This document shows positions 1-64,000 of a DNA stretch of 64,000 bases, in pieces. Position 1 is the stretch's first letter. Each line of letters starts with the position of its first letter. The stretch is taken from the NCBI RefSeq assembly GCF_963921235.1, contig NC_086128.1, positions 9,238,001-9,302,000 on the forward strand, written 5' to 3'. Made by a program: the position numbers and the translations under genes. The notes under the pieces were generated by a model that saw only the letters and a list, made by a program, of their open reading frames with translations, was not told the origin of the DNA and searched no databases. This DNA is from Mobula hypostoma (lineage: Eukaryota).

Positions 1-339
1 TACTGGATCAAGGGCTTGTTGAATGTCTATTACTATTGTCAGATGCTGCAGCTGTGCTTCAGGTGGCTTCAGTTTTAATGCCACCGGCCCGCATACAATG
101 AATTAAGAGGAAAAGGGATGGGTGCAGTAAAAACAGGCAATTCAGAAACAACAGATTTTGCAACAGGAAGGCAGTAGATTGAGACAGAGAGATTCATGAT
201 GTTGGCAGAGAAAGGATTATGATGGCTTGCTTATCTTGCTCATTGAACTGAAGTATGCAGGGTTTGGGATACCTTGATTCTGAAGCCGATGTGAGAAAGA
301 GTGAGCAAATTCATGTTCTTTCTATGGATTAATTGTATT

Positions 340-2428
340 CATAGAAACATAGAAACACAGAAAACCTACAGCACAATACAGGCCCTTCGGCCCACAATGC
401 TGTGCCAAACATTTCCTTACTTTAGAAATTACCTAGGGTTACCCATAGCCCTCTATTTTTCTAAGCTCCATCTACCTATCCAGGAGTCTCTAAAAAGACC
501 CTATCGTATCTGCCTCCACCACCATTGCTGGCAGCCCATTCCACACACTTACCACCATCTGCGTAAAAAACCTACCCCTGACATCTCCTCTGTACCTACT
601 TCCAAGCACCTTAAACCTGTGCCCTCTTGTGATAGCCATTTCAGCCCTGGGAAAAAGCCTCTGACTGTCCACACGATCAATGCCTCTCATCATCTTATAC
701 ACCTCTATCAGGTCACCTCTTATCCTCCGTCGCTCCAAGGAGAAAAAGCCAAGTTCATTCAACCTATTCTCATAAGGCATGCTCCCCAATCCAGGCAACA
801 TCCTTATAAGGGTCTCGGCCTGAAACGTCGACTGCGCCTCTTCCTATAGATGCTGCTTGGCCTGCTGCGTTCACCAGCAACTTTGATGTGTGTTGCTTGA
901 ATTTCCAGCATCTGCAGAATTCCTGTTGTTAACATCCTTATAAATCTCCTCTGCACCCTTACCTGGGTTGAACTCCATCTGCCACTTCTCAGCCCAGTTT
1001 TACATCCTATCAATGTCCCGTTGTAACCTCTGACAGCCCTCCACACTATCCACAACACCCACAACCTTTGTGTCATCAGCAAGTTTACTAACCCATCCCT
1101 CCACTTCCTCATCCAGGTCATTCATAAAAATCACGAAGAGTAAAGGTCCCAGAACAGATCCGTGAGGCACTCCACTGGTGACCGACCTCCACGCAGAATA
1201 TGACCCATCTACAACCACTATTTGCCTTCTGTGGGCAAGCCAATTCTAGATCAACAAAGCAGGGTCCCCTTGGATCCCATACCTCCTTACTTTCTCAATA
1301 AGTCTTGCATGGGGTACCTTATCAAATGACTTGCTGAAATCCATGTACACTACATCTACTGCTCTACCTTCATCAACGTGTTTAGTCAGATCCTCAAAAA
1401 ATTCAATCAGGCTCGTAAGGCTCGACCTGCCTTTAACAAAGCCATGCTGACTATTCCTAATCATATCATTGCCTCTCCAAATGTTCATAAATCTTGCCTC
1501 TCAGGATCTTTTCCATCAACTTACCAACCACTGAAGTAAGACTCACTGGTCTATAATTTCCTGGGCTATCTCTACTCCCTTTCTTTAATAAGGGAACAAC
1601 ATCTACAACCCTCCAATCCTTCAGAACCTCCCCCATCCCCATTGATGATGCAAAGATCATTGTCAGAGGCTCAGTAATCTCCTCCCTCACCTCCCACAGT
1701 AGCCTGGGGTACATCTCGTCCAGTCCTGGAGACTTACCCAACTTGCTGCTTTCCAAAAGCTCCAGCACATCCTCTTTCTTAATGTCCATATGCTCAAGCT
1801 TTTCAATCCACTGTAAGTCATCCCTACAATTACCAAGATCCTTTTCCATAGTGAATACTGAAGCAAAGTATTCATTAAGTACCTCTGCTATCTCCTCCAG
1901 TTCCATACACACTTTTCCACTGTCACACTTGATTGGTCCTATTCTCTCATGTCTTATCCTCTTGCTCTTCACATACTTGTAGAATGTCTTGCTGTTTTCC
2001 TTAATCCTGTCTGCCAAGGCCTTCTCATGGCCCTTTCTGGCTCTCCTAATTTTCTTTCTTAAACTCCTTCCAGCTTGCCTTATAATCTGCTAGATCTCTA
2101 TCATTACCTAGTTTTTTGAACCTTTCGTAAGCTTTTCTTTTCTTCTTGACTAGATTTTCAATAGCCTTTGTACACCATGGTTCCTGTACCCTATCATCCT
2201 TTCCCTGTCTCATTGGAACGTACCAATGCAGAACGCCACGCAAATATCCCCTGAACATTTGCCACATTTCTGCTGTACATTTCCCTGAGAACATCTGTTC
2301 CCAATTTATGCTTCCAAGTTCCTGCCTGATAGCTTCATATTTCCACTTACTCCAATTAAACGCTTTCCTAACTTGTCTGTTCCTATCCTTCTCCAATGCT
2401 ATGGTAAAGGAGATAGAATTGTGATCAC
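340..2428 (-). mobile_element. CR1-type LINE, 5'-truncated and degenerate (RT region plus 3' tail)
   Basis: Broken ORFs with RT motifs ([43 protein letters not shown]) and the (CATAGAAA)n-type tail at 340-365. It has an internal deletion near 960 relative to the copy at 41266-44006 and is interrupted by a PLE fragment at 810-930. Confidence 0.93.
810..930 (+). mobile_element. Penelope-like element 3' fragment inserted into the CR1
   Basis: Matches the PLE terminal unit at 3633-3752. Flanked by a 13-bp TSD AACATCCTTATAA (797-809 and 931-943). Confidence 0.88.
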
Positions 2429-2961
2429 TTCCTGTGTGAAGTTTGCACCATGGAATTTCAAGAAGAGTTTTGGTGCTATGGTACATTCTTTCTTGAACCT
2501 AGACTGCACTGAGATTTGGTTTAAGTGAACCATGAGGATGATATCCCTCTAGTGTTTTAAGGTGCCTATAATGGTAGTCCATGCCCTGGAAATGCAGGTG
2601 AGCAAGGATCACCACCACCTGGTAAAAGTTCAAAGTTCACAGTAAATTTATCATCAGAGTACACACATGTAACCATGTACAACACTGAGATTCATTTTCT
2701 TGTGGGCATACTTAACAAATCTACAGAATAATAACCATAACAGAATCATTGATAAACCACCCAACTCGGGTTTTCAACCAGAGTGCAGAAGACAACAAAC
2801 TGTACAAATACAAAAGAAGAAATAATAATAATAAATAAATAAGCAATAAATATTGAGAACATGAGATGAAGAATCCTTGAAAGTGAATCCATTGGTTGTG
2901 GAACACACATCAAAGTTGCTGGTGAACGCAGCAGGCCAGGCAACATCTCTAGGAAGAGGTA

Positions 2962-2999
2962 CAGTCGACGTTTCAGGCCGAGACCCTTCGTCAGGACTA
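2962..2999 (-). ncRNA. Minimal type I hammerhead ribozyme motif (PLE-borne)
   Basis: The minus strand reads TAGTC-CTGACGA-A-GGGTCTCGGCCT-GAAAC-GTC-GACTG: catalytic core CUGANGA/GAAA, stem II, GUC triplet, and stem I TAGTC/GACTG. Confidence 0.72.
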
Positions 3000-3619
3000 A
3001 CTGAAGGAAGAGCTAGTAAGAGATTTGAAAGTGGGAGGGGGAGGGGGAGATCCAAAATGATAGGAGAAGACAGGAGGGGGAGGGATGGAGCTAAGAGCTG
3101 GACAAGTGATTGGCAAAGGGGATATGAGAGGATCATGGGACAGGAGGCCTGGGGAGAAAGACAAGGGGGGGGGGGAAACCCAGAGGATGGGCAAGGGGTA
3201 TAGTCAGAGGGACAGAGGGAGAAAAAGGAGAGTGAGAGGAAGAATGTGTGTATAAAAATAAATAATGGATGGGGTACGAGGGGGAGGTGGGGCATTAGCA
3301 GAAGTTAGAGAAGTCAATGTTCATGCCACCTCCCCCTCGTACCCCATCCGTTATTTATTTTTATACACACATTCTTTCTCTCACTCTCCTTTTTCTCTCT
3401 CTGTCCCTCTGACTATACCCCTTGCCCATCCTCTGGGTTTTCTCCCCTTCCCACTTGTCTTTCTCCCTGGGCCTCCTGTCCCATGATCCTCTCGTATCCC
3501 TTTTGCCAATCATCTGTCCAGCTCTTGGCTCCATCCCTCTCCCTCCTGTCTTCTCCTATCATTTTGGATCTCCCCCTCCCCCTCCCACTTTCAAATCCCT
3601 TACTAACTCTTCCTTCAGT

Positions 3620-3657
3620 TAGTCCTGACGAAGGGTCTCGGCCTGAAATGTCGACTG
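3620..3657 (+). ncRNA. Minimal hammerhead ribozyme motif (GAAAT variant)
   Basis: TAGTC-CTGACGA-AGGGTCTCGGCCT-GAAAT-GTC-GACTG, with one C>T change after GAAA. Confidence 0.6.
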
Positions 3658-4129
3658 TACCTCTTCCTAGAGATGCTGCCTGGCCTGCTGCCTTCACCAG
3701 CAACTTCGATGTGTGTTGCTTGAATTTCCAGCATCTGCAGAATTCCTGTTGTTTGTATTGGTTGTGGGATCATTTCAATGATGGGCAAGTGAAGTTGAGT
3801 GAAAATCAGTCCTGCCGAAGGGTTTCAGCCCGAAAAGTCGACTGTACACTTTTCCATAGATGCTGAATTCCTCCAGCATTTTGAGTGTGCTGCTTGGACT
3901 TCCAGCATCTGCAGATTTTTGCTTGTCCTTGGTTCATTGTGACTGGTCCTTGACCTCAGTGTCATTTTCCTGCACTAACCCTAGATCCCACAACATCCCC
4001 AAATCTATAGCTCACTGTTTTGAATGCACTCACAAACTGAACCTTATTGCTCTCCTGGATAGAGAACTCCAAAGATTTACCACTGGGTGAAGATGTTTCT
4101 TCCCATCTCTGTCCAGAATAACCGATAGC

Positions 4130-4235
4130 ACCTTGAGGAAACCCATGCGGTCATGGACAGAATGTACAAACTCCTTACAGCTTCTGGTACTGTAAAGCAT
4201 TGCGCTAACCACTAACCACTATGCTACCATGCCGC
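4130..4235 (-). mobile_element. V-SINE (HE1-like) fragment
   Basis: Similar to the SINE copies at 12620-12845 and 28480-28965 (GGAAACCCATGCGGTC...ACAAACTCCTTACAG). Confidence 0.55.
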
Positions 4236-7200
4236 CCCCCCAAAATGATCTTCAGGCATTACATACTGTAGTTCATGAATGCTCTGATATAACTGACATA
4301 TGAAGAATGGTCATATGTATAAAAAATCAATTGAATGCAAAGAACAGTGACAGCAAAATATAAGTTTATTTGGTCACAGTATGTGTAAAAGTGTTAAATT
4401 GCAGAATTGAACTGTATGGTCTAGATTTCTGATCAAAGCTGTTTATAGCAAACTGGTTCGACTTCATTTAATCTAATTTACGGTTCAGATGTAAACACAC
4501 CTCTTGATTAGAAACATGAAAGGATACACCAATTTACCACACCTATTTTTTTTCAATCCTACAATTAAGGATTTCAATGACATATATTGAAGGTATTCAT
4601 CTAGCAGTTTTTCCAGGAGTAGCCAAGCACCATTAGGAGAACAATTTAATAAAAAGTGACATAGTATCAGGTACTTAGTGATCGAGAGCCGCGGTTTACA
4701 CTGATCCACCAATGCAATTATAACACACTCTCAGACTACATGGAAATCCATGATTAAGTTTTTGCTATAACCTGTACTCATACAGTCCCTTCCATGATCT
4801 TCAGACATAAAAAACACTTCCTAGCTAAGTAAGTACCTTCAGAAGTGTAATCACAGTTGTAATTTAGGCAAATAGATACAAGTCTGCCCTCACAAGATCC
4901 CTCAGTCAGCAATCGCATAAATGGTCACCAATTTTTAGGTGTGATCAAAGAATAAGTACCCCCCCCCCATTCCTCTTTAAAGAGTGTCTATGTGTGATTG
5001 GCATATTAAATTGCTACTATCTTAAAACCTTCAGTCATATCCTCCTTCCATCTTCTAGCCTCATGAAAATACAAGCCAGATTTATGTAATCTGTGACGTG
5101 AATCCACTGCAGCGGTATTTCACAAGGAGACATAAACTTAAAATTAGAGTTGATCATTCAGGACTGTAATCAGGAAGCATTTTCCACAAAAAGAACAGCA
5201 ATAATCTGGAAGGTGGTCCACCAGATCACCATGGGAATATGCGAGATGGAAGTAGGAGCAGGCTCTCTGACTGACCAGGTTCTCCTCCATTCAATAGCAT
5301 CTGCAATCCAATGTCATAAACCTACCAACCGCAGATATAAATATTATCAATAAATAAGCATCCATGACCCTCTAATAAGGAATTCCAAAGATTCGTAACC
5401 ACCTAATTACAGAAATGTCTCCTCAACTCATTTCGAGTTGGTCAACCCCTTATCCTCAGTTTATTCCCTGTTTCTTGGCTCTCCAACAAGTGGAAAAAGC
5501 CTCTTAGCATCTGCCTATTGGGATTTTATTTATTTCAAGACTGGCTCTCCTTTTTCTAAACTCAAGTGAAAATAAGTCCAAATCCATCAGCATCAGATAA
5601 CCCCCTCATATCCTTGGTTCCAATGATAGACAATATCCATGGAACAGTGTACCAGTGAGAAGCAGAATGCAGGGAACCCAAACCCTTTTTGAGGGGTGGT
5701 ACCTGTAAAATTGGCCTCCAGTGAAATACATTGCCTTAGAGACCCAAACTACAAAAAGGAGCAATGCCCACAAAACCAGACCCCAATGTCTAACAGCAAA
5801 CATAGAACTAGTTGAGAGCTAACAACCAGAACATAGACATCGACATGAGACAGTACCATGGAATATGAACCCCAGTGAGCCATGGTGTTCATCCAACTGA
5901 CCTCAGTGAAAGGTATTGAATGCAGAACCTGATCCCCAAGAAGGGTTAATCCTGAACCCAGGAAGAGAGCTTTTAAAAAGTTAAAAGTTAAAGTAAATAT
6001 ACTACCCATAGCAATGGTGGAAGAAGATTGATTAGTATTTCCCAATTAATTATATCCTTGAAATTTTTTTTCCTGGTGAAGATGGGTAAATTGCAATGAA
6101 GAAAGACTAACTGGGGATTTCTATCTAAGAGGTGGTACAATTGTGAGCTGAAAGGCTCCTGCTATTTTGTAGTATTCTATTATGAATTCAAATCCTATTA
6201 TTTTGTCAAAGACATTCAATCTCTGAGGCAAGAAGCAGCAACTTGGATGGTGCCTACTGCCTCCTCATATATACACCAACGGACCAGCAGCAAGCAGACA
6301 GAATCTGGCAGCTCAGAAATTTAACTTTGATAAATATACTTAATTACTTACATTGACTTCAAACTTAGAAATCTAGAAATACTGATCCGTCCGTGTTCCT
6401 TCACTATTTGCTCTAAACCAGTTTTGATTCTTCTTCCAGTTTCACAGCACAGGCAGGTCATACTTTCTACATCCAATCAGGTTTAGAAATAAAACTGGGC
6501 AGGGAACAGCTGCACATACAGGTAGCTGCACCGTCCCACTCTACATAAATCTCAGTAGTCAGTAATCAGTAATCATATACGGAAGACAACCCGCCCACAT
6601 AACATAATCTGTCAAAGAGTGGAAACACCAATATCTGACATAAGTAGACATAGTCAAAAGATTGGGGGTTTTCATTTCAAACTGAGGCATGTAGGAACTT
6701 CTTTTTTAAATACCTCAAAGATTATTCAGCAGATTTAAAGAGGAGACAAATATTTTTGTAAAAAAGTGAGGAATTCAAGGATCTGTGGAACTAGCATATT
6801 AGAGGAGTTGAGAGTTGAGAAAGATCAACCATGATGATATTGAATGGTAGGGGAGGTTTGTGAGGCCAATTGACCTAATGCCACTTCTATTATTTTTATG
6901 TTTTTATGTTCCCCACCCTGACATGCCCCACTTCACTCCACACACCCACCAGCCATCTGTCCCTCAAGGTCCCAGCTCACCAAATGCACAGCCACACCAA
7001 GTCCCTGTGCATCTTAACTCACCCTACAGACACCAACCTGTAGGGTCCAAGACATCTTCAAGGAGCGGTGAAAGGCAACGTCCATCACTAAGTACCCCCA
7101 CCACCCAGACATGCCTTGTTCTCATTGGAAAGGAGGTAAGAAACCTGAAGACACACACTCAATGATTCAGGAAAGCTTTTTCCCTCTGCCATATGATTCC

Positions 7201-8209
7201 TAAATGGACATTGAACCCATGAACACTATCTCAGTACTTTTCTTAATATACAGTATACTACTTCTGTTTTGCACTATCTTAATCTATTTAATATACACAT
7301 ATATATTTACTGTAATTGATTTACTTATTTATTTTTTACTTTCTATATGATCATATATCACATTGTACTGCTGCTGCTAAGTTAACACATTTCACAACAC
7401 ATGCCAATGATAATAAATCTGATTCTGATTCTAATTCTCAACTTGTCCTGGACTATTGCAGCTCACCTCACACACAGCAGCCATCACTGGCTTGCCCTAG
7501 TTAACCCCTAAACCACCAGCAGTCACTCATTGCAGTCATAGTTTTACAGCACACAAAAAGGCCCTTCCATCTTCCATATCCATGTCAACCTTTTATTACC
7601 CAACCACACGAATCCCTCATACCAGCACTTGATCCATAGCCTTCTATATCTTGGTGAACAAACCTGTGGGATTATTGACTTTCCTTGGCATTCAGATCTC
7701 AGCCACAACACTGAACTCCTCATGTGTGAAGCCAACTTTTGATTAACACTTCTACTTGAGGTGATTTACTATCAGTGTCTTTTCCCTCATCAGCACAATG
7801 ATAAGGACTGAGAATAAGGGGCCAATTTTGCTCTTGTAACAATCCAGTCCCTGGACTATGAAACTCCAGAAAACGTGGCAGAGGCATGTAACACCACAAC
7901 TCCACTCAGTCACACATCAGCCATCGTATTGGTATTGGTATTAGTATATTATTGTCACATGCGCCAAGATACAGTGAAAAGCTTGTCTTGCATACTGTTC
8001 ATACAGATCAGATCATTACACAGTGAATTGAGCTGGAATACGGTAAAACAATAACAACGCAGAATAAAGTGTAAAAGCTACAGAACAAGTGCAGTGCAGG
8101 TAAATGATAAACTGCAAGATCATAACAAGGTAGATTATGAGGATAAGAGTCCATTTATTGTACAAGAGGTCCGTCCGACAGTCTGAAGCTGTCCTTGAGC
8201 TTGGTGGTA

Positions 8210-9044
8210 CGGTGGATTCCATTTAATTGCACCATCGGTTAATCAGAGCAGCCACTTATTTGGGACAGCTCTTAAAGAACTAATCGAGAAAATAGCCGAG
8301 ATTCCATTTGTTTATTTGGAACACAATGCTACTTATTTGAGACAGGAGACTGTTGCCGAACAGTTTCTAATTAGCGTCAGTCATGTGCACCTGTGTGGCC
8401 GTTAGACACTACACCGTGCTTCAAGTGAACAGTTTTTAAATAGCATCAGTTGCATGTGTTTGTGTTCAAGAAGTAGTGAATTTTGTCACCGATAGTTGGC
8501 AAGAAATAAACAGTAAGACAATTCAAATCTGTTTTGCTCACTACGGTTTCAAGCTTCCGGACTTGGAGACGCCAGAAATGGCTGGAAGTGAAAATGAAAC
8601 AATTTCATTACTTCAACAAGTTCGGACCTATGAAGAACTTGAAGGTATTGACAATCAACTTGAAAGTTACAATGAAACTGAAGATTTGGAGGATGCAATA
8701 ATCGAAAGCATTGTATGAAAGCAGCCATTATCTCCACTAGGTATCTACACTGATTTTATTCATTTACAGTCAACCAAAAGAACAAAGCTGCATACACTGG
8801 ATTAATTCCTCCGTCAATAACTATTAGGAACAAATACACGGTATTATAATACTGTATTAGTATTGATACTGTTCTAATTTGTTCTGTATTTCATTTAAAT
8901 ATATAATTTCTTACTCAGTTAAATGGTAGTTTGCCTTTTTTATAACTTTTACTATTTTCATGAAACTTTGGTTAATTGGGGCAGCCACTTAATTGGGCCA
9001 AAATGTACTCGTCCCAATGTGTTCCAATTAACCAGAATCCACTA
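8210..9044 (+). mobile_element. Tigger/pogo-like (Tc1-mariner superfamily) non-autonomous DNA transposon
   Basis: Imperfect TIRs CGGTGGATTCCATTTAATTG and CAATTAACCAGAATCCACTA, with TA on the left. The internal ORF 8476-8718 (SWQEINSKTIQICFAHYGF followed by an acidic tail) resembles a pogo transposase C-terminus. It splits a Rex-derived repeat at about 7930-9300. Confidence 0.8.
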
Positions 9045-12000
9045 TGTATGCTTTCAGTCCTTTGTATTTTCTGTCCAGTGAGAGAGGGGAGAAGAGAGAG
9101 TGTTTGGAGTGGGTGAGGTCTTTGATTATGGTGGCTGCTTTACTGAGGCAGCAAGAAGTGTAGACAGAGTCAATAGAGGGAAGGCCAGTTCCTGTGATGT
9201 GCTGAGCTGTATCCACAACTCTGCAGTTTCTTGTGAGCACATGCACAACAGTTGCTATACCAAACTGTTATGCATCCAGACGGAATGCTTTCTATGGTTC
9301 AGTAGTAACATAACATTCTTGTCTCTGAGTCAGGCCATGGAATTTCACCACAGTAACAAGCACATAACTTTGGCACCAACTGGCAGTGTTGCCATGCGGA
9401 TGATGTGGTAACAGAAGGTTTGATCTGCCTTCTCAAATAGATTTAATGAATCCATCTGATCCTATGCAATCCCATAGGATGAAAACAATCTCTGCATCCT
9501 GGCTGTTACTTAATGCTCATACGCCAACCATCAGTAATTTGATGATTACTTCATGCTGGTATGTATCCATGTGGAGATGATGCTGATGACTAAACTTCAA
9601 GAACTTTTAATTCTCTTGGGAAGTCTTGAGTATATTATACTGTTAGCCAGTAGAGAGATCTATAACTAGAAGATATAAAGATGGGAATCATTGCTATAAT
9701 CAAGGGCCAGTCTTCAACTACTTCTATTGAATAGATTTATACCTACATGCAGTCTGAAATCATAAAGTACAGCAAAGACCACTCTGTATGTGGAAGAGCA
9801 GCAGTACTGTTACATAATAGACAGCCATTTGACCCTATATTTCTGTAACAATTGGTTTCCCAATGTGCACATGTATAGTATATAGATATACACCTCTTTT
9901 ATAGCAAGCCTACAATTCTTTTCCTACATTGCTCACAACAATGACCTAGAGATTGATCAGTAACTTCTGGAGACAAGGATAACCTTGGGGAGTTGGCAAC
10001 CCTACAAGTGAAATAATCTTGCTCTTCTTCAGCATTCACTCAGAACTGAAGATGGCTTATTTGTTTTCACCATGCCTTTGTGGGTTCTGACTGGCTAATG
10101 AATCCGGTAAAGGATCTGCATACTCTTTTACAGGACGCTGAAGGGAGGCCGCTTGGTAGTTACTGGTGTTGTGTATTCCTTCTGCTCCTTACATCAGTTT
10201 TCTGCATGCTTCCAATGCATGGACTCCAGGTTCTCAATCTTTTCCCAAATGCTCTTCTACATTCATGGGCCAGAGACTCCCACCAGTTATTGGAGAAGCT
10301 GCAACTTTCTTAAGGAGGCTTTAAGCACATCCTTGAACCATTTCCTCCAGCTGCACCCCGATAATCCCTTCTCATGACAGATCTCAGAATAGCATCTATT
10401 TCAGGAGTCTGATATCAGGCATCTGAATGCAGCAGTCTGAGTGTAATTAGGGCCACAATGCTGGAACGTTGGCCTGGCAGAAGACACTGATATTGGTTTG
10501 GATGTCCCTCCTGTAAGCTTTGAGAATTTTGCAGAGGCAGCATTAGAGATATGATTCCACAATATTAGGTGTCTACTATTGGTAGTCCAGGTCCCAGCAG
10601 ACCATGAGCTTTGTGCCAGCTCTCAAATACTAAAATAGTGGACAGCAGCTGACACACAAATGTAACAAATTCTCAGCCTTTAATTTCTCATTCATGTTCT
10701 GATAAATACCTCCCAACTATTGTTGGATCACTCAGTCATAAAGTGTTCTGATCTGCTCCACTTTAGCAAAAACGGGTCAAAAATATTGGTAAAAGCAATA
10801 TAGATCTGTGGTCAGATAGCGATAGTTATCTGAGATGGGCCTTCTGTTTCTATGTATTTTGTGATTTAATGATTAGCGTTCAGACACCAGGTTATTTGTT
10901 ACTTGTGCACCTTGGATTAGGGAAGCAGTACATGCCTGCCCTCTAGAGGACTACATGAGTAAATGCACAGGAATAAATGTCACACATCAGGAAAGTGGAT
11001 GTAAGTTATATGTTGTTTCCAGCTAAAAAAAAAGCTAGATGAAGATGAAGAAGCACAGTTGGAATGTCATAGTCTCACTAATTTCACATCAGTAGAGAAA
11101 GGATACTTGGGAAATTAGTAGGAGTAATTATTTGAATAGGGAAGGATATGGTGTTATAAATTTATCAAAAGCAAATTTATTTTTATTCACTTTCCAAATC
11201 TAGGCATAGTTGGAGAGGCCAGCACTCACTAGTCAGTTGTCAAGAGAAAACACAGTGATATAGGAGATTTCCCAGTCGCAGGAATAGGCTGGATGGAACA
11301 GAGGGAACTAGAAATTCTGTCATGCAGCTCCCAAACAAGGTGCAATGTTGCACCCCTTTCTGAGATTCCGAGCATCCATTGGGAAATTTAACATCCAAAT
11401 TTGCACTGGGACTCTTTTTCCCTGCTGAAAAACTCCCAGAAATGATGTCAACAATTGCCTAATGCTCCAAATTCACCTCCAGTATATTTTTCAAGCCCAG
11501 AGGTCTGAAAAATGGCAGTTTTTATTGGCTCTCGAAATTGCCAGCTTTTAAAAATTGGCATTGTCCTGAAATAATGGGCCACCTATTTTTTTTATCTTTA
11601 ATAAGATGTGGACTACCCTGACCTCAAGTACAGCATCTACTTCTACTTACAATGACCCAGAAGGAATCTCAGGAGAGGCAGTATCATTAGTCTCACCACA
11701 CACCACCCCCCATCTCCCTGTACCCCTGCAGTTATTCTCTCTCACATGCCCAACAACAGCCCTTTCAACTTTTTTATTAAAGTTAATAAAATAATACAGT
11801 AGCCAGCTAATTCACCAGCATATAGTGTTTGGAAGTAAACCAAATCCATGTGGTCATAGAAAAAAGGTGCAAACTCCATGTAGAGTGTGCCCAAGGTCAC
11901 ATAAAGAAGCATAAGAGAGTAACACAAAGTAAGTCACCACTCTGCCACCCTCTCATGTGACTGGATTGCTTTTCCCATAGAAGTCAAGTTTAGGGTCACT

Positions 12001-12619
12001 GTTTGCTTCTTAGTTTGGTATGATCTTCATCACACCTCACTTCACTGCTTCACTGATGCATTAGGGAGGTCACCAAGGTCAATAAGAGAAGGTCATTGTT
12101 TTCCCTCGACTCCTGACCAACACAGTAGCTTCCCAGGAGAGGTGAGAAACTCAGGGTGAATAAATCTGAGAAACTCCTCTTCAGTGCAGACTGGGCACAT
12201 AAATGTGCCAGTATTGCAGGCTTCCCCAAAGCGCTGGTGCTCACAAACTGCAATCATGTAGTATTACTTCTTGAAGAGACTTCCCTGACACACCCTTGTG
12301 GGTATTGTTCTTCACCAGTCTTCCAAAGTCCCTCTTACTCCTGTATAGCACATCAGTCACCTCTATCCCCCACCCACGCACCACACCAATTATTCAAGCA
12401 ACCATTCATTAAGTAGTAATCCTCCCCAGTAGCCCGAAGAGTACATCTTGTACATCTCTGACCAATTTGGCTATCAAGTCTCAGTTACTTAGCTACACAC
12501 TGGCAGCAAGGAGACTTGGAACAGATACAAGGCAGCATTAAAACAGGGAAACTCAATAACATTGTGTGAACCTTGCTGTTGAAGATTGCTAAATTAATGC
12601 TAAATTATTAACTCTGATT

Positions 12620-12845
12620 ACCGCCATTGTCTATAAGGAGTTTGTCCATTCTCCCCGTGACCATGTGGGTTTCCTCCAGGTGCTCCAGTTTTCTCCCACA
12701 GTCCAAAGACATACCGGTTGGTAGGTTAATTGGTCATTGTAAATTGTCCCATGACTAGGCTAGGATTAAATTGGGGAATTGCTGGATAGCCTGGCTTGAA
12801 TGCCCAAGAGGGCCTATTCTGCGCGTATCTCAATAAATAAATAAA
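12620..12845 (+). mobile_element. V-SINE (HE1-like) fragment
   Basis: V-domain-like GTGGGTTTCCTCCAGGTGCTCCAGTTTTCTCCCACAGTCCAAAGAC and an (AATA)n tail. Confidence 0.7.
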
Positions 12846-12989
12846 TTCTCTCTCCACAACTGTTACCTACCATGTTGGTTTTGTGTCAGGTTTCAAGCAT
12901 CTGCAGCATTTTGCTTTGAAGGTGTTACCAGATATTCATATAGTCCTTCTATGGGTATGGATATCCATCCAACTCTAATCCTAGGAATG

Positions 12990-13715
12990 TACATCTCGCA
13001 CAATCTCTCATCCTACACAGTCAGGGAAGCTCACCAATGCCTCTACCTTCTGAGGAGGCTGAAGAGAGCTAGACATGCACATCTATACTTATGTCCCTTG
13101 ACTTCTGACTAATCCTGACCAAGCAGAGGTGAGCAACTCAAGGTGCCCAGTAGAGAGCATCCTAACAAGCTGCATTACACCGCGGTACAGAAACTGCACT
13201 ACGATGGACAGGAAGGCTCTGCAATGGGTAGTCGAAACTTCCCAACATTGGCAGCAGCCTACCCACCATCAAGGATACATATACGGAAAGGTGTCGGGAA
13301 AAGGCCAATAACATCATGAAGGATCCCACCCACCCACCCTGGTCATGGACTGTTTGTCCCACTCCTATCAGACAGGAGGCTACATAGCATCCACACCACG
13401 ACCACCAGACTCAGAAACTGTTACTATCCCCAAGCAGTAAGGCTGCTCAACCCACCCCCCCCCCACCCCACCATGCTCCCCGCCACCACTACTTTATCAT
13501 TTCCTGTCAGGGTCACCTTATGTACAGACACTCCTGTGCCCACTGTCACTTTATGGACATACAATCAATTTAGGTATATAAGCTATCTTATGTATTTATA
13601 TTTATTGTGTTCTTTATCTTCTTATGTTTTTCTTTGTATTGCATCAGATACAGGGTAACAATTATTTTGTTCTTCCTTACACTTGTGTTTTGGACATGAC
13701 ATTAAACAATCTTGA
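12990..13715 (+). mobile_element. Rex1/Babar LINE 3' fragment, degenerate
   Basis: Translates to PVESILTSCITPRYRNCTTMDRKALQWVV, typical of the Rex/Babar RT C-terminus, followed by a 3' UTR ending ATTAAACAATCTTGAATCTT. Confidence 0.65.
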
Positions 13716-14064
13716 ATCTTAATACAAGCTTGAGAACCATGAATCATTCAAAGCATCTGGTTAATATTCTTTATTTAATCAAGCAAATGAGAAATCAAAA
13801 CACAAAATCTTCATGCACTGTAAATGACCTACATATATCAAACTTACTCACATACCAGGGACTCCTTCAGGTGCAATACCCCAAGAACTCTAGTACGTTG
13901 CTTCATAGACATGCTTAATTAGAATAGACAGAAGTGAATCTCACATACAACTATATTCTGTAAAACGCTGTTAGGCTGTACACTCATGTTATGATGAGTT
14001 TAGTTACAACCATTTGTTATCCATTTTGTTGCTTATTCCACTGTGGACTTTCCAAATACGAAAC

Positions 14065-14070
14065 TTTATT
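14065..14070 (-). promoter_or_regulatory. Candidate FAM187A poly(A) signal AATAAA
   Basis: TTTATT on the plus strand about 440 nt past the stop codon. An ATTAAA alternative lies at 14350-14355. Confidence 0.35.
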
Positions 14071-14512
14071 AGTTTCCTAAGTATTGGAACCCTAACTCAT
14101 CCCAGAATGTCTGTAACACAAATCAATTCACATGGCTGTGCACTCCATTCCTATGATATTTTGGTAATAAGGTAAAGTCTTCTACATAATAGCCCTAAAT
14201 TTCATATAGTCATATCTACTGTGAAACCATTCTTTAACATGGAGTTATATATTTATATTAATAAAAGATTAATATAACAAATTCCCATGTGCTTGTGCTC
14301 ATCGTGCAAAATGCAAAGACAACACAGGCATCTGACCTAACCCTTCCTATTTAATAACTGAAACCAGAGTCCAATTGAAATGAAAGTTAGGGCTCCAGTT
14401 GTATACCTAGACTAATCAGTGTATATGTATAAATATAATTCCACACAGATATTGACACTGACCAATTTGTTTGAACAGGTGAAGGGATAAATATTTGCTT
14501 CATATTCCTGTT

Positions 14513-15760
14513 TTAAAAGCAAACAAAATAATAATTGCAACATTTCATACATTTGATGAAAATAAATATTATCATCAAAATGAAGTAAGAGCTCAGGATT
14601 GTTTGCATTGCAAAGATGGACTCAGGATCAGTGAAACTTCGATGGATCCTCGGTGGGAGGCCAATCTTCAGCTTAATCCCAGCCACCATCTGGCCTTGCT
14701 TCCAACAGAAATAGGTCCCAGTATCACTCAACTGAAAGTCACGGAAAACCAGGTGATTGCCATGGTCAATGTACAACCTCATGCTATTGTTTACACCCAT
14801 CATGTACTCCTGCCTGTAGAGCTGTCGTTGTCCCTTGTCCCAGGCCACTGCTTGTTCTGCTCTGGCTCCTGGACAGGCAAGAATCAAGGGTTGAGCTATG
14901 AAATGCATGTGCACCTGCACTGGGACTTTAGGAACTTTCTTATTCTTGTCATTGGTGTAACCGAACAGGTCAAAGATGAACGTCTGTCCTTCAACGAAGT
15001 TGGGAGGTTTTGGACACTGCGTGAAGCAGCTCCGCACCATAATCTCAGCTTTTCTCTTCTTCAGGATGTGGTGGTACCTAGGGGGAACAGCAGCAGAGCC
15101 ACAGGAGACCACGTCAGGTATGGTCTTCTTGTACCTGAAATAGAGGTAATGGCTATGGAAGTAACACAAGCCAATGCGCCGTTGTTCTCCTCTCACCCCA
15201 CACCGATCACACACGGTCCAGTCCCAATACAACGTAAAAATCTTGTAGGTCTTAGTCTCCACATCCATCTGAGGCTTCTTATTCTGCTCCTGGAAGGTTA
15301 TCTGCGCATTGCTGTAACTTTGCACATCAACATCATAACCGTAGAAGTAATCGCCCTTCACAGAACCACACATATAATGCCCAGAATCTTCAGGCTGGGC
15401 ATTGAAAACTACCAGGCTAAACATTAAGATACTGAACCGTGAACTTATTGGTGATCCAAAACGTAACTGTGAAGTATCTAAAATCTTCATTCCATTGAAG
15501 TCACTCAGAACCTTTGTGTGTCCCTTGCCCAGTTTTTTCTGATAGTACCAGACAACTGAGGTCACCTCCTTAGGCTTACAGAGGCATGGCAGTTCAAAGG
15601 TCATATCAGCCAGATAAGCAGCGTTCTGGAACATTAAGAAGGCAGGGCAGGACTGGATCTTGAATATATCTTCTTCCTCTTCTATTACAAACTCACTAGC
15701 ATAAGCAGACAGTGCCCACAGAACGGGAATAAATGAAAAAATAGTATGTGGGAGCAACAT
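14513..15760 (-). CDS. FAM187A: Ig-like V-type domain-containing protein FAM187A (415 aa, single coding exon)
   Basis: Signal peptide, then SCPAFLMFQNAAYLADMTFELPCLCKP. Two Ig domains (DSGHYMC, DTGTYFC), a WDWTVCDRCGVRGEQRRIGLC linker, a C-terminal TM helix and a Cys-rich tail. A at -3 of the ATG. It lies downstream of CCDC103 on the same strand, as in mammals. Confidence 0.93.
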   Translation of the reverse strand: MLLPHTIFSFIPVLWALSAYASEFVIEEEEDIFKIQSCPAFLMFQNAAYLADMTFELPCLCKPKEVTSVVWYYQKKLGKGHTKVLSDFNGMKILDTSQLRFGSPISSRFSILMFSLVVFNAQPEDSGHYMCGSVKGDYFYGYDVDVQSYSNAQITFQEQNKKPQMDVETKTYKIFTLYWDWTVCDRCGVRGEQRRIGLCYFHSHYLYFRYKKTIPDVVSCGSAAVPPRYHHILKKRKAEIMVRSCFTQCPKPPNFVEGQTFIFDLFGYTNDKNKKVPKVPVQVHMHFIAQPLILACPGARAEQAVAWDKGQRQLYRQEYMMGVNNSMRLYIDHGNHLVFRDFQLSDTGTYFCWKQGQMVAGIKLKIGLPPRIHRSFTDPESIFAMQTILSSYFILMIIFIFIKCMKCCNYYFVCF

Positions 15761-18700
15761 TTTGTGAGAGACTGGCCAAATCTTTCTACGGTCTCAAAGG
15801 GAAGCAGGTGACGACCAACATAAAACTGTTAAGTTCTAGAAGGAATACCTTAAAGTTCCAGAACACCACCATTATGACTTAAAGAATATGCTTTGCCATT
15901 AGGAATTCCAGAGCTAGCTTGGTAGTCAGATGCAAGTGCTTATTGACACAAGAATTGTGAACCACAGAGGTGAATTGGACAGGTGTGTAAACCTGCTCAA
16001 TATGCCAGTTTAATTCAGCTTCCTTCCAATAACTCATCAATGTGAGCCATTTCTTTCAGAGAAACATACTGCTCTTTATTGGCCAAACAAGAGACTGCAG
16101 ACTCCAGTCCTTGAACATTCTTTCTCTCCACTCTTCCATTGGCAGAAGATACAAAAGCTTGAAAGGTCATACCAACAGGCTCAAGGACAGCTTCTATCCC
16201 ACTGTCATAAGATTATTAAATTGTTCCCTAGTACAATAAGATGGACTCTTGACCTTACAATCTACCTCATTATGATCTTGCACCTTATTGTTTACATGCA
16301 CTGCACTTTCTCTGAGTTATTACACTTGATTCTGCATTGTTATTACTTCAGCTGGCTCTACCTCAATGTATTGATCCGTATAATCAGTATGCAAGACAAA
16401 TGTTTCACTGTGTTTTGGTACGTGACAATTTCTGGATAATAAAAGCTTCAAGGGAAATTAGCCATGAACTTTATTAATTTTTTTTATATTTCCTGCCTAT
16501 TTTCCTCACCCATATTCTCATCTCCCATTCAGAGCTTGGATAGCTTTCTCATTATCCTGACCTTCTACTCCATATTCAACTGGTGATGTTCCACGATTTC
16601 TGTCACATTCAATGATATGCCACTACCAAAGGCTTCGTCCCTTCCTTTCCCCTTTCTGCGGCCCAAATGAATAGACTATTTCCTTCACAAATACCTGATT
16701 TTCTCTTCCATGTCCACAGGCTCACAAGATTTTTCCATGCAACTGCAGAAAATTCAAACTGTCCTCTGCCCTTCCCTTCATCCATGAGCCCAAACAATCC
16801 TTGCATGAAAATGGACTTTGACTGATGAAACTAGAGATCCTTGATTACAAAGTTCATAAGAAGAAAAATAAAGCAAATAAAGAGGGATTTGTGACAAATG
16901 TGGGCAATTTAATGTTGCAGAATGCCTGGAAGAATACAGAAAGTATTGGGCTGCAAGTAAAAGGGAAATTAGGAAAACAATTAGAAAGCAGGAGAAAATG
17001 GAGGCAGGTAAAATTAAAGAAGATTCAAGGATATGTTAATGGCAAGTTTTTACACAGAAAGTAGTGGGTACCTGGAATGCATTGACTGGGGTGGTGGTAA
17101 AGGCAGATACATTAGGGACTTGTAAGAGATGTTTGGATAGGCACATGAACGTGAGGAAAATGGAGGGATATGGACATTGTGTAGGCAGAAGGGATGAGTT
17201 TAGCTGGCCATTTGATTATTAATTTATCTGGTTCAGCACAACATTGTAGGATGAAGGTCCTGTTCTATGTTTTATGTTTTATGATGTCTTATAAACACAA
17301 AAGGTATAAGAGCAGGGAGAGTAGGGCTGATTTAGGACTTGGAGAAAAACGTAATCTATGCGTGGAAAAAGATTACATGGGCAGAGTGTTAAATAGATGT
17401 CTTTACAAAGGAAAAGAAAGATACTGATGTTGAAGTCAACAACGAAACATGCACAAGTCAAGGAAGTAGGTGTTGAATCAGATAAACATGGTAAAATATG
17501 AATAAGTTAGAAGATTTAGCATCTTTTCAAATGGATAAATCACCAGGCTCAGATGATTTATATTTAAGGCCACTAGGGTGATATCAACTGCAGACTTGTA
17601 GATGGAGCTACAGCGAAACCTGTCCGCACAATCATAAATGAATAGGGAGTTGGGACTGAGGACGCAGCCTTGTGGAACACCGTTGCTAGCAATGTCAATG
17701 TTTATCACCCATTCCTAATTGCCCCTGAGAAGATGGTTTTGGGTTACCTTTTTAAGCCAAAGTGCCGTCAGGGAGGGAGTTGAAGGATTTACACACAGTG
17801 ATGAGGAAGGACCTGTGATATATTTCAAAGTCAAGATGATTTACAATTTTGGGAGAATCTGCATCCATTCACCTGCTCCCCGGGTCCATCTTGGGGTGAG
17901 GTCACAATACCTGCTGCTGGAGTAGTCTGAAAAAAGTAACAGTGTTGTATTTTGTAGGAACCACACAGTACAACCAACCTGTGTTAGTAGTAGAGAAAAT
18001 GGATGCTTTAGATGGTTTTACATGGTTGACATTTCTCACCGAGATGGATTGGTGAATTAAAAGATTTTCAAGCTAAGCCTTCAGGATCCTTTCTCCAGTT
18101 GTTAATCTGTTAAAAACTAAAATGCTCAAATCCTATTAATAGAATATAGTTTTGCTATAATAAATATTATTAATACCTGGGCATCATTCATTTGGACACC
18201 TGCACTATAATTTTGGTGCTTCTCTTCTGTTATCCTGGCTTTGGTCTATATTCATTAATCTGGAAGATCAGTTAGGGGAAACTAGGGAAAGGATTGATCA
18301 CCTAACATTGTGGACCACAATGCTCCAATTCATCACTTATATTAATTCTATAATTCCATTTTAGCTGCAACCAATTTCACTGCTTGCATCCTCTATGAAA
18401 CCCCAATACTACCTCCACCCTCTCATTCAAATAAAAGGAGCATTCATTTCTGAAAGAGATACTAATTTACATTCCAAAAAGATTTTGTATGCACATTATG
18501 GGTGAGCAAATATCTAAAGTTTGGTGTCATACTTAATAGTGTAATAAAGAAAATAATTTTCAATAAATAGCAAACACTTGAGGAAGAGAAAATGCTAGAG
18601 GCAACACATCTCAATACTCACAAAATTAAAGTCATTCATTCCAAACTGAATAATGACGAAAAAACTGATTCAGCATTTACTCAGTGGCATTGAACATGAT

Positions 18701-19194
18701 TTTCTTAAATGAAGATACTGTGTTAACAGGCACAATCTTCAATCTTCCTCAAAAAATGGGTCAGGTCCGTAGGTGGCAGCAGAAAGCTGTGATTCAAGTC
18801 CTCTGCCAGAAACTTGAGCCCAAAAGTTCAAACTCCAGAACGAAGGATTACATGCAACCCATCATTACGAGGGGTGGGGGGGAGCATGCATTCCCAGAAA
18901 CCCACCCTTAATGCATTTAATTCAATGCAATGTCTCATCATCTGCACATGCAGCAAGAAATACAAACTGAATATAACAAAATATTGACACAAATTATGTG
19001 AGTGAATTTTTATTCTGTATCTCAGAATAGCCAGAGACTTTTTCCCCAGGGCTGAAATGGCTAACATGAGGGGGCATAGTTTCAAGGTGCTTGGAAGTAG
19101 GTACACGGGGGATATCAGGGGTAAGTTTTTCACACAGAAAGTGGTGGGAGCATGGAATGCATTGCCAGCGAAGGTGGTAGAGGCGGATACAATA

Positions 19195-22100
19195 GTGCCC
19201 TCTTGTCCTGGACTCCCCTACCATGGGAAATAACTTTGCTACATCTAATCTATTTAGGCCTTTTAATATTCAGAATGTTTCTATGAGAATCCCCTTCATT
19301 CTCCTGAACTCCAGGGAATACAGTCCAAGAGCTGCTAGATGTTCCTTATATGGTAACCCTTTCATTCCTGGAATCATTCTTGTGAATCTTCTCTGAACCC
19401 TCTCCAATGTCAGTATATCCTTTCTAAGGAGTCCAAAGCTGCACATAATACTCCAAGTGTGGGCTCACGAATGCCTTACAGAGCCTCAACATCACATCCC
19501 TGCTCTTATATTCTATACCTCTAGAAATGAATGCCAATATTGTATTCGCCTGCTTTACCACCGACTCAATCTGGAGGTTAACCTTCAGGGTATCCTGCAC
19601 AAGGACTCCAAAATCCCTTTGCATCTCTGCATTTTGAATTCTCTCCCCATCTAAACAATAGTCTGCCCATTTATTTCTTCCAACAAAATGCATGACCATA
19701 CACTTTCCAACATTGGATTTCATTTGCCACTTCTTTGCCCATTCCCCTAAACTATCTAAATCTCTCTGCAAGCTCCCTGTTTCCTCAACACTACCCACTC
19801 CTTCACCTATATTTGCATCATCAGCAAATTTAACCACAAATCCATTAATCCCAAAGTCCAAATCATTGACATACATCGTAAAAAGCAGCGGTCCCAACAC
19901 CGACCCCTGTGGAACACCACTGGTAACTGGCAGCCAGCCAGAATAGGATCCCTTTATTCCCACTCTCTGTTTTCTGCCGATCAGCCAATGCTCCACCTAT
20001 GCTAGTAACTCCCCTGTAATTCCATGGGCTCTTATCTTGCTAAGCAGCCTCATGTTTGGCACCTTGTCAAAGGCCTTCTGAAAATCCAAGTACACCACAT
20101 CTACTACATCTCCTTTGTCTACCCTGCTTGTAATTTCCACAAAAAATTGCAGTAGGTTAATCAGGCAGGATTTTCCTTTCAGGAAACCATGTTGGCTTTG
20201 GCCTATCTTGTCATGTGCCTCCAGGTACTCCGTAATCTCATCCTTAACAATCAATTTCAACAACATCCCAACCACTGATGTCAGGCTAACAGGTCTATAG
20301 TTTCCTTTCTGCTGCCTCCCACCCTTCTTAGATAGCGGAGTAACATTTGCAATTTTCCAGTCATCCAGTACAATGCCAGAATCTATCGATTCTTGAAAGA
20401 TCATTGTTAATGCCGCAATCTCTCCAGCTACTTCCTTCAAAACCCGAGGGTGCATTGCATCAGGCCAGGAGATTTATCCACCCTCAGACCATTAAGCTTC
20501 CTGAGCACCTTCTCAGTCATAATTTTCACTGCACATACTTCACTTCCCTGACACTCCTGAATGTCCGGTGTACTGCAGATGTCTTCCACTGTGAAGACTG
20601 ATGCAAAATATGCATTCAGTTCCTCTGCCATCTCTGCGTCTCTCATTACAATATCTCCAGTGTCATTTTCCATTGGTCCTATATCTACCCTCAACTCTCT
20701 TTTACTCTTTATATACTTAAAACAGCTTTTAGTATCATTTTTGATATTAATTGCCAGCTTCCTTTCATAATTCATCTTTTCCTTCCTAATAACCTTCTTA
20801 GTTTCCTTCTGCAAGTTTTTATAAGCTTCCTAATCCTCTATCTTCTCACTGGCTTTGGCTTCCTTGTCTTTTACTTTGGCTCTGACTTCACTTGTCAGCC
20901 ATGGTAGTGTCCTTCCATTTGAAAATTTCTTCTTATTTGGAATATATCTGTCTTGCACTTTGTCATTTTTCGCAGAAACTCCAGCCATTGCTGCTCTGCT
21001 GTCCTTCCTGTTAGTGTCTCTTTCCAGTCCACCTTCGCCAGTTCTCCTCTCATGCCATTGTAATTTCAAGTCAAGTCACTTTTTATTGTCATTTTGACCA
21101 TAACTGCTGGTACAGTACACAGTAAAAACAAGACATTTTTCAGGACCATGGTGCTACATGAAACAATACAAAAACTACACTGAACTACATAAAACAACAC
21201 AAAACTACACTAGACTACAGTCCTACCCAGGACTGCATAAAGTGCACAAAACAGTTGCAGGCATTACAATAAATAATAAACAAGACAATAGGCACAGCAG
21301 AGGGCAGTAGGTTGGTGTCCTCTATTCCACTGGAATTTAGTTTCTCCTTCTCAAATTTCAAAGTGAACTCGATCATATTGTGATCACTATTCCCTCAAGG
21401 TTCCTTAACCCAAAGCTCTCGATCATTGCACAACATCCAATCCAGCACAGCCGATCCCGTGGGCTAAACAACAAGCTAAAAAGCTATCCCTCAGACCAGG
21501 GGTGGCCAACCTTTTACATTCCATGCGTCAATATTTTCACTCACGAGTTCAGATGCTCCATACAACTCTTGTATCCCCATTCAATTCTTGTAAAAATATG
21601 TTAGTATAGAACTCGTGTGTGAAAAAATTGACGCATGGAACATAAAAGGTTGGCCACCCTTCCCGTAGACATTCTACAAATTCTCTCTCGAGGTCCCAAT
21701 CCACTTTCATGTTAAAATCCCCAATGATTACCATGACATTGCCCTTCTGAAATGCCTTTTCTATCTCCTGCTGTAATTTATAATTCACATCTCGGCTGCT
21801 GTTTGTAGGCCTGTATACAACTGCCATTAGGGTCCTTTTACCCTTGCCATTTCTTAACTCAACACATAGAGACTTTATACCTTCGAATCATATGTCATCC
21901 CTTTCTAATGATTTAATATTATTTCTTATACACAGGACCACACCACCCCCCGCTGCCTACTAACCTATCTTTCTGACACACCGTATATCCTAGGACAATC
22001 AGCTCCCAATGGCAGCCATCCTTTAGCCAAGTTTCAGAGTTGGCCACGATGATATACTTGCCAATCTGTAGCTGAATTTCAAGATCGTCCATTTTACTTC

Positions 22101-23235
22101 TTATGCTGCGTGCATTCAAATTCAACACTTTCAGTCCAGTATTGGTTGCTTTCTGTTTTAACTGCACCACACCTCTATTGCCCTGTAACTCATCCCACTG
22201 GCTGTGATTATACCTGATCTCCTGCCTGTCCTTTTATCATCTCTGTTGCACGCTATCTTTGATGTATTTCTGTTTTCCCCTTCCTCAGCCCTATTGCTCC
22301 AGTTCCCATCCCCCTGCCAAATTAGCTTAAACCCTCCCTAACAGCTCTATTATATCTGCCTGCTAGGATATTGGACCCGTTTGGGTTCAGGTGCAACCTG
22401 TCCTTTTTGTACAGGTCATACCTCCCCCAGAAGAGGCCCCAATGATCCATGAACCTGAAGCCCTGCCTCCTCCACTAGTCTCTCAGCCACGCATTAATAT
22501 GCCTGATCATGCTATTCTTGAGCTTGTTAGCACGTGGCACAGGCAGCAATCCTGAGATTACTACCCTGGAGGTCCTGCTTTTCAGCTTTTTACCCAACTC
22601 CCTGAATTCTCTCTTCAGGACCTCCTCCCTTTTTCTACTTATGTCATTGTGTACCAAGACTTCTGGCTCTCCCTTCAGAATACTCTGCACCCGATTCGAG
22701 ACATCCCGTACCCTTGCACCTGGGAGGCAACACACCATGCGGGCATCTCTATCAGGCTGACAGAACCTGTCTGTTCCCCTCACCATGGAATCCCCTATGA
22801 CTACCACATTCCTCATCTTCTTCTCTCCGTCTGCACACGGAACCAGGCTCAGTGCCAGAGACCCGATCACCATGGTCATCCTCTATCAGATCATCTCCCT
22901 CAACCGCATCCAAAATGAGATAACGATTACTGAGGGGGATGGCCATCGGGGTGCTCTCTTCTGTCTGAGCTCTTCCCATCCCTTCCCTGACAGTCACCCA
23001 CTTGCCTAACTCCTGCAGCCTTGGGGTGACAAACTTCCTGTAGCTCCTATCTATCTCCTGCTCACTTTCCCTAATAAGCTGTAGGTCATCAAGTCACAGC
23101 TCCAGATCCCTAACACTGTCTCTCAGGAGCTGCATCTCGGTGCACCTGGCACAGATGAGGCCATCTGGGAGGCTGGAAGAATCCCAGGATTCCCACATCT
23201 GACACCCAGAGCAAAGTACCAACCCTACAGACATG
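19195..23235 (-). mobile_element. Near full-length degenerate CR1 LINE (ORF1 zinc finger/SGNH esterase, APE, RT)
   Basis: ORF1 remnants VVVIGDSMVRGTDR...CCLPGARVRD (22475-22879), APE LNARSIRSKMDDL and [21 protein letters not shown] and KFADD (19424-20455). Interrupted at about 21067-21320 and at 21497-21662. Confidence 0.92.
21497..21662. mobile_element. hAT (Charlie-like) MITE, nearly palindromic
   Basis: About 54-bp inverted arms starting CAGGGGTGGCCAACCTTTTA. Imperfect 8-bp TSD CCTCAGAC/CCGTAGAC. Inserted into the CR1 APE region. Confidence 0.82.
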
Positions 23236-23284
23236 CTCCCTGTGCCTCTGAAAAAAAATGCAAGTTCTATACCTGATCATCTTA

Positions 23285-23635
23285 TACCTGATAGAGGTGT
23301 ATAAGATGATGAGAGGCATTGATCGTGTGGGTAATCGGAGGCTTTTTCCCGGGGCTGAAATGGCTAACATGAGAGGGCACAGTTTTAAGGTGCTTGGAAG
23401 TAGGTACAGAGATGTCAGGGGTAGGTTTTTTATGCAGAGAGTGGTGAGTATGTGGAATGGGCCGCCGGCGACAGTGGTGGAGCGGATATGATAGAGACTT
23501 TTAAGAGATTCCTGGAGCTTAGAAAATAGAGGGCTATGCGTAACCCTGGGTAATTTCTAAAGTAAGTACATGTTTGGCACAGCATTGTGGGCTGAAGGGC
23601 CTGTATTGTGCTATAGGTTTTCTATGTTCTATGTT
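23285..23635 (+). mobile_element. CR1 3' end fragment
   Basis: LIEVYKMMRGIDRV...RGHSFKV and the TTTCTATGTTCTATG tail. Same subfamily as 340-2428. Confidence 0.85.
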
Positions 23636-23959
23636 TTGGAAGCACTTCGTGAGTTCTGCAAAGGTGAATTTCCATTCCCTAAACTACTATAAAGTGAGCA
23701 CCCCCAGTATTGATGCTATACAGAGATCCATCTTCTTCGGCTAGTGAAAACATCCCATGATGTTATTTGATGAAGAACAATGTTGTTTTCCCCAAGACTG
23801 TACCAAATATTTATCCAAGCCAATACAAAAAATGTGATTGGATAATTTATTTCATTGCTTTGTGTAAACTAATTGATGAACTTTGCACAGCAATAGTTTT
23901 ACTTCAAAGTGCATTGTTGGCTATAAAGTGTATCGCGATGATGCCTTGTGCAGTAATCA

Positions 23960-24635
23960 CTAAAGGTCAACTTGCAGGTTGAGTTGGTGCTAAGGAAGGC
24001 AAATGCAATGTTTGTGTTAATTTTGAGAGGACTAGAATATAAAAGCAAGGATATAATGCTGAGGCCTTATAAGGCACTGGTCAGACTGCACTTGGAGTAT
24101 TGTGAGCAGTTATGGGCCCCTTATTTAAGAAAAGATGTGCTGGCATTGGAGAGGGTCCAGAGGTGGTTCACAAGAATTATTCCAGGATTTAAAGTGTTAA
24201 TGTATGAGGAGAGTTTGATGGCTCTGGGCCTGCACCTGCTAGAATTTAGAAAAATAATGTGGATCTCATTGAAACCTACCGAATATTGAAAGGCCGATAT
24301 GGAGCGAATGTGGAGAGGATGTTTCCTATAGTGAGGGAGTCTAGGACCAGAGGGCACAACCTCAGCATAGAGAGATATTCATTTAGAACAGAGTGAGAAG
24401 CAATTTCTTCAGCCAGAGGGTGGTGAATCTGTGGAATTCATTGCCACAGACAGTTGTGGAAACCGAGACATTGAGTACATTTAAAGTGGAGGTTGATTGG
24501 TTCTTGATTAGTCAAAGGATCAAATGTTAAGAAAAGAATGGGGTTGAGAGAGATAACAAATCAACCATGATGGAATAGCAGAGCAGTCTTAATGGGCCGA
24601 ATATCCTAATTCTGCTCCTACACCTTATGGTCATA
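23960..24635 (+). mobile_element. CR1 3' fragment, older
   Basis: ALVRLHLEYCEQLWAPYLRKDVLALERVQR and the 3' tail CCTAATTCTGCTCC. Confidence 0.8.
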
Positions 24636-24682
24636 TGATTAAAAGGATGATTAGTCTCCAGTAATCAGTCACACATGAATAT

Positions 24683-27600
24683 TATGCCGGGATCCAGGAT
24701 GTCATGGACCGATTGCAGGGAATCCTCAAGAGTGAAGGTGAACATCCGGAAGTGGTGGTGCATGTCAGCACAAATGACCTGGGGAAGAAGAGGAAAGACA
24801 TTCTACAGCGTGACTTCAGAGAACTCTGAAGAAGGCTGAAAAGCAGGACTTCCAGGGTGGTTATCTCCGGTTTGCTTCCAGTTCCCCGTGCTGGAGTGGT
24901 CAAGAACAGGGAGATAATGGATCTGAATGTGTGGCTGAGGAACTGGTGCAGGAAGCAAGGATTTACTTTCTTGGACCATTGGGGTATGTTTCGGGGTAAG
25001 GATGAATTGTACAAAAGGGACGGGTTGCACCTTAATAAGCGGGGCACCAGCATTCTGGCAGGTAGGTTTGCCACTGCAACACGGGTGTGTTTAAACTAAG
25101 TTGTGGGGGGGAGGGGACGAACTGGAAACATAAGGATGGAGATAAAGGGAAAGTGAGAATAAGAAAAGTTAAGAATGACAGCAGAATCAACAGAGCAGAA
25201 AGCTCAAGACGGGATCGTACAGTATGGCCAAGTGAAATAGGAATTGATATGGGAGGTGAGGGAGTAATGAATTAAAAGTATTATATATGAATGCACGGAG
25301 CATAAGAAATAAAGTGGAAGAGCTTGAGGCTCAGTTGGAAATTGGTCAGTATGATGTTGTGGGAATCACAGAGACATGGCTTCAAGTGGACAGGGCCTAG
25401 GAAATGAATATTCAAGGATATACGTCCTATCGAAAGGACAGACTGATGGGCAGAGGGGGTGGGGTGGCTCTGTTGGTGAGGAATGATATTCAGTCCCTTG
25501 CGAGGGGGGACATAGAATCAGGAGATGTAGAGTCAGTATGGATAGAACTGAGAAATTCTAAGGGTAGAAAGACCCTAATGGGAGTTATCTACAGGCCCCC
25601 AAGCAGTAGTCTGGATGTAGGGTGTAAGTTGAATCAAGAGTTAAAATTGGCATGTAGCAAAGGTAATGCTACAGTTGTTATGGGGGACTTCAACATGCAG
25701 ATAGACTGGAGGAATCAGGTTGGTACTGGACCCCAAGAAAGGGAGTTTGTGGAGTCCCTCCGAGATGGATTCTTAGAACAGCTTGTACTGGAGCCTACCA
25801 GAGAGAACGCAATTCTAGATTTAGTGTTGTGCAATGCACCAGATTTGATCAGGGACCTCAAGGTAAAGGATCCATTAGGAGGTAGTGACCATAATATGAT
25901 AAGTTTTTATCTACAATTTGAGAGGGAGAAGGGAAACTCGGAAGTGTCAGTATTACAGTTGAACAAAGGGAACTATGGTGCTATGAGGGAGGAGCTGGCC
26001 AAAGTTCAATGGAACAATACCCTAGCAGGGATGACAGTGGAACAGCAATGGCAAGTGTTTCTGGGAATAATACGGAAGGTGCAGGATCAGTTCATTCCAA
26101 AGAGGAAGAAAGATCCTAAGGGGAGTAAGGGGAGGCCGTGGCTGACAAGGGAAGTAATGGACTGTATAAGAGTAACAGAGAAGAAGTATAACATAGCAAA
26201 GACGAGTGGGAAGCCGGAGGATTGGGAAACTTTTAAAGAGCAACAGAAGGTAACTAAAAAGGCAATACGCAGAGAAAAAATGAGATACGAAGGTAAACTA
26301 GCCAAGAATATAAAGGAGGATAGTAAAAGCTTCTTTAGGTATGTGAAAAGGAAAAAAATAGTTAAGACCAAAATTGGGCCCTTGAAGACAGAAACGGGTG
26401 TATTTATTATGGGGAACAAGGAAATGGCAGACGAGTTGTACAGGTACTTTGGATCTGTTTTCACTAGGGAAGACACAAACAATCTCCCAGATATAATAGT
26501 GGCCAAAGGACCTAGGGTAATGGATGAACTGAAGGAAATTTATATTAGGCAGGAAATGGTGTTGGATACACTGTTGGGTGTGAAGGCTGATAAGTCCCAG
26601 GGACCTGATGGTCTGCATCCCAGGGTACTTAAGAAGGTGGCTTTAGAAATCGTGGACGCATTGGTAATCATTCTCCAATGTTCTATAGATTCAGGATCAG
26701 TTCCTGTGGATTGGAGGGTGGCTAATGTTGTCCCTCTCTTCAAAAAGGGAGGAAGAGAGAAAACAGGGAATTATAGACCGGTTAGCCTGATGTCGGTGGT
26801 GGGAAAGATGCTGGAGTCAATTATAAAAGATGAAATTACGACACATCTGGATAGTAGTAACAGGATCGGTCTGAGTCAGCATGGATTTACGAAGGGGAAA
26901 TCGTGCTTGACTAAACTTCTGGAATGTTTTGAGGATGTAACTATGAAAATGGACAAGGGAGAGCCAGAGGATGTAGTGTACCTGGACTTTCAGAAAGCCT
27001 TTGATAAAGTCCCACATAGGAGATTGCTGCGCAAAATTAGGGCACGTGGTATTGGGGGCAGAGTACTGACATGGATTGAAGATTGGCTGGCTGACAGAAA
27101 ACAAAGAGTAGCGATTAATGGGTCCCTTTCAGAATGGCAGGTGGTGACCAGTGGGGTACCGCAGGGTTCAGTGCTGGGACCGCAGCTGTTTACAATATAT
27201 ATTAATGATTTAGATGAGGGAATTAAAAGTAACATTAGCAAATTTGCTGATGACACAAAGCTGGGTGGCAGTGTGAAATGTGAGGAGGATGTTATGAGAA
27301 TGCAGGGTGACTTGGACAGGCTGGGTGAGTGGGCAGATGCATGGCAGATGCAGTTTAATGTGGATAAATGTGAGGTTATCCACTTTGGTGGTAAGAACAG
27401 GAAGGCAGACTATTATCTAAATGGAGTCAAGTTAGGAAAAGGGGAAGTACAACGAGATCTAGGTGTTCTTGTACATCAGTCACTGAAAGCAAGCATGCAA
27501 GTACAGCAGGCAGTGAAGAAAGCTAATGGCATGCTGGCCTTCATAACAAGGGGAATTGAGTATAAGAGCAAAGAGGTCCTTCTGCAGCTGTACAGGGCCC

Positions 27601-28156
27601 TGGTGAGACCACACCTGGAGTACTGTGTGCAGTTTTGGTCTCCAAATTTGAGGAAGGACATTCTTGCTATTGAGGGAGTGCAGCGTAGGTTCACAAGGTT
27701 AATTCCCGGGATGGCGGGACTGTCATATGTCGAAAGACTGGAGCGAATGGGCTTGTATACTCTGGAATTTAGAAGGCTGAGAGGGGATCTTATTGAAACA
27801 TATAAGATTATTAAGGGATTGGACACGCTGGAGGCAGGAAGCATGTTCCCGCTGATGGGTGAGTCCAGAACCAGAGGCTACAGTTTAAGAATTAGGGGTA
27901 GGTCAGTTAGAACAGAGTTGAGTTCACCCAGAGAGTGGTGGATGTATGGAATGCTCTGCCCCAGAAGGCTGTGGAGGCCAAGTCTCTGGATGCTTTCAAA
28001 AAAGAGATGGATAGAGCTCTTAAAGATAGCGGAATCAAAGGTTTATGGGGATAAGGCAGGAACTGGATACTGATTGTGGATGATCAGTCATGATCACAGT
28101 GAATGGCAGTGCTGGCTCGAAGGGCCAAATGGCCTACTCCTGCACCTGTTGTCTAT
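24683..28156 (+). mobile_element. Young CR1 LINE with partial ORF1 and almost intact ORF2 (APE plus RT)
   Basis: SGNH ORF1 end (RDGLHLNKRG, 24857-25099). The 889-aa ORF at 25404-28073 has APE (VMGDFN, LDLVL, SDHN) and RT (YLDFQKAFDKVPH, GVPQGSVLGP, KFADDTK) motifs. A stop lies just upstream of 25404 and a frameshift near 27920. Confidence 0.96.
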
Positions 28157-28479
28157 TACCTGGAACTTCTAATAATCATGGTTTTCAGAAATTCAACAAT
28201 TTGAACTGGCATTACTTACTGCATAAAAATAATGCACTGGAACACAAATAAACAACAGATCTGGAATTGGAAATAAGAACAATAATGCTGAAAGAACTCA
28301 GTTATGCAACATCTGTGGAAAGGGAAAGCAAACAATGTTTTGATTCAGGGACTTTTCCTCCGTATGGGGAGAGCAGAGGGTATCAGTATTCAAAGCAGAG
28401 TTGGGAGAAAGAGAGGCATAAGACAAAAGAAAGCTGAGACAGATCAGATGGTAAGCAACATGATTACTATTAGTGAGGT

Positions 28480-28965
28480 ATTTATTTATTTATTGAGATA
28501 CAGCATGGAATAGGCCCTTCTAGCCCTTTTTGAGCTGTGCCGCCCAGCAATCCTCCAATTTAACCCTAGCCTAATCACAAGACAATTTACAACGACCAGT
28601 TATCCTACATCTTTGGACTGTGGGAGGGAATTGCAACACCCAGAGGAAAGACAGGAAGAAGGTACAAACTCCTTACAGGTAGCAGCAGGAATCTATTTAT
28701 TTTTATTTATTTATTGAGACAAGACCTTTCCGGCCCTTCGAGTCACACTGCCCAATCCTAGCCTAATTACTGGACAATTTACAATGACCAATTAACCTAC
28801 CAACCGGTACGTTTTTGGACAGTGGGAGGAAACCGGAGCACCCAGAGGAAACCCACACGGCCGTAGGGAGGACATACAAACTCCTTACAGGCAGCCACAG
28901 GAATTGAACCCAGGTCATCTGTACTGTAAAGAGCTGTGCTAATCACTACACTACCATGCAAACCA
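28480..28965 (-). mobile_element. Two tandem V-SINE (HE1-like) copies
   Basis: Duplicated unit TTTATTTATTGAGA...CCTAGCCTAAT...ACAATTTACAA...CAAACTCCTTACAGG, with the reverse complement of the V-domain at 28815-28860. Confidence 0.7.
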
Positions 28966-29029
28966 TTGTAAAGTATCAAGATAAGAAAAGGGTATAGTGT
29001 GATACGACAGAACAGCTTACATGAAATTT

Positions 29030-30020
29030 TTAAAAAACAATGGTCATTCCAGGTTGCTAAGTACCTATATGCAAGTAAAGATATTCTTCAAGATTACATT
29101 GGGCCTCACTTTTCAGTGGAGGAGGCTACAGACAGAGGGTCAGAGCAAGAATGGGACTGAAAATTAAAATGGCATGTAATGGGAAGCCCATGGTCACGCC
29201 TGTGGACTGCATGTAGGTGCTTCACAGAGTGGCCACCCAATCTGCATTTGGTTCGCCAGTGTAGAGACCACATTCTGAACCCTGAAAGCTGTAGACTAGA
29301 TTGGAAGAAGTGCAGGTGAGTCACTGCTTCACCTGGTACGGTTCTTTGAGTCCCTGGATGGTGAGAAGGAAGAGGAGAATAGACAACTCTTCTAGTTGCA
29401 TGGGAAGGTGCAATGGAATGTGGAGCGGTTAGCAGGGATGGAAGAGCAGACCAAGGAGTTAAGAGTAATCTGTCCCTGTGAAATGTAAAGAAGGGAGGAG
29501 AGACAAAGATGTAACTAGTAGTGGAGTCAAGTTAAAGTTGGTAGAAATTGCAAAAGGTAATACAATACATGTGTAGATTGAAAGGCAAGTATCAGGGGAA
29601 CTCTATTTTACTTCTGTCCCAAGGACAGGGGAGAGATACATCCACAATAGCATAAAGGGAAGCCACGTTTCAGGCAGGAGAACATTAAAGGACCACCAGA
29701 GCAGGATTCTTAACATTGGAACAAATTCAACTGAAACAAAGAAACTGAAAGAAAGGAATGGCAGCCTTACAAGAGAAAGGATGAGAGTATAGTCAAGGTT
29801 GCTGTGGGTGTCTGTGAGCCTATAAAAGATGTTAGTGACTACTCTACCTCCTGAGTTGGAGGCAGAGCACTCCAGAAAGGGAGTGTAAAAAAATGGACCA
29901 TGTAAATGTGAGACCAGGGTGGAAGCTAGCAGCAAAAATGATGGCACTTTCTAGTTCTTTGTGGATGCAGAATGTGGCACCAGTGCACAATAGATATGGC
30001 TGGAAGTTAAATATCAACCC
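29030..30020 (-). mobile_element. Old Penelope-like element remnant (GIY-YIG and part of RT)
   Basis: Diverged similarity to 47755-48320 (CRLGGHSVKHL...PITCHFN...HS), and RT-like TNIFYRLTDTHSNLDY. Confidence 0.6.
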
Positions 30021-31228
30021 TTCATACCTGGGAATTACCTTCAAATCCAGCTAATAATGTGCTAAAAGTCTCCTCCAGTGGTAAGAATCCCAAAGTGAGC
30101 AGGCCAGCCTTGAAAAAGTCCCTAGTTACCTGTACACACAGATCCAAATGATCCCTTATTTCAGCATCCACTGACAAGACAGAAACCACAGAATGGCTAC
30201 AGTCAGGAAAAATAAATTGCAATACCACTGCTTCACTTGAATTCAATTGACTTTATTTCTTACATCCTTCACATACATGAGGAGTAAAAATCTTTAAGTA
30301 ACATCTCTAAAGTGTACAATGTGCAATCATAGTATTTAGAGGGAGGATTAACTTTTCATATAGGAATTGATCAGATAAAAGAGGGGCAACTAACTTTCAG
30401 CATCAAAGACTTTTTTAAACCACTTTCTCTTTTCATTCCTCCAAGAGGACTATATACATGTTCTGGTTTGGAAGCTTGTGTGCCTTAATGATCCAGACAA
30501 CTATGCTGGCTGGAGTCAGGACCTCATGCTTTGGCTCTTGGTTGCGTCACCCATGACAAACAGGCCAGAGTACAGGCCAGACTAAGCGTGGTCCACTGGT
30601 CCTCCAGGTTTGGGGAGTTCAGCTCAGGACTAACAATGCTGACTAGTCAAACCAACTTATAGAAACAGCAATGAAGAATTCTTCTACATCTACATGCAAA
30701 TATTTCTGAGTCTCCACCCAGGACTTGCATGACTGACAGTAGTGAAAGCTAAGAGGATGCTACTGGCACAATGAAGAAAGTCCTGAACAGCACCAAAGTG
30801 GAGGACTTCCATTGCTGTCCTAAACGCCAGCGGCAGGACAAGACAGTAAGTTAGTTCTCTTTTCATTTCCTGAAGTTAAAGTGGCCCACTGAATTACTAG
30901 AGGGATTATGTCTAAAGCTTCAGCATTTACAATTTTAATGAAATTCACACAAAAAGAATGTCAAGAAATTAGTTTTTTGTTTTTGTACATTCCAAAACAG
31001 AAAATTTATTACATAAATAGCTAACTTAAAACTGTTGATGTTCAAAGTGAAGATCCAATAACCATTACGAGGCTGTTTAGTTTGTTGATATCAGCACATT
31101 AGCAAAATACATGTCCCTGATTCTGACATAAAGAACAAATATTCAATATCAGACCATGTCCGCCACCCCCCCCCCCCCCAACCCTCCTGAAGACCATTTT
31201 ATCAGAGATGGCAAAAGCATCCATACAT

Positions 31229-33533
31229 TTTCCATTTCATAGTCATACTTTATTGATCCCGGGGGAAATTGGTTTTCGTTACAGTTACACAATAATTAAA
31301 TAGTAATAAAACTATAAATAGTTAAATAGTAATATGTAAATTATGCCAGGAAATAAGTCCAGGACCAGTCTATTGACTCAGGGTGTCTGACCCTCCAAGG
31401 AAGGAGCTGTAAAGTTTGATGGCCACAGGCAGGAATGACTTCCTATAACGCTCTGTGTTGCATCTCAGTGGAATGAGTCTCTGGCTGAATGTACTCCTGT
31501 GCCCAACCAGTACATTATGTAGTGGATGGGAGACATTGTCCAAGATGGCATGCAACTTGGACAGCATCCTCTTTTCAGACACCACCGTGAGAGAGTCCAG
31601 TTCCATCCCCACAACATCACTGGCCTTACGAATGAGTTTGTTGATTCTGTTGGTGTCTGCTACCCTCAGCCTGCTGCCCCAGCACACAACAGCAAACATG
31701 ATAGCACTGGCCACCACAGACTCGTAGAACATCCTCAGCATCGTCCGGCAGATGTTAAAGGACCTCAGTCTCCTCAGGAAATAGAGACGGCTCTGACCCT
31801 TCTTGTAGACAGCCTCAGTGTTCTTTGACCAGTCCAGTTTATTGTCAATTCGTATCCCCAGGTATTTGTAATCCTCCACCATGTCCACACTGACCACCTG
31901 GATGGAAACAGGGGTTGCCAGTGCCTTAGCTCTCCTCAGGTCCACCACCAGCTCCTTAGTCTTTTTCACATTAAGCTACAGATAATTCTGCTCACACCAT
32001 GTGGTAAAGTTTCCTACTGTAGCCCTGTACTCAGCCTCATCTCCCTTGCTGATGCATCCAACTATGGCAGAGTCATCAGAAAACTTCTGAAGATGACAAG
32101 ACTCTGTGCAATAGTTGAAGTCCGAGGTGTAAATAGTGAAGAGAAAGGGAGACAAGACAGTCCCCTGTGGAGCCCCAGTGCTGCTGATCACTCTGTCGGA
32201 CACACAGTGTTGCAAGCACACAAACTGTGGTCTGCCAGTCAGGTAATCAAGAATCCATGACACCAGAAAAGCATCCACCTGAATCGCTGTCAGCTTCTCC
32301 CCCAGCAGAGCAGGGTGGATGGTTTTGAGTGCACTGGAGAAGTCAAAAAAAACATGACCCTCACAGTGCTCACTGGCTTGTCCAGGTGGGCGTAGACACG
32401 GTTCAGCAGGTAGACGATGGCATCCTCAACTCCTAGTTGGGGCTGGTAAGCGAACTGGAGGGGATCTAAGTGTGGCCTGACTATAGGCCAGAGCAGCTCC
32501 AGAACAAGTCGCTCCAGGGTCTTCATGATGTGGGAGGTCAATGCCACCGATCTGTAGTCATTGAGGCCGCTGGGGCGTGGCATCTTCGGCACAGGGATGA
32601 GGCAGGACGTCTTCCACAGCACAGGAACCCTCCAGAGTCTCAGGCTCAGGTTGAAAACATGGAGAAGTACTCCACATAGCTGAGGGGCACAGGCTTTGAG
32701 CACCCTGGTGCTGACACCATCCGGTCCTGCAGCCTTGCTCGGGTTGAGACGTTTCAGCGGTCTTCTCACCTGTTCAGCTGTGAAGCCCACCGTGGTGGTT
32801 TCGTGTGGGGAAGAGGTATAGTCATGAGAGCAGGGTGGGGGACTGTGAGGAGGGGTAGGAGTGGAGAGCAGAATATGTGTTGGTTGGGGGCCGACAACAG
32901 ATGGCTCATGTTTGGGGTGGGCAGGGGCCACAATGTCAAATCTGTTAAAGAACAGGTTAAGTTCGTTAGCCCTGTCCACACTGCCTTCAGCTCCTCTGTT
33001 GCTAGTTTGCCGAAACCCAGTGATGGTCCTCATCCCACTCCAGACCTCTCGTGTTGTTTTGCTGGAGTTTCCACTCAAGCTTCCTCCTGTACCTGTCTTT
33101 AGCCTCCCTGATCCTGGCTTTCAGGTCCCTCTGTATTGCCCTCAGCTCCTCCCTATTTCCATCTCTAAACACCCTCTTTTTAGCGTTCAGGATGTCCTTC
33201 ATGTCCTTTGTTACCCATGGCTTGTTATTTGAATAACAAAGGACAGTTCTTGTCGGAACATTGCAGTCCACACAGAAGTTAATGTAATCAGTGATGCATT
33301 CTGTGAGCCCATCGATATCCTCTCCATGTGGCTCACAGAGTGTCTGCCAGTCTGTCACCTCAAAACAACCCTGGAGCGCCTCATAAGCCTCCTCCAACCA
33401 TTTCCTCACTGTCCTCGAGGTTGCAGGTTTACTCTTCACCAGAGGCACGTAGCAGGGTTTTAGATGCACCAGGTTGTGATCTGACCTTCCCAATGGGGGG
33501 AGGGGAGAGGAGCTGTGTGCATCCTTAACGTTA
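31229..33533 (-). mobile_element. Rex1/Babar LINE, 5'-truncated, low divergence
   Basis: PPLGRSDHNLV, KAAGPDGVSTRVLKACA, LDPLQFAYQ, TGAPQGTVLSPFLF, LQKFSDDSAIVG and YKYLGIRIDNKLDW spread over four frameshifted ORFs. Confidence 0.93.
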
Positions 33534-34042
33534 GGAGGTTGTCTCACAGAAAGCGGATGTACATGACCCTTCAGAGCTAGGATTATCTATTTACACCCTC
33601 AGCTGAGCAGCCCTAGTAAAGAACTTCCAGATTAATAACACAGCCAAATGTTCCAGACATCTGCAAAAAAACAGTAGTAGATGTTGACACCAAGTGATCC
33701 ATTGAAACCCATGGGATAAATCAGATGTGGAAACAGTGGGTGACAGGGCTTGCAGGGGGAGTAGAAACTAGGCCCAGGAAAGGAAATAGTGGTAGATACC
33801 AAATGTTGAAATTGGGGCCAGGGCAAGAACAGGAATTCAGAGCTTTTGTTAGAGCTTAATTTCCCAAAAAGTGTACTTAACAAGTGGTTCTCTGTATAGA
33901 ATTCCACCAGCAGCTTTGACCAACTGATAAACAAATTGCTTAAGAAACTAAATTGAAGAGAACTGGAGCCCTGGAAAATCCCCCTTCCCCCCTTTGAGTG
34001 ATGGGTGGGAATTCTGGAAATCACTAATATCCTTAAAATCAA

Positions 34043-34048
34043 TTTATT
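34043..34048 (-). promoter_or_regulatory. Candidate CCDC103 poly(A) signal AATAAA
   Basis: First canonical minus-strand AATAAA I found past the stop codon (about 950 nt). ATTAAA variants lie closer. Confidence 0.3.
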
Positions 34049-35001
34049 TTTCCCAATCCCAGCAGACAGTAATTCTAGGAATAGTAATACAATAGCCAGA
34101 AAGCAGACTGTATTTCTGCAAAGTAATCAACCCAACCCCAAGAAAACAAGTAACAGCCAAAACATGACATGCTAACCATTTAATGTTACAGTCCTTGCAG
34201 CATGTAGCAAATATTACAGCAAACACACTTTTCCTATGTGCCATGGCTGGTTTATAGAGATAGTATTAAAAATAAAAACAGTTTAATTATAGCTATCGTA
34301 GAAAGTTCAGCTACTATTTACATTGCAACCAGTAATAAAACATAATACGGTACCACTAAAAATAAAAGTACTTCAAAAATACAACTGAGCTGGAAGTACC
34401 TGAAAAATAGATGAGCTCATTTTTCCCCCCAATTCATCATCTGCTTCCAACTAACTTTCTAACCAACACCAATGATTCAAAAAGTGATTTAGTTCAACCC
34501 AAGAAATTATAAGTATACTGAAATAAAGAGCACAGTCAAGATACTGTAATGGGCAACTTTGAAACTAATATTAACACAGACAGATTATGGCTATTCTATT
34601 TGTCTGTTTCAAATGTATACATTCCAGATGGGACTAAGTTGCTTTGAATTAACAAATCAAAAATACCATACATTTATGAAATTTACTCTGAGCTGTGGAT
34701 GCTCATTCTATTACATTCAAGATCAAGGTCAATAAATTAGAAACACTCAAGAAATCAAGGCATATGTAGATACAGCAAGAAAGTAGAGCCGCTGTTAAAC
34801 GTGCTTATGATCTTATTGATACATATAACAAGCCAAAAGGGTCACACTGCCTACATTTGCTGCTTTTTTTTTTATAAACTACTGGTTTTTAGACTGGCAC
34901 TCCCATTTTGAAAAAAAAATTCAGATGCTCTATTGTCAGAAATGCAGGGGAATTCCCAAATTTGAAAGGGAATAGAGTAGTCCAGAGTTACAAAAACTGG
35001 A

Positions 35002-35460
35002 CTAGTTAAATCTGTATGCTTTTATTAACCGTTGGAGCATTCTCCTATTTATTGCCTCCTCAGGAGCACACCCCTCTTTTACAGTTTCCTCAGGATTCAT
35101 CTCTATCTCACTTCCCTGCTGCAAAACTTCACCCAGGTTCTGCTCTAGCAGTTGAAACAGCCTTAGGCCCTTCTCCCTCTCTTTGCTGTTCAGGAAATCC
35201 ACATTCAGGCCAAACCGTCGAGTTTGAGAGAGATGCAGCAGGATCCAATAAATCGCTTTTGTGTCTTCAGGTTGGAACTGATCGCAAAGTATGACCAAGA
35301 ATTCACCAAGCAGTCCAAATCCTATTTCAGCATGGAAGACATTTCCCAAGAGCTGGGCACCTAAGGTGAGAAGGAAGGCATACTTCTCTGGTTCAGTACA
35401 ATAATATCTTCTCCAGTCACGGCTAAACTCCGCTGCTGTCCTAGGTTGGGAATCTGCATG
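35002..35460 (-). CDS. CCDC103: CCDC103/DNAAF19 last coding exon (RPAP3_C-like domain)
   Basis: Acceptor ttatag|CAT at 35461/35460. Reads HADSQPRTAAEFSRDWRRYY...GNVFHAEIGFGLLGEFL...RFGLNVDFLNSKERE...stop. 459 nt, phase 0. Confidence 0.92.
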   Translation of the reverse strand, partial: HADSQPRTAAEFSRDWRRYYCTEPEKYAFLLTLGAQLLGNVFHAEIGFGLLGEFLVILCDQFQPEDTKAIYWILLHLSQTRRFGLNVDFLNSKEREKGLRLFQLLEQNLGEVLQQGSEIEMNPEETVKEGCAPEEAINRRMLQRLIKAYRFN

Positions 35461-36024
35461 CTATAATTTGTGAAGAGTTAGCATGATATTGTCTTCACTC
35501 AAAAGCAACACAAGTTATAAGACAACACACACACAAAATGCTGGAGGAACTCAACAGGTCATGCAGCATCTATGGAAATGAATTGGAGAATTACTTTCTT
35601 CCTGGGAGAAGACTCAAGCACCCCTCCCACAGCAGAATATGGGGAAGCCACCCCATTGGTAACCATAGGAGTATGACTACATTGGGCCTGTTCGATTGCA
35701 AGTAACTTTAGTAATGCACTACATTTCTGTTTACAGCATTACTGTCATACACCAGCCCACTCCTCCTCAATACTTCCATCAATATCAATATTTATCCAAA
35801 TAAAAGCTAGGCTTGTGTTTGTTTGTTTTTTTTTCTAATAAAGATATTCCAAGGGAGATTGAGAAGAGATTGTTTGCAGACAAGAAAATATGCTGAAGGC
35901 AGCAGGCATGAGTCTCAGAAAGTATGTGTCCTTTGAGTGTCTTCTTGGGCTTTGCCCAATGTCCAGCAATGTTTAACTGCTTGTAGATGGAACGTCAGGG
36001 ATATTGGGAATGGTTGGTGGCAGA

Positions 36025-36385
36025 CATTGATTGTGTGGATAGTCAGAGGCTTTTTCCCCAGGGCTGAAATGGCTGCCACAAGAGGGCACAGGTTTAAGGT
36101 GCTTGGGAGTAGGTACAGAGGAGATGTCAGGGGTAAGAGTTGTTTTTTTTAAATAAAAAAATAAAAAATCGCAAAGAGTGTTGAGTGTGTGGAACAGGCT
36201 GCCGGCGATGGTGGTGGAGGTGGATACGATAGGGTCTTTTAAGAGACTCCTGGATAGGTACATGGAGCTCAGAAAAATAGAGGGCTATGGGTAACCTTAG
36301 TAATTTCTAAGGTAGGGACATGTTTGGCACAACTTTGTGGGGTGAAGGGCCTGTATTGTGCTGTAGGTTTTCTATGTTTCTATGT
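36025..36385 (+). mobile_element. CR1 3' end fragment in the last CCDC103 intron
   Basis: FFPRAEMAATRGHRFKV and the TTTCTATGTTTCTATG tail. Reverse complement of about 41266-41620. Confidence 0.85.
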
Positions 36386-37498
36386 AGATACAAGAATTGC
36401 CCCCAAAGGTTTGACACAAGGGTGGAAAGAATGAAGTAATGAACAAAGGAAAAATGAGAAAGGGAAATGGTATGAAAGGAGTATCAATTTGAATATATTG
36501 TCACAAGGGCAGTGAAGTACAGGTATAATGTAAGACTTTATTTATCACTAAATAACTTGCTTGAAACAGCATCACAAGCACAGAAGATGCAAGTAAAACT
36601 AATAGAAATTAGAAAGAAACTAGTCTGAAATGAATTAAATGCAAACACAGAAAAGCAGAAATTGACATGTAACAACATAGGCAAAAATTGATTTTTTTTT
36701 CCACCTTGTTAAAGTATAACAGAGTAAAACTGGGTGGAAGTTAACAATGTAAAGAAAAAAAGTCTAATTGCATTTAAATTAAAAGCTTCAAAAGATGATA
36801 ACGATTTTCTGGAATTTTGAACCTCAAATTTCCCTTGCACTATCTTGTGAAGAAGATCATAATGATCAGGTCAGAGATTTAAAAAAAAATATGGCTAAAA
36901 CTTGATACAGCTTTGAACAGAGAAAGGGAAGAAAACTGTTCAAGACATTTAGAAAGGGCATAACACTCCTTAAAATGTACTCATCTACAACACCGCTGCA
37001 TAAGAAGCCCTGCATGTGAAGTGGCAAGACAGAAAACAGGAAGAAATTCCTCACAGAGAGCTTTTATTCAGTATTATATAGTATTTGTAGAAATAGTCAT
37101 TTTGCCCCAAAAGGTACATGCCATTATTAATGTTCCATATCAGTCTCCTCTCACGTGTGCCAACATTACTACATACTGCATTTAGCACCAATTACAGATT
37201 AACCTCTGTGCACATACCCTTCAATGCCCCTGTCTAACCTTCATTTAAAAAAGTTTCAGTTGATGCCCCAGTCTCAACCACTTCATGAGGAAGAGTCCTT
37301 TAAACTTCCAGTATCCTCTACAAGGAGGATTGTTTTAAACTGGACTTTCCCCACTGGAAAAAACAGCTTACTCTTATCTACCTTTTCAAATCCTTCAATA
37401 ATTATCATGATCATGCTTTGCAGATTTCTAAGGATGAACAGAAGATACCATTGACCCCACACTTGAGAATCTCCTTACTCTGAGTATTGAATACTGAC

Positions 37499-37622
37499 CT
37501 TGGATAACTCCACCTCAACACTGCTCTTTTCCTTCGTAGCATACGTATTCCAGGGTTGATTCCTTGCTCCCAACTTGTCTTGCAATTCCAAAGGCTTCAA
37601 ATGCGAAGCTTGCACAATATCC
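37499..37622 (-). CDS. CCDC103: CCDC103/DNAAF19 middle coding exon
   Basis: ttccacag|G GAT...; (R)DIVQASHLKPLELQDKLGARNQPWNTYATKEKSSVEVELSK; AAG|gtcagt. 124 nt, phases consistent with both neighbouring exons. Confidence 0.92.
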
Positions 37623-39864
37623 CTGTGGAATACAAAGTAGTAAGACAGGATTTACTCACTGCCTTTCTTCACATTTCCATTTCTTCCAACTTCTAATTTT
37701 TCTATTGTGAACAAAATTGAAGATATTTTTACAGATGTGCCATAGAAGGCATCATATCTGGATACATTTCAGCTTGGTATGGCAACTGCTCTGCCCAAGA
37801 CTGCAAGAATCTACAGAGAACCGTGGACACAGCAGATTACAGAAACCAGCCTCCCCTCCATGAACTTTGCCCACACTGCTCACGGCCTTGGTAAAGCAAC
37901 CAACATAATTAAAGACCCCACCCACCCAGGACATTTTCTCTCTTCCCCATTTTCATCATGCAGATGACACAAAAGCCTGAAACCATGTACCACCCTACTG
38001 TTTTAAAGCTATTAAATGGTCCTCTAGTGTGATATGATGAACTACTGATCTCACAGTCCATCTCGTTATGGCCTTGAACCTTATTGTCTACCTGTAATGC
38101 ACTTTCTCTGCAACTGTAACACTTTAATCTGCATTCTATTATTGTTTTCCCTCAATGTACCGTGATGGAATTATTTACATAGATGACATGCAAAATAAAG
38201 CTATACTTCAGTACAGATGACAATAATAAAACAATGTTAATAGGTTTTTAAAAAGGAAAGGTGGTCACAAAATAAAATAGGAATATAGGTAGAAAATCTC
38301 TAGTACTGCATTCAGTGCTCTAATAATTTCCGTGGTTCAGTATGTGTTGAATCTGTAGGACAGATCTATACCAATTAATTCAAACCAAGATCTAAACTAA
38401 GAACTGAGATCTGCACTAATCTGTAGTTAATTAACCAACCAGTGCAACTTTAGGGAACTCAGTCTGCGTTTCTGATTCACAGGAGATATGGATTATTGAC
38501 AATTCCCAAAACCCTTACAGTATATGACATCAGTACGTTTCTGTGGTCCAGATTTTGAGGTCTGTCACCAGTCAAGTCCCAAGAGTACCAGATAAAACAG
38601 TTTCAACCTGTATTACCTTTCTCTTTGTATCCCATGCACTGTATTCAACACCATATTTAAAATGGATTATAAAGTTTTTAAAAATCAAGGGGATTCAATA
38701 AACAATTATTTCAAATTAACATACTAGAACCAGCTTCAGGTTGGTAGCAATGAGATTAGTATGGAGAGATTTTTCTGGCACAGGAGAGGCACAAAGAATT
38801 CTAATGTGAGGGTAGAATAAAACGTGTGTAGTTATGTATAATACCTGACATAACTAAGTACTGCATGGGCTTTTAAAAAAACTAAACAAAAGCTTCAACT
38901 TCTCAAAACCACTGGGTGACAGGCTTCAACCATCTGATGCCAGCGCCGTCTGCATCAAGGTTGTTCTGTAGAGCTGCACAAAGGAACCTTAGAATGAGAG
39001 TTTTCCAATTACTAGGTCAACACTTTCTTCAAAAGTAATTGCATGTTAATGATACACATTAATTAATTGGCAAATAGGCAGCAAGTCTAAGGAAAGAAGG
39101 GTTATTCCACAAGCTGTGAATCCCCAGAACACGCTGATTTATGCCAATCTGCTATTTATTTCACAAAAACAGCACTGTGCCTTTAGCTCACTGTTAGTTT
39201 TACAAACATGTTAGATTTGCATATTAATTTAAACTCATAACAGAAAGCAGAGCTTATGCATAATGGTGCAAGAACTCTTAATAATGTGATGTGAATAACT
39301 TTGCCCATGTGAACAAGTTAAACTGGCATCACATTACTGAAGTCTGAAAATTTCAGAAATCTTTAAGAAAAATTTCAAATTTTACATTTCTCTATTTTTA
39401 TTGCCGTCAGTCCAACCTTCTGTTTTCTTTCTCTGTATTTGATCTGACTCCAGATTACCCTGTTCCCTTGTATTGTTTCCTGTCTTGGTTCTTCAGTCCT
39501 GTAGTTCTTGAGTTGCACATATTTTTGTCCTTCTTTACGTTAACAGCTTTACTGTTACCAGGTATGGTATATTTGAACTGAAACTGCATCAAAAGGTCTA
39601 ACTAGATGTGGCATTAGAAGCCTCGGTGTAGCAAGACGTAGCCCACATTTAGTAGCTGGATTGTCCATTTTCAACTCCACATATAACACTCTCCAGTTCC
39701 CTATCACCACGACTGTTGCTCTGAAACAGTCTTGCTACTGAAGTTATGCTTTAATAGTGCTATCCTGAACCAGACCCCAGTCACTGCTAGTTGTGAAATG
39801 AACCAGTCCCTAAGCAATGAGATTGTTGCACTAGACTAGCTTCCTAGAAAGACTTAAATAAACA

Positions 39865-41265
39865 CAGTTCAAAATTCAAAGTAAATTTATTATCAAAGTA
39901 CATATATGTCACCATATACAACCCTGAATTTAATTTTCTTGTGAGCAATCACAGTAAATACAAAAAACAGAATCAATGAAAGACTGCACCCAACAACCAA
40001 TGTGCAAAAAAAATTACCACACTGTAAATACAAAAAGAGGAAATAAATAAATAAGAGACACAAGATGAAGAGTCCTAGAAAGTGAGTCTATTGATTGTGG
40101 GAACAGCTCAATGACGGGGCAAGTGAAGTATCCCCTCTGGCGCAAGAGCCTGAATGTTGAGGGGTAATAACGATTCCTGAACCTGGTGGTGCAAGTCCTG
40201 AGGCTTTTGTACCTTCTCCCTGATGGCAGCAGTGAGAAGAGAGCTTGGCCTGAATGGTGAGGGTCATTGCTCATGGATGCTGCTTTCCTGCTACAGCACT
40301 CAACATAGATATGCTCAACAGTAGGGAGGGCTTTACTTGTAATGGACAGGGCTGTATTCTACTTTTTGAAGGATTTTCCATTCAAGGGCATTGGTGTTTC
40401 CATACCAGGCCATGAAGCAGCCAGTCAATATACTCTCCACCACATATCTATAGAGGTTTGCCAAAAATTTTAGCTCATATTCCGAATCTTTGCAAGTGTC
40501 TAAGAAAACAGAGGTGCTGCCGTGCTTCCTTCATAAAGGCACTTGCGTGCTGGACCCAGGACAGATCCTCTGAAGTGATGATGCCGAGGAATGTAAAGTT
40601 GCTGACCCTCTCCACCTCTGATACCCTAATGAGGACTGTTTCATGGACCTCCGGTTTCCTCCTCCTGTAGTCAATAACCAGCTCCTTGGTCTTGCTGACA
40701 TTGGGTAAAAGGTTGGTCTTGTGGCACCACTCAGCCAGAGTGTGCTGAGACCGTTGATGCTGTAGGTGATATGTTGAAGATAATTAAGCAGATATTTCTT
40801 CAAACAAACCTGATTGAAGTCCCTGGCAATGATTTGAATAGCATTAAGGTAGACTGTTTCTTGTTTGCAAATCGCAGCACTCTACATCATGTGCTTGCTT
40901 AACATCAACCTTTGGCGGTATGTAAACTTGGATCAGGATCACGAAGGAGAACCTTCTTCACAAGCAGAACAGTCAACACTTAAACATCAGATGTTCCAGG
41001 TCGGGGATACAAGACTGCTACGTCCATGCACCAGAAAGAGTTTATCATGAAACACAGACCCCCACCTTTTGCCTTCTGAACTAGCAGTCTGATCCATCCA
41101 ACTGTATGTCAAGATGCCCTCAGGTATTAACAATGTATACAGCATGTCCAGTTTGAGCTATGTCTCCATGAAATACAGAATGCAGTAATTCCTCATTTCC
41201 CTCCGATAAAGCAATCTTGTCCTTGGGTCCTCAATCAACTGTACATTTGCTGACAAGATACTAAG
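39865..41265 (-). mobile_element. Rex1/Babar LINE remnant with an internal deletion (APE joined to the RT 3' end)
   Basis: The minus strand of 40740-41265 gives ILSANVQ...RLLYRREMRNYCILYFMET...KGGGLCFMIN...VYIPPK. 39865-40740 is the RT C-terminus and 3' UTR. The element resumes at about 44010-44090 (GGLQARLKCRGMKLPL) beyond the CR1 insertion. Confidence 0.75.
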
Positions 41266-44006
41266 TAACATAGAAGCATAGAAAACCTACAGCACAATAC
41301 AGGCCCTTCAGCCCACAATGCTCTGCTGAACATGTCCTTATCTTAGAAATTACCTAGGGTTACCTATAGCCTTCAATTTTTCTAAGCTCCATGTATCTAT
41401 CCAGGAGTCTCTTAAAAGACCCTATCAGATCCACCTCCACCACCGTCACCGGCAGCCGATTCCAGGCACTCACCACTCTCTGCGTAAAAAACTTACCCCT
41501 GACATCTCCTCTGTACCTATTTCCAAGCACCTTCAAACTGTGCCCTCTCGTGCTAGCCATTTCAACCCTGGGGAAAAAGCCTCTGAATATCCACTCGCTC
41601 AATGCCTCTCATCATCTTGTACACCTCTATCACATCACCTCTCATCCAATGCCAGTCCAAGGAGAAAAGGTCAAGTTCACTCAACCTATTCTCATAAGGC
41701 ATGCTCTCCAATCCAGACAACATCCTTGTAAATCTCCTCTGCACCCCCTCTATGCTTTCCACATCCTTCCTGTAGTAAGGCGACCAGAACTGAGCACAGT
41801 ACTCCAAGTGGGGCTGACCAGGGTCCTATATAGCTGCAACATTATCTCTCGGCTCTTAAACTCAATCCCACGATTCAATCAGAATCAGAAGGCCGATGCA
41901 CCATATGCCTTCTTAACCACAGAGTCAACCTGCGCAGCAGCCTTGAATGTCCTATGGACTCTGACCCCAAGATCCCTCTGATCCTCCACACTGCCAAGAG
42001 TCTTACCATTGATTCTGCCATCATATTTGACCTACCAAAATGAACCACCTCACACTTATCTGGGTTGAACTCCGTCTGCCACTTCTCAGCCCAGTTTTGC
42101 ATCCTATCAATGTCCCGCTGTAACCTCTGACAGCCCTCTACACTATCCACAACACTTCCAACATTTGTGTCATCAGCAAATTTAGTAACCCATCCCTCCA
42201 CTTCCTCATCCAGGTCATTTATAAAAATCACGAAGAGTAGGGATCCCAGAACAGATCCTTGAGGCACACCACTGGTCACCGACCTCCAAGCAGAATACGA
42301 CTCGTCTACAACCACTCTTTGCCTTCTGTGGGCAAGCCAGTTCTGGATCCACTAAGCAATGTCCCCTTGGATCCCATGCCTCCTTACTTTCTCAATAAGT
42401 CTTGCATGGGGTACCTTATCAAATGCCTTGCTGAAATCCATATACACTACATCTACTGCTCTACTTTCATCAATGTGTTAAGTCACATCCTCAAAAAATT
42501 CAATCAGGCACATAAGGCACTACCTGCCTTTGACAAAGCCATGCTGTCTATTCCTAATCATATTATGCCTCTCCAGATGTTCATAAATTCTGCCTCTCAG
42601 GATCTTCTCCATCAACGTACCAACCACTGAAGTAAGACTCACTGGTCTATAATTTCCTGGGCTATCTTTACTCCCTTTCTTGAATAAGGAACAACATCTG
42701 CAACCCTCCAATCCTCCGGAACCTCTCCTATTCCCATTGATGATGCAAAGATCATCGCCAGAGACTCAGCAATCTCTTCCCTCGCCTCCCACAGGAGCCT
42801 GGTCCCAGTAACTTATCCAACTTGATGCTTTCCAAAAGCTCCAGCACATCCTCTTCCTTAATATCTACATGCTCAAGCTTTTCAGTCCGCTGTAAGTCAT
42901 CCCAACAATCACCAAGATCCATTTCCGTAGTGAATGATGAAGCAAAGTATTCATTAGGTACCTCTGCTATCTCCTCCGGTTCCATACACACGTTTCCACT
43001 GTCACACTTGATTGGTCCTATTCTTTCACATCTTATCCTCTTGCTCTTCACATACTTGTAGAATGCCTTGGGGGTTTTCCTTAATCCTGTCCGCTAAGGC
43101 CTTCTCATGGCCCCTTCTGGTTCTCCTAATTTCATTCTTAAGCTCCTTCCTGCGAGCCTTATAATCATCTAGATCTCTATCATTACCTAGTTTGTTGAAC
43201 CTTTCGTAAGCTTTTCTTTTCTTCTTGACTAGATTTACAACAGCTTTTGTACACCACGGTTCCTGTACCTTACCATCCTTTCCCTGTCTCATTGGAACAT
43301 ACCTATGCAGAACTCCAAGCAAATATCCCCTGAACATTTGCCACATTTCAGCCGTACATTTCCCTGAGAACATCTGTTTCCAATTTATGGTTCCAAGTTC
43401 CTGCCTGATGGCTTTATATTTTCCCTTACTCCAATTAAATGCTTTCCTAACTTGTCTGTTCCTATCCCTCTCCAATGCTATGGTAAAGCAAATAGAATTG
43501 TGATCACCATCTCCAAAATGCTCTCCCACTGAGAGATCTGACACCAGACACCAATACCAGATCAAGTACAGCCTCTCCTCTTGTAAGCTTATCTACATAC
43601 TGTGTCAAGAAGCCTTCCTGAACACACCTAACAAATCCACCCCATCTAAACCTCTTGCTCTAAATTAAAACCTCCCACAACAACCCTGTTATTATTACAC
43701 CTTTCCAGAATCTGTCTCCCTATCTGCTCCTTGATGTCCTTGTTTCTATTGGGTGGTCTATAAAAAACACCCAGTAGAGTTATTGACCCCTTCCTGTTCC
43801 TAACTTCCACCCACAGAGACTCCGTAGACAATCCCTCCATGACTTCGTCCTTTTCTGCAGTCGTGACACTATCTCCGATCAGCAGTGCCACTCCCCCATC
43901 TCTTTTGCCTCCCTCCCTGTCCTTTATGAAACATCTGAAGCCTAGCACTCAAAGTGACCATTCCCGCCCCTGAGCCATCCAAGTCTTTGTAATGGCCACA
44001 ACATCA
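41266..44006 (-). mobile_element. CR1 LINE, 5'-truncated (APE, RT, 3' tail)
   Basis: GGVALLI...GVFYRPPN, NYRPVSLTSVVG, GVPQGSVLG, KFADDT. Same subfamily as 340-2428 and 62090-63225. Confidence 0.93.
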
Positions 44007-44289
44007 TCGCCAGAGTAGAGGAACATCAAGTAGAGGAAGTTTCATTCCCCGGCATTTCAGTCTGGCTTGGAGTCCTCCCCTCCTTCCTTTCTTTCAGCTG
44101 TGGTGATGTACTTTTGGCCACTTAAAGGTGCCATACATACTTGAGAGTTAAGTCCACTGGGTCCTTTGGAAAATTGTACCTCTAACTTCTCTATCAAGAC
44201 ATCCAGAAGCACTTTTTAGCCAAATAAGTGTTTTTAAAAGTGCAGCTGCCATTGTAATGGAGAAAACAAAAAAGTTAATTTTAGCATGT

Positions 44290-44735
44290 AGAAAAGACCA
44301 TAAGACATAGTAGCAGAATTAGGTCATTTGGCTCATCGAATCTACTCTGCCATTCAATCATAGCTGATTTATCTATCCTCTAACCCAACCTCTTTCCTTC
44401 TCCCCATAACATTTAATGCCCTTATTCATCAAGAAGCTACCAACCTCCACTTTAAATATACCCAATGACTTGGCCTCCACAGCCGTCTGTGGTAATGAAT
44501 TCCACAGATTCACCATCCTCTGCGTAAAGATGTCCCTTCTCATCTTTGTTTTAAAGGTATGTCCTTGTATTCTGAGGCTGTGCCCTCTGGTCCTAGACCC
44601 TCCCACTATTGGAAACATTCTCTCCACATCCACTCTTTCAATATTCAGTAGATTTCAATGACATCCTCATTCATTCTTCTAAATTCCAGCAAGTACAAGC
44701 CCAGAGCCAAACAGTCCTCATACATTAACCCTTCC
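44290..44735 (-). mobile_element. CR1 3' fragment
   Basis: DVERMFPIVGGSRTRGHSLRIQG...FTQRMVNLWNSLP. Confidence 0.8.
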
Positions 44736-45577
44736 AGTCCTGGGGTGAAAAACAGGGAAGGTAGAGAGAGGGAATATTTGAGAGGGCAGAAGGAAGCAAA
44801 TAATTTGTGTACAAAAACAGCAGTGTGTCAATGAGCAAATAATCCGCTACAGAAACATTTAAGTAGAAATAATTGTAATGCAGAGTACCAGTAATACACC
44901 TTGTTACTCTTTGAACCAATGCCATATGATCTTTTAATTCCAAGTGAAAGAGAAAGCTAATGTCTCTTCTGAAAGATTACATCACTAACAATACAGATTC
45001 CCTAGTACAGCCATGCAGCTTCAATTTGTTCAATTTTCACCCCCTTCCCAAGAAACAATTTGCATTTATCATCTAACTTAAACAGAAGTTCCAAATAACT
45101 TCCAAAAAATAAGTTCAGAAATTATTTTGCTGCATTTTATTGATATCAAACCCTAGCTAGCTGAACCAACCTCAATATGATCAGACTACCTGCGGCTGCA
45201 TCTCATCAAATCTGCAAGAAAAATATCATTGGTCATTGGGCTCAAGTTCGGTTAGACCATCTCTTAAATAACGCACAAAGTAGATTGGGATGTGATCAGG
45301 TTGACTGCTACAAATCGCCTCAGAGTGTAGCCAACACAAAAATTAGCTCAATTTCTTGATCTGCCTGCAAAATATGCCAGAACTGTTATGTCCCAAATCA
45401 ACTAGCCAAAGCAGAACAGAGTCTATGAACAGAAAATAAGACAGTGAATTTGTGAAATAAGAAAGACAGCATCAGAAATGATTAAGCATAATTAGCTGTT
45501 GTCTGGTAGATTTCTAATAAATGAATTTTCATGAAAATATGCGGCAAGTTAATGCAGACTAAGAAATGACTGTAAAT

Positions 45578-45648
45578 CAGGGGTTCCCAATCTAGGCCCC
45601 ACAGACCCCTTGCACAAAGATGGCATAAAAAAAGGTTGGGAACACCTG
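45578..45648. mobile_element. Tiny 71-bp hAT MITE
   Basis: TIRs CAGGGGTTCCCAA and TTGGGAACACCTG. 8-bp TSD CTGTAAAT/CTGCAAAT. Confidence 0.78.
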
Positions 45649-45770
45649 CTGCAAATAATTTCCAAAGTAATTTAAGAACTGCAATCTAGTTGTTTACGCT
45701 AAGTGCCAGCAATAGGGAACAAAAGCCAGGTCTTATTTTTTTCCTGAAGAAACTGATCAGTTCAATGTAA

Positions 45771-45795
45771 GATCTGATCTGATCTGATCTGATCT
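45771..45795. repeat. (GATCT)5 microsatellite
   Basis: Five perfect GATCT units. Confidence 0.85.
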
Positions 45796-46463
45796 GGAAT
45801 GGAATGTAAAAATACAGGAAATTTCACATCCTTTCACACAACCTAAGCCAGACAGGACCCAAATGATGTGTGGGTTGGGTATATATTTAAAAAATATAAT
45901 AATCCTTGGCCTTAGATTGGCTGTGCTCAGATTAGATACTTTAACTGGACTTAATTTCATATCAGAAGTATCCAAACGCCACTTATTGAAAATCCCATAA
46001 ATTCTGATTTTCACTAGTGAGATTCCCAAAAAGGCTTTAATGGGTATCCCTATGCAACACCTCATTCAGTTAATGTCAGCATGCATTCTTTCAGTGACAT
46101 ACCATCAGTTCTCATGACTGCTTGCATGAGCATGAGCCTAGCGGCAGTGACCTGGGCAGCAATGTACAAAAAAGTATACACCACAAGACAATCAGCAGGC
46201 TTCCAGTGACAAAGGAGTGTGAGTATTTAATCAACAGATGGTGCAATAATAACTGGAAGCCTACTCCCAGGAGGAAGAGTGGGCCGTCAGGGTCCAGACA
46301 GCCTGGTGAAGAACAGTACTTGTGGGAGACATGTTACCTGTACAAGGAATCAGAGGGGCACTGAATGCCCTTTACAAAAGGTAGTCATTTCCCAGTGTAT
46401 TAGCACTCACAATATCTGACTGCAGATTTTGACAATAGTTTTCAACATTAACTTTATCGTTAC

Positions 46464-46606
46464 CTAAATTCTTCATATGTTTCCACTTTCTGCTGAACTG
46501 CTTTAAGCTTGGCATTATTTTCTCGCTGGTTTTTTTCATCAATGGCCACAGCCATCTGCAACTCCTGTTCCATAGCCTGAAAATCAATGGTCTCACTTTC
46601 TTCCAT
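46464..46606 (-). CDS. CCDC103: CCDC103/DNAAF19 first coding exon (dynein attachment factor N-terminus)
   Basis: MEESETIDFQAMEQELQMAVAIDEKNQRENNAKLKAVQQKVETYEEF(R); donor AG|gtaacg. The three exons total 726 nt = 241 aa plus stop. This frame is absent from the ORF track. Confidence 0.93.
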
Positions 46607-47318
46607 TTCTACCTACTGGAAAACAGGAGGAGAATTACATGTTAAAATAGAGGTAGTGCATCACTTTAGAGCATTAAAGCTGTTGTTGATCACAGCAGAA
46701 AACTGTGCTAGTGCTGCAATTAATATCTATCATAAAATCTGGTAATGGCTCCAACTCGGGCGACAACCAATCCTCTGCAACATTGGACATCACTATTCCA
46801 AGCTGGATGAATGACCTACCGCACCATTTGGTAGAAAGCTATTGTGTGAAAACAGGTTCACAGGTTCGATGAATGGGAACAGAAGACACTCGCTACCTGT
46901 AAGTAAGTTAACTATTTATTTACATGACAAGACAGACACTAAACATTAAGTAAACCCTTCAAATTACAGCCAGTTACAAACACTTATCTAAAGTACACAT
47001 TCAGGCTCCACTCCCACCGCAGCAAACCTTCACTGTTCCCACAACACCAGTTGCGACCCAGAATGTTAGCAAGCCCCTGAAGTAAAAGACCAGATGCTTT
47101 CAGCGTACTAGATTTATACCCTACCGGCATCATTACGTCATCAGCCAGTGCTGTGGCACCAAACTGCAGCCAAAGGAAGGAATCAGGATCAGGTTTAATA
47201 GCACTGGCATATGTCATGGATTATGTTGTCTTGCGACAGCAATACATAATGAAAACTATAAAAATGCAATAAGAAATATGTAAAAAATTAGTGCAAAAGA
47301 GCAAACAAGTAGTGAGGT

Positions 47319-48326
47319 TAAACGCAAACAACAGGAATTCTGCAGATGCTGGAAATTCAAGCAACATACATCAAAGTTGCTGGTGAACGCAGCAGGCCAG
47401 GCAGCATCTCTAGGAAGAGGTGCAGTCGACGTTTCAGGCCGAGACCCTTCGTCAGGACTAACTGAAGGAAGAGTGAGTAAGGGATTTGAAAGTTGGAGGG
47501 GGAGGGGGAAATCCAAAATGATAGGAGAAGACAGGAGGGGGAGGGATAGAGCCGAGAGCTGGACAGGTGATGGGCAAAAGGGGATACGAGAGGATCATGG
47601 GACAGGAGGTCCGGGAAGAAAGACGGGGGGGGGGGGTGACCCAGAAGATGGGCAAGAGGTATATTCAGAGGGACAGAGGGAGAAAAAGGAGAGTGAGAGA
47701 AAGAATGTGTGCATAAAAATGAGTAACAGATGGGGTACGAGGGGGAGGTGGGGCCTAGCGGAAGTTAGAGAAGTCGATGTTCATGCCATCAGGTTGGAGG
47801 CTACCCAGACAGAATATAAGGTGTTGTTCCTCCAACCTGAGTGTGGCTTCATCTTTACAGTAGAGGAGGCCGTGGATAGACATGTCAGAATGGGAATGGG
47901 ATGTGGAATTAAAATGTGTGGCCACTGGGAGATCCTGCTTTCTCTGGCGGACAGAGCGTAGATGTTCAGCAAAGCGGTCTCCCAGTCTGCGTCGGGTCTC
48001 GCCAATATATAAAAGGCCACATCGGGAGCACCGGATGCAGTATATCACCCCAGCCGACTCACAGGTGAAGTGTCGCCTCACCTGGAAGGACTGTTTGGGG
48101 CCCTGAATGGTGGTAAGGGAGGAAGTGTAAGGGCATGTGTAGCACTTGTTCCGTTTACACGGATAAGTGCCAGGAGGGAGATCAGTGGGGAGGGATGGGG
48201 GGGACGAATGGACAAGGGAGTTGTGTAGGGAGCGATCCCTGCGGAATGCAGAGGGGGGGGGAGGGAAAGATATGCTTAGTGGTGGGATCCCGTTGGAGGT
48301 GGCGGAAGTTACGGAGAATTACGGAG
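47319..48326 (-). mobile_element. Neptune-type Penelope-like element, 5'-truncated (GIY-YIG plus terminal unit)
   Basis: Linker PCKRNKCYTC followed by VIYCIRCSRCGLLYIGETRRRLGDRFAEH (47755-48081). 12-bp TSD AAGTAGTGAGGT (47307-47318 and 48327-48338). Confidence 0.92.
47423..47460 (-). ncRNA. Minimal hammerhead ribozyme motif
   Basis: Intact TAGTC-CTGACGA-AGGGTCTCGGCCT-GAAAC-GTC-GACTG on the minus strand, which is the sense strand of CCDC103 intron 1. Confidence 0.72.
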
Positions 48327-49620
48327 AAGTAGTGAGGTAGTAGTCATGGGTTCAGAAATCAGATGGCAGAGGGGAAGAAGCTGCTCCTGAATTGTTGAGT
48401 GTGTGCCTTCAGACTCCCGTATCTTCTTGATGGTAGCAATGAGAAGAGGCATGTCCTGGGTGATGGGGGTACTTAATGATGGACGACACCTTCTTGAGGC
48501 ACCGCCTTTTGAAGGTGTCCTCAATGCTGGGGCAGCTTCTGCCCATGACAGAGCCAGATGAGTTTACAATTTTCTGCAGCTTTTTCCAATCATGCAAATT
48601 TTCCCACCATACCAGACAGTGATGAATGCTCTCCACAGTACATATGTAGAAATTTGCAAAAGCCTTTGGTGACATACCAAGTCTCCTCAAAGCCCTAGTG
48701 AAATATAGCAGTGTCCTGCCTTCTTTTCGATGTGAGTGCAAATGGGCGAGAGTCACTGAGGTAGCTCACCCTGCTCTTAGGCCTCAAGACCATAAGATAT
48801 AGGCTATTTGGTCCATCGAGCCTGCTCCGCCATTTCATCATGGCCAATCCAATTTTCCTCACAGCCCCAATTTCCTGGCTTCTCCCTGTATCCCTTCACA
48901 CCCTGACCAATTAAGAATCTATCAACCTCTGCTTACCTCTTCTTGGGTATTGGTATGATTGTCACTCTTATGAAGCAGATGGGAACCTCCAACTGCAGCA
49001 ATGCAAGATTGAAGGCAACTTGGAACACTCCTGCCAACTGGCTGGCACAGATTTTTAGTGCCCCATCAAGTATACACACCATCCGAGCCTGACGCCTTGT
49101 GAGAGTTTACCCTTTTGAAAGATACTCTGACATTGGCCTCTGAGCCAGAGATCACAGGGTCACCAGATACTACAGGGATTCACACAGATGTAATATTCTC
49201 CCTTTCAAAGTGTGCATAAAAGACGTGAGCTCATCTGAGAGTGAAGCATCACAGCCATTCTGATTATAGGTTATGGTTGTAGGAACTTCAGGGTGTATTT
49301 TGTATACATTTCTCTGATAGTAAATGAATCTATTGAACTAATGGCCTGCAAACCCTGACAGAGCTGGCATACATCTGATTCAGTCTCTAACTTCAATTGG
49401 GATTGTTTTCTTACTCTTAAAATAGCTTTCTGTAGGCTGCAGCTGAACTCTTTGTATAGGTCTAGATCACCGATCTTGAATGCCACACATCTATCCCTCA
49501 GCAGACTACAAACCTCCTGGTTCATCCACGCTTTTTGTTCAGGGATGCCCGCTATGTTCTCGAAGGTACACACTCATCCACACAGATCTTGATGAAGTTG
49601 GTGACAACTGTGGTGTATTC

Positions 49621-52600
49621 CATAGAAACCATAGCACAGAAACAGGCCTTTTGGCCCTCCTTGGCTGTGCCGAACCATTTTCTGCCTAGTCCCACTGACC
49701 TGCACACGGACCATATCCCTCCATATGCCTCCCATCCATGTATCTGTCCAATTTATTCTTAAATGTTAAAAAAGAACCCGCATTTACCAGCTCGTCTGGC
49801 AGCTCATTCCATACTCCCACCACTCTCTGTGTGAAGAAGCCCCCCCTAATGTTCCCTTTAAACTTTTCCCCCCTCACCCTAACCCATGTCCTCTTTTTTT
49901 TTTCCTCCCCTTGCCTCAGTGGAAAAAGCCTGCTTGCATTCACTCTATCTATACCCATCATAATTTTATATACCTCTTATCAAATCTCCCCTCATTCTTC
50001 TATGCTCCAGGGAATAAAGTCCCAACCTATTCAACCTTTCTCTGTAACCGAGTTTCTCAAGTCCCGGCAACATCCTTGTAAACCTTCTCTGCACTCTTTC
50101 AACCTTATTTATATCCTTCCTGTAATTTGGTGACCACAACTGAACACAATACTCCAGATTCGGCCTCACCAATGTCTTATACAACCTCATCATAACATTC
50201 CAGCTCTTATACTCAATACTTTGATTAATAAAGGCCAATGTACCAAAAGCTCTCTTTACGACCCTATCTGCCTGTGACGCCACTTTTAGGGAATTTTGTA
50301 TCTGTATTCCCAGATCCCTCTGTTCCACTGCACTCCTCAGTGCCTTACCATTAACCCTGTATGTTCTACCTTGGTTTGTCCTTCCAACGTGCAATACCTC
50401 ACACTTGTCAGTATTAAACTCCATCTGCCATTTTTTAGCCCATTTTTCCAGCTGGTCCAAGTCCCTCTGCAGGCTCTGAAAACCTTCCTCACTGTCTACA
50501 CCTCCAATCTTTGTATCATCAGCAAACTTGCTGATCCAATTTACCACATTATCATCCAGATCATTGATATAGATGACAAATAACAATGGACCCAGCATTG
50601 ATCCCTGTGGCACACCACTAGTCACAGGCCTCCACTCGGAGAAGCAATTCTCTACCACCACTCTCTGGCTTCTTCCATCGAGCCAATGTCTAATCCAATT
50701 TACCACCTCTCCATGTATACCTAGCGACTGAATTTTCCTAACTAACCTCCCATGCGGGACCTTGTCAAAAGCCTTACTGAAGTCCATGTAGACAATATCC
50801 ACTGCCTCCCCTTCATCCACTTTCCTGGTAACCTCCTCGAAAAACTCCAATAGATTGGTCAAACATGACCTACCACGCACAAAGCCATGTTGACTCTCCC
50901 TAATAAGTCCCAGTCTATCCAAATGCTTGTAGATTCTGTCTCTTAGTACTCCCTCCAATAACTTACCTACTACCGACGTTAAACTTACTGGCCTATAATT
51001 TCCGGGATTATTTTTCGATCCTTTTTTAAATAACGGAACAACATGAGCCACTCTCCAATCCTCCGGCACCTCACCTGTAGACAGCGACATTTTAAATATT
51101 TCAGCCAGGGCCCCTGCAATTTCAACACTAGTCTCCTTCAAGGCCCGAGGGAACACCCTGTCAGGTCCTGGGGATTTATCCACTTTAATTTTCCACAAGA
51201 CAGCAAGGACCTCCTCCTTTTCGATCTGTACAGTTTCCATGATCTCACTACTTGTTTCCCTTAATTCCATAGACTTCATGCCAGTTTCCTTAGTAAATAC
51301 AGATGCAAAAAACCTATTTAAGATCTCCCGCATTTCCTTTGGTTCCGCACATAGCCGACCACTCTGATCTTCAAGAGGACCAATTTTATCCCTTACAATC
51401 CTTTTGCTCTTAATATACCTGTAAAAGCTCTTTGGATTATTCTTCACTTTGACTGCCAAGGCAACCTCGTCTTCTTTTAGCCCTCCTGATTTCTTTCTTA
51501 AGTATTTTCTTGCACTTCTTATACTCCTCAAGCACCTTATTTACTCCCTGCTTCCTATACACGTCATACAACTCCCTCTTCTTCTTTATCAGAGTTGCAA
51601 TATTCCTTGAGAACCAAGGTTCCTTATTCCTATTCACCTTGCCTTTAATCCTGACAGGAACATACAAATTCTGCACTCTCAAAATTTCTCCTTTGAAGGC
51701 TTCCCACCTACCGATCGCATCCATGCCAGAGAACAACCTGTCCCAATCCATGCTTTTTAGATCCTTTCTCATTTCTTCAAATTTGGCCGCCTTCTAGTTA
51801 AGAACCTCAACCCTAGGACCAGATCTATCCTTGTCCATGATCAAGTTGAAACTAATGGCGTTATGATCACTGGAACCAAAGTGCTCCCCTACACAGACTT
51901 CTGTCACTTGTCCTAACTCGTTTCCTAACAGGAGATCCAATATTGCATCCCCTCTAGTTGGTCCCTGTGTATATTGATTTAGAAAACTTTCCTGAACACA
52001 TTTTACAAACTCTAAACCATCTAGACCCCTAACAGTATGGGAGACCCAATCAATATATGGAAAATTAAAATCCCCTACCACCACAACTTTATGTTTCCTG
52101 CAGTTGCCTGCTATCTCTCTGCAGATTTGCACTTCCAATTCTCTTTGACTATTGGGTGGTCTGTAATACAATCCCACTAATGTGGCCATACCTTTCCTGT
52201 TTCTCAGCTCCACCCACAAGGACTCAGTAGACAAACCCTCTATTCTGTCCTGCCTGAGCACTGCTGTAATATTTTCCCTAACAAGCAATGCCACTCCCCC
52301 ACCTTTCATTCCTCTGCCTCGATCACATCTGAAACATCGGAACCCTGGAATATTAAGCTGCCAGTCCTGCCCCTCCTGTAGCCAAGTTTCACTAATTGCT
52401 ACAACGTCATAATTCCACGTGTCAATCCACGCCCTCAACTCATCCGCCTTCCCCGCAATACTCCGAGCATTGAAATATATACACCTCAGAAGATTTTTAC
52501 CACCACTCACAACCTTTCTATTAGTGGATTTGCTTGAACTTTTAACATCATTTATTTCCACCCCAGCCACACTGTCAGCTCTGGTACTGTGGTTCCCATC

Positions 52601-53405
52601 CCCCTGCAAATCTAGTTTAAAGCCCCCCCAATAGCATTAACAAACCTCCCTGAAAGGATACTGGTCCCCCTGTAGTTCAAGTGTAACCCGTCTCTCTTGT
52701 ACAGGTCCCACCTGCCCCAGAAGAGGTCCCAATGATCCTGAAATCTGAAACCCTGCCCCCTACACCAGTTCCTCAGCCACTTGTTCATCCTCCAGAGCAT
52801 CCTATTCCTACCCTCACTGGCACGTAGCACAGGTAGCAATCCTGAGATTACCACCCTCGAGGTCCTGCTTTTCAACTTCCTACCAAGCTCTCTATACTCA
52901 CTGTCCAGGACTTCTTCACTCTTCCTTGCTATGTCATTGGTACCGATGTGCACCATGACATCTGGCTGGTCACCCTCCCACTTCAGAATGTCATGCAATC
53001 GATCAGAGACATCCTTGACCCTGGCACCTGGGAGGCAACAAACCATCCTGGATTCTCTGTCACGACCACAGAACCTCCTATCTGCACCTCTATCAAGTAC
53101 CCTATCACTACCGCTCTCCTGTTTTTCCCCCCCTCCCTTCGGCACTGCAGAGCCAGACCCAGTGGAAGAGATCCGGCTACTGCAGCTAGTCCCAGGTAAG
53201 TCATCCCCCCCAACAGTATCCAATGCAGTATACTTGTTGTTGAGGGGAATGGCCACAGGGGAACCCTGCTCTGCCTGCCCTTTCCCCTTCCCTCACCTGA
53301 CAGTGACCCAATTTCCTGTCCTCTGCTCCTTTGGCGTAACTACCTCCCTGTAGCTACGATCTATAATCTCCTCATTCTCCCGAATGATCCGCAGGTCATC
53401 CAGCA
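49621..53405 (-). mobile_element. Near full-length CR1 LINE (SGNH ORF1, APE, RT), few frameshifts
   Basis: ORF1 52612-53256 (VHIGTND, RDGLHLN), APE 51794-52609, RT 49966-51531. Nested in a degenerate Rex/Babar element (about 48340-49620 and 53406-53780). Confidence 0.95.
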
Positions 53406-54869
53406 GGTCATTCATTCAGATTTGAAACGAATCCCTGAATATTGCCCAGTCCACTCACTCAAACCAATCCTGTAAGTGCTCTCTGCCTCCCTTGGTCTTA
53501 ATCACAGTCTTTAGTTTCTGCCTGTATGCTGGGTACAGCCAAGTGATCAGACTTTCCAAAGTGTGGGCGTGGGATGACACAATGTGTTCTTGATGGTGGT
53601 ATAACAGTGGTCAACTGTGTTGGCTCCTCTGGTTCCACGAGTGGTAGTTGTTCAGAGACTTCTTCAAGCTGGCCTGGTTGAAATCCCACACTGCATCACT
53701 GCTGACCATGGTACTCAGTTCCTCCAGTACCTGCCTGACATTGACCCGAGGTGGAATATACACCACTACACAATGATGGTACAAAGCCCAGCCCAGTACA
53801 TTACATTCATTAGCCTGCATTGTCTGCAATTCTAGTCATCACATTATAGAAAGGATGTATTAGAACGGACAGAACGTAGCAGTTACTCACCAGAATGTTG
53901 CCTGGGTTGGAGAGAAATTGGATAGGTTGGGCTTGTTTTCTCAGGAGAAACTGAAGCTGAGGGGTGACCTTACAGAGGTATATTTTCAAGAGCTAAGGAA
54001 CAAGGTGACATTGGATGCAGGCCATTACTTCCTACAAAGTAAAATTCAACATCGTGAACAACAGAAAATCTGCAGATGCTGGACAACATGAATTTACATT
54101 TTTTTTGTTTCTATATTATGTATTTCATTGTACTCCTACCACAAAGTTAACAAATATCATGACATATGCCAGTGACATTAAACCAGATTCTGATATGAGA
54201 GACCTAGTAGAAGGTTAAAGTTTTTCTCCCATTGTAGGAATATCAAAACCAAGACAGCATAGGATTATGGCAAGAGGAAAGAGTTCTGAGGTAGTGTTCT
54301 CACACAAGGAGTGGTTGATAATGTGGAAAGCACTGCCAGAGGAGGAATCAGATAGATTCACTATTTTTGAGAGGCATTTTGACCAACAAATAAACCAACA
54401 ATCTTCTGGAGGAACTCAGTGTGTCCAGCAGTATCTGACAGAGGAAAGGAAATGTCGAGGTTTTGGGTCAAAACCCAGCATCAAAACTTGAAATATCAAC
54501 AACTTCGTCCATAGAAAATGAATCATATGGTAGTATATGGTGACATAGGTATTTTGATAAAAAAAAAATACTTTGAACCCTCCGGATACTGCCTGACGCG
54601 TTGAGTTCCTCCACAAGCAACACAAGAAGCCCCGTTTGGGTAGTCAACTGCTCTCCTCTTCAACCATGGGCTCACCCAGACTTGCTCGATCCAAAGCATG
54701 GACTGTCCGAACCCTACACAGATACTACCTAACCCGCTGGATTTCTCTAGAACTTTTGTGAGTTCATCCACCTGAAGCCTCGAGGACCCACCACTTAATA
54801 AACGAGGCACGTGTCTAATGCGGGTACATAGGATTAACTGAGATAGGCAAAAAGGATCAGTATGAACAT

Positions 54870-55400
54870 GGCGGGCCGAGTGTTGGTTTCTGCGCTGTAC
54901 GAGCCTAACCAAAGCCGTTCCCCAAGTACTGACCTACTCGGCCCGGTTCCGGTGTGCCGAACCCGACCCCCGCTCCCGCTCCGACCGTTGCACCCTGCTA
55001 GCTCGTTAGGTCCCGCTCCTTTCTGCCAACTGTAGCAGCCGTTGCCATGGGACCAGGCCACGCCCCCTTACTGACTCGCCTCTGTCGCAACATTGACAAT
55101 GGGCCTGCAGCCTTGTGACGGAGCGCCGGTAGCCGCCGTCACGCCGTGCCGGGCTAGGCTGGGCTACCGGAGAGGAGCGGGTTTGCATTGGGCAGGTCTC
55201 TAGGCTCGGACCGGGGGACCAAAGCTGAGGCATTTGCAGGTGGCTTGGCGGTTGACTGAAGTTGACAGCTGCCGCTGACGGCACTCAGGGAGTGGAGGGC
55301 AAGTAAGGCTGCATCTCTACGCTGTGAGCCGCCGAGCCATTCCTCTATTTATCTGTGCCGCTCGAAGCCTTTAGCGCGGCCGTGTCTCCCACTGGGACAG
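54870..55400. promoter_or_regulatory. CpG-rich, probably bidirectional promoter (CCDC103 minus; orphan gene plus)
   Basis: The only clearly CpG-dense non-repeat segment. X-box-like GTTGCCATGGGAC (55041-55053), SP/KLF box GGCCACGCCCC (55056-55066), ETS-like TTCCGG near 54947. Outward-facing donors: minus AG|GTCAGT (exon end 54934) and plus CAA|GTAAGG (exon end 55302). Confidence 0.75.
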
Positions 55401-56639
55401 GAAGCTGCCCGGCCACTTGGAATGAATAGCGAGGAACCAAGTCATTCTGCCCATCCAGCCCGTCTGGTATCTGCTTCCACACAGTGGCTCCTCATATAAT
55501 AGCCGCCTCCCCTTCCCAAGCACCTGAACACACCTCCTCCTGCCTCTGTGCTAGCTCCCACATATTAACCCCTTCGGGTGCGACAGTTCTCTCCTGAATT
55601 CCCCACTGGATTGAATTGAATCTTGCATTTAACCACTGACTAGTTTTGAATTATTCCATATGGAAACATCTAACCTCTGTTGTGAAGAATGGAAGCAGAA
55701 TACTCATCTGTTTGTTTTAATATAAAAAGCATTACCGTCTATTTCAGCTTTTGTAAATAGTTCCCGGGCTTTGGGCTCTGCAATTTTTTTTTTCACTACC
55801 TCCAACATGTATTTGTCATTTTAATCAAGGGAAAATGAAAACTGGAGTGTCTGTTTATTTATAAAAGGGAGAGCAGATCCATAAGTGTGGTCTAACAAGA
55901 ATTCTAGATCAACTGGGTATAATTTTCTGGCTTGGCATTTTAATTTTCTGGAGATACAATAATTAATTATACATTCTGTAGTTTTTGTTAACTTGTACAA
56001 GTTCCTAGAAATATAATGCACCCTGTACATTTTGTTTTCTGTTCTTGTACGCCATTTAAATTATTTCCAAGATGTAATTGGCCTTCTTATTCCTCCTGCC
56101 AAAATGGCATGCACTTATCTAAACTGAAATTGATTTTCTAGTTGGGCACCCATTTTGCAAGTTTATTTATTACAATATCTCCTATTTCCATTTTGGATTA
56201 TAAGCATTCATAGTATTTTCTTTTTTGTATTAATTTGTTGTATTTTGTCAAAGTCCTCTTTACACTACTGCCAGCACCACCACCACCACGACCACAAATT
56301 TGAAATCTTTCGCCAAGAAGTTCATCTGTATTATTTTTGCAAATGCAGTCTCAGCACTGACCCTTTTTTAACCCCTTTATACTCTTTAGCTGGTTTGCAC
56401 GCAGTTTGATGTCTGTTTTGATGTCATTTTCATTCCCTGCCTTTTGCTATTCTATATATAAATACAACATTCATTGAAGTATCCCGTGTATTCTTTGTGT
56501 ACTTAAGGTAACAGTATAGTTGACCATGCCTTTTCATATTAATCAGCATTAACTTTAATAATATTCTTGTTTTCAGGTGTTTTTTTTCTGTTGCATCCTT
56601 AATCAGTAAATATTCCAATACCTTTCCAGCCAGTAAGAT

Positions 56640-57362
56640 ATGACAATGCTCTCAAATTTATGCAAGGCCTTTCAAAATTTTTGCTGCGAAGATTGCATGG
56701 AAGATGATAGTCTTACGCAACAATCAAATCATAGATTACACCACAGAGGGAATGATAGTGAAAAAGAAGTCCGTTTCACGAACAGTTCCTTTGAGAGGAA
56801 GAATCTGCACTTGAGAAAAGAGAAAGCAAGGAAAGGGCAGACAAAAGAAACAGATAATTCAAAGGTTAAGAAGGCCACAAGACACCAAGCAGGAAAGCTG
56901 CCTCCAGCACGCCGAGGCAGACAGCACAGTAAAGAAAACCTGAATGTTAAAAAGGGCACTGCAAGCAGACAGCACAGCAAGGAGAGTGTAAATAGTAGAG
57001 GGAACAGTTCACAACGCAGGGGCCAAGGAAACCAATCACCCAGCGGAGAGAGCACTCAGAGCAAAAGATATTCTGAAGACAACAGAGCGAGTCGACGGCC
57101 CAGCGAAGAGAGTCTGAAAGTCAGAAAAAATACGGCAGCTAAGAGAGGTAAAATCAGCAGACAGCATAACAGAGAAGAGTTGCATGGCAGAAGAGGCTCA
57201 GCAGCACACAAAGGAAATAGAAGCAATCCATCTAACAACAAGAAGCTGAGGGATCAAAAAAACACAGCAGCGTCCAGAAAGAGTGCAAGCAGACAACATA
57301 GCAAAGAAAAGATAAATAGCAAGAAAATGACTTCTGGGCACACAAGGAAAGCAAGCAAATAG
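56640..57362 (+). CDS. Uncharacterised basic low-complexity protein (240 aa) with RQHSKE repeats
   Basis: Non-repeat-derived 723-nt ORF. Pyrimidine-rich acceptors upstream (ttgttttcag 56576; cctttccag 56629). AATAAA at 57739-57744 followed by a T/GT-rich tract. 60/240 residues are K/R. Confidence 0.7.
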   Translation: MTMLSNLCKAFQNFCCEDCMEDDSLTQQSNHRLHHRGNDSEKEVRFTNSSFERKNLHLRKEKARKGQTKETDNSKVKKATRHQAGKLPPARRGRQHSKENLNVKKGTASRQHSKESVNSRGNSSQRRGQGNQSPSGESTQSKRYSEDNRASRRPSEESLKVRKNTAAKRGKISRQHNREELHGRRGSAAHKGNRSNPSNNKKLRDQKNTAASRKSASRQHSKEKINSKKMTSGHTRKASK

Positions 57363-57738
57363 CACAGTATAAAGTGAAAAAGAGAAAAATGGTCATTGCA
57401 GTAGAGAGAGTCTTCGACCAGGTGGCATGGCAGAGAGAGACTTGAGAAGGAAAGATGCAGTAGCCAGGGAGAATGCAATCACCCGAGTAAACAGTGGTTG
57501 TGGGGAAAAGGGCACTACACCAAGAGGGCAGCCCCACAAAGGGAAATTAAACAAGTTTGCAAAGGGAGACTAAGCAGAAGCCTGGTTCAGAGCAATCAGA
57601 TGAGAGGAAGCAAGTGAAGTGCACAGACAGAACCACAAAGACTTAAAACAAAACTACTGGAGCATTGAATCTGCAAGGAAAACACATTTGCAGAAAGACA
57701 AAAATATAAATGACGAAATAATATCTGTGAGTTAAAAT

Positions 57739-57772
57739 AATAAATTAATAGCCATGATTTTTTGTGTGTTTT
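57739..57772 (+). terminator. Poly(A) signal and downstream U/GU-rich element of the orphan gene
   Basis: AATAAA at 57739-57744, then TTTTTTGTGTGTTTT at about 57758-57772. Confidence 0.65.
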
Positions 57773-58189
57773 CTGAAATTTTTAAATATTTTTGTTGAGA
57801 TGTTCGCTCATGGTTGTACATCTCTCCCACATTGATAATTCAATAAGTTCTGAGGAAAGCATACATTGTTTACACAAATGGCAACAGTATAGTGCTGACT
57901 AGGGAGACCAACTGGACACCTGTGCAGAACAAACCTGCAATTGATTAAAACCACTCTACAAAATTAACTGACGTTCAATCTCACGTTTATATATTTTGAT
58001 TGTGCAAACCCAGAATGAAAAGAATAACGAATGAGGTAAATTAAACAGCAGTGCTTAAACTGTAGAATTTGATTTTTAGATGTGTGAATAATCATGCCAT
58101 CACGATTAAGCAATGTATAACAGAGCTTTCATAGTAAAGTTAACTTTTCTCTGCCTTTCTGAGTATGAAAGTAGACCTGCAGCTGACAG

Positions 58190-59480
58190 AACAGGAAAAC
58201 CAAAGTCACTTACAGACATGTAAGTGCGAGTAAAAGGACAGTCTGGTGTGATATGGAATCACAAAAAAAGATGCATACACTGCAATAGAAGTACAAACTG
58301 GGGACTTTTCCCCTCTCTCTACAAAAGAAGTAGATGCTGCAATAGCCACGGTCAAAGTAAAAGTAGTTGAAATACTTGGGTGGCTAACCACTGGTCAAGA
58401 GGTGGTATTTGCTAGTACTGAGATGTCAGGATGGATAGAATGCATCCTAGGTTACTGAGGAAAGTCAGGGTGGAAATAGCAGAGCCATGGGCTATATAAA
58501 TTTCTGGCCTTTCAATGAAGAGATGGTGGCATGTGACTAGATAACAGCAAATTGTAACTTTATTCTGAAAAGGATGATAAGAATAAACTTATCAACAATA
58601 TTGGTGGTGTGGAATCTACTTCAAGTATTAAAATTAATCCTGTGGATTAATAAATGAAAGCTAGCGCATTATTTTAAAATGGCATTTAACGGATTTGAGT
58701 AAATTTTTTGGTGAGTTAAGAGAGGATCGATGAAGTGATTGTGGTTGACCTGAGTATGCTGAAACATTTGATAAGATACTATCAGCAGAATTGGAGTCCA
58801 ATAAATAACTGGGGCAGTGATAACATGGATGCAAAGTTTAAACAGGGTTGTGAATTGTTTTTCTGTAGAAAAGTGGCATGCCTCAGATTGGTGTTGGGGA
58901 CAACTGCTTTTGTACAACTGTTTTAACAGTTTGAACTTTGTCCGGTGGTTTATTTCAAAGTTAGTGGACAGGATCGTTGCGATAGTTTGTAAAATAATTT
59001 AGACAGCAGATACAGGCAAATAAAATACAGTATAATGCAAGGATGCATAACATACTGAAGATTTGGTAAAAAGAATGGTAGAGAAAATAACTTGAAAGGT
59101 ACATTTCTGAAGAGTTACTGATCACAATGATCTGTCTATGTCTGCACAGATGTTTGAAAATAGCTGCAAAGGATAAAAAGACTGTTTTATAAATACAGAC
59201 AGTGTCAAAAGTAAAGGAGTTTTGTAAACACTGATTTACTGTCTAGGAACACACAAAAAATTTTCTTCTCCCTGAGTACAAAGTATCTTTAAATGGAAAG
59301 AATAAAGAATCAGGTTTTCTCCTCAAAGGAGTGAAAATTAAATGGGAATTTCACAAAGTGTTCAAAAGTCATGAAACGTTTAAAGTGTATAAAGAGGAAG
59401 GATTGGCAGAGAACCAAAGATAACTGAAGGAAAAAATGTGCTAGGTTATTGGGAAGTAGCCAAGGAATGGGACCAATTGG
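58190..59480 (+). mobile_element. Ancient, highly degenerate CR1 RT remnant
   Basis: Residual GATAGAATGCATCCTAGGTTACTGAGGAAAGTCAGGGTGGAAATAGCAGAG (HPRLLRKV-like) and other RT traces. Confidence 0.55.
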
Positions 59481-59752
59481 ATTGTTTTCACAATATGCTC
59501 TAACAATTCCATTATTTCCTACAACTTTCTTTAAACAATAATGAAAAGCATGAGTTTGAAAAAGAACTTGAAGTCAGTGTTTTTCACTTCCTTGGGACCT
59601 TCCTAAGTGCTTCATGGCCAATCATAGAAAATTTATGACACAGAGGCCACTTGTCCTAGTGCCAGTTGAAAACAAGCTCACTGGGCTAAAGCAACGCACA
59701 TCAAAGTTGCTGGTGAACGCAGCAGGCCAGGCAGCATCTCTAGGAAGAGGTA

Positions 59753-59788
59753 CAGTCAACGTTTCACGCCGAGACCCTTCGTCAGGAC
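59753..59788 (-). ncRNA. Minimal hammerhead motif, slightly mutated
   Basis: Minus strand GGTC-CTGACGA-AGGGTCTCGGCGT-GAAAC-GTT-GACTG (GUU triplet, one stem II mismatch). Confidence 0.5.
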
Positions 59789-60494
59789 CGGGCTGAAGGA
59801 AGAGCTAGTAAGGGATTTGAAAGTGGGAGGGGGAGGGGGAGATGCAAAATGATAGGAGAAGACAGGAGGGGGAGGGATGGAGCCAAGAACTGGACAGGTG
59901 ATAGGCAAAAGGGATATGAGAGGATCATGGGATAGGAGGTCCGGGAAGAAAGACAAGGGGGAGGGGGGGAAACCCAGAGGATGGGCAAGGGGTATAGTGA
60001 GAGGGACAGAGGGAGAGAAAGGAGAGAGAGAGAAAGAATGTGTGTATATAAATAAATAACAGATGGGGTACGAGGGGGAGGTGGGGCCTAGCGGAAGTTA
60101 GAGAAGTCGATGTTCATGCCATCAGGTTGGAGGCTACCCAGACGCAATATAAGCTGTTGTTCCTCCAACCTGAGTGTGGCTTCATCTTTACAGTAGAGGA
60201 GGCCGTGGATAGACATATCAGAATGGGAATGGGATGTGGAATTAAAATGTGTGGCCACTGGGAGATCCTGCTTTCTCTGGCGGACAGAGGGTAGGTGTTC
60301 AGCAAAGCGGTCTCCCAGTCTGCATCGGGTCTCACCAATATATAAAAGGCCACATCGGGAGCACCGGACGCAGTATATCACCCCAGTCGACTCACAGGTG
60401 AAGTGTTGCCTTACCCCGAAGGACTGGAGAAAGCAACACACATCAAAGTTGCTGGTGAACGCAGCAGGCCAGGCAGCATCTCTAGGAGGAGGTA

Positions 60495-60532
60495 CAGTCG
60501 ACGTTTCGGGCCGAGACCCTTCGTCAGGACTA
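60495..60532 (-). ncRNA. Minimal hammerhead ribozyme motif
   Basis: TAGTC-CTGACGA-A-GGGT-CTCG-GCCC-GAAAC-GTC-GACTG, intact. Confidence 0.75.
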
Positions 60533-60962
60533 ACTGAAGGAAGAGTGAGTAAGGGATTTGAAAGTTGGAGGGGGAGGGGGAGATCCAAAATGATAGGAGA
60601 AGACAGGAGGGGGAGGGATGGAGCCAAGAGCTGGACAGGTGATTGGCAAAAGGGATACGAGAGGATCATGGGATAGGAGGCCCAGGGAGAAAGACAAGGG
60701 GGAGGGGGGGAAACCCAGAGGATGGGCAAGGGGTAGAGTGAGAGGGACAGAGGGAGAAAAAGGAGAGAGAGAGAAAGAATGTGTGTATAAAAATAAATAA
60801 CGGATGGGGTACGAGGAGGAGGTGGGGCATTAACAGTATCCCTTTTGCCAATCAACTGTCCAGTTCTTGGCTCCATCCCTCCCCCTCCTGCCTTCTCCTA
60901 TCATTTTGGATCTCCCCCCTCCCGCTCCCGCTTTCAAATCTCTTACTAGCTCTTCTTTCAGT

Positions 60963-61000
60963 TAGTCCTGACGAAGGGTCTCGGCCCGAAACGTCGACTG
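60963..61000 (+). ncRNA. Minimal hammerhead ribozyme motif
   Basis: TAGTC-CTGACGA-A-GGGT-CTCG-GCCC-GAAAC-GTC-GACTG, intact. Confidence 0.75.
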
Positions 61001-62089
61001 TACCTCTTCCTACAGATGCTGCCTGGCCTGCTGTGTTCACCAGCAACTTTGATGTGTGTTGCTTGAATCTCCAGCATCTGCAGAATTCCTCGTGTTCACT
61101 GGGCTAAACTCACATTCCAGAACATGACACTAACCCTGCAGGTTAAAGCTCTTCAGATGCACATCCAAGTACTCCCTAAATGTGATGTAGGTTTCTGCCT
61201 CCACCATCCTTCTAGTAAGTAACTTAAAAAGCCCTATCACTGTCCAGTGAGATACTTCTCCATCTCCTCTGTAATCCTCTCTGCCAGTGGAAGTAGGCCT
61301 TTCCCATTTGCTTTTTTATGCCTCTCAAACTTTTATATACCTTAAGTTTACCCTGAGGCTTCTATGTGACAAAGAAATCTATTCTAACTTATGCAATCGT
61401 TCTTTATCTTTGTTTTCTGTCCTGGACAAATGCACATAAATTTCTGCACCCTTCCGGTGTAATTACTTGTTTCCTGTAATCTGGTCACCAGAACCTTTCT
61501 GAGAACCAAACTATTACTTGCTCTTGCATTCTATGCCCCAGCTGACAAAAGATAGTATTCTGCATTTGTATGCACTTTAAACTATTTATTATACTGTCAC
61601 TGTTAGGGTCATAGAGTCACACACCATGGAAACAGACAAGTGCTTATCTAAAACCTAGTTAAATGCTTTCTGCAACTCCACTTCCACCACTCTTTCCAGC
61701 ACTGCATTCCAGACACTCGCCACTCTCAAAATTAAAATCTCCCCCTCAGATCCTCTCTGAATCCGTCTCTTTATATTTAATGCCCAGACTAATGAAGGCC
61801 AAGCCCTATCATATGCCTTCTTAACCACATTAACCTGCACTGCCACTTTCAAGGATCTTTGGACAAACACCAAAGTCCTGTTCCTCAATACTCCCTAATA
61901 TCTTACCATTTATGGTGCATATCCTAGCCTCATTGGTACTCACAAAATATTCACATTTATCTGGATCAATCAACATCTGCCATTTCAACAACATACAAAT
62001 AGCTTAACATCTTAAAAAAACACAACTAACAACTGCACCAATCTTAGCGTTAATTGCAAACTTATGATTATACTTTCTACAAGCGATGG

Positions 62090-63225
62090 GACCCCTTCTC
62101 TTCATGATTTTTATAAATGACCTGGATGAGGAAGTGGAGGGATGGGTCAGTAAATTTGCTGATGACACAAAGGTTGGGGGTGTTGTGGATAGTGTGGAGG
62201 GCTGTCAGAGTTTACACCGGGACATTAAAAACATAGAGAAACATAGAAAATAGGTGCAGGAGTAGGCCATTCGGCCCTTCGAGCCTGCACCACCATTCAG
62301 TATGATCATGGCTGATCATCCAACTCAGAACCCTGTACCAGTCTTCCCTCCATACCCCCTGATCCCTTTAGCCACAAGGACATTGATAGGATGCAAAACT
62401 GGGCTGAGAAGTGGCAGATGGAGCTCAACCCAGATAAGTGTGAGGTGGTTCGTTTTGGTAGGTCAAATATGATGGCAGAATATAGTATTAATGGTAAGAC
62501 TCTTGGCAGTGTGGAGGATCAGAGGGATCTTGTGGTCTGAGTCCACAGGACACACAAAGCTGCCACACAGGTTGACTCTGTGGTTAAGAAGGCATACGGT
62601 GCAATGGCCTTCATCAATCGTGGGATCGAGTTTAAGAGCCGAGAGGTAATGTTACAGCTATATAGGACCCTGGTCAGACCCCACTTGGAGTACTGTGCTC
62701 ATTTCTGGTCACCTCACTACAGGAAGGACACGGAAACAATAGAAAGGGTGCAGAGGAGATTTACAAGGATGTTGCCTGGATTGGGGAGCATGCTTTATGA
62801 GAATAGGTTGAGCGAACTCGGCCTTTTCTCCTTGGAGCGGCGGAGGATGAGAGGTGACCTGATAGAGGTGTATAAGATGATGAGAGGCATTGATCGTGTG
62901 GGATAGTCAGAGGATTTTTTCCCAGGGCTGAGATGGCTATCACGAGAGGGCACAGTTTTAAGGTGCTTGGAAGCAGGTACAGAGGGGTTGTCAGTGTAAG
63001 TTTTTTTATGCAGAGAGTGGTGAGTGTGTGGAATTGGCTGCTGGCGACGGTGGTGGAGGCAGATACAATAGGGTCTTTTAAGAGACTCCTGGATAGGTAC
63101 ATGGAGCTTAGAAAAACAGAGGGCTATGGGTAACCCTAGGTAATTTCTAAAGTAAGTACATGTTTGGCACAGCTTTGTAGGCCATAGGGGCTGTATTGTG
63201 CTGTAGGATTTCTCTGTTTCTATGA
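62090..63225 (+). mobile_element. CR1 3' portion with a nested, inverted CR1-type tail (62227-62377)
   Basis: KFADDTK...LVRPHLEYC...FMQRVV and tail. The insert is flanked by the 7-bp TSD GGACATT (62220-62226 and 62378-62384). It sits inside older minus-strand CR1 remnants (about 61110-62080 and 63230-63950). Confidence 0.88.
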
Positions 63226-64000
63226 ATACATCTCCGTCCAAATCATTCACTTATATTACTAAGAGCAAAGGTGCAGCAGCAATGTTAATCAATATCGCTA
63301 ATCTCAGACATCCACTCATAGAAATTACTCTCTAACAGCATCCTCTGTCTCCCATTACCAGACTATTTTTGGATTCAGTTTACCAATTTGTCTTTAATCC
63401 CATGGGACCTAATACTTTAGACCAGTCTCCCATGTTGGACCATGTCAAAGGCCTTATTGAAATCCATGTGAACCAGATCTGCTGCACTGCTTTAATCAAT
63501 ATACCTTGTTACTCTTCAAAAAAAAATCAGATTGATCACACACAATCTGCCTTTGACTAAGCTATGTTGGTTGAGACTGATTAGTCCCCAACTTTCCAAG
63601 TGATTGTTAATCCTTTCCCACAGATTTTTCCCCATGAATTTTCATAACATTGATTGTTAGGCTCTCAGGTCTCTAATAAACAGGCTTTTTCCTGCTGCCC
63701 TTCTTAAAACAGGACCACATATGCCATCCTCCAGTCATCTGGTACTTTGTAGCCAGCAATAGTTAAAAATTCTCAGGACACCAGTAATCTCTTCCCTTGC
63801 TCCCAATGGCAGCCTGGGTTAAATCTATGACCATGCAGTCCAAAGTCCCTTTTAACATTCTCTTGCCATGCTGCACCTACCCTTTCCCAAAAATGCATTA
63901 CCTCACACTTCTCCAGGTTAAATTCTTTTTGCCACACTCCTGCCCACTGATCACATCAGAATCAGGTTTATTATCACCGGAATGTGACGTGAAATTTGTT

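What the first reader, a model, noticed from the sequence alone, without database searches (positions are those of the whole stretch)
55100..57772. Orphan basic-repeat gene head-to-head with CCDC103, at the position held by EFTUD2 in mammals
Seen: a complete two-exon gene structure on the plus strand. It has a CpG-island exon ending CAA|GTAAGG (55302), acceptors at 56576/56629, a 240-aa ORF, and AATAAA plus a GU-rich tract. The protein is 25% K+R. All four Cys lie in the first 19 residues (LCKAFQNFCCEDC). It carries repeated RQHSKE/RQHNRE/RRPSEE units and many R-x-x-S and RRxS kinase-type sites, and I recognise no domain. Known: in human the gene divergent from CCDC103 is EFTUD2, whose first exon is non-coding. 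I see no EFTUD2 coding exon (MDTDLYDEFGNYIG) in this window. Inference: this is either a lineage-specific gene co-regulated with a motile-cilia factor (possibly a palmitoylated or nucleic-acid-binding sperm/cilia phosphoprotein), or an alternative terminal exon that borrows the first exon of EFTUD2.
Basis: partly seen in the sequence, partly recalled or inferred. Interest (0 to 1): 0.8.

Follow-up and report, generated by a model that had tools for sequence, protein, structure and literature searches.

The report
Unannotated basic-repeat gene beside CCDC103
A real, spliced two-exon gene in a ray genome shares its promoter with the cilia gene CCDC103 and encodes a very basic, unstructured repeat protein whose reading frame has stayed open in three cartilaginous fishes although its sequence changes almost as fast as non-coding DNA, and it has no known relatives.

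Summary
RNA-type contigs from two related ray species join 55005-55302 to 56577-57748 across a GT..AG intron. The 240-aa ORF (56640-57362) sits wholly in exon 2.

The ORF has no Pfam, NCBIfam, PDB or protein-database relative, and both structure models show no fold.

The same locus upstream of CCDC103 in the sawfish Pristis pectinata holds an intact 264-aa ortholog (72% aa identity). All four indels there are multiples of three. A profile search of 1.84 billion proteins found one cluster: 204-aa ORFs on spliced transcripts of a third elasmobranch.

- **For coding:** the frame stays open for about 200 codons where neutral simulation predicts 2-7 stops, depending on the comparison and substitution spectrum. 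The start codon and the N-terminal CKAFxNFCCxDCME motif are conserved.
- **Against strong constraint:** dN/dS is 0.56-0.77, ORF nucleotide identity equals that of flanking non-coding DNA, and the C-terminus is unstable.

Most likely this is an elasmobranch-restricted gene, missing from the public protein sets I searched. Its product is a disordered, pI-11 protein with a Cys-cluster head and about seven 22-residue Ser/Lys/Arg repeats.

I found no support for the EFTUD2 alternative-exon idea. Palmitoylation, phosphorylation and a cilia or sperm role remain inference.

The parts
54900..55450 (.). CpG-island bidirectional promoter shared with CCDC103
   Evidence: GC 62.6%, CpG o/e 0.78, against 0.29-0.33 in the flanks. 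Contigs of both genes abut or overlap here.
54934..55025 (-). CCDC103 (DNAAF19) non-coding first exon, spliced on towards about 54030
   Evidence: The X2 contig covers 54934-55025. X1 and X6 contigs end at 54933 with loose ends that match 54001-54030. The CCDC103 coding exons lie at 46612-46463, 37651-37478 and 35460-35005.
55041..55054 (+). RFX-type X-box-like motif GTTGCCATGGGACC
   Evidence: It is the only GTTGCCATGG in the window. The same 14-mer is present in the Pristis promoter, and GTTGCCGTGACAAC in the Callorhinchus promoter. Binding was not tested.
55005..55302 (+). Exon 1 (non-coding); the 5' limit is uncertain
   Evidence: X1 contig positions 1-298. The X2 contig starts at 55176. 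The donor is CAA|GTAAGG at 55302. Upstream ATGs occur only at 55047 and 55099.
55303..56576 (+). Intron (GT..AG, 1274 nt)
   Evidence: Joint 55302->56577 in X1 and X2. 81% identical to Pristis with 25 indels, most of them not multiples of 3.
56577..57748 (+). Exon 2 (terminal): 63-nt leader, ORF and 3' UTR
   Evidence: X1 contig positions 299-1470. X2, X5 and X6 contigs also lie on it. The whole stretch is held by small RNA-sized runs from several samples of two species.
56640..57362 (+). ORF, 240 aa, pI 11.0, net charge +37
   Evidence: Orthologous ORFs exist in Pristis (264 aa) and a third elasmobranch (204 aa).
56640..56708 (+). Conserved N-terminal Cys-cluster motif (M.ML..CKAFxNFCCxDCMExD)
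   Evidence: C8, C15, C16, C19 and K9, A10, F11, N13, F14, D18, M20, E21 are invariant in three species.
56916..57359 (+). Tandem ~22-residue basic Ser-rich repeats (consensus SRQHSKExLxxRKxSAxxxGKA)
   Evidence: The repeat units are clearest in Pristis, as seven units of 20-24 aa. Self-similarity z-scores are 4.7 (ray), 10.1 (Pristis) and 7.2 (third species) against shuffles.
57739..57744 (+). AATAAA poly(A) signal, followed by a T/G-rich tract at 57759-57776
   Evidence: Sequence. Contigs end at 57737-57748.

Best explanation
This is a genuine two-exon, protein-coding gene restricted to elasmobranchs (and possibly all cartilaginous fishes). It is transcribed divergently from the CpG-island promoter of CCDC103/DNAAF19.

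Shown:
- The transcript is spliced at 55302|56577 and ends at a poly(A) signal.
- It is present in RNA-sized runs of two ray species and in transcript assemblies of a third elasmobranch.
- Its ORF start, frame and N-terminal Cys motif are kept in three lineages.

The product is about 27 kDa, has pI 11 and shows no predicted fold. It consists of a 25-residue acidic and hydrophobic head with four invariant Cys, followed by a tail of about seven 22-residue Ser/Lys/Arg repeats. Each repeat carries R-x-x-S and RKxS/T sites.

Selection keeps the frame open and preserves the composition and motifs, but hardly constrains the individual residues.

Inferred, not shown:
- The Cys cluster anchors the protein, most plausibly by S-palmitoylation to a membrane.
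- The polybasic repeats bind a polyanion (acidic lipid, tubulin tails or nucleic acid), and multi-site basophilic-kinase phosphorylation reverses that binding.
- The gene is co-expressed with CCDC103 through the shared X-box-bearing promoter.
For: Transcript:
- The GT..AG joint 55302->56577 is seen in two runs with 0 mismatches, with no depth in the intron or downstream of 57780.
- Exon 2 is held by 86-241-Mb runs from nine samples of two species.

Pristis ortholog:
- It is an intact 264-aa ORF at the same place and in the same orientation (tblastn E 4e-102).
- All 4 ORF indels are multiples of 3, against 1 of 8 in the 3' UTR.
- Neutral simulation gives P(no stop) of 0.011-0.14.

Third species:
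- It was the only hit in 1.84e9 proteins, E 3.5e-37.
- Its transcripts use the same exon junction.
- The frame is kept for about 200 codons at 72% nt identity, with P(no stop) of 0.0005-0.0035.

Other evidence:
- The other two frames carry 8-22 stops in every species.
- dN/dS is 0.56-0.77.
- The internal repeats are significant.
- No fold is predicted: Atlas pLDDT 0.40, AlphaFold2 pLDDT 47.9.
Against: - ORF nucleotide identity equals that of the 3' UTR, intron and downstream DNA.
- Substitutions are spread evenly over the three codon positions (31/37/36 and 59/66/59).
- Against the sister ray species there are 8 nonsynonymous changes and 1 synonymous change.
- The C-terminus is unstable. The ray stops 5 codons before Pristis. 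A 1-nt frameshift in the third species puts the last repeat out of frame.
- The ORF is absent from the NCBI-derived protein sets searched, although neighbouring genes of the same genomes are present.
- There is no peptide or ribosome evidence.
- Upstream ORFs are present in Pristis and the third species.
- Every functional step is inference from sequence features.
Confidence: 0.72

Rival explanations
1. It is a divergent promoter-associated long non-coding RNA. The ORF is not translated into a functional protein, and its persistence comes from purine-rich composition, slow chondrichthyan evolution and chance.
For: - Substitution is nearly neutral: ORF nt identity equals that of the flanks.
- The codon-position profile is flat and dN/dS is 0.56-0.77.
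- Nonsynonymous to synonymous changes are 8:1 against the sister species.
- The third species has a C-terminal frameshift.
- The ORF is not called as a CDS in the annotated genomes represented in the protein collection.
- T is only 13.8%.
Against: - Composition-matched neutral simulations predict 2-7 in-frame stops, and none is seen, in two independent comparisons.
- ORF indels keep the frame while UTR and intron indels do not.
- The other two frames are full of stops.
- The ATG, its context and the 14-residue Cys motif are conserved in three lineages.
Confidence: 0.17
2. It is an alternative terminal exon of EFTUD2. Exon 1 (55005-55302) would be the non-coding first exon of EFTUD2 and 56577-57748 a short alternative 3' end.
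For: In human, EFTUD2 is the gene head-to-head with CCDC103 (from my knowledge of the human gene map, not tested here). I never located EFTUD2 in this genome, so shared use of exon 1 cannot be excluded.
Against: - The X1 contig passes from exon 1 into exon 2 without a branch. A highly expressed gene using the same donor would be expected to break it.
- No contig lies on 57780-59500.
- No EFTUD2 motif occurs in the window or in the Pristis and Callorhinchus flanks.
- No second gene is called within 10 kb upstream of CCDC103 in Hemitrygon, Pristis, Heterodontus, Hemiscyllium, Cetorhinus or Callorhinchus.
- In bowfin the upstream neighbours are actinoporin-like genes, so the mammalian arrangement is not universal.
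- Even if exon 1 were shared, the conserved ORF would still need explaining.
Confidence: 0.05
3. It is a transposon-derived or pseudogene fragment that happens to be transcribed.
For: The window is dense with LINE, Penelope and SINE copies.
Against: - The stretch has no other copy in the window.
- It has no Pfam hit.
- It sits at the same syntenic place in Pristis.
- It has only one homologous cluster in 1.84e9 proteins.
Confidence: 0.02

Closest known systems
GAP-43/neuromodulin and other acylated, natively unfolded kinase substrates (BASP1, MARCKS); recalled from memory, a functional analogy only
   Same: A short N-terminal hydrophobic and Cys segment heads an otherwise hydrophilic, unstructured chain that carries clustered basophilic-kinase serines.
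   Different: - There is no sequence similarity and no Pfam hit.
- The protein is strongly basic (pI 11), whereas GAP-43 is acidic.
- There is no IQ motif.
- Residue 2 is not Gly, so N-myristoylation is ruled out.
- It has a tandem 22-residue repeat architecture.
Divergent lncRNAs from bidirectional CpG-island promoters
   Same: It lies head-to-head with a protein-coding gene, its 5' end overlaps that gene's 5' end, it has two exons, and its primary sequence is weakly conserved.
   Different: It carries a roughly 200-codon ORF that is kept open with in-frame indels across three lineages.
EFTUD2 first exon (the mammalian neighbour of CCDC103)
   Same: Same position and orientation relative to CCDC103, and a non-coding first exon in a CpG island.
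   Different: It splices to a terminal exon with its own ORF. No EFTUD2 coding sequence was found nearby.
Microtubule-associated-protein-type basic tandem repeats (tau/MAP2/MAP4) and elasmobranch sperm basic proteins; recalled from memory
   Same: Tandem short basic repeats with regularly spaced phosphorylatable Ser in a disordered protein; basic and Cys-bearing.
   Different: - There is no homology.
- Arg is only 12-17%, far below protamine-like proteins.
- The repeat length and motif are unlike MAP repeats.

Membership tests
Conserved protein-coding gene (general criteria) | ORF intact in orthologous loci of other species | tested here: met
   Pristis has a 264-aa ORF. The third elasmobranch has a 204-aa ORF on four transcript contigs.
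Conserved protein-coding gene (general criteria) | Indels preserve the frame, unlike those in the flanking non-coding DNA | tested here: met
   Ray against Pristis: 4 of 4 ORF indels are multiples of 3, against 1 of 8 in the 3' UTR. One exception is the 1-nt shift before the last repeat in the third species.
Conserved protein-coding gene (general criteria) | Purifying selection on amino-acid changes (dN/dS clearly below 1, excess of third-position changes) | tested here: inconclusive
   NG86 dN/dS is 0.56, 0.75 and 0.77. Codon-position differences are flat. Against the sister species there are 8 nonsynonymous changes and 1 synonymous change.
Conserved protein-coding gene (general criteria) | Evidence of translation (peptides, ribosome footprints) | not testable with these tools
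   No proteomic or Ribo-seq resource was available.
EFTUD2 transcript (alternative terminal exon) | Exon 1 also splices to EFTUD2 coding exons, and EFTUD2 exons lie downstream | tested here: not met
   The contig through 55302|56577 is unbranched, and 57780-59500 is silent. No EFTUD2 motif was found in the window, L001 or L002.
GAP-43 / MARCKS / BASP1 acylated kinase substrates | Sequence membership (Pfam neuromodulin or MARCKS models), IQ motif or Gly2 myristoylation signal | tested here: not met
   No Pfam family at E<=10. No IQ motif. Residue 2 is Thr or Leu.
GAP-43 / MARCKS / BASP1 acylated kinase substrates | S-acylation of the N-terminal cysteines | not testable with these tools
   Only the conserved Cys cluster is seen.
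Protamine-like sperm nuclear basic proteins | Very high Arg content and small size | tested here: not met
   Arg is 12-17% and Lys 10-14%, at 204-264 aa.
Non-coding divergent promoter transcript | No ORF conserved beyond chance | tested here: not met
   P(no stop) is 0.011-0.14 for Pristis and 0.0005-0.0035 for the third species, and indels are in frame.

The most novel reading that the evidence does not exclude
This is an ancient cartilaginous-fish-specific protein family that genome annotation has missed. It would be a Cys-anchored (palmitoylated), multiply phosphorylated polybasic repeat protein of motile-ciliated or sperm cells, driven with CCDC103 from one RFX X-box promoter. Its sequence would have turned over so completely that in the chimaera only position, orientation, composition and RRxS periodicity remain (Callorhinchus ORF L002 8185-8943, minus strand).
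Probability: 0.2. Interest if true: 0.55.

Novelty: new variant of a known kind. Interest (0 to 1): 0.42.

Why it matters
- **Annotation gap.** A transcribed gene with a conserved frame is missing from the public protein sets of several annotated elasmobranch genomes. It shows how disordered, fast-evolving, single-coding-exon genes escape annotation.
- **Test case for evolution.** The reading frame, composition and short motifs are under selection while residues drift at close to the neutral rate.
- **Candidate cilia or sperm factor.** Its promoter sharing with a dynein-arm factor gives a concrete, testable candidate for a lineage-specific cilia or sperm component.
- **Synteny.** The mammalian CCDC103-EFTUD2 head-to-head arrangement was not found in the chondrichthyan loci examined or in bowfin.

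Tried and rejected
Searches that found nothing for the ORF or its orthologs:
- Pfam and NCBIfam scans: nothing.
- PDB profile search: nothing.
- Word-indexed search of 5.8e9 proteins: nothing.
- ESM Atlas: no feature hit. The structure hits have TM<=0.37 and are meaningless for a pLDDT-0.40 model.
- AlphaFold2 with three sequences: pLDDT 47.9, one weak helix at 156-175.
- Tandem Repeats Finder: no DNA-level repeat in the ORF. The repeats show only at protein level.

Loci I could not obtain:
- Hemitrygon, Heterodontus, Hemiscyllium and Cetorhinus gave no DNA because the files were too large.
- Narcine, Stegostoma and Heptranchias isoforms were not on record.
- No shark genome could therefore be compared.

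Weak or negative comparisons:
- The Callorhinchus ORF gave only weak similarity: BLASTP E 0.16, Smith-Waterman z 2-3 against shuffles, and no hit from the third species. I do not claim homology.
- Bowfin has no analogue.

Leads that went nowhere:
- The species behind SRR13269345, SRR13269350, SRR17051963 and SRR11241653 could not be identified from the paper library.
- Earlier scan notes hold nothing on EFTUD2.
- The second acceptor at 56629/56630 is seen in no contig.
Full report
**1. The observation**

The window is from a batoid (ray). Its single-exon FAM187A ORF (14513-15760, minus) clusters at 90% identity or more with Hypanus, Mobula and Hemitrygon. CCDC103/DNAAF19 lies on the minus strand, with its last exon at 35460-35005.

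The 240-aa ORF at 56640-57362 (+) is present. Its properties:
- K+R is 25%.
- It has four Cys, all within residues 8-19.
- pI is 11.0, net charge +37 and GRAVY -1.73.

The stretch is T-poor (13.8% T), which lowers the stop frequency. Even so, the other two + frames carry 8 and 21 stops where the ORF frame has none. The stretch is single-copy in a window otherwise full of LINE, Penelope and SINE copies. The promoter region 54900-55450 is a CpG island (GC 62.6%, o/e 0.78).

**2. Transcription and splicing**

Eight small runs (86-241 Mb) from two studies hold about half of 55100-57800, which is the share the two exons make up.

Laying four of these runs gave the following:
- In organism A, a 1470-nt contig with no mismatch covers 55005-55302 joined to 56577-57748. 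A second run shows the same joint (skips 1274, GT..AG).
- No depth falls on the intron apart from one stray 201-nt contig.
- No depth falls on 57780-59500.
- Contigs end at 57737-57748, at the AATAAA (57739-57744).
- The acceptor at 56629/56630 is never used.
- In the same runs, contigs of CCDC103 exon 1 (54934-55025) overlap the 5' end of this transcript. The two genes therefore share one bidirectional promoter and are expressed in the same samples.

Exon 2 alone is held by RNA-sized runs from five samples of organism A and four of organism B. Small shares appear in two further organisms. The runs are not on record as RNA. The spliced contigs and their small size are what indicate RNA.

**3. 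Known families**

- No Pfam or NCBIfam family matches.
- No PDB relative was found.
- Nothing was found among 5.8e9 clustered proteins.
- The exact ray and Pristis sequences are not in the 15-billion collection, although FAM187A and CCDC103 of these genomes are.
- The ESM Atlas holds the exact 240-aa sequence with pLDDT 0.40 and pTM 0.10.
- AlphaFold2 on a three-species alignment gives pLDDT 47.9 and pTM 0.15.

No fold is predicted.

**4. Orthologs**

I used CCDC103 as an anchor and fetched the Pristis pectinata locus (L001). Divergent from CCDC103 there lies an intact 264-aa ORF (L001 1191-1985, minus). It aligns end to end with the ray protein (tblastn E 4e-102; 72% aa identity). The donor, the acceptor and the ATG context are conserved.

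A profile of the two proteins, searched against 1.84e9 representatives, found exactly one cluster (E 3.5e-37). It holds nine Logan-derived proteins of 188-204 aa on 0.9-2.3-kb contigs from at least four runs.
- Those contigs carry the homologous exon 1 | exon 2 junction (L005, L006), an unspliced form (L004) or another first exon (L003).
- All four fetched contigs hold the same 204-aa ORF starting MLMLCKAFRNFCCGDCME. The 188-aa entries reflect the gene caller's choice of start.
- I could not identify this third species.

**5. Is the ORF under selection?**

Evidence for selection:
- *Ray against Pristis.* All four ORF indels are multiples of 3 (24, 9, 18, 6). In the 3' UTR only 1 of 8 is, and in the intron about 4 of 25.
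- *Ray to Pristis, neutral simulation.* I placed the observed 102 substitutions on the ray ORF, using spectra taken from the flanking non-coding alignment. This yields 1.9-4.4 stops on average, with P(no stop) of 0.011-0.14.
- *Third species.* The frame is kept for about 200 codons at 72-74% nt identity through several in-frame indels. The same simulation yields 5.3-6.6 stops and P(no stop) of 0.0005-0.0035.
- The other frames hold 8-22 stops in every species.
- The N-terminal motif is invariant at C8, K9, A10, F11, N13, F14, C15, C16, D18, C19, M20 and E21.

Evidence against strong constraint:
- ORF nt identity (0.86 to Pristis, 0.72-0.74 to the third species) equals that of the 3' UTR (0.87; 0.71-0.76). 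It is close to the intron and downstream DNA (0.80-0.81; 0.71-0.75).
- dN/dS is 0.56, 0.75 and 0.77, with a flat codon-position profile.
- Against organism B, which differs from the ray at about 1.2% of ORF sites, there are 8 nonsynonymous changes and 1 synonymous change.
- The C-terminus is labile. The ray stops five codons before Pristis. In the third species a 1-nt shift puts the last repeat (TVTARKNTSRQFRKENINAKKMTAG...SVK*) in another frame.

My reading is that selection keeps an open frame, a start codon, a head motif and a basic Ser-rich repeat composition, but tolerates most residue changes. That pattern is typical of fast-evolving disordered proteins. I put protein-coding at about 0.8-0.85.

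**6. Architecture**

In Pristis the tail resolves into seven units of 20-24 residues, mostly 22, with consensus SRQHSKExLxxRKxSAxxxGKA. Self-similarity is significant in all three species (z 4.7-10.1). Each protein has 8-13 R-x-x-S/T sites. The head (residues 1-25) is hydrophobic and acidic with four Cys.

**7. Mechanism (inference)**

A conserved N-terminal Cys cluster flanked by Leu and Phe, on an otherwise very hydrophilic chain without Gly2 or a transmembrane segment, is the kind of context in which S-palmitoylated peripheral membrane proteins occur (from general knowledge). The polybasic, regularly serine-studded repeats would bind acidic surfaces and be released by basophilic-kinase phosphorylation.

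The shared promoter carries an RFX-type X-box-like motif, GTTGCCATGGGACC, at 55041. The same 14-mer is present in Pristis, and a closer match to the consensus (GTTGCCGTGACAAC) sits in the Callorhinchus promoter. This fits CCDC103's role in motile cilia and suggests co-regulation. None of this was tested.

**8. Depth and synteny**

In Callorhinchus a 191-aa ORF (252 aa stop-to-stop) lies in the same place and orientation. It is K/R/S-rich, has seven RRxS/T sites and carries a C-x-D-C element. Its similarity to the ray, Pristis and third-species proteins is only marginal. It is a lead, not a homolog.

Bowfin has actinoporin-like genes upstream of CCDC103 and no analogue.

No EFTUD2 motif or called gene was found next to CCDC103 in any chondrichthyan locus examined. 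The EFTUD2 alternative-exon reading is therefore unsupported, though I never located EFTUD2 itself.

**9. Verdict**

This is a real gene. It is probably protein-coding, belongs to no known family and is restricted to cartilaginous fishes as far as can be seen. Its function is unknown, and the best guess is a Cys-anchored polybasic phosphoprotein. Interest is moderate.

Noticed in passing
window 55041-55054; L001 3738-3751 (-); L002 9935-9948: An RFX-type X-box-like motif sits in the shared CCDC103 promoter. The 14-mer is identical in ray and sawfish, and the chimaera has a closer match to the consensus. Pristis has a second one (GTTGCCTTGACAAT) 46 nt away.
   Followed up: partly
L002 8185-8943 (-), with 9863-9868: Callorhinchus has a K/R/S-rich ORF with seven RRxS/T sites, divergent from CCDC103. 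An ACCATGG|GTAAGG in the promoter-proximal exon would read in frame into it through the acceptor ...atacag|GG. Degenerate copies of the repeat continue past the stop codon.
   Followed up: partly
L001 3700-8480: In Pristis a 4.7-kb GGA/GGG-rich simple repeat lies between the shared promoter and the first CCDC103 coding exon. It is open in all six frames, with ORFs up to 1591 aa.
   Followed up: no
window 35005-35460 (-): The window's own CCDC103 protein did not appear among the hits (the best was Hemitrygon at 84%), although its FAM187A is in the collection. CCDC103 may be unannotated or modelled differently in this genome.
   Followed up: no
window 54474-54647: A short element here drew very high summed depth and dozens of contigs with loose ends at 54513 and 54547 in all four runs. 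It is probably a dispersed, transcribed repeat (SINE-like) just upstream of the promoter.
   Followed up: no
window 25404-28073 (+); 49966-53256 (-): An 889-aa apparently intact LINE endonuclease/reverse-transcriptase ORF. A second, nearly complete LINE (ORFs of 214, 271, 111 and 521 aa) lies inside a CCDC103 intron.
   Followed up: no
L003 1-245: One transcript of the third species has a different, GC-rich first exon with an internal duplication (GGCGGTTGGCGTTGCT twice), joined at or within 1 nt of the same exon 2 acceptor. This suggests an alternative promoter or first exon.
   Followed up: no
L007 575-6800 and 13784-21519: In bowfin, CCDC103 is preceded by two actinoporin-like (Anemone_cytotox) genes and FAM187A is followed by ACE. 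The neighbourhood therefore differs from the mammalian one.
   Followed up: no
L001 about 2040 (-); L005 31-96: Pristis and the third species have a short upstream ORF that starts at the first bases of exon 2 (7 and 21 codons; the latter overlaps the main ATG). The ray has GTG there instead.
   Followed up: partly
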